This document shows, piece by piece, positions 1 to 64,000 of a DNA stretch of 64,000 bases (position 1 is its first letter; each line of letters begins with the position of its first letter). The stretch covers positions 92,442,001 to 92,506,000 of the forward strand of contig OX597814.1 of assembly GCA_951406725.2 (NCBI GenBank), read 5' to 3'. Made by a program: the position numbers and the translations under genes. Source of the DNA: Octopus vulgaris. Lineage: Eukaryota. A model generated the notes under the pieces. That model made no database searches, was not told the origin of the DNA, and saw only the letters and a program-made list of their open reading frames with translations.

Positions 1-738
1 TTTTCTCCGACCACTTAACTGCTGTAGTCAAATGAAATCCTCCATCGAATACCATACTTTATTGTCAGTAAAGCAGCGTGCTTTTGTTAGAAATTAATTT
101 GTTTATTGTTCTAAAAAGACAATGAATTGTCGGCGTCGGTAAAACGTCGAATGTTCATTTTAGTGTCAATCCTCTACGTCGCATGTTTGAATTTTGCCTC
201 ATTCAACTTTGTCGTTCATCTTACTGAGTTTGATAGAACAAAATACTTGTAAAGTACTGGAGTCGATTTAATTAACCAGCCCCCGCTCCAAAATATTGCT
301 GGTCTTACGCGTAAAACGGTATTTAATTAAATAACACAAGGGATTTTTACTCGTCACTCTACTGATTACAATTTCTAACGCTTTTTTACGATATGTACAA
401 GGCTTGAAATTTTGTGGGGAGATGTTAGCTGATTACATCACGACCCCAGTACTCGACTATTATTATTAAATCGATATATGAACTATTAGCATTATTATTA
501 ATAAATCGATATATGAACTTCGAATGCAAGGTCAAACTGAAGTGTTTGACCCGAACAAAAAAACAGTGTAATAGGTGTACAACATGTAGTAAACGAATAT
601 GAAAAAAAATGCGCGCTCAGGAACGGGGGATGGGGGAGAGGACTCGGAAAATTTACATCATCACCATGACCTTTAAACTCCAGTATTTGACCCGAGCAAC
701 AAAAAAAGTTTTAAATAGTGTAAGGTCGACTTGGCCTT

Positions 739-2409
739 GGTGAACTGGGCACCAACAGTGCCGGCAGCGTCGAGGCAGCCCGATGCTGCTGTCTCTTAAG
801 GTAACCATACCGTCAGGGCGGGCGACCCCGGTACTACCTTGTTGTGGTGAGAAAGTTTACACCCTTTGAGAGAAGAGCAGTTCGTGATGGCATGTCCAAC
901 TCGCGCAGGTCCCTCTCGTACGAGAGTAGCCAATGGTACCGAACCCCCACCCCCCGGCTGCCGTGAAACCGGAGCCCCGAGATGTTGTTGGGTCATCTCG
1001 AGTCGTGTGATAGCCCACCCCGGGGAATCGGCCACGATCGGGACACCCGTCGGGTACAAGCCGACCAACTAGGCGCCGGCCCGTAACTGGTTGCCGTGGG
1101 CCCGCACCGGCGTCGAACCCGGGATAGTACGGTTACCTGGCGACACAGATGGCACCTCCCCACCCAAGTATACCGGGCGTTTAGGTTGGGTCGTAATCGT
1201 AGCCTCTGTTGGTGCAGATCAGTGTGGAGACATTCTCCCTGGACGGGTGGTTCGTCCACGAAAGCCGGACGTCCCGCAATTGTATGTAGACTCTCACTTC
1301 ACCTGTGGTGGACGGGTGTTAATGTGTAGTCATGTGTTGAAAGCCCCGTCAGAAACGCGACTTATAGGGTCCCTTCCTTTCGATCACACCAATTATAGCC
1401 GCACCCGGGGATGGTTAGATGGATCCGACATGCGCACAGCCACCGACCACCATAAAACACTGGGTGATTAGGTGCGGTTATGATACGTGCATCGAGGGGT
1501 TTGCAGCCGATCCCGTAGGCGAATGTATTCACCCTTTGGACGCGTGATTCCGTCCACAAAAGCCGAGGCCCCACTTGACCTCCGCTCAGTCACCGAAGGC
1601 CTACGAAAAATAGGCGGTGGTGCTGCCCACTATAATATACCAGAGCATCCCGATAAGCGCCAAGTTTCGGATTGAGTGGCTCCGTCCACTATAAAACACC
1701 GGCGTGTTGGGGCAGATGACCCTTCTGCTCCGGTCACGCCCTTCATGTCGCACTAGTTGGGAAGCTCTTTCCTTTGACGGGTGGCACCGCCCACCTTAAT
1801 ACACCGGCACCCCAAGGTCCCCTCCGCCTATTACTGGCCTGCACGGGCGTTAGGATTCGGTGCTGGAGAGAGCCACGGTCACCAAAAGTAGGGGCCCTGA
1901 TGTGCGGCCAATTTTGCCCGGGTCTGCCGTTGGGGTTCCCTACTGCCTCGAAAGCGACCTGCACACAGGAGAGGTCAAGCGTCGGAGAGCACCAAGCTCG
2001 ATCGACCCCTCCCTGTGAGTCCCCCGCTGACACTAGGTTGCAGAGGCGATCATGCATCTTAGCCCGCACGTTAGTTGGGCGGCCTGCCAGTAGGCGATGG
2101 CGTATCTCTCAAGGCGCGACGGCACCGTCCACGGTTAAAAAAACGGGACCGGCTTCGACTTATTCGTGTGCGCGTTAGACTCGTCTCTGGTGTATTGCGA
2201 CATCACCACCCGATGGACAAGGTGCACGTGTAACTATTTGACGTTATGCATCGTGAAATAACCCACGTTACAAATGGGGATGAGCGCCGCCGCTGTGCCC
2301 TGTAGTAGCCGTCTTGGAGACCACAGGGCACCGCTGCGGTACTCTTTCCCTAGAGGGAAAGAGTGCCTTGCGGTACGTGCAGTTAGCCATATGCCTCGTC
2401 ATCTAATTA
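739..2409 (+). mobile_element. GC-rich R2-associated non-autonomous insert flanked by 28S rDNA target-site sequence
   Basis: TCTCTTAAGGTAACCATA at 792-809 and TAGCCATATGCCTCGTCATCTAATTA at 2384-2409 match the conserved 28S R2 site (CTCTCTTAAGG|TAGCCAAATGCCTCGTCATCTAATTA). Sharp GC contrast with the flanks. Interrupts a SINE: AGGTCGACTTGGCCTT at 723-738, resuming as TTAAGTACCAG after about 2420. No long ORF. Confidence 0.7.
788..940 (+). ncRNA. Degenerate HDV-like ribozyme fold (R2 5' type)
   Basis: By eye: P1 GCTGTCTC(788-795)/GAGAAAGT(849-856) with terminal G-U and one mismatch; P2 GGTACT(830-835)/GGTACC(935-940); P3 ACC/GGT; J4/2 CCAAT(930-934). L3 is TTGTTGT instead of YCCTCGY and P1.1 is not evident. 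Confidence 0.45.
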
Positions 2410-5022
2410 AGTACATCTAATTAAGTACCAGTGAAACAATGGAAATCGATGTAATTGACTAGACCCTCGCCAAAAATTTCAGACCTTGTGCCTTTAGTAG
2501 AAAGAATAGTTACTGTGTTCGTCCGTCTTAAACGCACTCTGAGTTCAAATTCCGCCGGGGTTAATTTTGCCTTATTATTGTTAAGGCAACGAGCTCGTAG
2601 AATTGGACATTCTGCGTTCAAATGCTGCCGCATTCGACTTTGCCTTTTAACCTTTCGGCGTCGATAAAACAAGCACCAGTTGACTACTGAGGTTGATTTA
2701 ATCGACTTATCCCGTCCCCCAAAAGTGCTGGCCTTGCACCAAAATTTGAAAATATTATTAATGCGGTGAGCTGGCAGAATCGTTAGCACGCCGGACAAAG
2801 TCCTGAGCAGTATTTGTCCATCTTCAAGTTCTGAGTTCAAATTTCGCAGACTTTGCTTTTCATCCTTTCGGGATCATGAAATATGTATCAGTCGAGTACT
2901 GGGGTCGTGATGTAATCAGCTAACATCTCCCCACAAAATTTTAAGCCTTGTACCTATTGTAAAAAAAGCATCAGAAATTGTAATCGGTAGAGTGACGAGT
3001 AAAATTCCTTGTGCTTTTTAATTAAATACCGTTTTGTACTGAGTTCAGATCCTTTTATTGTTCGTTCACCTTTCCTCTTTCCGCTACAGCTGTTATCGAT
3101 ATAATCAACCAATTCCCTATGTCTTAATGTGTATTAGTATGTCAAGGTAAGAAATAAATATTACTCTGGGGGTGTTACAGAACGAAAAAAAAAGATAGTA
3201 TACGGGACAACATATCTTATCGTATTTAATGGGGTTTTTTTTCTTTTTGTTCTGAGTTCAAATCCCTCTGATAAAGACATTTTTTTTATCGTTCTGAGTT
3301 TTATGAAAGAAAAAATCAGTGACGTACTAGAATCTATATAATCATCTATACCTCCAACCAAAATATGAGAACGTTTATCTATCAATGTTAGAAATTGAAA
3401 ATTATTGTTGAAAGCAGTAAATGGCAAAACTGATAGAGCGTCAATCAGAAAATGCATTTTACTCCGTTCTTGTCGAGTGTCAATCAAAAAGAGATAAGAA
3501 TAATTTAATAACAGTCGAATAATTCTGAAAACTGCAGAACACAAACCATACTTAAGTTGGTAAGTGAAAAAGTCCTTTAGCATAAATTAGATGGCGATTT
3601 ACTGACGATGGCGAACATCTATGGTAAACAACTTCGGGTGTGCTTTTGGTCTTTTAAAACCTTAACTTGGGTATAGTCCATTCACAACCGTCATGCCTTC
3701 TCGACGACAAATAGATACAGATTTTTGTGTGAAAATAATTCAGGTATTCCCGTAATTTTATTTTCAGTAACTGGATTGCTGCCGCGCTGGGGCACTGTCA
3801 AAAAAGGTTTAGTCGATCGAAGTGATCACAGTCATAACTTTTTATTTTTAGTCTGATAGCTGATCCATACATCACTTTTTGTTGAGCTGTTAAGTTACGG
3901 GGGACATAGACACACGCCAGTTGTCGAGTAAGGAGAGACAAACGCAAACACAAATACTTAGATACACACACGCAAAGATACAGATACAGACACAAGCACA
4001 CAAATACAGACATACACACACATACACACACAATCATGGCTGGTTTCGGCACAGTATCCGTCGACCAAATTCATTCATAAAAACGGTTTTGTTGTAGATG
4101 ATACTTCCCCAAGGTGCTACTCTATGGAACGGAACCCGTAATCACATAGATACAAAGATCTTGTTAACTACAGCCATACGTGTACCATGCCTCATAAGAG
4201 AAATTTAATTAATAATCTTGAAAATTCCATACATTTTATTTTGGTGAGAATGAGCTACACAATCGTCATAGAATCCACCTCAATGGAACGTGCCTTGACA
4301 AAAGCTAAATGAAAATATTTCCGTTCAAGAATTGAATGAGTTGCACAATGTTACCGTGATATGATGACGATTTCTTTCGTAAGCACAGAGCAACTGGTTT
4401 TCGTCGAAGAATGAGACAGCGAAAATTTAATGACATTTTGAAAGATAATTAGTTCCATTAATTTGTTATTATTTAGCCTCAATTAATTTATCATGGAGTA
4501 GAACGCTGAGCATTCCAGCCAAGGCTATCCCGTCATTTATATAGGATTAGTTATATAAGGCTCTATTATGTACAGTTCCTTTACGGAAATTAGCTGATAG
4601 AATCGCTTGCACGACGGACAAAGTGTTTAAGAGTCGATAGTAATCCATCATTTGAATTAGATTCGACCTCTATTTCTAGCAGATTGAGAGACAACTTAGA
4701 TGCTACCTTAATGTTGTTGAGTGTGAATAATGGACTTAAGCAATCCAGCTATGACCATTTCATCATTGTTCAAAGGTACATCATCCATGTCAGCATCATT
4801 TTCATTAATCTTTTAAAAAATGATAAAGCATCAGTAATCAACTTAGGGTCCACAAGATAGCACTGGTTGTCTCTTAGCTGTGTTCAAAATATCAAAAGGC
4901 TTTTGTGTAAAATATAGATACAATTATAGTTACATACCTTTCAACTAAGAAATAAAACTGGGAAAATGAATTTGTTATTACTTTATAAAATCGGCTTGTT
5001 GGATATATGGCTTTCACTAAAG

Positions 5023-5430
5023 TGGTGAGCTGGCAGAATCGTTAGCACGCCGGGCGAAATGCTCAGCGGTTTTTCGTCTGCCGTTACGTTCTGAGTTCAA
5101 ATTCCGCCGAGGTCGACTTCGCCTTTCATCCTTTTGGGGTCGATAAATTAAGTACCAGTTACGCACTGGGGTAGATATAATCGACTTAATCCGTTTGTCT
5201 GTCCTTGTTTGCCCTCTCTGTGTTTATCCCCTTGTGGGTAGTAAAGAAATAGGTATTTCGTCTGCGGTTACATTCTGAGTTCAAATTCCGCCGAGGTCGA
5301 CTTCGCCTTTCATCCTTTCGGGGTCGATAAAGTACCAGTTACGCACTGGGGTCGATGTAATCGACTTAATCCGTTCGTCTGTCCTTGTTTGTCCTCTCTA
5401 TATTTAGCCCCTTGTGGGCAATAAAGAAAT
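5023..5430 (+). mobile_element. tRNA-derived SINE family A (Meta-domain-like core), dimeric copy
   Basis: GGTGAGCTGGCAGAATCGTTAGCAC...GAGTTCAAATTCC head and GCCTTTCATCCTTTCGGGGTCGATAAATTAAGTACCAG core. Further copies at approximately 2757-2945(+), 6640-7000(+), 11220-11400(-), 18584-18795(+), 22820-23240(-), 50260-50408(-), 50830-51040(-), 53980-54192(-), 56590-56810(+). Confidence 0.85.
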
Positions 5431-5870
5431 ATATATGGCTTTCAGAAGCATCGGCTCCGTGAAAAAAATGTTGAGAACCAGTACAACAGGATACAAATGG
5501 AGAGCGGTGTTAACTGATATTTTTAGTAGGTTGCATCACAACATAGAGGCTTCAAGATTGTCTTGTAAAGTGAAGTAGTTCTAACTCATATCATAAGAAA
5601 GCTTTCCCTACAAACTTCCATAACATGGTTGTCAATAGAAACATGTGGTTTTGCAACACAGAATTAGAACAAAAGTCTCCGAAATGCAAGCCTTCAAAAG
5701 AATAGAAGATTGTAATAAAATGAGAAAGATAAATGTACGCTATTGACGTTGCTTGATCCCAGGTCTCATTTACATATAAAATAAGCAACCTCTATGAAAG
5801 TCTATTACAGTTCAGTACCCTCCATCCCAATTCGCTGATGATAATGAAAAGTAAACAAGCTCAAAGAAAA

Positions 5871-5901
<31 letters not shown>

Positions 5902-7603
5902 CTACGGGCTTCTTCCAGCCTCCGTCTGTCAAATCCACTTACAAGGCTTTGGTCGGACTGAGGCTAAAGTAGAAGACTCAAAGTGCCACACAGTGGGACT
6001 GAACCCTGAACCATGTGATTGGGAAGCAAACTTCTTACCACACAGCCACGCCTACACCTATTTGCAAAAATTCAATTTTTCTGCAAGTTATGAGGAAACA
6101 AAATGTTAGTGATCGGAACACTTGTGTGGGTACGTCGCTTTAAATAATGTTTTGTTTTGAATAAATTTAAGTAGACCAAGATGCGTCAAAAGCTGAAATA
6201 CAAAGACCTTCCTCGTTGTTGTTGTTATTGTGTGTTTGTTTGTGTTATTTGTTTGATTTTTGGTTTTTTTCTTTGTTCAGCTTTTGTTTTCGAAAACTAT
6301 TCTTGAAATACATTGTAATTTATTATAAGAATGTCTGTAGGAAAATAGATTTCGCAATGCGAAATTATGAAAAATTTTCAGGTCAGGCAAGCACACTCTT
6401 TGTTTAGTCCCATGTTTCATTTACAAACCAAATAGGCAACATCTCCGTAATAGTGTTTTTTTGGCTCTATGGAGTTGCTATTGTGGTGTCGTTTTTTCTT
6501 TTTATTGTTTTATCTGGCTAAAGGTCGCGGATCATTTGGTCCCTGACAACACAGGAAAAATAAATGTTTAAATTTTATTTCTATATTATTGACTATCGCA
6601 GTATGCAAGGTGTTTCAACATCATATATGTTTTATATACAGGCGAAATGCATAGTCGTATTTCGTCTGCCGTTACGTTCTGAGTTCAAATTCCGCTGAGG
6701 TCGACTTTGCCTTTCATCCTTTTGGGGTTGATAAATTAAGTACCAGTTACGTACTGAGGTCGATATAATCGACTTAATCCATTTGTCTGTCTTTGTCCTC
6801 TCTGTGTTTAGCCCGTTGTGGGTAGTAAAGAGATAGGTATTTCGTTCAAATTCCGCCGAGGTCACATTCGCCTTTTATCCTTTCGGGGTCGATTAAATAA
6901 GTACTAGTTACGCACTGGGGTCGATGTAATCGACTTAATCCCTTTCTCTGTCCTTGCTTGTCCCCTCTATGTTTAGTCTCCTGTGGGCAATAACGAGATT
7001 AATATAAAAGTAATTTCCATTTCTGCATTTAAGGCTACATAGTTGACTTTTTCACCATGTGGCTTTCTCGCCTTTCTGGAACGTCTTCCTATTTATCGAA
7101 TTGGTTCAGCCCTACTTCAAGTAATGGTTCTATAGTTCTCAATTGCTTAAATTGTAAACAAGATGCGCCCGTATATCACAAGCAGCCTCAAAAAAAAAAT
7201 GTTAAGAAACATTAGAATCGCTTTTGAACACAGTTAGTTCCAAGAAAATCCGAATAATTAACTCAAATTTTTATCGAGTCCCTGCTTTGTGTCAACTCTT
7301 GTATCAGGAATTTGATTTTCATTATCGTCCACATTTCGAAAAAGTCTCACTATAATATTTTATTATTCATGAACTCATTTCGCTGTCTGCGTTCTTTGAT
7401 TTTTCAAATTTGCACTTATATCTTCTCTCTGTTGCCAACACAGTTGAGCAAAAAAAAGATTGATAAAAGCATTTGAATTGCATCGAAAAGGTCCCCACTA
7501 ATACAGAATGGTTGGCAGCAGGTACTTCAACCAAATTGAAAGAATGATTATCACAGATCGAGAATATAGTTAGACTACTACTACTACCACTACTACTACT
7601 ATA

Positions 7604-7646
<43 letters not shown>

Positions 7647-8597
7647 TGTGTTGTTATTTAACCCAACTGATGATCGGAAGGGTTTCAGACAGGGCCGTTT
7701 CGTCTTTTTTATTCATTTATTTATTTATTTTTTAATCTTTCCTGTTTAATACAGTAATATGTAATTTGATGGAGATTTTAGAGCTGCTGTTTCTAATAAG
7801 TCGAGACACCGTGTAGATGGTTTCTTTTTTCTGTAGTATATTGATAATTGAAGATGTCTTACTATCATTTGTCTAACCATGTTTGGTATTTTGATTAAAA
7901 TATTTTTGCGTGTAGAGGAACTAAAATACCTTGAGGATTTTAAATTTTGTGTTTTACCATTCTATCCCTTCTACTATATTGTTTTATGATTTCTTACGTT
8001 TTCCGATGTCCCTTAATCTAAGTCACGTGACTAGTAAACAATGCATGACTAGTAAGCAATGCAGGGCTACTACATATTTTATGAAACCCTGAAGGACAAA
8101 ATGCAAAGTCGACTTCAAGTATATTTGGATGACGCTCCCATTTGCGAGTCCGGAACCGAATCCAATTGGGACCAAAATTTCACCATTTTATAAATTCCAC
8201 TGCCTTTGTTGCAAATAAAAATAGCTATTATTGCGAGTTCTTATATACTAGGCTACAAAATTATGAATAAAAGAAATAACAGTGACACACCATTCATTTC
8301 TCTATGGAACCCAATAATAATTATGATATCGTTTTCCTGCGACTAGAGGTAAAACATTAACATTTTAGGGAATGAAATACGGGATGTTGTGGTGTTTCGT
8401 GTTTTACTTTAGTACATGAGCATCGTTATAAACACTGGTCTTAACTTGGAGCTGCAATTAACAAGCCAATTTGTTCAATCTTGACTCTTTTTTTTCCCCT
8501 GTGTTCCTCTATAATATTTGTAATACTGGTGAGTTCCCACGCTCGTCTGATGGTGGAGTAGCCTCTAAACACCTTATCTACTGTAGTTCATCTAGAG

Positions 8598-9009
8598 CAA
8601 ATGTTCTCAGTCCATTTTGACCAAAGGTCCCCTTTTGACCCTTGGAGTCACAAATGCACCACCCCCCAGAAAATATTTTTATTTTTCAATATACTACTTA
8701 TTTTGACATCAGCAGATAATGATTAAAAACTAAAGGACGTCATTTTACATATGCGCTTGCACACAGTCTGGAGTACAGATGTACAAACTGAAATACAAAA
8801 AGATGAAATAATGAATTGAAAATTTGGTAATTGCGTTTATTTCCACCACGCGACACTTATGAGATCACCGTGTCGTCTATTGAAAGAATGCTCTTTGGTA
8901 CAAAAGAGCCCCTTTGCTCCAAAGCGCCCCCCTTGAGCGCCCTCCTCGAGCGCCCCCCTCGAGTGCTCCCCTCGAGCGCCTAACCCCCCACCCCTGTTGA
9001 GAACATGTG
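8598..9009. mobile_element. Non-autonomous hAT (Charlie-like) MITE
   Basis: Imperfect TIRs CAAATGTTCTCAG / TTGAGAACATGTG and a perfect 8-bp TSD ATCTAGAG (8590-8597, 9010-9017). Confidence 0.8.
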
Positions 9010-10231
9010 ATCTAGAGTAAACAAACAATGAGAATTCAGTGTTTCCTGCTAAATTATATTTACATAACTGAAAGATAACAAAAAGGACTCGTCAACTTTA
9101 TAATTTTGTAACTTCCACATGCTCACAACAGTGGATTGTTCTTGCTTTATGATACCAGTTTACAGTAAAGAGGACCAATAATTTCGTGAGTTTACTGTAC
9201 GATTGATAGGGGACGAGACTGTATTCTCTCCGCTTGTTTCCCAGTATACTACTGAGCTATCCAAGTTACAGTTTCCAGTTTCAACCAGAATAATTCTTTG
9301 TACCTTTCATCGTTTGCATTGGAAAAAATAGAAAATACAAAATAGATGCAAAGGTAAACATTTATAACCACATGTGATCAACATCACTTATTAAATATTT
9401 CAAATGCTTTATTCATTTCTTCCTTTCGCATCTAACTTTAACGTATATTTTATGAAGGAGAAATAAGCTCTTGCAATATTTATTTTCCTATTTTAGAATA
9501 CCATTCGACTTCAATAGAATCTACTTGTTGAAGTTTAAGTTATACACAGTCAAAGAAAATTAACATTTTGTTTTATTATGAGTGTAAATGATTAAAATAT
9601 CACATTTCATCACAGAGTCGCTAGTAAACGAGTAAAATCGATGCCCATAAAGAACTCATACTAAATTTAGTTATCATGTACAAGAGTTATAGGCAGCATC
9701 GCAATGAAATAAATTTGCGATGTATCTATATTATTAATGTTTTTTCTACATAGCATAGCGACAAGAAAATTAGCATTTTTAAAATATCATGTATCATTAC
9801 AGAGTCGTTCATGAATGAGTAAAATGCGCAAGTCACGGTCACAACATGAACTTACTCTACTAGCAATCATACTTCAGCTGGTCCACGAGCAAAGCTGACA
9901 GAGTTGCCTTGGGTTGTAGTCATAAAGCTCAATATTGGTGGGATTTCTCCTTGCTTCCTCAACGTTCCATAACTTCTGCATGTAATTCTATAAAATATTT
10001 TTTACTTATACTGAGCACGTGTGCTTTATAATAGCGAGCTGTACCTGCACGTACAACCTGCGTAAACAAGTAGTATGTTCCAGTACAGTTACTCTTAACA
10101 CAAATGAAACCCAGTCAAGTGGAGTGAGGATAGTCATAGAAACTGAGCTCTGTTATGTGCTTGATCAGGTAAACCCGTTGTTGACACCACAGCTAATAAT
10201 CACACTCCCTTAATAACTAAGATAAGCCAGC

Positions 10232-10263
<32 letters not shown>

Positions 10264-10267
<4 letters not shown>

Positions 10268-10690
10268 TAGAGATAAAACCACTACTAGGCAAATCAAACA
10301 ATGAAAAACATAAACCAAAACATAAAAATAAACATAATTAATATAATATACAAAATATATAAAATATAAAATTTAAAATTTAAATTATTTAAATTTGAAA
10401 TTTTTAATTTATATTTATAAATTTTTATATTTTTTAAATATTTTTTTAATTTTAAATTAATTATTTTTTTTATTTTTTATATATATAACTATCAAAAAGT
10501 ATTAAAAAGTTTAATATATTTTGTATATTATATTAATTTATGTTTATTTTTATGTTTTGGTTTATGTTTTTCATTGTTTGATTTGCCTAATAGTGGTTTT
10601 ATCTCTAATTTAATTTATATTTATACTGTGAAATTGGATTTAATCCTAAATCTATTTTTCCCTTTAAGTTTGGATTTACTCCTTATTATC
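10264..10690. mobile_element. Foldback element in (TA)n
   Basis: ~97-bp inverted arms 10264-10360 / 10514-10611 plus an ~80-bp unpaired tail; (TA)n on both sides; related fragment at about 34403-34430. Confidence 0.75.
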
Positions 10691-10759
<69 letters not shown>

Positions 10760-12889
10760 GTTATATATGATATGTGTGTGTGAAAGAAAGAGGGAGAATG
10801 TGATAGTATGCCGACGTCAAGTGTTAGGTATATGTAATTTGATTGATAAATATGTGATATTGTGACTAAAATAGTATTGCTCAAAGTAACAACGATTTTT
10901 TATCTCTAGCACAAGGTTAGAAAACGTATTTTAAGTATATTCTGTTTAATTGACCTAAATATTTAGTGAACAAGGAAAGGCAAATTCAATTTCATCATGA
11001 TGTAAACTGTGAACATAAAGGACGTAAAAATATACCACAAATCCGTATATTTTGAAATAGGCATATAAGTCAATTAAATTGATCATAATGATAGTTTGAT
11101 ACATTTTTATCAATAGCAGAAAGATGAAAGATAGATCTGACACAGAAAGTAATTTAGCCTGGAACGTAAAAGGAACATATTTAAATATACCTATACATCT
11201 TGCAAAGTAATGTAAAATTGCGAAATTTTGCGGGGCTGCGGTGTAGTCGATTACATCGATCACAGAATAAGTAAAAACTTATTCCATCGACCCCGAAAGG
11301 ATGAAAGGCGAAGTCGTCCCCGGCGGAATTTGAAATGAGAACGTAAAGAGACGAAAGAAAAGCCGCTAAATATTTTGTGGTACAGTTACGATTGTCAGTT
11401 CGTCATCATTTTAAAAATGAATTCAAATTTTGGCACAATGTCAGCAACTTTAAGGGAGAGAGTAAATCAATCACATCAACCCTAGTACTCAATTCGTATT
11501 CATTTTAACTGCCCCGAGATGGACGAAAGGCAAGACTGAAATAGGAGGAATTTGAACTCTGAACGTGAAGAGCCAGAAGTGCTGCTAAGCATTTTGTCCA
11601 ACGTACTAACGATTCTGCGAAGCTCGCTGTCTTATCCACATATAATAATATATCTTTTTGCTATAGACAGAAGCCTAAAATTTTGTGGAAGCCAGTTAGT
11701 CGATTATATCTATTTCAGTGCTCAGCTGGTACTTATTTTATCTATGCCGAAAAGACGAAAGGTAAAGCCGACCTCGGCCGAATTTGAATTCAGGACGAGA
11801 AGCCAGAAGAAATGCCATTATGCCTTTAGACCGGCAATGTAACGATTCTGCAAGCTCGCCTATATAAAATAATCCTTTCTATAATAGGCACAAGGGCTGC
11901 AGTTCTGTGGGAGGGAGGTAGTCGATTACACCCACCGCAGTGCTTGACTAGTACTTTTTTCTTCGACCTCGGCGGAATTTGAACTGAGAAGATAAAAACG
12001 GACGAAATGCTGCAAAGCACTTGCCCGGCGTGCTAAAGATTCAGCTAGTTCGTCGCTTTTATCTATATGAAATAATGGAATGTATTATGAAGCAGACTAT
12101 ACATAATTTCCTCAGATTTTACTGTTTAAGATAAGCATCCGAGGAAACTACTTAGACTCTGCGTTAGTAAATGATAATCCATAAAGTTGAAACACTTAAA
12201 TATATTTTACGCTCTGAAGAAGAAAAGTTTAACGTTTCGAACCTCCGTTAATGATTTTATATTTCCGTTGGTGAGTTTATACCTCCTTTGATGAGTAGAA
12301 GTGTTAATTTTTTCCTATAATTTTTTTCCTTTCTTTCAGGCAATACTATTTTTTGCTTTAAATATTCTTTACTTCGCTCAAAAGTCTAATGTATTACTAA
12401 CAACTTTTCGGCGGATGGTGCAAGTTGCTCTATCGTTCTCTTATGCCAAACAGCTAAGTTGCAGGGACGTAAACAAACGAGCACTCGTTGCCAAGCGGTG
12501 GAGGGGGACAAGCATAAAGATATACACGCACACATATCGTATATATGATTTTTCTCAATGCAAAAATATTTCTACTTGGGTATTTAACGCGAACTACATT
12601 GAATACGTAAGCACTAAATTATATATCATAATATTATTCTGCTTGTTTCTTATTGGTTTTTCCATGTATTACGCTTAAATCAACAAAGGAAATTATAAGT
12701 CGAACATAGAAATATACATAGAAAGAGTGGAAAAAGGGAGAAAAGGGAAACAAAGAGGAATAGTGGAATCAGTGAAAAAATAGAAAGGGAGAGAGAAAGA
12801 GAGAGAGTCTATATTAGACAGACAGGCAGACAGACAGGCAGGCAGGCAGACAGGCAGGTAGACAGACAGACATACAGACAGACAGACAT

Positions 12890-12967
<78 letters not shown>

Positions 12968-13389
12968 TTGCTGTGACAATACAAGTTCAAACGTTCATCT
13001 TTGTCTTTTTAACACCATTCTATGTTATGTGTTAACGAAAACCGTCATTCATAGTATGTTTTAAAAACCGTTATTCATAAGAGTCACATCAATTTTATTT
13101 TTTTTCAAATAATAAGTATTTCTTTCGCTCCTACCAGTCTATGCATATCATATTTCTTATTCGTGTTATGTTGATTTCTAAGAGAAACTTGATCTATATT
13201 CGTGGTGACACAATTTTTGAATTCCTAGTGTAATGTTCTGTTATTGACATATTTATAAAGAATTCAAAGTATAGCATAAATGTAAATGTTGCCGGTTTTG
13301 TTTTGTTTTTGTTTTTTTTTTTGTTTGTTTGTTATTTTCAGTATAAATCATTTTGTTTACGTTTTGAAAATATGTCCTCTGGTACATTA

Positions 13390-14350
13390 CTATGACAATA
13401 ACGACCGACATGGGTGGTCACTTCGAATCCAGTCTTTCTGACCTACTTAACATGCCTAACGGAATGATAGAAAATTTTCATCGACAACTTAAAGCGGATC
13501 TTTTCGGCTTGAACGGCAGTTTTTCTAGCGGTGTCATATGAAATTGTCACCCATAATTATGAGCCTAGTATCGATCTATTGCATTTCAATCTGTTTTAGG
13601 GTTAGGGTTAATTAGGGTTAGTTAGGGTTAGGGTTAGGGGTGGGGGAAAGGTATCTTTTTTTATTCACAAATGTAAATAAACCCAATCTGTTTCTTAAAC
13701 GAGGGACATATTCATACGGCACAGAATGTTTTTTACCTCAATAGACGTCAGTGATTGGTTGAAATTGCAGAAATTGAAGAAAAAAACAACAAATATCTTA
13801 CAAACTATAGAATTTTCTCAATAAAGCCAAGAGAAAAAGATGTTTTATAAACACATTCTAGCAGTATACGAAGTTTAAAATTTTTTAGTTACCTAGAAAT
13901 TATGTTAAAAACTGCCGTTCAAACCGAAAAGATCCCTTAAAGCAGCTTTACTAGCACATTCCGATTCGGATAGATGGTTAGAAGCCCAGACGAGTGTGTT
14001 ACTAGATTTACGTGCTGTCGTGAAGGAAGACTTATGTTATTCCCCGGCAGAATTACTGTATGGTCCAGCACTTAAACTGTCTGATCAAATATTGGCTGCA
14101 GTTACTCAGCAATATGATCCTACCAACTATATTCATCGGTTGCGAAATTACAAGGCAGAATTACCTGCGTTAATAACGAGACCGCAGTCGTTTAACTCAC
14201 GTATTTGGACTTACGTATTTTTACGTAACGATGCAGGTAAGCATCTTTGCAGGCAGTTTATTCCGGCCCATACCGTGAGTTAAAGGCTAAACCAAAGTAT
14301 ATAGCGTTGAACATTCAAGGGAGACAGGAAACTTAGTGTTGATCGACTTT
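13390..14350 (+). mobile_element. Gypsy LTR-retrotransposon integrase remnant
   Basis: Translates ITTDMGGHFESS...PNGMIENFHRQLKA|ALLAHSDSDRWLEAQTSVLLDLRAVVKEDLCYSPAELLYG...SVDRL. Split by the MITE at 13496-13935. Confidence 0.85.
13496..13935. mobile_element. TIR MITE with 8-bp TSD and internal TTAGGG array
   Basis: TIRs GGATCTTTTCGGCTTGAACGGCAGTTTT / AAAACTGCCGTTCAAACCGAAAAGATCC; TSD CTTAAAGC (13488-13495, 13936-13943); six TTAGGG units at 13596-13639. Confidence 0.9.
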
Positions 14351-14580
14351 TCGGGTAGACAGATAGACAGGCAGACAGATTGATTGATTGTCCCTTGGAT
14401 TGCCTATGTAGATTTTCACATCCCCTCAAGAATCAAATGTTTCAGAATGATATACATTTTCATCATATAATTTTCAAAACAACCGTGGATTTTCCACGGA
14501 TACTGCTAGTTGTTAACTATTGTTCTTGGAAACGACTTCGAACCAGCAGCAACTTGTGAGAATTTGGAGGGAAAAACTGC

Positions 14581-14638
<58 letters not shown>

Positions 14639-15832
14639 GTACATCAATTTAGGTTAATCGAAACCGTTTTATATGCTTAAACTTCAAAACACTGTCAGCT
14701 TGGACCTCATATTCTAAAGTCGGATCACTTCATTATACAGCAGCATATTTTCGGTGTTAATATTAAATTGCCTCCTATCGGAATTTATTTGACACGATAC
14801 GACCAGTTTAAATAAGAAGGTGGCCATTTTCCTCGTTTAAATAGTTTTGCTTTCTCGCCTTTACTACAATGGCTGGCTGTTCTTAGGGATATCTCACTTC
14901 TGCTGAGTCATTATTCACTCGAAGATACGTTGGGAACTAATGCGGTCCACAGCGAAGTGGGAAAATACAAAGCAGGAACATGATTCAACTAGACAAGCAA
15001 GTTGTTGGTCTTATAACTCGCCACGAAGACAACCAACTCCATACTAGCCAAAGTTTTGTCTTTAGACCAAGCTTCGGTTAATCTCTTTGCGAATCGGTTC
15101 ACTCCGGAACCCTGACTGGATATTATATGGGACAGAATTACAACCAAGGCTAAAGGTTTTCTGGCGGTGATGAATGTTTATATCGGAAAGAAAAGTAAAA
15201 CACATAGAATCAATACTCTTAGTTATGTTTTAACTTCGAAGCTTATAGGATTGACTTTATTTTCAGCTTTCTGGGGTAGATAACATATGTAGTAATAATA
15301 TGATGATGCAATTTCCATCAATGAACCTTATCCCCACACATGTATAATTCAAGAAATATTTATGAGGGTTGTAAATTAAATAGACATTAAAATGGAAAAT
15401 AATCTAAAACTCTTTAAAACGAATTTTATCGAAGCTCTTTTTTACATCAAATAACAGGAAAAAAAATATTTCTAAATGATTCAGATGGCTTTATTGTGTC
15501 CACAGGTAAAATATTCTTCTCTTTAGTGATTTTCTATAAGCACTTTGTATGAATAAATTTTTACTCAGACATCACACAGCGATAAAGATTTTGCCAAATA
15601 GTCAATTTATTCATATAGTTGATGGCGCCAAGTATCTTGTGAGCTGTCCAGTATCTACTATATATATTTTTATATTTATATATTTTAAACTTCTGTTGTG
15701 AGCATTTCATTGAACAGAGTTCAATCTATAGAATTAATTCAGAAATTTTTCTTCTTTATTTTTCTATTTCTCTCTCTTTGTCATCTCTTTCTCCTTTAGT
15801 CACACTGTTTACATACATACGTGTGTGTGTGT

Positions 15833-15882
<50 letters not shown>

Positions 15883-16187
15883 AACTTTCCCAGCTCTCAA
15901 CAATTGTAATGAGCAGCAAAAGTAACAAGTACATGAAATGGCGTTAATTGATTATAAAAGACATAAAATATTACGATTCGTCCAACTCTTTCTTCCGAAA
16001 TTTATTTTTTTTTAAATATTTCTCATTAACTAACTACTCAAAGAAAAGGAAAACAATTTAAAGAGCAACGCGAGATGACATGTTTTGCTCATGAACACAA
16101 CGCACGGGCAGATCTAGGAACTGAAACCACGATCTTACGATCGTGAGCGCAACACCAGGCATCCTCAGACTCACACACACAAATATA

Positions 16188-17032
16188 CAGGGTGCCATTT
16201 CATAGTCTAAATTTCGCGTATGCGCATTGTTGGTCTTTGATTTTGTCGACTACATAGTATAGTAGAGTCAGTTTGGCACCTTCTGTGAGAAAGACAGCAC
16301 AATGACGCAATTCACTCTGCCAAAAATTTGGAAACAACATGCTGTACTACTTGGCATTCATGCCGGAAGCTCCAATACGAATATTTCAGTGTTGGGTGTT
16401 AATCTGAGTCCTCAAAACATGTATCGATGTGATAAAAACAAACATCCAGTCAACATCATGGTGTTTGGAGTGATCACTAGTGATGGCGACTTTATGCCGC
16501 CAATCATCTTCTTACACATTCTCAGACTCAATACTGAGGCTTACAGCAAGTGCCTGGAAGTGGTAGTGCTGCCCTAGGTCAAGGGAGTGGCTGCTGAAAT
16601 ATCTTATATCTGGCAACAGGACTCTGCACAAGCAGGAGTAGCCAGTCATGGCGGTCAGACAATTTCTGCGACCACATCACCCCTAACATCTGGCCGCCTG
16701 ACTCCCCAGACTACAACTCCCTTGATTATTGTGTGTGGGGCGCAGTTGAGCGAGAGACCAACAAAACTCCTTGTAACACCAAAAATGAACTGATGGCAAA
16801 GATTATGGCAGCATTCACCAACTTAAACAAGAATACCGTCCAGAAGAGTCACAGGAGATTCCGATGTCTTCTGGAGGCCGTGGTTGAAGTCAATGGCGAT
16901 TTTATTGAATAAATTTACTATTTAGTATTACAAGAAATTTCTATGTAATTTTGGTAAATACGTGTGTTAGACTGAGTTGTTAATGCTATTTTCATTTTTG
17001 AGTAATTTAGACAATTCATTCAGCGCAACCTG
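16188..17032 (+). mobile_element. Internally deleted Tc1/mariner element (maT/DD37D-like)
   Basis: TA-flanked CAGG...CCTG ends; transposase pieces KHPVNIMVFGVITSDG, WQQDSA, WPPDSPDYNSLDYCVWG and LEAVVEVNGDFIE*. Confidence 0.85.
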
Positions 17033-18520
17033 TATATGTGTATGCATGTATGTATGCGGGATATGTGCGATTTACATTTACAATCGCACAAATGACTGAA
17101 ACAAGTAAAAGAGTAAAATACACACACACACACACACACACACGTGTGTGTTTGTATGTATATATGCACCGTTTTTCTCGGATAAGACACTTCAAGTTAT
17201 AAACCCAGCCAACAATTAGCGCAGTATATTTTAAAGAAACAAAATAAATTATTTATTCTGAAAACCGAGTAAAATGTAAGTGCCTGTGCTTTAACAAAAT
17301 TTGGTACACCTCTACCGGATATACCCAATATGAATTGTCTGCTGGCTTTGTTTACATTCCAACAATGGAACTGTTTGGGGGGGGGGCGTGTGTGTGTGTG
17401 TGTTTACGTGCAGGGTGGTGGGGACCTGTATACTTGTACCAGCTAGTTAAGTGCTAGGACGCAACTTATAATTAGTATGACACATTTGTAATAAAAGTTT
17501 TATGTATATTCATGAACCCTTTTATCAAAGACTTATTGTATGAAAATATTTTTTTTATTTAAAACATAATAGTGGTTCAGTGACAAAATTTAATACTACG
17601 CTGCCTGATATAAGCTCGCTACTAACTTTACATTCCTACGTTTCAGAATAATTGACAATTTTTCACTACTTATGCGGCTTTTGGTCACCACTGTGGAAAT
17701 TAGCGGTGCAACTATGACCCTCTTATATTCAAAAGTAGAGTGCTTGTGTAAGAAAGGGAGTGTTCCCTTATTTCTTTACTTTTAAACTAATGTTTAATGT
17801 GAAAATGTTTGTTGACAGTGTTACACATATCTGAATTTACGCATCATTTTATTTACTGTTTATTACGAGCATAAGCAAGGTTTTTTGAGAAACGGGATGC
17901 ATGAGACTTGTTAAGTGTTCCACTCAGAAAGTCTTTCGGGCTACAGTTTGCCCATGACAGGTTTAATTGTATATATTTTAATTGTTTGTTTATTCATAGG
18001 TTTCGTGTCATTCGATACCCTGGCCCCAATGTTTGTTTTGTCAGTTCACGTATCGTCCGCTCTTTTTCTCAACCTCATGGTTAATAAAGAAATTGACTGG
18101 TTTATTACACACTTGTTAACATATTGATTCCTATTGTTACCTATAGCAGTGATTCCCAACCTGAGGCCGTGGCAACGTGTAATGGAACCACGGCAAAGTT
18201 TAGGAAATGGGAGGGATTCAATGACTGGCATCACACAACTGCCATTCTGCCTCTTCCTAATATTTTTTTTCTGTAACTCTTTAAAATTTACACTCAAAAG
18301 AATACAGACACACAATGCATTTTCTTCATCATAAGATCCATCATGACAGAAAAACAAAGGATTTATTTGAGAATTGAATAATAACACTGTGTAACACAAT
18401 TTTGTCCTTGGGTAGCAACTGTTATTTCCTATTTGCTTATCCTAAGAGAGAGTGTGTGTGTGTGTGTCTGTGTGTAAGTGTGTGTGTAAGTGTGTGTGTA
18501 TGTGCACACATGTATTATTA

Positions 18521-18551
<31 letters not shown>

Positions 18552-19618
18552 CATTATTATTATTATCGTTATTATTACGAAGACGGCGAGCTGGCAGAAT
18601 CGTTAGCACATCGGGCGAAATGCTTAGCGATGTTTCGTCTGTCCTTACGCTCTGAGTTCAAACTTCACCGAGGCCGACTTTGCCTTTCATCGTTTTCAGG
18701 TCGATAAATTAAGTACCAGTTGCGTACTGAGGTCGATCTAATCGGCTAGTCCCTACCCAACAAATCTGAGGCTTTGTGCCTCCAATAGAAAGGATTATTA
18801 TTATTGTTGCTGTTGTTGTTGTTGTTGCTGACATAGCTGTAGGAGTATTTTTGGAGCGCTGTAAGTTTATGACTAATTCAGTTGTCTTAAAAGATTCTGT
18901 ACAGTATTTTGTTGGAAAAATGGCTAATATTTCCTTCAAATTTTGCTTTTGCTACATTTATTCAAACAGCAAAGAATTCCTCTCAACACATGGCTATGAT
19001 GTTCCGTGCTCAGGCTTAGAGATGCACATAATTATCAGCCACTAAGAGACATGCTCAAGTAGTTACGGTCAAGCGACTAACAAGCAAGTTTGTGGTATTG
19101 AGCAGAATATTTGCTATAATGATATTTCTGCTTCAGCACCTCAGCGCTGAATCTATCTGAAATGTAATGGAAAATAGGTCAGTTTCAAAACATTGATATC
19201 CAGATCGCAAAAGCAAAGTTTGAAAGGAATAGTAGTCATTTCCTTTGATTTCTAGACAGAAGCAAATAGGAAATACCATTTATTGACCAAAGACAAAAAA
19301 CAAATTTGTTTCAGTGTAATTTATCACTAAGTTTAATTATTAAGTGAGCAATGGAAAGTCTTATATGAATCAAATATTATATTACTTCTTTCACAGTTTA
19401 TACATTCGGTGACAATTTCTTGCACTTATCTCGGTAAGTCAAGTCTTAAAGTATCTTTCTTATTATCAAAAGCTCACAACTGCTTAGAAATAGTAAGTAG
19501 AAGTCGTCGTTTGCCTCTGATAACCATTGACCCTGATACTGAAAAACTTGCAAAACTGCATCAACCGCAAAAATCGCACCGAATAAATTCAGTAAAATGG
19601 TAATATTATACGTATGTG

Positions 19619-19649
<31 letters not shown>

Positions 19650-19653
19650 TGAG

Positions 19654-19705
<52 letters not shown>

Positions 19706-20507
19706 TGTGTATGTCTATGTTTGAGTGTGTGTGCGAGTGTGTATGTGTAGTCATGTATATACTTGCTAAAGGATTATAATTTTACGCTCTAAATTAATCA
19801 TCTTTTTAGAAGTTATTAATTTTCAGGAGGTCAATAGAAGCAGTTATGCATTTCGTATCAGAAAAATAATGTATGATTATAAACGATTGTTTTATTCAAC
19901 CACTAGAATGTTGTTTTGTTTTTGTGAAATAGAATAAATAACAGCGAATAAATGTGCAAAAGTCACTGACATTTCTATGAAGTTTATTATGTTTATGGTA
20001 GAAAACCGGATACATTTGGAAAATAAATTTTTTAAATGTCTATGTATTATAATAAATGTTTGTTCCAAAATTGTTTTCCTAACAAATATTTAGTTTCTAA
20101 TTAAACATTTATCAGAAAATTAGTTTCCAATTAAACATTTATCAGAAAATTAAAATATTTTTTCACTAATGATGGTGTTTGATAGTAGGTTGTGAGCCAC
20201 TCATCGACACCATTCTCCTTGCTGAGGACGGTTTCCGGGTCATCGCTACCATCGTAAAGAAAATTATCTTCAGTCCTATCGATCGCTTCAATTCAATCCG
20301 CTGTCTGACTTACTGTTTACCCTTTTTACAGTCACACATGAAGGTTTTACCCATCGACATACGTGTGCAACTGTACTCCAATCATTCTGCTTAGATAATA
20401 ATTTTCCACGTGAAATCCACTAGTTGTGCTCTTCTGATATAAAATATTTTTAGACGAGCAAGCCGAAATCTCGAAGTCACTGCTGACTTTTTCCTTATCA
20501 AAGTTAG

Positions 20508-20550
<43 letters not shown>

Positions 20551-20554
<4 letters not shown>

Positions 20555-20900
20555 ACAAAATAAGGGCAAAAGAAAAATTCTAATGCCAAATATGCCGAAA
20601 AAAAGACAAAATTGTCAATAACCATTATAATTTATGCGTCTCGAAACAAACCGATAGAAATTTCTAAAAAATCCGTTATTACCGCATTGGTCCCAATTTC
20701 GGGGTTAATTCATAAGAATTTTCCCCTCTTCAGCGATAAATACGTGAGATATAAATGAAATCCTTACTCATACTCATGGAAAAAGTAAGCACTAAGTCCT
20801 GAGCTGCCCTTATTTTGTAAATTATTTATAAATTTAACCTTTAAAGGTATTTTTTTATATGCTGGCTATTGATAAAAAAATTTTCGGGAAAAACAATTAT
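20551..20900. mobile_element. Foldback/pLTR-like element in (TA)n, same family as 38005-38300
   Basis: ATTTACAAAATAAGGGCA / TGCCCTTATTTTGTAAAT inverted pair; tail TTATAAATTTAACCTTTAAAGGTATTTTTT shared with about 38219-38250; internal hammerhead. Confidence 0.75.
20679..20739 (-). ncRNA. Hammerhead motif with non-canonical G at the cleavage position
   Basis: TTATCG-CTGAAGA-GGGG..CCCC-GAAA-TTGG-GA-CCAA-T-G-CGGTAA; all three stems pair. Confidence 0.65.
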
Positions 20901-22736
20901 ATATATATATATATATAAATACTTATATATCAATTGATAAATGCCAAGAGAACAGGAGTTTCATTAGCTTACAGCCGTTTCTGCTATAAGATGTCGTATG
21001 TGCATTTACTTCTGAGAACACACTTTACTTATAACAGAAATGTCAGTAAGCTCACTCTGTACTGACCTGGTTGTTAGCTGTAGCGCATAAGTATATTGAG
21101 TTCTAACAACTCGTTATTACTATCAATATATCTAAGTGGAATCATAATATGTATGTCTTTATGTATATGTCTGTATTTGTGTATGTAAGTATGAACATGT
21201 TATATTAGGTCTCTCTTGAGTGACACTGTTAATATGTATACCAGTACAACCTGTTATATGGTCGAGTTGTCGACCACTAAACCGACACTCCATAGGTTAG
21301 CCTAAAAATGTGTAATGCTAGAGACCCAGTAATACAAAACAAAATCCTCTCTAAGATCAGATGAAGCCAATGTTGGGTAAATAGTTATCTAACATTAGTG
21401 TGCAAGGATATAAAAATGCTGGAAGTCTCTGAAAAGAAAAAAGCAAAGTTGATTTGAATTCCGAATGCAAAAAGCCAGAAGAAATACCGCATGGTATTTT
21501 AACCGACTCTAACACTTCTGCTCAGTCACCGATCTGATAAATTGAAAGCATATTTTTGGTGTCGCCTTATACGAGATTCGCATCGCCTCCTATGACTAGA
21601 AATGATAGACGAGTTCGTTTTTGTTCACTAAATGAAGAACAGACCTAAGCTCTTTAGGCATTGTGAAGGAACTTGGTGAAAAGATCGCTTTAATATATAA
21701 CTGTTGCTATATAAATGGTTGGTTTTCAGAAATGTCTGTAGTCCATAACCAGCACTGCAAGCGTTCTATTCGGTTGCTAAATTTGCGAAAACACGGAGCA
21801 AAGGAATACTACAAATGGTGTAGCACCGAATAAAATAATTTATAGAATTTATTTTCGATCCCTTTTTATATTCGGCAGTACGGATATGTAATATGAATGT
21901 TGCAGGAAAGAATTGCAAGGCGAATTCTTCAAGGCAACCCAACCGGTAGGAGAATTTGGGGGAGACTAAGGAAAATATGCTTGGATAATATTTGTAGACT
22001 CAGTCACATTTGGGAATCCAGCTGGAAAGTGTAATAATTGTTACATCAGATAGAACCTACGGAATAGATGCCTGAAGACTCTACCCAATACTCTCCCGAG
22101 AATAGTTGGAGGAAAAGATGGATGGATGGATGGATGGATATTTTCGATCTTCTGTGTTCTGTACTCAAATCTTGACAGGATCTTTCTCGAATCGCTATCG
22201 TTTATGGGAATTATATAACAGTTATTTCAATTAAATCGACTAAACAACATCCTTAGTAATTCACTAGCTTTGTGCCAATAAAGCAAAATTGATAATAGAA
22301 TCACTTAAATCCATATTCTAAAACAACATTAAGACAAGGCAATATCTCATAAGTTTCAAGAGAAATCGATAGAAATCGACAAAGGAAACAGAATAAATCA
22401 ATATCTTAATGCTAAGAGATTTCAATATTTATCTACGTATGCGTTTCTGTAAAATGTTTTTGAATAAATTCATGAACAACAACACGGACAAGTGGGATTT
22501 GTAGCTGATTTTCATAAAACCAATGTTTTTCTAGAATAGTACAACGACTATATATTACTCGGAAAATTGTTTACTCATTTCAAACAGCTCACTTGCAGTA
22601 TCTCCGACATAATCGTGCGGAAAATACAATGTGTTTTCCGGCACATTGTTGAAGTGGGGATAAAAGAAATCGGAATCGGAATTAAAATATATTGTTGTTA
22701 ATGTAGCCTAAGTGAATCTAAAAATCAATAATAATG

Positions 22737-22812
<76 letters not shown>

Positions 22813-23451
22813 TGATGATGATTTCAAATTTTGACACAAGGCCAGCAATTTCGGGAATGGGGACAAGTCAATTACATCGACGCCAGTCCTCAATTGCTAC
22901 TTGTTTTATCGATCCCGAAATGATGAAGGGCGGGATTTGAACTCAGAACGTAACTACGGAAGAAATGCCGCTAAGTATTATGTCCAGCGTTCTAATGATT
23001 TTACTAGCTCGCCACCTAAACAATAGTTGTTTTGTACTATAAGCACAAGGCCTTAAATTTTGCGAGTAGCTAGTTCATTACATCGACTCTCGAGCTCAAC
23101 TGGGTATTCATTTCATCGACCCCGAAAGAAAGAAAAAACCAAGTCGACCCCGGCGGAATTTGAACTTAGAATTTACATACGAAATACTGCTAAGCATTGT
23201 GTTCTGCGTGCAAAAGATTTGGCCAGCCCGTCTCCTTATTAATAATAATAATAGTTCTTTCTACTATAGGGACCAGACCTGAAATTTTGGGTGGGGGCTA
23301 GTCGATTATATCGACCCCAGTATGTAACTGGTAGTTATTTTATCGACCTCGAAAGAATGAAGACCATGATCAACTTCGGCAGGATATGAATCTTTGTAAA
23401 GATAATAATCGAATAACCGCAGAATATGCAGTAGTGTATTTATACAGTAAA

Positions 23452-23840
23452 TCTCTATATATAAAGCTGAAGTTGTCTGTGTATGGCAGGTTTGGTAGCC
23501 TTCAACTAACACTATCTTCTCCGAGACCTTGCAGCGCAAGTTGACCAAAATTGAGAGTATGATGGAAGAAGGCTTGCTCTTCATTCCATAGCAGATAAAA
23601 CTCAAATCGGACCATGTTAACACCAAAAATTATTTATATAAAAAACGTGCTTTTTTCTATGAAAATTCCTATTTTTTACGATTGTTTGACTGCCGTGTCG
23701 CCATTTTTCGGTGTATTTCAACCAGGAAAATGTTCACTTAAAGAGAATAACAAATTGCATAATGCAAAAGTTTTACTTTTCAAAAATTCCAATTCTAAAG
23801 GGTCGATACAAACCCGAGCAACGCTGGGCGATGCTGCTAG
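23452..23840 (+). mobile_element. Non-autonomous Helitron
   Basis: 5' A|TC start, subterminal hairpin CCCGAGCAACGCTGGG, 3' CTAG|T. Confidence 0.8.
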
Positions 23841-24662
23841 TATGATATAAATTCATATAAATTTGGAACTGTATTCAGATGATAATTATCGATCTATCAT
23901 GAAAATATTGTAGCTATTGTTGTCTGAAGTGATTGGGAGATTGTGTAATTCCAAATTGGATACATGGAATGAACCGAATAAGTTCATCAATTCTTTAAAC
24001 ATTTGAATACTGGAGAAAGTTGCTAGCTTTAGCCTCCATCCCGTTTTCTTTCCCAGAAAGCCTAGGAATGGCTACGCCCAATACGTATCTAGAAATTCAA
24101 AGTTGAAAGAATGAAATCCAAAATTTTGGGTGGGAGTTTATTCTAGATACTTTCTGTTCATGAAGAATCCAGTGAGCCTTTTTAAGTGAGAGCCAGAGCG
24201 AGGTCGTCGGAAGGTGAGTTAGACTTGTCAAAATCAGATTGATGGTTATGACAGAGCTTGCGATTCTGATGGAGGAAGGGAGGAGATCTCTTGTCGACTG
24301 ATGCTGCATGGGAAATAAGAAGAGTTAAGACTGAGACTATTGAGATTACACCTTGAAACCAACATAAACAGTTAAACAAGCAATAAACGAACTCCAAAGT
24401 AATTAACAGCAGCCTTAACAACAATGGACACGCTACACTTAATGCCATAATAGTAAATCTAAGAAGAAGCCAACGAAGGAGCCTCTAAGCGGTGACTCAA
24501 CCTACTAGAAATATAAACCAAGCTCCTTCAAATCGCTACCTACCATCGTAAAATGAAAGGACATTTGGTTCAATAATAGAACTATGCCTGAAAACAAGAT
24601 GGAATAGGCAAGTCTGGACTGTTGTTGATCATAGTTTGCCTCAGTCAGAACTAATATGGGGA

Positions 24663-25121
<459 letters not shown>

Positions 25122-27559
25122 ATATGGGGATAATCAACAACAACAATAACGTAACGACCTTAAATAACATACTTGCACAGCAACAGGGCATAGTGTTATT
25201 GTAAACAAAGCTGTGAGGAAATGTAAGAATTTGGCAATGACTTGTTAACAAAATTATTGGTCGAGAACATAAAAAATGCAAACACGTATGGTGTTATGTT
25301 TTCAGAAAAAAAATGTCAATTCAATCAGAAAAAAATGTTCGCCTGTTTTAGACTTATTTGCGAACTTTACAACTAGAAACATTGGTGTTTGTTTGAACAA
25401 GGTTATAATAATTGTAGGTTGGCTCTCAGCACGAAGTCATCAGTTGTACTATTTTGAATTAAAGTTCGTACATACACAGTACTTGTTTATATTATCAATG
25501 TGTAAAAAGGAATAATGGCCAGCAGTAAAAAAAAAAAGACAACGTACGATTTTTTTGTTTAAATAGAAGAAAATAAGAGTCGGTGAATTATTACTCGTTC
25601 AGTTTAAAGTACCTCATAATTTAAGATAACCCATTGTACTCTATTGGGTTTGTGTTAAAGGCTAAACTGAGTACAAAATAAAACAGTTGAGCTATGGCTA
25701 CTAATGACAACTAATAAGGTAAGGCACCGTGTATTATTTTCTAACAATCAAAAACATGGCTCAGAGTTTATTAGTTTTTCATTGGCTGAAATAGCACACA
25801 TGACAACGGGAGAAACTAAAATGGTTGTTGTTGTCTGTCGCAATAGCAAAAAAGAAGGTAGCTCACTGACAAGTGAAACCAACGTGCTAGCAGTCAAATA
25901 AAGTCATAACACATGCGTTACGCACTTTTCGAAAATCAGCATTCAAATGACTCAAAAAGCAAACAAGTTCACAAAACTCGAGATATATTTTCTCCATCAA
26001 CACCACAACCTCGATCACCTCCTTCTTCCATTAGACACTAGGAATCAGCTATTTTATACTAAAGATAAATTCAAACGCACAATACTGTTTTGCCTAGAAA
26101 AGTCACAAGCATATACTTAAAACGTCTAGCGTCTGATGGAATTATTGCAATCAGAATCGCCTTCAACTTTCGTAACAAAACTATCAAATCGCCAGAAACT
26201 AAAAACTGGTGGAAAATCATAAAAATATAAAACCTCCAGAAAAGTAACACGACAAAGAAATTCTGATAATTATCCTGAACCTCTATATCGCTTACAAACT
26301 TCACACAGAAAAACTTATGATGGACCCGGTACATACTCAAAAGACATGCACAGCGTCGTACACGGATTACGGTATATTTACACGTTTCTTCTATTTTCTT
26401 TAGTCGGCTTCACAGCTACCTTAACTCTGCAACAACCACCGAGAAAACCAGCTCCATGATCACTTTTAAAAGAGTAGTAGCTACCAGTTCCATTGCCTAC
26501 CTTCTTAGTCGGAATAACGAAGAATTTCAAATGCAGCCAAATAATGCACTCGATAACATCAAATACAACCAAATGTCGCAACCACAACGGCGGCATAAAA
26601 TATACATGCGCACACACACACACACACACACACATACAGAAGACAAAAAGACTAGGTATTACACAAAACTTCTAGAACAATCACAGCATACGTGTGAGAT
26701 TTAGTAATGATAGTAAAACAACGCACAAAAATATTTGGAATACCCATATGTACAAATTTTGACCAACTGAAAGAAACAATACGCATTAAAGTACAAAAAT
26801 GCACAGGATCCATCTTAGATCATGCGCACTATGCATCAGACCCGATACGCAGATCACCCACAAAACGAAACAAAAATACAAAAGATGAAAAACGAGAATA
26901 AGAAAGACGTAACAACCAGAGAAAATAAACGTTGAAACCGGTGGAGCAGAAAAACATTGGTTGAATCTAAAAATAAAAACAGAAATCAAATTAATACACG
27001 ACTTAAATGTTGTTGGGGCCGCAAAATAAATTCAGCCGCTAACTTTATAGCAATTTAAGAATATTAAAGAATTTTTAAACCAATTTCCTAAAAATATATT
27101 TATTTAAGCCGATGTTATATTATCCTCTTGACTTGAAAAGGAAGAAAATCATAGATTCTTTGAATTCAAAAAGTTTATTAAGAGAACACGTTTTTTTATA
27201 TAATTTTACTTTATGTCTAAGGAGTCCTCATTACCCGCAAGAATTTTATTTTTACCTTATTTGGGGTAATCTACCCCGGTTCGCCGACACCTGTTATAGA
27301 AGACCGAAGACATCTATTCCTCACTGACGGGAGATTTTAAATTACAGTCCTAAAATACACTTTATGCTTATCATCACTGGTGCCGATGATATTTACCAAC
27401 TTGCCTGGATCAAAGTATCGCTAAAGTTAGAATACTGGAGAACGAACGATGTTCTATATTTCGTACACTGTAAGTGACTACGATATCAGGAGCAATAAAA
27501 TCTGCGAGAACTTAAAATCTAAAGGGAGAATGTTTGTACAAAGCTGATGAAAAGCCACC

Positions 27560-27958
27560 GACCACAGCAAGAATATCTACATCCGCTGAGTTCCCCAAAG
27601 AGTAATTTGTGAAGGTTTTGAGGGAGTTCCGAGAGATTTCATCGCAAATGCTCAGAGCACCTGTACCAGGACAATGAACCGATCCATAATTCCGTTCTGA
27701 CAACCAACTACTTAACAGAGATGGGCTTCAAAACAGTCCGTCATCGTCCCTACAGTCCAAATTTTGCTCTTTATGACTTTTGCTTGTTGCCTGATCTGAA
27801 GGAGTAGTACCTCGGGAGCAATCGTTTTGAAGACATTGAGAAGATGAGGTAGGCTGTGACAAGGGTCCTGAGCATCTTCACTTTGGAGGACTTCCTTGAA
27901 GCTTTCATGATATTGCTGGAGCGCTACGACAGGCACATTGACATCAGAGCATTCTACT
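27560..27958 (+). mobile_element. Mariner transposase C-terminal remnant
   Basis: YQDNEPIHNSVLTTNYLTEMGFKTVRHRPYSPNFALYDFCLLPDLK, a degenerate DNA..H / PYSPDLAP.D pattern. Confidence 0.8.
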
Positions 27959-28585
27959 TTCTCTGTACTTGTTTCAGTCATTTGACTGCGGTCATGCTGG
28001 AGCACCACCTTTAGTCGAGCAAATCGATCCCAGGTCTTATTCTTTGCAAGCCTAGTACTTCTTATTCTATCGGTCTCTTTTGCCGAACCCCTAAGTTACG
28101 GAGACGTAAACACACCAGCAGCATCGGTTGTCAAGCGATGTTGGAGGGGACAAACACAAACACACAAACACACACATATATATACATATATACGACGGGC
28201 TTCTTTCAGTTTCCGTCTACCAAATCCACTCACAAGGCTTTGGTCGGCCCGAGGCTATAGAAGTCACTTGCCCAAGGTGTCAAGCAGTGGGACTGAACCC
28301 GGAACCATGTAGTTGGTAAGCAAGCTACTTACCACACAGCCACTCCTAAATGTCTCACCAGAAAAAAGTTTCAAAACTTCTGGAACGTATTTCGTGTGTA
28401 TGTGTGTGCGCGCGCGCGCGCGTGTGTGTGTGTGCATATAACCACGTGTATATATAATAATAACCATAATAATAATAATAATAATAATAATAAAGCAATA
28501 ATCTGATAGCTCTGCGTCGGCAAGAATTGAAAAGATATAGAAAAAAGTGAAAGGAGTGCAGTGAACTTGCCGTATGGAGTGGTAT

Positions 28586-28621
28586 ATCCAACGTTTCGGA
28601 TTCAATCCTTCGTCAGGTGGG
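28586..28621 (-). ncRNA. Minimal hammerhead core in a Penelope-like 3' remnant (about 28500-28900)
   Basis: CTGACGA-A-GGAT-TGA-ATCC-GAAACGTT; stem I poorly paired; preceded on the minus strand by a pyrimidine-rich tract. Confidence 0.6.
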
Positions 28622-29028
28622 GGAGGCAGAGAAAAAGAGAAGAAAAGGAGAAAAGCCAAAAAGAGTTTACATCCTTTCAGCTTCAAAAACTGGCCGCAAC
28701 TGATAATGGACGCAGAACAACGCGGGCTACTAACGTGAAACAGTAGTTTTAGGAGAGGGCGGGCAGAAAGGAACAGGGAAAGGGTGATGGACAGAGTAGA
28801 GGTTAGTAAATACGGGAATATTGCGGAAGGAGTGTGGAAGGAGGATTTAAAAGGGTAAAAAAGAATTAAGAGGGGATGAAAGGATGAAAGGAAAATACCT
28901 GTTGAGGACATAGTGCCAAGATCAAATATGAGACGTGTATATGTATATAAACAAACATTTGGTTTGTTTTTATAAGGCACTGTACATACAAAAAGACTAA
29001 TCAAGATAAGACGCTACAGATAAGAAGT

Positions 29029-29238
29029 TAATTTATTTTCGAACGCAGAGACGCCGTTAGAACAGCAAACACATTAGGTAAATTACACTTAATGGTAAAG
29101 TACTTGACCGAAGTCTTCAACAGATGTGGGTTCGAATCCCATGGCAGCATGTTGACAAATTTTTCCGCTTCGAAAGGGTGATTTACCCAATGTTTCTGCT
29201 GTTCTAAAGGCGCTTCTGCGCTCGAAAGTAAATTATCA

Positions 29239-29242
<4 letters not shown>
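29029..29242 (+). mobile_element. Foldback element with tRNA-like core
   Basis: Arms 29029-29086 / 29178-29235 enclose TAATGGTAAAG...GGTTCGAATCCC (B box at 29129-29140); short tail, then (TA)n. Confidence 0.65.
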
Positions 29243-29280
<38 letters not shown>

Positions 29281-29286
<6 letters not shown>

Positions 29287-29768
29287 AAGGGCAAAATTAA
29301 TTAATTAATTAATAATTTTACCAAGTAGTTCGGTATGTTAAAAGAGCCATTATCGGTAAACTTATACAAAAATTCTATAATTATGAGTATAATTATAATT
29401 AGGGTTCAGCAAAATTTGCTTCACCACATTCCGAAATTTAGAAATAACAGTTAAACTACTATTTTACTAGCATAAGATATCGCCCAGGCAGCAATACTCA
29501 ACAACTCACGCAGGTAAAGAGTAGAAATATGATGTTACATTTTTCTCGTCTCTCTTACTCCGAAACGCGTATACAGTTAATCAAAGCCGGGTAGATTCGT
29601 TATTTTTTTCCTCTTCACCTGTGTGAGTTGTTGAGTATTGCTGTGTGGGAGATATCTTATGGTAGTAAAATAATAGTTTAACAGCTTTTTCTGAATTTCG
29701 GTATGTGGTGAAGCAAATTTTGCTGAACGCTAATTATAATTATGTTCAAACTAATAATTATAGAATTT
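29281..29768. mobile_element. Foldback element in (TA)n
   Basis: ~145-bp arms 29371-29515 / 29617-29768; the spacer holds the hammerhead 3' half CCGAAACGCGTA. Confidence 0.75.
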
Positions 29769-30232
29769 ATATATATACAATTATGCATACACACATACAT
29801 GATTGCTTCATCTTGTTAGATGCTTGCTGTCTGACTATTCAATGTTTTGGTAAATTGCCTAATGTCATTTGCTAATATACTTGGATATGACCGAGAAAAC
29901 CAGCAAAAAGTTTACAGTGTACAGAGAAAACACAACAGTAAAACTTATCATCTCCACAGTCGTTATCGTCTGACATTCCTTCGTAACGTACACATACATA
30001 CGCACATGCAAATACTCTGAAGTTTATTCACTTATTAGCAGATTTTCTGCTTCATCCCGCACTTTTATAAATAACTCTCATCACTTATTATGCTTCATGG
30101 CGCACCAAGTTCAGTAGACGAGACGACCAAGCAAAAGTTTGTATTGGGTTACATTTTACCACATGTGTTCACAAGCGACCGATAAATTATGCAAAAAATG
30201 CAACTTTTCGTTTAGCTTATAGCACAGACATA

Positions 30233-30394
30233 TAGGCGCAGGCGTGGCTGTGTGGTAAGAAGTTTACTTCTCATCCACATGGTTCCGGGTTCAGTCCCAC
30301 TGCGTGGCATCTTGAACGAGTGTCTGTTACTATAGCGTCGGGCCGACCAAAGCCTTGTGAGTAGATTTGGTGGACGGAAACTGAAAGAAGCCCG

Positions 30395-30458
<64 letters not shown>

Positions 30459-30620
30459 ACCCCCGCCCGGCGCTTGACAATCGGGATTGGTGTGCATACG
30501 TCCCAGTAACTTAGCGGGTCGGCAAAAGAACCCGATAGAATAAGTACTAGGCTAAACAAAACAGTCCTTGTGTCGATTTATTCGACTAAAACCCTTCAGG
30601 GCGGTGCCACAGTATGACCG
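30233..30620 (+). mobile_element. tRNA-derived CORE-type SINE family B (octopus OR-like)
   Basis: GGCGTGGCTGTGTGGTAAG...GGTTCAGTCCC head, CORE-like CTTGGGCAAGTGTCTT segment and internal (TG)n. Further copies at approximately 5903-6058(-), 27960-28347(-), 38950-39320(-), 40415-40890(-), 52085-52600(-), 57835-57980(+), 60914-61620(+, tandem). Confidence 0.8.
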
Positions 30621-31274
30621 TGTGATAAAAGAATGTGTTCCAGTATGATAAAAGAATGTAGTCAAACATAATTATAAACAAACGTACGTAAGTTCAAAAC
30701 AGACATGCCTACATACACAACGACATTCGTGCTTGCAAACATATATTATATATACACGTGTGTGCATGTATACCTCTATGCATATACAACCATATAGCTC
30801 ATTTTCTGAAAATTTAGCCTATAAGCAGAACAATGAAATTCAAGAGACAAATCTACACTTTTATTGTTAAATTCCAATCCTAGAACATTGTTCCTTTGTT
30901 TGAAGCCAGTTGTTCTCTGTAGGAATAATTTAAAGACTAAAGAAAATGCGAAAGAGACCGACTCAAAGAGCTGCATACAAATATATAAAGAGCAAATTTC
31001 ATTGTATTTTCGATAATTACATTTTTGTAATTGAGCATAGAAGCAAAATCTTTTCCTAGGGCACTGTACATACAAAAAGACTAATCAAGATAATTTCCTT
31101 GATTATCAAAATAAAGAAATAAATATACGTAGATAACACACATATATACCCACAAACACATAGAGATAATACACTTTCATTCATACATACATACATACAT
31201 ACATACACGCGTGCATACATACATACATGCATACATACATACATACATACATACATACAGGCATATTTACATAC

Positions 31275-31312
<38 letters not shown>

Positions 31313-31829
31313 CATACATTTATACATACTTACACACATACTTATATATATATATATACATACATATATACACATACATATATACATACATATAGAGAAA
31401 AGAAAAGATAGAGATTAAGAAAGAGAGAGAGACAGCGACAGACATACAGACAGATTGATAGACAGACAGACACAGATAGGTATACAGATAAATAGAAACA
31501 TGTATACATATCTATATACATATAATAGTACATATACCTATACATACACAAACACACATACATATATTCATACATACATACACATATATGCACACATACA
31601 TACACACATACATAGGTGTATGAGTGTGTGTGAATACCACCATCAGTCTATACAGATATGTTCATACCTTTCGGGGAATATTTATCTGAATAGAGATAAA
31701 ATTGTTAGTTAAATTTCCATAATATTAAATTTCCAACTTCTACAAACAAAGATGATTAACCTTCATTGGAAATTTTACTTTTATTTAGTACTCATAAAAA
31801 TGCCTTCAATTAAGCATGTATGTAAGTAA

Positions 31830-32213
31830 GGAGACTCCGGCAGAAACCGAGGCTGCGATTTAAGGACTGTGTTAAGTCCTCGTTAAAGGCCTTTGATATG
31901 CAGGACACTGACTGGGAGAACAATGCCTGTCATCGCCACAGATGGAGGAAGCAGGTTAAGGAGGGGATCGACACTTTTCAGAGAGCACGTATCCAGCATG
32001 AAGAACTTAGGCGAGCTGTGCGAAAGCGCACGGCTCGTATAGTGAATGGGGAAAGCTTGGTCTGCAATGTTTGCAGTCGTGTGTGCTTGTCAAGAGCAGG
32101 GCTCATTAGCCACCAACGGAGCCGCAAATGCAAAATATAAGTTAGTCCTAGAGCGCACAATGATCCTGAAGGTCGGCAATGGTCCTCCTCGGTCACGAGT
32201 GGACGGCCATCAT
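31830..32213 (+). mobile_element. 5'-truncated RTE-clade LINE 3' end
   Basis: KPRLRFKDCVKSSLK...W...A.HRHRWR...CNVCSRVCLSRAGLISHQRS (terminal C2H2 finger), then a short 3' UTR running into (GTAT)n. Confidence 0.85.
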
Positions 32214-32749
32214 GTATGTATGTATGTATGTATGTATGTATGTATGTATGTATGTATGTATGTATGTATGTATGTATGTATGTATGTATGTATGTATGTT
32301 TGTATGTATGTATGTATGTATGTATCATGTATGTAATTTGTACTCTGTTATTTAGTAATTTATTGAAGGGCTGGCTTCTATGCAACAATACTCCATCATT
32401 GTACTTTGGATAACAACACAAGTATAGGATTACATTGTAACCTTCAGCAAAGTATTTTTATGTCTTGTCATTGTTCTGCTACCGACGGAATTTCCTGACA
32501 TTTATATGCATTCATGTATGTACCTGTGTATGTATGTATATATATATATATGTGTGTGTGTGTGTCTACACATACATACATATATATATACATACATATA
32601 TATACATATATATATATATATACATACATATACATATATATATATACATACATATATATATATATAATAACAAAATAATAAATAAAACATGCATATATAC
32701 ATACACATATGCACTACCTACATCTATATGTATATATACAGGCATATAT

Positions 32750-33395
32750 GGGTATAGGACAACAAAAAATAACGTCGAACACAATGAGAAACGAAAACAT
32801 AAGAACAAAACCAAGGAAATGGACATTTTTCTTAAACAACGAGAAAATAGAGTCCAAGACATACAATACAAGGAACATTTCTCTTCTTCAGCCGCCTCTA
32901 TTTCATCTACTCCGCATTTCGAAGGTAAAGGCGAGACACGACTTCGTTGAAATAGTCCTTCTCGCAAAGCAAATTAAATAAAATTTGAGATTTTTTTGCG
33001 GGAAGGGGGTAAAAGTGATAACAAAAATAGGACAGTGAAAACAATACAAATAAAAACAGTAAAATACAGCACAGGAGAATAACAGTAACACGAACATTAA
33101 GGGCTGTTGAACGTTTCGAGAACGGCGAGAGAGACAGAGAAAGCCGTCTACACTTGGTGGAAGCAGGGTCAGAAAGGCAGTAGTGGCCTTCTCGTCGCTG
33201 ACACGCGACGGGAGGGGGGATGGGGAGGAGAATGAGGAGGAGGAGGAGGTGGTGGTGGTGGAGGAGGAGGAGGAGGAGGGGTGTAAGGGAAAGGGAGAGA
33301 AAAAGGGAAGAGTTGTAGAGAAAACCAGAAAGAATGAAGGATGAGAGTGGGAGGGGGTCAGAAAGGTTAAGAGTGCGCATCATTATTATTATTAA
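32750..33395 (-). mobile_element. Penelope-like 3' remnant
   Basis: Pyrimidine-rich minus strand with CTCGAAACGTT half-site (about 33110-33120) and CTGAAGA motif (32885-32891); resembles the 43033 element; ends in TA-rich repeat. Confidence 0.5.
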
Positions 33396-33539
33396 GATAA
33401 AACTTACTTAGAAGTGGTTGCATGGCGTTCTATCATGTAATAACAAAATAATAAATAAAACATGTGCATGTATACATATATACATACATATATACATATA
33501 TACATATATACATACACACACACACACACACACACACAT

Positions 33540-33579
<40 letters not shown>

Positions 33580-33888
33580 GTAAATGCATATATATGCATA
33601 CATGTAGAGGTGCAATGGCTCAGTCTTTAGGGTAGCGGACTCGCGGTCGTAGTATCACGGTTTCGATACTACGTTGTGAGTTTTTATTGAGCGAAAACAC
33701 CTAAAGCTCCGCCAGTGGGGGGTCGCGATCACTGCTGTGCTCTTTCGCCACAACTCACTCTTTCTTCTGTTGACCTGCTCGCTTAGCCAACGGGGTGCCG
33801 TCATTTGTAGGCTAAAACAATGCGAAGCGCATTGTGACCAGCGCTGTGTAGCAACATCTGATAGTCTGGTCAGTCAAGGTGATCACGG

Positions 33889-33946
<58 letters not shown>

Positions 33947-33993
33947 GTACACATATATATATACATATATATATATATATACATATATATATG

Positions 33994-34035
<42 letters not shown>

Positions 34036-34036
34036 A

Positions 34037-34376
34037 AGGCGCATGGCTCAGTGGTTAGAGCGTCGAGCTTACGATCGTGAGGTTGTGAGCTCGAATCCCG
34101 GACCGGGCTGCGTGTTGTGTTCTTGAGCAAGGCACTTTATTTTCACGTTGCTCCAGTTCACTCAGCTGTAGAAATGAGTTGCGACGTCACTGGTGCCAAG
34201 CTGTATCGACCTTTGTCTTTCCCTTGGATAACACTGGTGGCGTGGAGAGGGGAGGCTGGTATGCATGGGCGACTACTGGTCTTCCATAAACAACCTTGCC
34301 CGGACTTGTGTCTAGGAGGGTAACTTTCTAGGTGCAATCCCATGGTCATTCATGACCGAAGGGGGTCTTTACCCTT
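34037..34376 (+). mobile_element. tRNA-derived SINE family C
   Basis: A box TGGCTCAGTGG, B box GCTCGAATCC, then CORE-like TGTGTTCTTGAGCAAGGCACTT; lies between microsatellite tracts. Confidence 0.75.
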
Positions 34377-34453
34377 TATATATATATATATATATATTAT
34401 ATTAAATTAGAGACAAAACCACTATTAGGCTTTATTCCCTAATATTTATTATT

Positions 34454-34488
<35 letters not shown>

Positions 34489-34884
34489 AACATACATATA
34501 ATTTACGTTGACGACGTAACTGTTACGTACCTAATAAATGACGTATATATATATATATGCAACATACATATAATTTACGTTGATGACGTAATGCATTAGG
34601 TATGTATTATAAGTGCTCGGTTTTGCTCACCACTAAAACTCTGGCTTGAACTGCAAATGATATCTATCTACCTATATATATATATATATATATGTGTATA
34701 TAACGGGAAGCTTTACGAAAATAAACAAAAGATGAAGGCAGGTGGAGTACAAACAAACAATTGTATTAGTATGGCGCTCAGGAATAGAAATAAAACAAGT
34801 CTTTTACGTTTCGAGCCTATATATATATATATACACACATATATATATATGTATATACATAGATGTGTTTATGAGCGTGTGTGT

Positions 34885-34948
34885 GTATGTCATTATTTAG
34901 TTTTATTTCAAGATTTCTTGCCAAAGGAGAAAGCCAGTTTCTAACCTT
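34885..34948 (-). mobile_element. 3' terminal fragment of the same Dong-like family
   Basis: Reverse complement AGGTTAGAAA...CAAGAAATCTTGAAATAAAAC..AATGACATAC matches the end of 59461-59770; abuts (TACA)n. Confidence 0.75.
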
Positions 34949-35442
34949 ATGTATGTATGTATGTATGTATGTATGTATGTATGTATGTATGTATGTATGC
35001 ATATGTGTATGTGTATGTATTTATTAATATACGTACGGTCTAAGCAGTTTCTTACATAATAGATATCGTTCTAATTTCAGTAAAAGAATTTTAAAGTTAA
35101 AAGCGTATACATGTGTCAAAACACAGATTTATAAGCGATCGCAACGACAGACATGAACAAGTATACATACGTGAGTAGATACTGGCGTATATTCATGACT
35201 AACTTGTTCATGTATATACTGTAATAAAAGAGCTTTGTTTCTGTAATAAAATATACTGTAATAAAAGATCTTGGATAGAGATCGGATTTATTTCTATTGG
35301 TAAACAATTTGAAAAGCTAAACTATATCCGACCTAATACAGACAGAAAGGTAGACAGACAGACATGCATATATACATACCTACATACATACATGCATGCA
35401 TGCGTACATACATACATAAATGCATACATACATACATACATA

Positions 35443-35725
35443 CTGATGGCTGAAGATGACAGTAGAATTGACACGAAGCGCAGCCTCTCTTGGACACAAG
35501 ACCACTACATCACATGACACTCTGAAGGCTATGTGTTTGCAATCCAGGAACAGGAGATTTCCACAAAGTACGTGGTGAACAAGAGAGACAGTGACACTGT
35601 TGTAATCTCAAGTTGCAACCGCATGTGTAGGCTATGTCATGTTTCGGTAAAATATATTACGCATGTGATTAGCAGCTGTCCTAAAATGTCGTCACGGTAC
35701 TACCTCCCTTACGGAACGATGGTTA
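35443..35725 (+). mobile_element. R4/Dong-like (RLE-type) LINE zinc-knuckle fragment
   Basis: EGYVFAIQEQEISTKY...CRLCHVSVKYITHVISSCPKMSSRYYLP (CCHC); directly follows (TACA)n. Confidence 0.8.
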
Positions 35726-36543
35726 GTTATGGACACGTTAATGTAAGGATATCTTAGCGACAACTGTTAGCTCTAGATATCACGAGGTGAAACAGGCGAA
35801 AATTTAATATCATTTACTCACCGTGACGAAGATGTGTTTGGTCCGTCACCTGCGGCATTGAGTTGCAGCGATGGTAGGTATTAATCTCGCAAGGCAGCAT
35901 CTATAGAATAGTCCCGTCAGGGATGGGACATCGGGATTATCGGGATGATTCAATGGATTGAAAAATATCAAAAGTGCACTTCTTCTATGACAATATGTCT
36001 TATCTGTCTTATTAATGCATGCTACTGTTGGCGCGTATGCTGTCTTTCATCGAGACAGAGTTGACAATTGTGAATTACAAAAGATTAAGATGGGGCCTTG
36101 TTGGGTATACTGCAACTGATGTTTCGAAATTACTTTGTAGTAGGTTGGAACAGGCCTTAAGATTCCCACATAAGTTTGTAAAGCCTTTAAGAAATTTAAC
36201 ACACGTTTTAGATAACTCAATATATCACCCATAGATTGGTGGGAAAGAAAAGATAAAACTCCCCAACTGCGCGTTTTCTTAACCAACCTAGTAATTATTC
36301 CTTTCCCTTTCCACTACCCAGAGTAATGTGGAATTTATTCCACAGCCACGAATATAGCTAATGGTAAAATGAATTTAAATTTATGTCAGTTTATAATTAA
36401 AATATTCATTTACAAAGAACTAGCATCATTAAAATACATATACATTTACTTATACATCCCAAAAAATCTATACATACATATATACACTAGACATACAAAC
36501 GCTGGTACATGCCTGCATACAAACAAATACAAACAAATACATG

Positions 36544-36608
<65 letters not shown>

Positions 36609-36941
36609 GGAGAAAGACGGTTATTAATTAGGTACCTAACAGTTAGTAAAAGTACTAAAAGTAAGTAATTATTAAGGGCTTGAACGTCTGAAAATATTTC
36701 TATAAATTCATGATCCAAGAAATTGCCAATAATCTCGATTTCTGAAGTTTATTGAATTTTTGAACTCCAATTTCTCACAAATTTAAATATTCGTTGCATT
36801 CAGTGTGCCCAATTCTTCACAAATTCAAATATTCATTGCATTTACTGTGGAGTAGATTTTAATTTTCAATAATAACCAATATTAATTCATTGCAGGCAAC
36901 ATTTTCCGTTATTGTTTGCAAACAGTCTTTCACTCTCTCTC

Positions 36942-36993
<52 letters not shown>

Positions 36994-37230
36994 CTCTACT
37001 TTCATTAATGATAATTTAATAACGGTTGTATAACTTTGATAAAAGGCACAATTTCAAGAATATTATTAGTTTCCGGAATTTGTTAAATGAATATTTTTGA
37101 TAAAATTCTTTAATATACCGGTATAATTTTTGTATTTTTACATGGAGGACATGAGTTTATGGGTTCTTCTTTGGGACGAATTCCAACAATATCCCTCAGT
37201 AGACACCAATCTGAACTATATTATTTTCGA

Positions 37231-37348
<118 letters not shown>

Positions 37349-37645
37349 TATGCGTCTCCGAGCGTATTTTTAAATGTACAAGCTAGGAATAGAAAGAAAA
37401 AAATCAGAAAAGAAGTAGTGGGAAAAGAAAAGAAAGAGAAAGAGAAAAACAGATAGAGAGGGAGAGAGAAAACTTTTTCGAAGTTGGCGCTCTCAAACAG
37501 TATCTAACAATTGTTAGATATTTCTGTAAACTTGCAACCGCACATACATAAAACAGACATGCATATCTACATAAATACATACATATATACAATAGTAACA
37601 CACATGCAGACACGCATACAAGTATACAAATAAATATCTACGTAG

Positions 37646-37695
<50 letters not shown>

Positions 37696-37874
37696 ATAAA
37701 AATGGTAAGACAACAAAAGAATGAAAGAGACCTCGATATTATGTATATAGAGGAATTTATCTGTAAATGTAATATGTGACAATTATTCGGTAGCCATGAT
37801 AAAACTCCGAGTTTCGGATGCCGAAGTGGAAATCCACGCCACCAGATTTTTTCATAGTATTTTTCCTATGGCCA

Positions 37875-37935
37875 GATAACTGAAGAGATGGCGGCGTGGA
37901 TTTCCACCTCGGCATCCGAAACTCGGAGTTTTATC
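37875..37935 (+). ncRNA. Type I hammerhead ribozyme motif
   Basis: GATAA-CTGAAGA-GATG..CATCC-GAAA-CTCGGAG-TT-TTATC; lies in foldback element 37693-37955 (arms 37794-37840 / 37893-37939). Confidence 0.7.
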
Positions 37936-37948
37936 ATGGAATTACAGA

Positions 37949-38004
<56 letters not shown>

Positions 38005-38007
<3 letters not shown>

Positions 38008-38300
38008 ACTTATAAATAAGGGCAAACGAAAAAATTTCTAATGCCAAATATGCCGAAATTAAACGCATTGTCCATAACCATATAATTTTTCACAATACGC
38101 ACGCTACTTTTTTGAGTAGCGTGCGTATTGTGAAAAATTATATGGTTATAGACAAGGTGTCTAATTTCGGCATATTTGGCATTAGAAAATTTTTCGTTTG
38201 TCCTTATTTATAAGTTGTTTATAAATTTAACCTTTAAAGGTATTTTTTAATATGCTGGCCATTAATAAAATGTTTTTTTCGAAAAAATGTTATCCTACAT
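38005..38300. mobile_element. ~104-bp hairpin element with unpaired tail in (TA)n
   Basis: Arms 38005-38108 / 38115-38218 with a 6-nt loop; tail shared with the 20551 element. Confidence 0.8.
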
Positions 38301-38702
38301 TATATATATATATATTCACATCAAGATACATATATACACCATGACGTATAAACGCATTCAAATATATGAAAAAAAAATGAAGTATTGAATATTTAAATCA
38401 GAAAATTGTACTATAAATTAATATATAATATAATTAAGTGTAATATAAATTTGAAAAATAGAAATTTGATAAAATATAGACTTAAAATCTAAAATATAAA
38501 TATGAAAATGAGTTAAAATTGAAGCTCAGCAAAATCTAAACGATCGAAAGTGGCTAATTAGCAATTTACAAGCAAAAGGTGACTAAGGGTACTAGTCAAC
38601 ACCAGCATTGCTAGAAATAAGAGTCAGAACAATTCTTCGCCACGGGGAAGCACTTATCTAATGACTGACAAGTGAAACAAGCTCCCTACAGCAAGCGAGC
38701 CA

Positions 38703-38752
38703 GAGCCAGATCGTAGATGATTTCAAATTTGATTAATCCTCATCAGTGACTC
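38703..38752 (-). ncRNA. Type I hammerhead ribozyme with intact core
   Basis: GAGTCA-CTGATGA-GGATT..AATTT-GAAA-TC..GA-TC-TGGCTC; AUC triplet; stem I GAGTCA/TGGCTC; stem II begins with two G-U pairs. Confidence 0.75.
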
Positions 38753-39340
38753 TCACCCGGTTGCCGAAGATTAAAGCTAACTCGCCTTGTCAGTTTATTG
38801 TAAATATTATAGGAATAAAGGTTTGATCTCATAAATAGTAAAAGTGAAAGTCACAAATTATTAAAGTGCCTAATTCGCAATTTACAGCAAAAACACATTA
38901 CTATAGACGCCACTAAGGTGACTAAGGGTGCTAGTACTACCAGCATTTTCTTCTATTTGTTTCAGTCATTTGACTGCAGCCATGCTGGAGCACCGCCTTT
39001 AGTCGATCAAATCGACTCCAGGGCTTATTCTATCGGCCCCTCTTGCCGAACCGGTAAGTGACGGGGACGTAAACACACCAGCATCGGTTATCAAGTGATG
39101 TTGGGGGGACAAACATAGATAACACAAACATATACATACACATATATATATACATATATACGACGGACTTCTTTCAGTTTCCGTCTACCAAATCCACTCA
39201 CAAGGCTTTGGTCAGCCCGAGGCTATAGTAGAAGACACTTGCCCAAGGTACCACGCAGAAGGACTGAACCCAGAACCATGTAGTTGGTAAGCAAGCTACT
39301 TACTACACAGCCACTCCTGCACTAGATAATACTGCTGGAT

Positions 39341-39430
<90 letters not shown>

Positions 39431-39467
39431 TCAAACAACAGATAATTCAAGGGAAAAACTGGCTTGG

Positions 39468-39558
39468 ATTATCTGCTGAAAGATCGGAAACGTAAAACTT
39501 GGATTACTGGAAACTATGAGCCTTTCAGTCTTCTTTCGATTCTTCGAAGCGTAATGAT
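39468..39558 (+). ncRNA. Degenerate hammerhead motif
   Basis: ATTAT-CTGCTGA-AAGATCGGAAA..TTTCGATTCTTC-GAAG-CGTA-ATGAT; two core substitutions. Confidence 0.4.
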
Positions 39559-40691
39559 TATATAGCAGTTACCCAATTTTACACAGTTCCTTTTCGTTTT
39601 TATTGAAAACTTCAAGGCCTCTTGCAATGTGGGTGTAGGTATGGATAGTACACGGCAGACAAGTATTGGACTTGTTTTATTGTTACTCGGTGAATTGGCA
39701 GATAGTTAAAATATCTAAATTAATAAACAGTTACATTAGAGAGAAAAAAACTACAATACGAAATGAAAGAAAACCCACTGACATGTCGAATCAGGAAGGT
39801 AACAAATAGCCCAGGAACAACAAGCAGAGATCGAAGATCTTGACTTTTAGCCATTGAGTATTCTGCTATGCTGTGCTACGATTACCATTCGCCAAGATGG
39901 GTGGGTAAGATAGATCGATGAGAAGAAAGAAGCAGAATGGATTGCACAGCTCCAGACAAATATCAGTAGGTTCAGGGAAAAGTATTGAAGCGTAAGACAC
40001 TGTCGTTAAGTACAAATTGCTTAATATATTCACGAACTGTTAGTTCGTGAATATCGTAGTAACCAGTTTATGATAGATTGTCAACGGCCTACTTATTTAT
40101 GTATGCGGGTATGGCTATGTGTATAAGTATACATGTATGTATTTATATGCCTCTATATATATGTGTGTATGTATGCATGTGTGAGTGTGTATGATTTTGT
40201 GTGTGTATATATATAAGTATATCTAAATATGCATGTCTGTATATAAAAACGTGTGTAAATGAATACTCTGTAAAAGTATCTCTCATAAATTGCAATTTTA
40301 ACTTTTTATGCATTTTCCAATTTATAACAATCTAATATTAGTGATATAATTCGGCGTCTGTTCTTTGCATGTATTTCATTTACACATTTATTTATATCTA
40401 CGTCTTTTTTTTTTTTACTTCTTTGAGTCACTGAACTGACAGCGGCCGTGCTAGAGCACTGCCTTAAAGGGTTTAGTCGAACAAATCGACCGCAGTACTT
40501 ATTTTTTCGGTCTCTTGCGCCTAACCTCTACCTTACGGGGACGCAAACAAACCAAAACCGGTGGCGGAGGTCAAACACAAACAGAAAAAAACACACACAT
40601 ATAGATATGTGCATATGTGTGTGTGTGCCTGTGTGTGTATGAGTGTGTATGTATGTATGTATGTATGTATGTATGTATATATGTATGTATG

Positions 40692-40744
<53 letters not shown>

Positions 40745-41146
40745 ATATATACATACATACATACATACATACATACATCTTTCAGTTTCCATCCACCAAA
40801 TCCATTCATCAAGACTTGCTGACGCAATGGGACTGAACCTGAAATCGTGTTGATGGGAAGCAAAATTTTTTACTACATAGCCACGCCTCGAAAATTAATT
40901 TAAATATTGGTAAACGATTTTTAAAAGCAGTATTATGGGTGCTTAAAATTACCCTGTCTTTTAACATTAGAGGTCGAGTAAAAATTACTATGAGCTAAAA
41001 TTCTAACTAATAATTGAATCACACAGAAATTTCTGAAATAAACTACATTTATAGATTCCAATGAGCGATTGATGTAGCGGAGACACTTTGCTGAAAAAAT
41101 TATATTATATGGGTTAAATATAACTATTTGCTCAACAGCTCTATAT

Positions 41147-41320
<174 letters not shown>

Positions 41321-41348
41321 ATTTCTGTAAGTGTATGTATGCATAGTG

Positions 41349-41725
41349 GAGTCGCAATGGCCCAGTGGTTAGGGCAGCGGACTCGCGGTTGTGGGATCGC
41401 GGCTTCGATTCCCAGACCGGGCGTTGTGAGTGTTTATTGAACGAAAACATCTAAAGCTCCACGAGGCTCCGGCAGGGGGTATTGTCAATCCTGCTGTACT
41501 CTTTCACCGCAACTTTCTCTCTTCCTTCCTGTTTCTGTTTTTCCTGAATTTCAAAGTCCCTAGGACTATCCTACTCTGTGTCACGCTGAATCTCCCCGAG
41601 AACAACGTTAAGGGTACACGTGTCTATGGAATGCTTAGCCACTTGCACGTTCATTTCACGAGCAAGCTATTCCGTTGTTCGGATCAATTGGAACCCTCGT
41701 TGCCGTAACCAACGGAGTGCCACGA
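41349..41725 (+). mobile_element. tRNA-derived SINE family D (second copy at about 33608-33888)
   Basis: GCAATGGCCCAGTGGTTAGGGCAGCGGACTCGCGG head and GAAAACA(T/C)CTAAAGCTCC motif shared with the 33608 copy. Confidence 0.7.
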
Positions 41726-42113
41726 TGTATGCATGTCTGTGTATGTGTGTGTGTTTAATGAACATGAACGAGTTAGTTGAATTGAACAGGTGAGCAAGCA
41801 AGTGAATTAACAGACAGGTAGATAAATATTGATTGTTAGCACAAATGTTAGCACAAGACCAATAATTTCGTGGGAGTTAGGTAAGTCGATTAACATCGAC
41901 TCCGACTCCAGTGATCAACCTGTACTTATTTTATCGATCTGGAAAGCATGACAGGTAAAGTCAACACCGGCAGCATTTAATTTCAAAGAGTAAAGTCGAA
42001 ACAAATACCGCCAAGCATTTTGTTCGCGCAGTAACGCTTTGGCCAGTTCAAACAGATACAAACATATATACATACGTACACTAAGATAAATAGCAAGGTG
42101 ATATTCCACTTAC

Positions 42114-42310
42114 CCGTCAATGAGAGCATGTGTTTTCAAAATAACTTTTGCTGTCTCTAAACTATCAGCACTTCTGCTGGATTTGGATGCTGCTGCCAAA
42201 GGTACACCAATAGATATACAAATTACCAGCAAAAGTAATAACGCCAAACCTGCAGCTATCATTGTTTGCTTCTTAGTTAATCTTGACAAGGGACCACAGC
42301 TACTGGCCAT
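42114..42310 (-). CDS. First coding exon of a membrane dipeptidase (peptidase M19, renal dipeptidase/DPEP-like)
   Basis: Translates MASSCGPLSRLTKKQTMIAAGLALLLLLVICISIGVPLAAASKSSRSADSLETAKVILKTHALIDG: a hydrophobic signal anchor followed by ...LIDG, the start of the IDGHND metal-binding motif. Ends at a canonical phase-2 donor (GAC GG|GTAAGT, GT at 42113-42112). I found no downstream HND exon in the window. Confidence 0.8.
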
Positions 42311-42910
42311 AGTTGTTTTCTTTATTAATTTCTTTAGTGTAATCTAAGTTTTCTTTTTTTTCTTTTCCTTTTTTGTTTCCTGTTGGTTTTCCTTCTTTCT
42401 TTTGTTTTTTTCTTTGTTGAATAATATTATTTTATTGTCATTTACAGAATGATATTAACTGATTCTTCGGCGCTACCCTACTTATGTAGCTTGCTTATGG
42501 TATATGTCCGAGTCGTTTACAGAACGTTGACATATAAATGCATATAAATACAGCGAGGTGTACGTAAAATATATATATAAAGTAAATACAGAGAAGTGAG
42601 GGAGAAAGAGAGATTAACACAGGGTGAGAATGGGGGAGAGACAGAGACAGATAGAGAGGGAAATGTAGGCTGACTGACAGGCAGAAACAGACACAAAATG
42701 ACACAGAGTGATACTACAACAGATAAACAGATGAACAGAGAAAGAAGCGGAGATGGGGAGCTACCTAACGGTTTAAAATAAATGACAAGCCATTCCATAT
42801 TTGAATGTACCTCGTGTATTATATGAGAACTATGTTTATTAATGTGTGTGAACACACACGCACATACATACATACATACATACGTACATACATACATCCA
42901 AACATGCGTA

Positions 42911-42970
<60 letters not shown>

Positions 42971-42995
42971 GTGTATGTATGTATGTATGCATGTA

Positions 42996-43032
<37 letters not shown>

Positions 43033-43035
<3 letters not shown>

Positions 43036-43915
43036 AACTTACTGTGGACAAGGTTACGTGTCGTTCAATTATAAGATTATAAATATATAAAAAAATACAC
43101 GAGCGAAAAGCACATAAACTCACGAGAGATAGGTACAGGACAAAATACCAAAAGAAGTCTAACTCCTCCTCAGTTGTCGACTGTTTATTACTCCTTATAT
43201 CTAACTTTCAACGACAAGATAGGAAAATTTCATGAGACAACAGCATCCAGAAATTTTTAAAATATAAAGTTCGCGGAGAGTTAGGACTTCGAACGAACAA
43301 ACAGCAACAAAGTGGACGTACAAAGTAAACAATTGACAAAGATGCATTGTAATGGGTAACGCCTGGGATAAATTTTGAAAATATATATAGAATAAATAGA
43401 AGAGAAGAAAATAGTAGAAGAGAAAAAATGTCAGGAGGTGAGAGAAATGACGTCCAGCTAGGTTGACGTCGCGTCCAAAAAGACAGAGGTGAGAGAAATG
43501 GTCTATAATTACATGTGGGCAAACAGGCAGAGGAGAAGGCGAATAAGAGAGAGGATGAGGGAAAGAAACAAAGGGATTATATCCTTTCAAAAGTTCTCCC
43601 AGGCGTTACCCATTGCAATGTGTCTTGGCCTTACGGCCCTTGATGTTTGTCTTCGTCAATTGTTTACTCTGTAATCCACTCCGTTGCTGTTTGTTTTTTC
43701 GAATCCCTAACTATCCAAAAACTTTGTATTTTTAAATTTTCTGGATGATGCTGTCCTATAAAGTTTTCCTATCTTGTCGTTGAAAGCACGAAATAGGGAA
43801 TAATAAGCAGTCGATAACTGAGGAGGAGTTAGACATTTTTTGGCATTTTGTTCCGTACTTGCCTCTCGTGTGTTTACGTGTTGTTCGCTCGTTGGTGATG
43901 TCCTGTGCTTAATGT
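43033..43915. mobile_element. Large diverged foldback element in (TA)n
   Basis: ~280-300-bp arms 43099-43380 / 43585-43892 around a purine-rich spacer. Confidence 0.75.
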
Positions 43916-43927
43916 GTATATATATAT

Positions 43928-44682
43928 CGAAGCTACAGCATGCAGAGTAAAGCCGCTTGCCACAGATTGACCTTGAACTCTGCTATGCATGTGCACTAAG
44001 TTCTAGCTAACTTCCGCTATTTACAGCAGTGCTTCGAAGTGACGTGTGTAAAGAGTGGTCGTCGCATTCACCATGACGAGAAAGTTTTCATGGTGCTACC
44101 TACTCAACGGCCTACACAAAGTTGCAGAAAGTGTATGAAGAGGAGTGTATGATTTGCATACAAGTGTACGAATAGTTCAGACGTTTCCAAGATGGTCGGA
44201 AAATGTCGAAAGTGACGAACGTTTTGTGAGACCTGCAGCCAGTAGAACTGAGAAAAAACATCTTAGATGAGCGTTCAGGCGTGTAGAAAATCGTCGAATC
44301 ACCATCCGTGAGTCATCAGATGATGTTCAGATTAGTTACGGTTCAGTTCAGTCCATTATCACTGAAGATTTGGTTATGAGACGCGATTAAAATGTTTTGA
44401 AAACTTTGCGTGGGCCTCTAAGCAGGTATCGCCAAGCTTTTTACAAACTTTGATGCAGCTTCTCAGCTCAACTTTCTCTGTCAAGGTCAATAATGCGACG
44501 AATACATGCTACACACGTTACATCCAAGCACTGCTGTAAACAGTGAAAGTGAATTAGAACGTTTAAACGTTGTGCGCATGCACGGCAGAGTTCAAGCTCA
44601 CACTGTGCCAAGCGGCTTTACTCTACGTACTTTAGCTTCGTTACTAAAGCAACAGTCCAGATACTTATTGATCAGACTTCGT
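43928..44682 (+). mobile_element. Mariner-derived element with long inverted termini
   Basis: Inverted repeats at about 43928-44050 / 44510-44640; internal HTH-region translation AYTKLQKVYEEECM..QVYE*FRRFQDGR..ESDER..RP..ENRRITIRE. Confidence 0.75.
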
Positions 44683-45044
44683 ATATATATTATATAAAAT
44701 CCGTTCTTTCTGTCTGTGTGTGTCTTCTAGGATCTCGGGCATCCTCCATCCGATTGCGCTCGAATTTGATGTGTAGATACCGACGGTATCAGGGCATGTA
44801 TAAGTCTTGAAAAAATTACAAAAATCGATTCCAGGTGAGAATGCGATCGATAAAGCATTCTTTGAAATAGAAAAAGTCTATCTTTATTTCTTCTTTTGCT
44901 GGTGTCTCAAATTTAGTTTAAATCAGTGTTTCTCAAAGGGGAGGTCTATGGGACGGTCGGACAAGTTGTTTTGAGAAAATTTGGTTTAAATGTTTGATAA
45001 CTCAGCACCGACCATTGGACGGGGGGGGGGGGGTGCTTTTGCTC

Positions 45045-45109
<65 letters not shown>

Positions 45110-45196
45110 AATCATATCAAAGGGAAATGGAAATTAATAGAATTTTTCATTTCCAGTGGCCTAACGTGTAAACATTTAGTCCAAAGACTATGTATC

Positions 45197-45583
45197 TCTT
45201 CTCTCTATATATAAACGGCAGTTTGTCTGTGCGTTTTCTGTGTGTCTGTTTTCTCGTACCCTCACTCTGACCACGGCTTTCAACCGATTCTGATGAAACT
45301 TGACACACACATAGCCCAATGTCATAATTCAAAACTAACGCAGCGAAAATTTTGAAAAGTTCCCCCAGTTCTGAAAAAAATCGATAAATTCGACATGGGG
45401 TCGAGAATCAGAAACCCAAACCACAGACCGTCTAGGGGACGCAACTCCACCTTTTTTAACTCTCAAAAAAAATTTACCATCATTTTTTTTCCATTTTTTT
45501 GCTATTTTTTGGCTATAACTCTCTAAAAATGCTTTATAGTTATTTCCCTTACAAACCTGAGCAACGCCGGGCGATACTGCTAG
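45197..45583 (+). mobile_element. Non-autonomous Helitron, copy 1 of a pair
   Basis: TC start, CCTGAGCAACGCCGGG hairpin, CTAG|T end; nearly identical to 54218-54590. Confidence 0.85.
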
Positions 45584-45586
45584 TTA

Positions 45587-45730
45587 GTCATAAAATACAG
45601 TGTACATTTAAACACATAAGGAATCCACTCATGGGATTCAACACGCTAGAAAGAACCTAGCTGTTCTTTCTAGCGTGTTGAATCCCATGAGTGGATTCCT
45701 TATGTGTTTAAATGTACACTGTATTTTATG

Positions 45731-45732
<2 letters not shown>
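45587..45732. repeat. Perfect 70-bp inverted repeat
   Basis: Arms 45587-45656 / 45663-45732, loop CTAGCT, followed by (TA)n. Confidence 0.95.
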
Positions 45733-45769
<37 letters not shown>

Positions 45770-45784
45770 CACATATGTATTCAT

Positions 45785-46740
45785 TCATTCGTTCGGTTCT
45801 CATGGTGCCTTTTGGCATTTGATGCGACACCAAGATCATTCCACCTCCTAACACTGAAAGCGTCCTTGACACCTTGTTCCATTGTTAACCCTCTGATTTT
45901 AAGACCTTCTGTTACTGTTCTCCGCCACGTTTCCTATGGTCGGTTACGTCTTCTTTTACCTTGTGGAATCCATTGCAAATTAACCCTAACAATTGTTTTC
46001 GGTTTATAGCGGCAAACTCGACACAGCCATTTCCATCTCCTTGCTTTAATAGTTATTCTTATTGGTTTCACGTTAGTCTTGGTATGTAGTTGGCTATTCG
46101 AAATCATATTCGACCAATAGATCTTCAAAAGTTTTCGTAAACATTTAATTTGAAACGCCTCCAATTACTTTTCACTATTTTTGGTTGCTTTCCAACATTC
46201 AAATCCATAGAGGAGAATTCTAAGCATGTTGTTTTGTACAATAGAATCGTATTTTGGTGTTTTTGCTTTTTATTTATGATTTCTATATTGAGTTTAACAT
46301 ACCGTATGGTTGGTTGGCTTTGCTGATTCTTGTATTCATTTCATGAATGCAGTCTCCATCCATTGTCATTTTGGTGCCTAGAGTTACATTCGTCAACATT
46401 TGCAATTGGTTTGTCGTTCAAAGTCACATAGTCAGCATCTGTTATATTTTTACAGAGTGTACGTTTTCTTCTCGTTCATTTTGAGACCTATAGTGTTGGC
46501 TGTTTGTCTAAGTCTTTCCGATTTCTCCTGTAACTCTTGAAGCGTGTATGAGAACAAACAAATGTCGTCTGCATAATCTAAATCTTCTAGTTGTGTTGTG
46601 TTCTATTCTATACCCCGTTTATATTTTTCTGTCGTTCTTTGCATCAACCAATTCACTGCCAATGAAAATAAGATTGGCGATGACACGCATCTTTCTTCGA
46701 CTCCGGTTTTGATTTCGAACGGATCTGTCAATTTGTTGTT
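45785..46740 (-). mobile_element. RTE-clade LINE, RT domain 4 to 3' end
   Basis: FEIKTGVEERCVSSPILF, LEDLDYADDICL, EAFQIKCLRKLLKIYW, RRWKWL, LQWIPQGKRRRNRP; ends in a short (GAAT)n tail. Confidence 0.9.
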
Positions 46741-46741
46741 G

Positions 46742-47112
46742 CTTAAAGCAGAGATCAAAATATTACCAATTACTTTCCAAAAAATTTTACAAAATATCTA
46801 GATCAATGAGGAAATACCGAAAAAAAAGGATTCCTTGTGAAATTACCAAAGAACGACGATGCATCAAATTGTAATAATTGGAGAGGAATCGCTGTATTAT
46901 CAATCACCAGTAAAATATTCACCCATGTCATATTACAGCGCATCAAAACAGCAATAGACCAATTACTTTGCCAAGAGCAAGCTGGATTCAGGAAAGGAAA
47001 ATCATGTATCGGCTATATTTTTGTAATTCGCCAAATACTCGAACAATTCAATGAATGGAACTCATCTTTGTGCATGCTGTTTGTTGACTTTGAAAAGCTT
47101 TCGTTAGCCTTC
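46742..47112 (+). mobile_element. RTE-clade RT domains 0-3, inverted relative to the adjacent 3' part
   Basis: KLPKNDDASNCNNWRGIAVLSITSKIF...QEQAGFRKGKSCIGYIFVIRQILEQ...LFVDFEK. Confidence 0.9.
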
Positions 47113-47214
47113 TATTCTAGTTGAACACTAGGATCGGTGTGATCGACTAGACACCTCTCCAGAAGTTTATCCCTTCTACTCTAAGTAGAAAGAAAACAAA
47201 GTGTAGCAGGACGT

Positions 47215-48055
47215 GTGACTTCATACTCACTGCTGAAGCACTGTCCGTGCAGGTAATGTGCATTGGCTCGGAAAAAGTAGTAATCTGATGTTGCAGCAAG
47301 GTCAGAACTGTAGGTAGGGTGAAGGAACACTTCCAGCCCCTCAGGTTCCTCGAGTTTGTGCTTGGTTACATTGGCAATGTATGCTGAAGCATTGTCATGC
47401 TGTAGGAGTGCGTGTCTTCGGTTGACCGATGCCAGGTAGTATGCTTTCAAAGCATCATATATTCGTTGCAGCTGCTGAATATAGAGGTTGGCACTCATAG
47501 CATGACCATCTGGGACAAGCTCAAAGTGCAACATCCTTTCGAAATTCCACCAGACACAGAATATTACCTTCTGTTCAAACCGCCCTTATTTGACAACAGG
47601 TTATGAAAGCTAGCCGTTGCGAAGCCACTAATTTCTCTTAAGATTACGAAATAGATCTATTCTTCATCTCCAGGTGCAATCCGATACCAGAAACGGGCAT
47701 CTCGATGTTATGCTAGCAGTTGTTTGTGATAGTTCACACATCGTTGAGCCTGGTAATTGGTCAGTCCATGAGTAAATTCTAGGCAAGCTGAGCTTTTGAA
47801 GGTGACAATTGAAAGTGATTTGTGAAGGACCTAGTTCTGCCGGCAATGTATGCTTAGATTTTGTTCAGTCCTTTAAAGTAAAGCCTCGTCTTCCACATCA
47901 GAAGGTTTCCTTCTTCGATGCTGATGTCACTTTCCTTCAAACGTCTGAACCAGTGTTGTGCCACACTTTCGTTGATAGTTCCTGGGCCTTCCACATCATT
48001 AATTTCTTTTGCCGTTGCCATTGCACTCAGCCCCCTTTTCTACAGATAGCGTAAA
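47215..48055 (-). mobile_element. Mariner (DD34D) transposase pseudogene
   Basis: ORF 47181-47534: LHFELVPDGHAMSANLYIQQL...LLQHDNASAY...LHPTYSSDLAATSDYYFFR; upstream frameshifted pieces include LEDEALL and RIAPGDEE. Confidence 0.9.
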
Positions 48056-48367
48056 AAGGCTCTAATCGTAATGTTTTTACCACTCATTATCAAAGCTGTA
48101 ACATAACGAATAAAAATTAATGTTTTTTGCTTTGTTTTGTATTGTTCTTTATGCTATATATGAAAATGAAGAATAAACAATTCAGTAACGATAAATAAAT
48201 AATATAACATGGAGATACAAGTTGTCAAAAATCCTCAATGAAAATTCAAAAAGGCTTTTGACTCAACCTGTTGTATACATGTACACACACACACATTTAT
48301 GCATCAATACATACGCGCATAAATACATACGTACATAAATACATACGTACATAAATAAATACATACG

Positions 48368-48427
<60 letters not shown>

Positions 48428-48450
48428 GATGTATATATACACACACACAC

Positions 48451-48554
<104 letters not shown>

Positions 48555-49244
48555 GGATGCAGGCATGATTGTTTGGCTTCGCAAATGTGAAGCCCCAGAT
48601 TTGATCATAATTTGTACTACCTTTAGCAGGTTGAGTCTGTGTGTGTCACTGCTCGAAGTTTTTTCGACTGGTAGGATATTTTTAGCTTACTGATATATTT
48701 ACAATGGTCGGTTCTACGATACAAGGCTCATGCTGAAAGCAACTTAACCAGAAATGCTAATTCTTTATGTGGCCACATAATAACTATAATAATGTTTTTA
48801 AAAGAATAACAGATCCTATGAGAAAAAAAAATCCACCTATAAATTGTTTCTCTGTCAAGTCATTCACTTGTTTCTTTATCGAGAAGCATTCGTATAAGTG
48901 ACCTTTTGTTGAACTTATGAATAAACCTGTATGTGAAGACTATTGATGAGCGAAGGGATGTTATTTTTCGTCTGTAAGAAGATTAAAAACTAAATTATTT
49001 AAGGACTTTACGCTCAAGTGGTTTTATTTGTAGGTACAGTTAATGACTGGGGATAAAAAAATCAAGAAAGAGAATTCGTAATTGATCATGTTCTATTTGG
49101 AATCCATATTTGCTATTCAGTATGTGATAGCTTAGTCAGCAGCTTGTTTTTGGGGTGGTTTTATATTCTATAGTTCATATCTTATATGTTGATCCGACAC
49201 GGTTCAGATCAGATACAGGTCAACTCCTAACATATATTCTTTTC

Positions 49245-49812
49245 TACTCTAGGTGTAAGGCCCGAAATTTTCGGGGAGGGGGCCAGTCGATTAGATCGAC
49301 CCCAGAACGCAACTGGTACTTAATTTATCGACCCCGAAAGGATGAAAGGCAAAGTCGACCTCGGCGGAATTTGAACTCAGAACTTAAAGACAAATGAAAT
49401 ACCTATTTCTTTACTACCCACAAGGGGCTAAACACAGAGGGGACAAACAAGAACAGACAAACGGATTAAGTCTATTATATCGACCCCAGTGCGTAACTGG
49501 TACTTATTTAATCGACCCCGAAAGGATGAAAGGCAAAGTTGAACTCGGCGGAATTTGAACTCAGAACGTAGCGACGGGTGAAATACCTATTTCTTTACTA
49601 CCCACAATGGGCTAAACACAGAGGGGACAAACAAGAACAGACAAACGGATTAAGTCAATTATATCGACCCCAGTGCGTAACTGGTACTTAATTTATCGAC
49701 CCGAAAGAATGAAAGGCAAAGTCGACCTCGGCGGAATTTGAACTCAGAACGTAACTGCAGACGAAATACGGCTACGCATTTCGCCCGGTGTGCTAACGTT
49801 TCTGCCAGCTCC
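49245..49812 (-). mobile_element. SINE family A, trimeric copy
   Basis: Three tandem units containing CGACCCCGAAAGGATGAAAGGCAAAGTCGACCTCGGCGGAATTTGAACTCAGAAC. Confidence 0.85.
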
Positions 49813-50028
49813 TAACATATATTGCATGTCTCCATATGATGTGATGGGTTTTTATGCCGACAAACGCACACTCATACAGGAAGAGAAAGAAGGAGTCACA
49901 TACATATTTAGACAGACATACAAAAACTGATACACAAAACCTCATCTGCATACACGTGCACGTATGCGTGTGCATGCATATATACGTGAATTTATATGAG
50001 TGTCTATACATTTGTGTGTGTGTGTGTG

Positions 50029-50240
50029 TACGGGGTGCTCGGGCTAAATTTAACAATTTGCATAAAAGGAAAAGAAAACAACGTCCCATCCAAAATTAAA
50101 AGTATTTTTAAAAAGTTAAAACATATCAACTAGTCTAAGGCTAAGAGATAACAGTTTATTCAAAGTACCCGTCCTCAGCTTCCATCATGGCCTAAAGACG
50201 GCTCCGGAATCTGGTGCATGCGTTCCTCACTGTTTCCTGA
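50029..50240 (-). mobile_element. Tc1/mariner 3' fragment
   Basis: ETVRNACTRFRSRL*AMMEAEDGYFE*, followed by a TIR-like end ...GAGCACCCCGTA. Confidence 0.65.
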
Positions 50241-52322
50241 GTAAGATTACATCGACCCCAGTGTTCAACTGGTACTTATTTTATCTACCCCGAAAGGATG
50301 AAAGGCCAAGTTGACCTCGGTTGAATTTGAACTCAGAACGTCAAGACGTAAAATGCCACTAAGCATTTTGCCCGGCGAGCTAGTGATTCTGCCTGCTCGC
50401 CGCCTTAAAGCGTAAGAATATATTGTTGACTCTAATTTCTATGCTAGCAACATAGATTGTTATGCTTCAACCGTTTGGCATATACGTTAATCTATTTCAG
50501 CTGCATTTAATTGTATCTATACACACACACACAGCAAATTAAAAAACATTAAAATTTTAATTTTTTAGCTGAAACGTGTTTTAATTTAAAATCTAACATT
50601 GATTTCTTATTTAGGCAAAAGAATAGGAGTCTGGGGGTTAAATCGTCAGTATCGATCCCCAGAACTTGTCGACCAGTAAACTTAGTTGAGCTTGAGAGGA
50701 TGAAAGTCAAGGCTAACCTCGGCCAGACATGAACTCTGTATATAAAGAGCTGAAATAAATACTGCGAAGTATTTTTCTGATGCTCTAACGACTCTGTCAC
50801 TCTACTGCCCGCACAAAATCTAATATTGGTTTCAAATTTTGGCACAAAGCCAGCAAATTTGGGTGAGGGGATAAGTCGATTATATCGATCCAAGTGTTCA
50901 CTTGGTACTTATTTTATCGACTCCATAAGGATGAAAGGCAAAGTCCACCTCGGTGGTATTTGAACTCAGAACGTAAAACCGGGTAAAATGCTTAGCAGCA
51001 TATTTCCTGGCATACTAAGGATACTGTCGGCTAGCCGCCTTCAAAAAATCTAATATTGAAAACACAGCTTGCCTGCCCCATCATTGCTAACACTTCATCT
51101 ATTTCTGTTGAAAAAAAAGTAATAAAACATTTTCTATTCAAAATGCTACTAATCCGATTAAAAATGGTGAGTTGTAAAACTAGAATTGCAAGAGATTTTG
51201 CAGAAAGACAGAAGCATAAATAAGTATATATGATTAATGTATAGAAATATGGAAACTGATCAAAAACAGGTGTTACAAACACGTTTAAATAATAGCCCAG
51301 TCAAAACTTGTTCGATGGACCAGAAGTGGTTTTGGATGGTGTGAAAGTAGAGCAACATTCGAATACTTGCTTGTGAATACTTACAGTGAAACTTGTTTAC
51401 TAATACAATGATTTTGTTAACTTCATACCTATGCTATTATGTTAAACTGTCGTATGTCCAAATTTGACCAAATACATTTTTTTTTCAGTATTTATTTTTG
51501 CTTGCAGTAGCCGGTTCTTATGATCAGACTATCGTATCTCCAGCTGCTACAGGTGTCAAAATATCAAGAATTGTCAAAATGTAGTACAATGGTTTTGCTA
51601 CGGAATGGAGAAACTGTTTTTTCGTTTTCTGAAAAACCAAAGTTTTGACTTTCGATACTTCTGCATAATAGCAACGATATATTTGTTTCTTTATAAACTT
51701 TTATTTCATGGTTTCTAACTCACCTATTGCCTGTGTGAGCACGCACGCATACACGTGTCTGTGTATGTGTACAAGTTTTTTAAACATGCTATTATCTGTT
51801 TTAATTTTTTTGTGTTAATGTTGGGTTTGAATACGATTGGTCAGAGCAACAAAGGCGGGACAATTGTATGCAGGTAGACAAATAAATCAAGAGAAGCAAT
51901 AAACCAGATTTTGTAGTATTAATAAGTGACCTATAAGATTTTGTTGGTTGGGAAAATCTGTATTATTTAAGTGTCGGTGTTGTTGTTGCCGCTGCTGTTG
52001 TTGTTGTTTTGTTGTTTGTTGGTGGTGGTTGTGGTGGTGATGGTGAATGTGTGCAGCATTGTTGTCAACTGTGTACGTTGCTATTTTCTACTTGTTTCAG
52101 TCATTAGACTACAGCCATGCTGGGATACTACCTACCTTGAACAGATCGAGACCACTTCTTATTTTTAAAGTCGTATGCATAACCTCTCGATATCTTTCGA
52201 CGAGCCGCTGAGTTACAGGATGTAAATAAACCAACACCGGTTGTCAAACGACGTGGCGAGAGGACAAACAAAGACACAAACACAAACAGACAGACAAACA
52301 GACTGACAGATAGATAGATAGG

Positions 52323-52440
<118 letters not shown>

Positions 52441-54217
52441 CGACGGGCTCCAACACAGCTTCTGCTTACGAAATTCACTCAGAAGGCGTTGAGAAAGCAC
52501 TTCTATATTAGAAAAGACTTGGCCAAAGTGCAGTACAGAGGGACTGAACTTGAAACCAGGTGGTTGCAAAGCGAGCTTCTTAACTGCACACAAATAGGCC
52601 TGTATCTTGTGGCCTGTTGCTGGATGTTTGTATTTTATGGGTATGCTGTCGAGTGTGTGCACTATAATCGACTATGTGTCGATTGTGAGCTATAAGTAAT
52701 TGTTTCATACACCAATAGCTTCAGGCAGTAGTGCCAACGAACCAGTGACAGAAGAACGTATGCTGTCGATCCAAATGCTAACCAAATTTCCCTTGCGTTG
52801 CACTAGCAAAGTTCGTCCGTCATGTACTGGAATGCTCGCCGTCGGTGAGAAGTACAGCTGGACAATAACTGACAGTTTTCAACCAAAACAAAATTACCCA
52901 CCTAAGCCCTAACCACCACAAAAATATACTGCATCCTGACTCACAAGAGAGGTTAATATGATAGAAATATGAATCAAATCTCCTTCAAATCACTTTTTCT
53001 TTGAAAATAGGACACATTGAATGAAGTAATTCAAGATACAGTGTCTATGAAAATGTTGAAATGGTCGCGGATAGAACGTATTTAACTATTGATTTGCTTG
53101 ATCTACCCTAACCCTATACTAAACAATAACTACTGGAATGCAAAAATAAACTGGAGAGTGAGAGTAATACGATATTTCCAGACTGACAGAATACACCTCA
53201 TACAATATTGAATTAAATAAAATCTAAGGGAAACAGTGATGGTCTGCAACAGTAAAAAATAATAATAATTAATACAAATAATAAAATCGGAATATATCTT
53301 TTATCGAGGCATAAAATTTATTCTATTGCTTGTTATTTTTTCACCTTATACAATAATTCACAGCGTGAGCGATTCACGGTATGGCTTTCTACAAGACACT
53401 AAGCGAGATGCGACAAGCAGGTAATTCAGTACCACCTCAATTATTGCTTAATTGGTGAGTGACAGAATGAAAGAAACGATAAAATACAAGCCTAAATCCC
53501 GTGTAATTTATAGTTTTGTCCTGTTGTCTGAGCCCAAATCCCGATTCGTTGTCTTTACCTCTGCTTTTCATGCAGACAGGGTTGTGGGGAAAATGTCCTA
53601 TTTATGTACCAAAGTTGTTTAATCGACAGCTCTTCCCCTTTATTGATACACAACGTATATTACTTAGTCTTGAGCTCTCATCTTCTTGATGTGACATGCC
53701 ATATGTCACAATAGGCTGTCACTTTAACATGACGTACGATATGCCTTGAACATATTTCAGGCCTGATAGAGCCCATCACTATCAAGATCTGACCACAGAA
53801 GATTTCTTTCAGAGAGAGACAGAGAGGAATCGACCCAATACAGGTTTATTGATCCCACAAAACGGTGAAAAGCAAGTTTAACCTCAACGAGATTTGAACA
53901 GAGAGCGAGAAGGATTATTGCAAAGCAAACTGTCCGACACTCTAAAAACTTTGCAAGTTGGCTGGCTACACAATGAATATTGGTTTCAAATTATGGCACA
54001 AGGCCAGTAATTTCACGTGATTGGGGTTAGTCGGTTACTTCAACCTCAGTGTCAACTGGTACTTATTTTATCGACCACGAAATGATAAAAGATGAAATAG
54101 ACGCCAACTGCATTTGAACTCAGAATGTAAAGGTGAACGAAATGCCGCTAAGCATTTTGCCCGATGTGCTGACGATTCTGCCAGCTCGCCGTCTGTTACA
54201 GAATGGATATTAACATA

Positions 54218-54590
54218 TCTTCTCTCTATATATAAACGGCAGTTTGTCTGTGTGTGTTTCTGTGTGTCTGTTAGGTTGTACCCTCACCCTGACCACAGCT
54301 TTCAACCGATTCTGATGAAACTTGACACACACATAGCCCAATGTCATAATTCAAAACTAACGCAGCGAAAATTTTGAAAAGTTCCCCCAGTTCTGAAAAA
54401 AATCGATAAATTCGACATGGGGTCGAGAATGAGAAACACAAACCACAGACTGTCTAGGGGACGCAACTCGACCTTTTTAACTAAAAAAAATTTACCATCA
54501 TTTTTTTTCCATTTTTTGGCTATAACTCTCTAAAAATGCTTTATAGTTATTTCCCTCACAAACCCGAGCAACGCCGGGCGATACTGCTAG
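54218..54590 (+). mobile_element. Non-autonomous Helitron, copy 2 of a pair
   Basis: A|TC...CCCGAGCAACGCCGGG...CTAG|T. Confidence 0.85.
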
Positions 54591-54614
54591 TATAGAATAT
54601 TAGCACAATGTTAA

Positions 54615-54870
54615 TCTTCCTCCTCCCACTTCCACTTCCAAACTGGCACAAACGCACGGGCGGGCAGCTGAAGATCTGGGCAACGACGATAAAGGAGGAC
54701 CTCTCCGAACTCTCAGGTCCGCAGGTGATCGGTCTACGCAGATGGAACCGCGAATGGCTCGCTATCTCCAGTGACCTCGCACAGGACTATCGAGCCATGG
54801 TTCGTGATGCCGTCAAGACCAGAGAAGAAGCCGGCTCAGCCCGCCCTGGGTGAACGCCGTCACAAGTAAA
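54615..54870 (+). mobile_element. RTE-clade LINE extreme 3' fragment
   Basis: PNWHKRTGGQLKIWATTIKEDL...W.....DLAQD...VRDAV; ends ...CACAAGTA. Confidence 0.75.
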
Positions 54871-56976
54871 TTAATCTTGCTTTGAAGAAATTTCCCAAAC
54901 TGAAGGATGGCAAAAAATTCGAGCATGTAAACGGAAAGTTGCAAACTAAATATAATGAAATATATGCGGCAGTTTTGTAAACTTGTACACAGATTCATTA
55001 CAAAAATAAAAAGCAAAAAGACTGATCATTTTGTATTTTTTAGTTTTATTTTTTATTGTTCTGATTTATTTCAGTTTTCACTTTCTATTTCTATGAAGGT
55101 GATTTCATTTTCTTTCTCTTCTTAGAAGTCTGCGTCGCTGCTTTTTTATTGATTTCGTTTATTTAATGTGTCACTTAAATCTCAAGCTAGTAGAAGATTG
55201 TCGAAATCAAAATAGTAAATTTTGTTCTTGGCATTAGTAATTACATAACTGCACACTGATTAATACTCTCCTTTGTTCTCTTCACACTGAATTAACATTG
55301 CTGTAGATAACGTATTAAACGAATGAGCAAATGTTCTTTGTCTTGTCTTGACTTCTTTTTATGTGTTAACAAGTTAATTCTTAATATAATTGTATATTTT
55401 TTTGCTTGTATTTTTATTTTGAGGCTTGTTTCTTTTCTCGACTTATTTTATTTGTTTATTCATTTTGGGACTTTACTTTTATTTATTGAACGATTATACT
55501 ATAGATGACTAGCACATTCACACTATTTGGGAAGTATTTTTCTTTGTTTTAAAAAATTTCTTTTCTGAAAGACGCTCAAACTTTAATGAATTATTGAAAA
55601 GCAATTTAAAATGATTTAAAGTTGAAGAAATAAAGATCAAACAGTTTTGCATGATAAATGACATTATACGTATTAATGTTCCTAAATTAGTGACTGTAAC
55701 TCTTTCTTTTTTTTTTCGGAATGAGACTATTGGGCGCTGATGATTTGGAACGACTGGCTGGACATAGAACCTATCTTAGCGGCAGTACATTTTGGCACTG
55801 GAAGTAAATACATGCACACAAGCAGGGATACACTTTCAGAAATATTCACATATAGATAGAGAGGGAGGAGAAGGAGAGGGACAGAGGGGAAAAACAGGAA
55901 AAGCGGGAAAAGCGGGAAGATAGGCAGAGGAGGAGAGAGGGGGATACAGAGAAAGAGAGAGGGAGAGGGAGAAGGAGAGAGAGGGAGAAGGAGAAGGACA
56001 GAGTGAGAGAGAGAGGGAAAGACATTGCAATTTATATACATTGAGATATGCTCACTCATTTCCATCCTTCTGACTGGTACTGCATTAGAATAGCCTACTG
56101 AGTACTTCCTCTAATGTTGCTTGCCAACTTCTGCGTTATTCCACATCCACCAGCCTCTGCTGCCCAGCAAATCAATACCCGAACTCTGATACAGCTCATA
56201 ACAGCAAATCCTGTAAAGCCCTCGCGCCAAAATGCCTGTGCTAAAACGTCTTTTTTTAAATACTATATTTAGTATACTGGGAGGATAGCGAGCTGGCTGA
56301 AGCGCCAAGGTATCTAAGCCATAACCTTCCACATCCCCCTTCTCCTTTCTCTTTCGCTCTCCCACCAACACTTTTTATACACATAAATAGAAATATAGCC
56401 ATACACATAAACGGGGAAAAAGAGAGACAGAGACAGAGAAACAGAGACAGAGCGACAGAGAGTGAAAGAATAAAAGAAACATTAAAATAATTGATATTAA
56501 ATGAGTTAGCGATGAATTAGTGACCCAAATTAGCGGCACAAAAACGGCTGTGCTAAAACATCTATTTTTAAATATTATATTTAGTACACTCAGAGGATAG
56601 CGAGCTGGCAGAAACGCCAGGTTATCTAAAAAGATGTTGCAAAGCATTTGTGCATTTTCCTGGCTTTTCACATTTTGAGTTCAAATCCCGCCGATGTCAG
56701 TCTTACCTTTCATCCTTTCGGGATCGATAAAATAAAGGACCAATAAATCACTGGATCGAATAACCTCTTCCGTCAAAATTGCTAGTTTAGTGCCGAAATC
56801 AGACCACCATATTTAGCAAGCTGAGAAATTTAGTGAACGTCTTCCTTCTAACTAGCAATGTTGTTTCACTTGAATTCCCCCAAAAGAACTACTGGCGTTA
56901 AGCTGTAATCTGGTCGAGGTTTGGCCTATTTTTAACGATCAATAGCAAGAAAAATAATTCCCTATAAACTGTAAGA

Positions 56977-57220
56977 CTGTTGTGTCTGGGGAGAGTCATT
57001 TTCTTCTTGTGCCTTATAATGTAACACACTCACCGGTAAAATTTCCACTTTTTTCTTATTTTTATTTTCCTAAAATTTTTGTTGCGTCTTGCAACTTTTT
57101 CATTGCAAGACGTAGCGAAAATTTTAGGAAAATAACAATAAGAAATAAGTGGAAATTTTACCGGTGAGTGTGTTACATTATAAGGCACAAAAAGAAAATG
57201 ACTCTCCCCAGACACAACAG
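56977..57220. repeat. ~118-bp near-perfect inverted repeat
   Basis: Arms 56977-57094 / 57103-57220; a degenerate hammerhead-like motif lies nearby at 57354-57394 (CCGAAGA..GAAATCACGTGGTC). Confidence 0.9.
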
Positions 57221-57567
57221 AATATGCTTCAACACACGAACTCTTATAAAGAATCTTGCAAACCAAATCCAAAAACGAAATATAAGACTGCATTTTCTAT
57301 ATATTGCATGCGTGTTTAGACTAGTGCCATGCCTGGCAAACGAATCCCCACTACCGAAGAGAACCAATAAGATCGAAATCACGTGGTCTGATAGTCTCGA
57401 ACCTTGGATGGTAGGAATTATCTCCCGCTTGCAATAAATAACGGGTGCAAAAACACACTGAATAAACCAATTAGAGGAGATGTCTTCCTGGGATTAAAAT
57501 AGCAGTATCGTCGTCTCTTAGACGACAGCCACGTCAAATTAGCGATAAACACTACCTATAAGACTGA

Positions 57568-57797
57568 ACGGCGAGCTGGCTGAAACGTTAGCACGCCGGG
57601 CGAAATGCGTAGCCGTATTTCGTCTGCCGTTACGTTCTGGGTTCAAATTCCGCCGAGGTCGACTTTGCCTTTCATCCTTTCGGGGTCGATAAATTAAGTA
57701 CCAGTTACGCACTGGGGTTGATGTAATCGACTTAATCCGTTTGTCTGTCCTTATTTGTCCCCTCTGTGTTTAGCCCCTTGTGGGTAGTAAAGAAATA
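57568..57797 (+). mobile_element. SINE family A, young copy with target-site duplication
   Basis: Near-consensus head and core; TATAAGACTGAACG occurs on both sides (about 57557 and 57798). Confidence 0.85.
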
Positions 57798-58023
57798 TAT
57801 AAGACTGAACGTTAAAGAAAAATTTTCTAATAAAAGGCGCAAGCATGGCTGTGTAGTTAAGAAACTTGCTATCCGACCATGTGGTCTTGTGTTCAGTCCC
57901 ACTGCGTGGCGCCTAGGGCTTCTAATATAACCCCGATCAGACCAAATTGATAAACGGAAACTGCAAGAAACCCATCGTACGCATGTACTATGTATGTATA
58001 TATATATATATATATATATAGCA

Positions 58024-58218
58024 AAGGGTGTACTGACAGGTTCTTGGCTTTAAGGGTGTCGCGAAAGGCCTAGTTGGAGGCTCAACCTTCCGAGTTCTTT
58101 TACAGAGCTTAGAAAAACTGAAGGACCGCTGCAGGGGAATACGTTGAATAAGATCATAATTAACTAATCCTCCTGTTTTTTCTTTAACCCAAAGCCAGGA
58201 ACTTTTCAGCACACCCTC
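58024..58218 (+). mobile_element. Mariner MITE
   Basis: TIRs AGGGTGTACTGACAGGTTCTTGGCTTT / AAAGCCAGGAACTTTTCAGCACACCCT; internal transposase tail LEKLKDRCRG..YVE*. Confidence 0.7.
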
Positions 58219-58398
58219 ATGAATATGTATATGTTACGGTTACTTGCTGTATTGCGTGTTCGTTTCTGTTTTTGCATCTGTGATTTTACTTTTGATCTTC
58301 TATATAAGTGGAGATATTTTCTTCATTTTGTTGCCTTTCTTTCTACGAAATGAGAAGATACATTGCAGAACTGTTATTTTAACGAGTTGTATCAATTT

Positions 58399-58486
58399 AT
58401 CACCCGATGAGACACATCTGCACCACCGGATGCTCCTGAGCCAGTTGTTAAGTGTACCACTCGTGAAGTGTCGAAATTATTGTGAT
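58399..58486 (+). ncRNA. Hammerhead motif with U4C variant core
   Basis: ATCAC-CCGATGA-GACAC..GTGTC-GAAATTAT-T-GTGAT, followed by AATAAA and a short tail into (TA)n. Confidence 0.6.
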
Positions 58487-58529
58487 TAATAAAATTCTCG
58501 TATATTCCATCTTCCGTCTTTCATTTACC

Positions 58530-58586
<57 letters not shown>

Positions 58587-58729
58587 CATATATATATATA
58601 TATATGTATATATGTGTGTATGTATGTATGTTTTTATATATATATATGTATATATATGATATATATATGCATACATACATACATATATACATATATATAT
58701 TTATAAATATGTGTTTCTAAGTATATTTG

Positions 58730-58821
<92 letters not shown>

Positions 58822-59460
58822 GAGATAGATAGATAGAAATTTATATCTTTATGAGGTCTAAAACCGCAAACATTACGTAAATTTTCACTTCGATCTTTTG
58901 CGTAAATTGGCATTGCAAGCAGAGTTGGCACGGAAACAATTGTAATGTATTATTAAAGATGTGCTAAAGAATTTCTTTGTCTTCTTAGAGTTTGGATTGT
59001 GGGGGGGGAGGGATGTGTGTGTGTGTATGGGTGTGTGCGTGTGCGTATTTGTGTGTCTGTGCGTGTATGTATACGTGTATCTTTGCCATTAGTCTGTACA
59101 AATATGTCTATACTCTTCGGAGAATATTTATCTGCATACATGAATTGTTAGTTAAATACCCATAATTATATTAACAACTTCCATAAACATACTTGATTAG
59201 CCTACATTCGAAATTTTACTTTCCTTTAGTACTCATAAGAACACCTACAATTATGTATGTATGTACGTATGTATGTATGTATGTATGTATGTATGTATGT
59301 ATGTATGTATGTATGTATGTATGTATGTATGTATGTGTATACACACACGCACACATACATACATACATGCATACATACATACATACATACATACATACAT
59401 ACATACATACATACATACATACATACATACATACATACATGCATACATACATACATACAT

Positions 59461-59770
59461 AGTTGTTAGCGCAAAAGACCCGCTGTAATGATTTGGGATA
59501 CAGAAGAGAAACTGTACACAGTTGTGGAAATTAGCTGCCCAGCGGATGTTAACATAAAGCTGAAGATCAGTGAAAAACAGATATGTCTAGATATGTAATT
59601 ATATGCATGAGAATACATGCATAAAGCAAAACATACAAATCTACACATACATACAAAATGAAAATACCTTGTTGTTGCTGTAGAAATTCGAATAAAGGAG
59701 CCATGAATCTAGGTTAGAAATCTAGGTTACTCTAATGCGCAAGAAATCTTGAAATAAAACCGGACAATGA
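59461..59770 (+). mobile_element. R4/Dong-like LINE endonuclease fragment and 3' UTR
   Basis: RPAVMIWDTEEKLYTVVEISCPADVNIKLKISEK (degenerate PD..E/D..K nuclease); 3' end CAAGAAATCTTGAAATAAAAC..AATGA; (TACA)n on both sides. Confidence 0.75.
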
Positions 59771-60304
59771 CATACATACATACACATATAAATACATTCA
59801 TACATGCGTACATACATACATACATAAATGTATGCATGCATACATTCATACATGCATGCATACATACATACATACATACATACATACATACATACATACA
59901 TACATACATACATACATACATACATACATACATACATACATACATACATACATACATACATACATACATACATACATGCATGCATGCATACATACATACA
60001 TACATACATATATACGTACATACATACATACATACATACATACATACATACATACATACATACATACATACATACATACATACATACATGCATACATACA
60101 TACATACGTACATACATACATACATGCATACATACATACATACATACATACATACATACATACATACATACATACATACATACATACATACATACATACA
60201 TACATACATGCATGCATGCATGCATGCATACATACATACATACATACATACATACATACATACATACATACATACATACATACATACATACATACATACA
60301 TACA
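59770..60304. repeat. (TACA)n microsatellite; related tracts at 31183-31320, 32213-32325, 59253-59460, 61755-62063
   Basis: Read directly from the sequence. Confidence 0.95.
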
Positions 60305-61074
60305 TTCTAGCGCCTGATATCAAATAAAGTATTAACATTTACAGTATGAAATTAGTAGTTCCAGTTTTCAGTAACTATTGTAATTGTTAAGTATATAAAT
60401 AGGTTGACTTCTTATTACTCTGGCGGTGGTCACATTGATGTAGACAGCTCTGTTGAGATTCTAAATTCGATTAACGTAATGCATAGCTTCTTTGAATCTA
60501 ACGGAGGAATAGCTAAATAAGAATATATATATATATATATATATATACATACATATATACATTGCATATTTATGTACATATGCGAAATAACATTACCCAA
60601 AGTGACTTTCATGATTATTACATTCGTCCTTCAAGGAGGATATCACTATTGTATCTAACAATCCTTCAAAAACTCCACTGTTGTTTACCTTCGTGTTGCA
60701 TTTGATTGAGTAGACCTTTAGTAACAGGAGATCAAAATGTAACCAGCCTATAATTTTCTATATCAAGATTGCATTATCTGATGTGATCTTACGTGTTTTA
60801 AAGGCTGTATTGTGTGATTCAAATAAGATTTTCCTACAATCTAGCAGTTCGAATGACAACTCAATTCTGCCTCATATATATATAAATAAATATATGTGTG
60901 TGTGTGTGTGTGTAGGCGTGACTGTGCGGTAAGAAGCTTGCTTCCCAACCACATAATTCCGGGTACAGTTCCATGCGTGCCACTTTGGGCAAGTGTCTTC
61001 TACCATAGCCTCGGGCCGACCAAAGCCTTGTGAGTGGATTTGGTAGACGGAAACTGAAAGAAAGGCATGTCGTG

Positions 61075-61127
<53 letters not shown>

Positions 61128-61307
61128 GTGTGTGTGTAGGCGTGACTGTGCGGTAAGAAGCTTGCTTCCCAACCACATACTTCCGGGTACGGTTCCATGC
61201 GTGCCACTTTGGGCAAGTGTCTTCTACCATAGCCTCGACCATAGCCTCAGGTCGACCAAAGCCTTGTGAGTGGATTTGGTAGACGGAAACTGAAAGAAAG
61301 GCATGTC

Positions 61308-61412
<105 letters not shown>

Positions 61413-61969
61413 TTTGTGTCTGTGTTTGTCCCCCCACCATCGCTTGACAACCGATGTTGGTGTGTTTGCGTCCCCGTAACTTAGCGGTTCGGCAAATAAG
61501 ACCAATAGAATAAGTACTGGGCTTACAAAGAATAAGTCCTAGGATCCGTTTCTTCGGCCAAAAGGAGGTGCTCCAGCATTGCCTCGGTCAAATAACTGAA
61601 ACGTGTAAAAGAGTAAAAGAGTAAACATGTACACATATATGTGCAAATACACACACGCACATGCGCGCGCACACCTTGAGAACAATCATCGCTGCTATAT
61701 AGACACAGAATGTATTTCTATTTATCTAATGTACATTTCTCTATACAACTATATACGTATGTACGTACGTATGTATGTATGTATGTATGTATGTATGTAT
61801 GTACGTATGTATGTATGTATGTATGTACGTACGTATGTATGTATGTATGTATGTATGTATGTTTGTATGTATATATGTATGTATGTGTGTATGTATGTAT
61901 ATATGTATGTATGTGTGTATGTATGTATATATGTATATATGTATGTATGTATATATATATATATGTATG

Positions 61970-62001
<32 letters not shown>

Positions 62002-62023
62002 TGTATGTATGTATGTATGTATG

Positions 62024-62059
<36 letters not shown>

Positions 62060-63743
62060 TGTATTGGAATGCTTGGAATAAGTTTCTCTCTAGCTAAAAC
62101 CATGGGTCATATATTCACACAGAATTTAGATATATTTTGATTAAACATATGAATGTGACACCGTATGCATATTTAATAAACAAAACATCTACCCTGGCGT
62201 CAACAACCTTATGAAAATAATACGTTGGTATTTATGCATTTTTTTTTTTTTTTTGTATCTGGACGAAATCGGAGGAATATGCGATTATATGCATTGCGTT
62301 TTGCTATTTGTAGGCATCTTTTTTTTTATTGATTCTGCTAAATTGAGTAGCAAAGTTAATTTGAAGAATCGCAATTCAGAAGATAAAGAAATGTAATTGA
62401 GTAGTTTGAAGTCATCTCTCTTACACACAAATTTATGTCACGTGACCTCATTACAAAGAGTCATTTTATTAGTAATTTATGAATTACTTCTTTATGAACT
62501 AAGCTAGGTTATTATTATCTTATATTTATTGTGGCGGTGGGTGGAGGACGGAACTAGTAGGATCGATTTTGGCATATTACTACGGCTAATTTTACTGACA
62601 ATAGAGATACGAAATCCAAATTTGACACTGGCGTGATATGAATTAAGAATACAAATGGACGATATAAAATACATTATCAGACCTCTCATCCAGCCTCCGG
62701 AAATCCGGAATTTCCAGAAATCTGGGAATTCTATGTGGTATTGTGAAATATACTATACCCTGTATGGAGTAAAGAGACACTATTTTTGAAGTTAGTTAAT
62801 TTGCATACGGTGCAAAATTCTGCTTCTAAAGTATATATTTATTTAAACAAAACTCTGCTTCTAAGGTATATTTATTTGTTCCTGTATAGGTTAAGTAAAC
62901 ACATGTTCTTTAACTTTCTTTGTTTGTCATCTTATAATCATTATACAGTACGATATAGTTTATGAATTCTAAGTGGATCGATAGATACGAAACAGACACT
63001 GCTTTAGAAGTGTATAAATGTGAAGTTGTTGAATACAATTTAGTTTTTTAATTCTCATAATCTATTTCATAAGTTGGTTTCAAATTTTGGCACACGGCCA
63101 GCAAGTTTGGTTCGGCGGAGGGAATGATCCGATTACATCCACCCCGATGCTGAACTGGTATTTACTTTACCGACCCCGAAATGATGAAATGTAAAGCTGA
63201 CCCCGGCAGCATTTGAAAATTTATTTTATGTATTAAGTACATATTTAGACTACCTTCATAAAACCAGAAAATCCAGATATTCGAGCTACGTCCGGCTCCA
63301 AACTTGCCGGATATTTGGTCCTGTACTGAGCTTCTATACAGTCTGTGTTTGTGTTTCAAAATCACCATTCGTATGTATTCGTGTTTGTGTTTAAAAATCA
63401 TCATTTGCACAACAGTTGTCCTACAGTGTACATAGGAAAATGAGATACATGTAAATACAGAAATAAAACGTACTTATGGTCTCATAATTTGCATAAGTGA
63501 AGTTAAAATAAGCAAAGAGAATTAATTTAGAATGGCCATTCGCATGCGTTTGAACAACAAAGACGAAGAGGGATTTATTAAATACCATACATGGTCCTAA
63601 ATATGCCCAGATGACTTTTCTACCTTCTCTAGAGATAATTTCAATAAATCAAGAATTTATCGTTTATGTTATATTAGATACCATACATGTGTGTGTTGGA
63701 AAGGAGAGAGTGATAGAAAGCGGAGACTATTGCGTGGATAGAC

Positions 63744-63829
<86 letters not shown>

Positions 63830-64000
63830 GTTTCTTTATTAGCCACACAGGGCCGAACACAGAGGGGACAAAATACAATATAGAGCTTTTCTTTGTGAAA
63901 AAAACAAAAAAGGAGAGAGAAAAATAAAATTTCGATGAAAAGGGATCGTGCATCACAGTAATGTCATAAATGTAAAAAAATAAACAGATTAGGTTTATTT

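What the first reader, a model, noticed from the sequence alone, without database searches (positions are those of the whole stretch)
739..2409. Long non-coding element bracketed by the 28S rDNA R2 target site, sitting outside rDNA: candidate R2-parasitic RNA
Seen: a 1.67-kb GC-rich island. Near its left end is TCTCTTAAGG|TAACCATA (792-809). Its right end is TAGCCATATGCCTCGTCATCTAATTA (2384-2409), 25/26 identical to the canonical 28S sequence just downstream of the R2 cleavage site. No ORF reaches 140 aa and there are no RT or endonuclease motifs. Known: R2 retrotransposons insert at AAGG|TAGC in 28S, are released from the Pol I co-transcript by a 5' HDV-like ribozyme, and can carry downstream 28S sequence at their 3' end; short non-autonomous derivatives (SIDEs) are described in insects. 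Inference: this is an unusually long non-autonomous R2 passenger normally resident in rDNA, here retrotransposed off-target with its 28S read-through tag. I know of no description in cephalopods but could not check.
Basis: partly seen in the sequence, partly recalled or inferred. Interest (0 to 1): 0.9.

Follow-up and report, generated by a model that had tools for sequence, protein, structure and literature searches.

The report
Long R2 parasite with nine pseudoknots
This is a decayed, stray copy of a 1.7-kb non-coding element whose two ends match the self-cutting ribozyme and the protein-binding tail of the host's R2 jumping genes, so it likely spread by borrowing their enzyme from inside ribosomal RNA genes, and it unusually carries nine copies of the predicted RNA knot that the R2 enzyme grips.

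Summary
Window ~721-2409 is the only end-to-end copy found of a dispersed, non-coding family (40 other loci analysed, 72-94% identical to a consensus). It has an HDV-like ribozyme core (829-941) homologous to those of the host's autonomous, three-zinc-finger R2s. Its 3' end matches R2 3' UTRs, best a decayed third R2 lineage, and stops at the exact R2 junction in 28S. Ten relatives begin 0-11 nt upstream of the R2 site; -11 is where the ribozyme's P1 helix predicts the cut. The left 'target site' is not the insertion edge but a decayed 28S duplication inside the element. The interior has no ORF, no R2-protein match and no rDNA match. It holds eight extra copies of the terminal hairpin-pseudoknot, which resembles the protein-bound pseudoknot of bird R2s. 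No rDNA-resident copy was found, so the family may be extinct. It works like a Drosophila R2 SIDE but is three times longer. A second long R2 derivative sits in 28S in the same genome. Verdict: new variant of a known kind; what the repeats do is untested.

The parts
721..788 (+). 5' extension of this subfamily; begins TAAGG (last five 28S bases before the R2 site). 723-739 also resembles the repeat that forms the right flank, so the true 5' end is 721-726 or 740
   Evidence: Shared with L008 and L009; flank-repeat similarity 16/17
789..818 (+). Decayed internal copy of the 28S target (792-809), lying in the P1/J1-2 region of the ribozyme; not the insertion edge
   Evidence: Same TAACCAT variant in L008 and L090; sister subfamily carries near-intact 28S -11..+35 here
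829..941 (+). HDV-like ribozyme core: P2 829-835/935-941, P3 836-838/846-848, L3 839-845, P1' 849-855, P1.1 partner 856, predicted catalytic C at 930
   Evidence: Aligned with 11 R2 and R2-derived ribozymes; pair counts; coordinates. Activity not tested
942..2118 (+). Non-coding GC-rich interior with an old internal duplication (about 1146-1268 vs 1437-1566)
   Evidence: No ORF, tblastn, Pfam or rDNA match; self-match 68% over 120 nt in the consensus
1149..1176 (+). Internal hairpin-pseudoknot copy 1
1247..1268 (+). Internal hairpin-pseudoknot copy 2
1437..1463 (+). Internal copy 3 (5' arm partly deleted in the window copy, present in relatives)
1544..1566 (+). Internal copy 4
1617..1643 (+). 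Internal copy 5; loop helix CTG/CAG instead of CCG/CGG (change on both sides)
1676..1702 (+). Internal copy 6
1781..1807 (+). Internal copy 7; closest in layout to the avian R2 pseudoknot
2119..2146 (+). Copy 8; also present at the same distance from the end in the 3' UTRs of two decayed R2s (L190, L229)
2215..2305 (+). R2 3'-UTR end: conserved upstream motif, terminal pseudoknot (2253-2278, decayed in this copy), purine hinge and short stem
   Evidence: Profile match to R2 L076 E 3.9e-9; consensus 79% over 73 nt; alignment
2306..2383 (+). 3' extension: relic TAGCC (2306-2310), inverted copy (2320-2351) and second direct copy (2352-2383) of the ~31-nt hinge-stem tail
   Evidence: fold of 2245-2409 z -4.75, 0 of 200 shuffles; inverted copy shared with L002 and L003
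2384..2409 (+). 28S rRNA sequence from the exact R2 3' junction (read-through tag)
   Evidence: 25/26 to the host's rDNA
2400..2427 (+). 14-bp perfect tandem duplication at the join to an abundant flanking repeat (AATTA microhomology)

Best explanation
The element is a non-coding family member whose ends match the host's R2 ribozyme and R2 3' UTR, and it likely lived at the R2 site of 28S genes as a non-autonomous parasite, of which the window holds an old off-target copy. Steps. (1) Inferred: inserted rDNA units were co-transcribed by Pol I. (2) Structure shown by covariation, activity inferred: the HDV-like ribozyme paired P1' (GAGAGAG in most copies) with 28S -11..-5 and cut there; the 5' ends of relatives agree. 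(3) Inferred from homology: an A-clade R2 protein, most likely of the decayed third lineage, bound the terminal pseudoknot-hinge-stem and reverse transcribed the RNA in trans. (4) Sequence shown, mechanism inferred: an RNA running 26 nt into 28S was primed off-target through AATTA microhomology in an abundant repeat. (5) Shown: eight extra pseudoknot copies fill the interior, seven of them not seen in any host R2 examined. Least certain: I judge they most likely gave extra R2-protein binding or RNA stability that helped the parasite compete (about 0.3), against neutral duplication or inheritance from an unsampled UTR.
For: Ribozyme: P2+P3+P1.1 pair in 89.4% of 132 cells, 14 cells change on both sides, 0 of 500 shuffles reach this, slid controls 24-44%; the predicted catalytic C is invariant in 12 of 12. 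P1' GAGAGAG has its only 7/7 partner in the upstream 40 nt at 28S -11. Of 16 family loci with ribozyme sequence, 10 begin in 28S at -11 (L091, L114, L099 decayed), -9 (L088, L092, L095), -6 (L089, L090) or 0 (L087, L097); 3 carry the 5' extension; 3 are cut inside the ribozyme; none has more than 11 nt of upstream 28S. By contrast 8 of 17 other ribozyme loci carry 52-1160 nt. 3' end: matches R2 L076 (E 1.5e-8) and L190 over 167 nt including copy 8 (66%, E 5e-9); ends at the same TAGCC junction as 16 R2 or R2-derived inserts among 26 tag matches. Helpers exist: ORFs of 1276 and 1311 aa with RT and three zinc fingers. Non-coding: consensus longest frame 125 aa vs shuffle median 151; no tblastn hit below E 0.03. 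Repeats: 8 strict-grammar hits in 1.68 kb vs 0.064 per kb in R2-bearing loci; 33 of 50 instances form the 3-bp loop helix vs 19.6 in shuffles, maximum 28 of 500.
Against: No copy inside an rDNA unit or with 50 nt or more of rDNA. Only this one copy has the 3' 28S tag, so the 3' junction rests on one event plus the relic TAGCC at 2306. In this copy the pseudoknot lies about 105-130 nt from the junction, not 50-65 nt as in host R2s, because of the 3' extension. The window's P1' is GAGAAAG (6/7 at -11) and +1 would be a C; I recall HDV ribozymes prefer a purine there. Host R2 terminal motifs form only a 2-bp loop helix in the register tested (0 of 14 reach 3/3). Internal copies lack the purine hinge. 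Outer-pair covariation of the motifs is only marginal (34 of 50 paired, permuted mean 24.7, maximum 36). Related copies are not independent, and many fragments have microsatellite flanks, so other reverse transcriptases may have made them. The 5' UTR of the likely parent lineage was not found.
Confidence: 0.8

Rival explanations
1. Plain internal deletion: the interior is simply the long 5' UTR plus 3' UTR of an unsampled or extinct R2 lineage, so the pseudoknot array is a feature of that autonomous element and not an invention of the parasite. This competes on the origin of the interior, not on the mode of spread.
For: Family B in the same genome is built that way: it matches lineage-2 R2s at the ribozyme, just before the ORF and at the 3' end. 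Lineage-3-like 3' UTRs already hold two motifs. The copies L190, L211 and L229 are all 5'-truncated.
Against: No family-A interior match in the 60 + 20 + 30 + 7 R2-bearing loci scanned. No R2 ORF remnant beside 41 of 42 family loci; one weak hit, E 5e-4, in the L003 flank. Sampled 5' UTRs lack the motif.
Confidence: 0.35
2. A dead autonomous R2 whose ORF has decayed or been deleted beyond recognition and that spread only by rDNA recombination, like R2Br-deg in stick insects.
For: Copies are 8-22% from the consensus, and much decayed R2 is scattered in this genome.
Against: Equally decayed R2s still give strong tblastn hits while the consensus gives none. The element is 1.7 kb against 4.6-4.8 kb. 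Ribozyme pairing is conserved, and 5' ends sit at the predicted cut, which points to an RNA intermediate.
Confidence: 0.06
3. An unrelated dispersed repeat or processed rRNA chimera that picked up 28S fragments and R2 ends by template switching in single events.
For: Template jumps are documented for R2 (PMC3414825, parts 3-4 read). 723-739 resembles a host repeat. Most copies are fragments with both ends cut.
Against: Ribozyme, interior and R2 3' end are linked through overlapping independent copies in at least two subfamilies. Both 28S junctions fall at R2-specific positions.
Confidence: 0.05

Closest known systems
[quoted passage not shown]
   Same: Non-coding; 5' R2 ribozyme plus R2 3' end; central part without identity to R2; depends on 28S co-transcription and R2 protein in trans; old and diverged from the helper.
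   Different: About 1.66 kb against 529 bp; interior about 1.2 kb against 197 bp, and built of repeated pseudoknots; P1 supplied by 28S with a predicted cut at -11 rather than at the junction; A-clade helper; seen only as off-target copies; activity not assayed. That paper expects SIDEs to shrink to the minimum and calls them rare.
R2 ribozymes that use 28S for P1 and fix target duplications (PMC3774820; passages and sections 14 and 18 read)
   Same: Cleavage 9-36 nt upstream in 28S; fixed, decaying duplications of 28S at the 5' end (earwig: 22 bp of downstream 28S); stepwise 5' extension as in its Figure 8 model.
   Different: Described for autonomous R2s. Here three stages (intact +35 duplication, decayed duplication, decayed duplication plus extension) are seen in one non-coding family.
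A-clade R2 3'-UTR pseudoknot-hinge-stem of birds and turtle (PMC12180492 passages and supplement RNA table; PMC12222951 passages)
   Same: GGUGG/CCACC-type stem, 5-6 nt loop, U/A-rich linker, loop helix ending in CG-G, purine hinge, within about 65 nt of the end; host R2s have three zinc fingers.
   Different: One copy there, nine here; the internal copies have no hinge or 3' stem; host terminal motifs have a shorter loop helix; folding here is predicted only.
R2Br-deg of Bacillus rossius (PMC4370867; abstract only)
   Same: A non-coding R2-site passenger coexisting with a functional R2.
   Different: Full-length, ORF-derived, inactive ribozyme, spread by recombination; here short, no ORF trace, ribozyme pairing kept.

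Membership tests
R2 SIDE (non-autonomous R2) | 5' HDV-like ribozyme homologous to host R2 | tested here: met
R2 SIDE (non-autonomous R2) | Ribozyme self-cleaves | not testable with these tools
   Indirect support only: 5' ends of 10 relatives at -11..0
R2 SIDE (non-autonomous R2) | 3' end with identity to an R2 3' UTR | tested here: met
R2 SIDE (non-autonomous R2) | No coding capacity | tested here: met
R2 SIDE (non-autonomous R2) | Copies inserted at the R2 site of full 28S genes | tested here: inconclusive
   Both junction sequences are R2-site 28S, but no copy has long rDNA flanks; only 7 array units seen; the loose-end table of the read call was swamped by flank repeats
R2 SIDE (non-autonomous R2) | Autonomous R2 present in the host | tested here: met
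   L076 in the rDNA array, 1276-aa ORF with RVT_1
R2 SIDE (non-autonomous R2) | Short (about 0.5 kb), near-identical recent copies | tested here: not met
   1.66 kb; copies 8-22% from the consensus
Autonomous or degenerate R2 | ORF with zinc fingers, Myb, RT and endonuclease, or recognisable remains | tested here: not met
rDNA spacer or rRNA pseudogene | Interior aligns to the rDNA unit | tested here: not met
   Family profile gives no hit at E<=1 on a 20-kb stretch holding a full unit; no Rfam rRNA hit in 1-6000
DNA transposon or MITE at TTAA (Pokey-type, recalled) | Terminal inverted repeats | tested here: not met
   None among the 15 inverted pairs listed
A-clade R2 3' pseudoknot | Hairpin whose loop pairs with a downstream strand | tested here: inconclusive
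   Internal copies 33 of 50 at 3/3 with one double change; host termini 2 bp only; no structure probing
A-clade R2 3' pseudoknot | Binds R2 protein and supports TPRT | not testable with these tools

The most novel reading that the evidence does not exclude
A non-coding R2 parasite that grew instead of shrinking, by multiplying the R2 protein's recognition pseudoknot nine-fold into a multivalent bait that outcompetes the helper's own RNA for R2 protein; one of two independent long parasites riding several co-resident R2 lineages in one genome.
Probability: 0.25. Interest if true: 0.85.

Novelty: new variant of a known kind. Interest (0 to 1): 0.62.

Why it matters
In the searches made, R2 SIDEs appear only for Drosophila, where they are described as rare and expected to shrink. 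Two long ones in a single genome with A-clade R2s would show that the niche is wider. The array is a natural experiment on the RNA module now used to load transgenes onto R2 proteins: whether extra pseudoknots raise binding, stability or competition can be tested directly. The dispersed copies also record the in vivo 5' end of the RNA and successive stages of 5' extension, which bears on the published model of how the ribozyme's cut site shifts.

Tried and rejected
Rfam on 1-6000: no ribozyme or rRNA hit, only AT-repeat miRNA noise. Sequencing runs: no RNA holder listed. Contigs of four runs laid at 80% likeness: the window copy and its flanks are present with about 1% differences, and the family pieces listed have depths like the flanks, but the tables were cut and the loose-end table was filled by flank repeats, so no statement on rDNA-resident copies follows. 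Clustering of fragment ends at the motifs: 5' starts 8 of 25 vs 3.3 expected (p 0.03; 0.05 and 0.10 with other windows chosen after the fact), 3' ends p 0.06-0.36: inconclusive. Overall folding of 945-1900 is no better than shuffles (z -0.52, 20 shuffles). Search for the parent's 5' UTR: nothing; larger regions around L211 and around L002-L004 were not read. Metagenome pattern scan: 0 matches. Earlier findings: 0 in three look-ups. Target-site duplication: none clear. Literature: seven searches listed no long R2 SIDE, none outside Drosophila and no multi-pseudoknot parasite. Subscription papers, Repbase and Dfam were not searchable, and the supplementary tables of PMC13188248 and PMC5035012 were not read, so 'not in print' is not established.

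Full report
Observation. The island, both 28S-like motifs and the lack of coding signal are real. The window lies in G000, 2.8 Gb in 227 contigs. I did not test the host's taxon.

A family, not a one-off. A DNA search scored 40 of 77 candidates; apart from the window itself, all were partial and 65-87% identical. With the 5'-end and pattern searches I analysed 40 loci besides the window. Overlapping copies tile the whole element and are 8-22% from a mixed-subfamily consensus. Only the window copy runs from ribozyme to 28S tag. Contigs from four runs (four studies, four organism labels) cover its left junction and two cover the right one, with about 1% differences in three of them, so the insertion is shared and not an assembly artefact.

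The host's R2s. The rDNA array on C20 has an 18.4-kb unit. The 26 exact matches to the downstream tag are 6 empty sites, 11 R2 copies or fragments of two lineages, 5 family-B inserts, 2 bare rDNA fragments and 2 family-A loci. L076 sits in the array with both 28S flanks and a 1276-aa ORF with RVT_1. By eye it has CCHH, CCHC and CCHH fingers and a Myb-like motif, the three-finger layout of the A clade. A tree of 13 RT rows separates a third, decayed lineage (L190 with L211, support 0.99).

The 5' end. Positions 829-941 align with the ribozymes of both sampled R2 lineages and of family B. P3 pairs in 12 of 12 rows with an A-U to G-C change, the single P1.1 pair in 12 of 12, and P2 in 83% of cells although three lineage-1 rows are one column out of register. 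The commonest P1' strand pairs 7/7 only with 28S -11..-5. Ten of 16 ribozyme-bearing family loci begin at -11 to 0 and none further upstream, whereas 8 of 17 other ribozyme loci carry long upstream 28S. I infer that these copies were made from RNA cut out of a 28S co-transcript. One subfamily keeps near-intact 28S up to +35 ahead of P2. This matches the extension model in PMC3774820 (section 18 read). The exact 5' edge is unresolved because 723-739 also matches the flanking repeat.

The 3' end. The family matches the conserved end of R2 3' UTRs and, over 167 nt, the 3' UTR of L190; L229 matches likewise. After the terminal motif the window has a 31-nt tail, a relic TAGCC at the spacing seen in R2s, an inverted copy and a second direct copy of the tail, then the true tag. 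The tag joins an abundant repeat through AATTA microhomology with a 14-bp duplication.

The interior. There is no ORF, R2-protein match or rDNA match. Nine spaced copies of GTGG-loop-CCAC, an A-rich linker and CGG are present, about 75 times the background in R2-bearing loci. The loop can pair with the downstream strand in 33 of 50 instances, with CCG/CGG, CTG/CAG, TCG/CGG and CCA/TGG variants; instances are related, so this is suggestive and not a probability. The layout matches the avian pseudoknot that cryo-EM shows bound by A-clade R2 protein (PMC12180492, passages and supplement table; PMC12222951, passages). Only the terminal copy has the hinge. Host R2s have one copy, and L190 and L229 have two.

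Against. No rDNA-resident copy was found. The parent's 5' UTR is unknown, so the array may be inherited. End clustering at the motifs is inconclusive. Host terminal motifs give only a 2-bp loop helix. Nothing was assayed.

Comparison and verdict. It works like the Drosophila R2 SIDE (PMC3414825, parts 1-4 of 6 read) and meets its sequence criteria except size and recency; residence in rDNA is inconclusive. PMC5035012 (passages) reports molluscan R2 from oyster and one internally deleted budgerigar copy. PMC13188248 (passages) has no occurrence of 'non-autonomous', 'cephalopod' or 'octopus' in its main text. PMC10946416 (passages) showed no long SIDE in the passages seen. PMC4370867 was seen as abstract only. 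Novelty: new variant of a known kind. Confidence in the parasite model is 0.8, in a function for the repeats about 0.3. Interest 0.62.

Noticed in passing
L063, L064, L071, L078, L079, L124 (e.g. L064 about 5127-6893): Family B: a second non-coding 1.76-1.9 kb insert at the R2 site, four copies 95-98.5% identical, with long 28S on both sides in L063 and L064. It has its own HDV-like ribozyme about 320 nt inside and matches lineage-2 R2 5' and 3' UTRs in patches; longest frames 86-172 aa. It looks younger than family A and is the better candidate for a live parasite.
   Followed up: partly
L076, L070, L074, L190, L202, L199: At least three, possibly five, R2 lineages coexist in this genome (roughly 40-65% amino-acid identity between them in RT, broken rows included); two copies have intact ORFs of 1276 and 1311 aa.
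   Followed up: partly
G000 C18:79.80-79.85 Mb and C29:25.60-25.70 Mb (L119-L122, L169-L189): Clusters of tandem lineage-2 R2 copies separated by short 28S pieces.
   Followed up: no
L091, L092, L010, L015, L030/L096: Family-A copies with an inverted internal segment joined to a forward part, suggesting template switching during insertion.
   Followed up: no
window 723-739 and 2405-2520: The element's 5' segment and the right flank match two parts, about 20 nt apart, of one abundant ~180-bp repeat; homology may have guided this insertion.
   Followed up: partly
window 5068-5431: Two tandem 180-bp copies of that abundant repeat; many more lie in the window.
   Followed up: no
rDNA unit, L081 (about 2,100-2,200 nt 3' of the R2 site): A second ~45-nt stretch 85-88% similar to sequence on both sides of the R2 site lies near the end of the 28S gene.
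   Followed up: no
window 934: T here, but A in the contigs of three other runs; A would pair in P2, so this looks like a recent private change.
   Followed up: no
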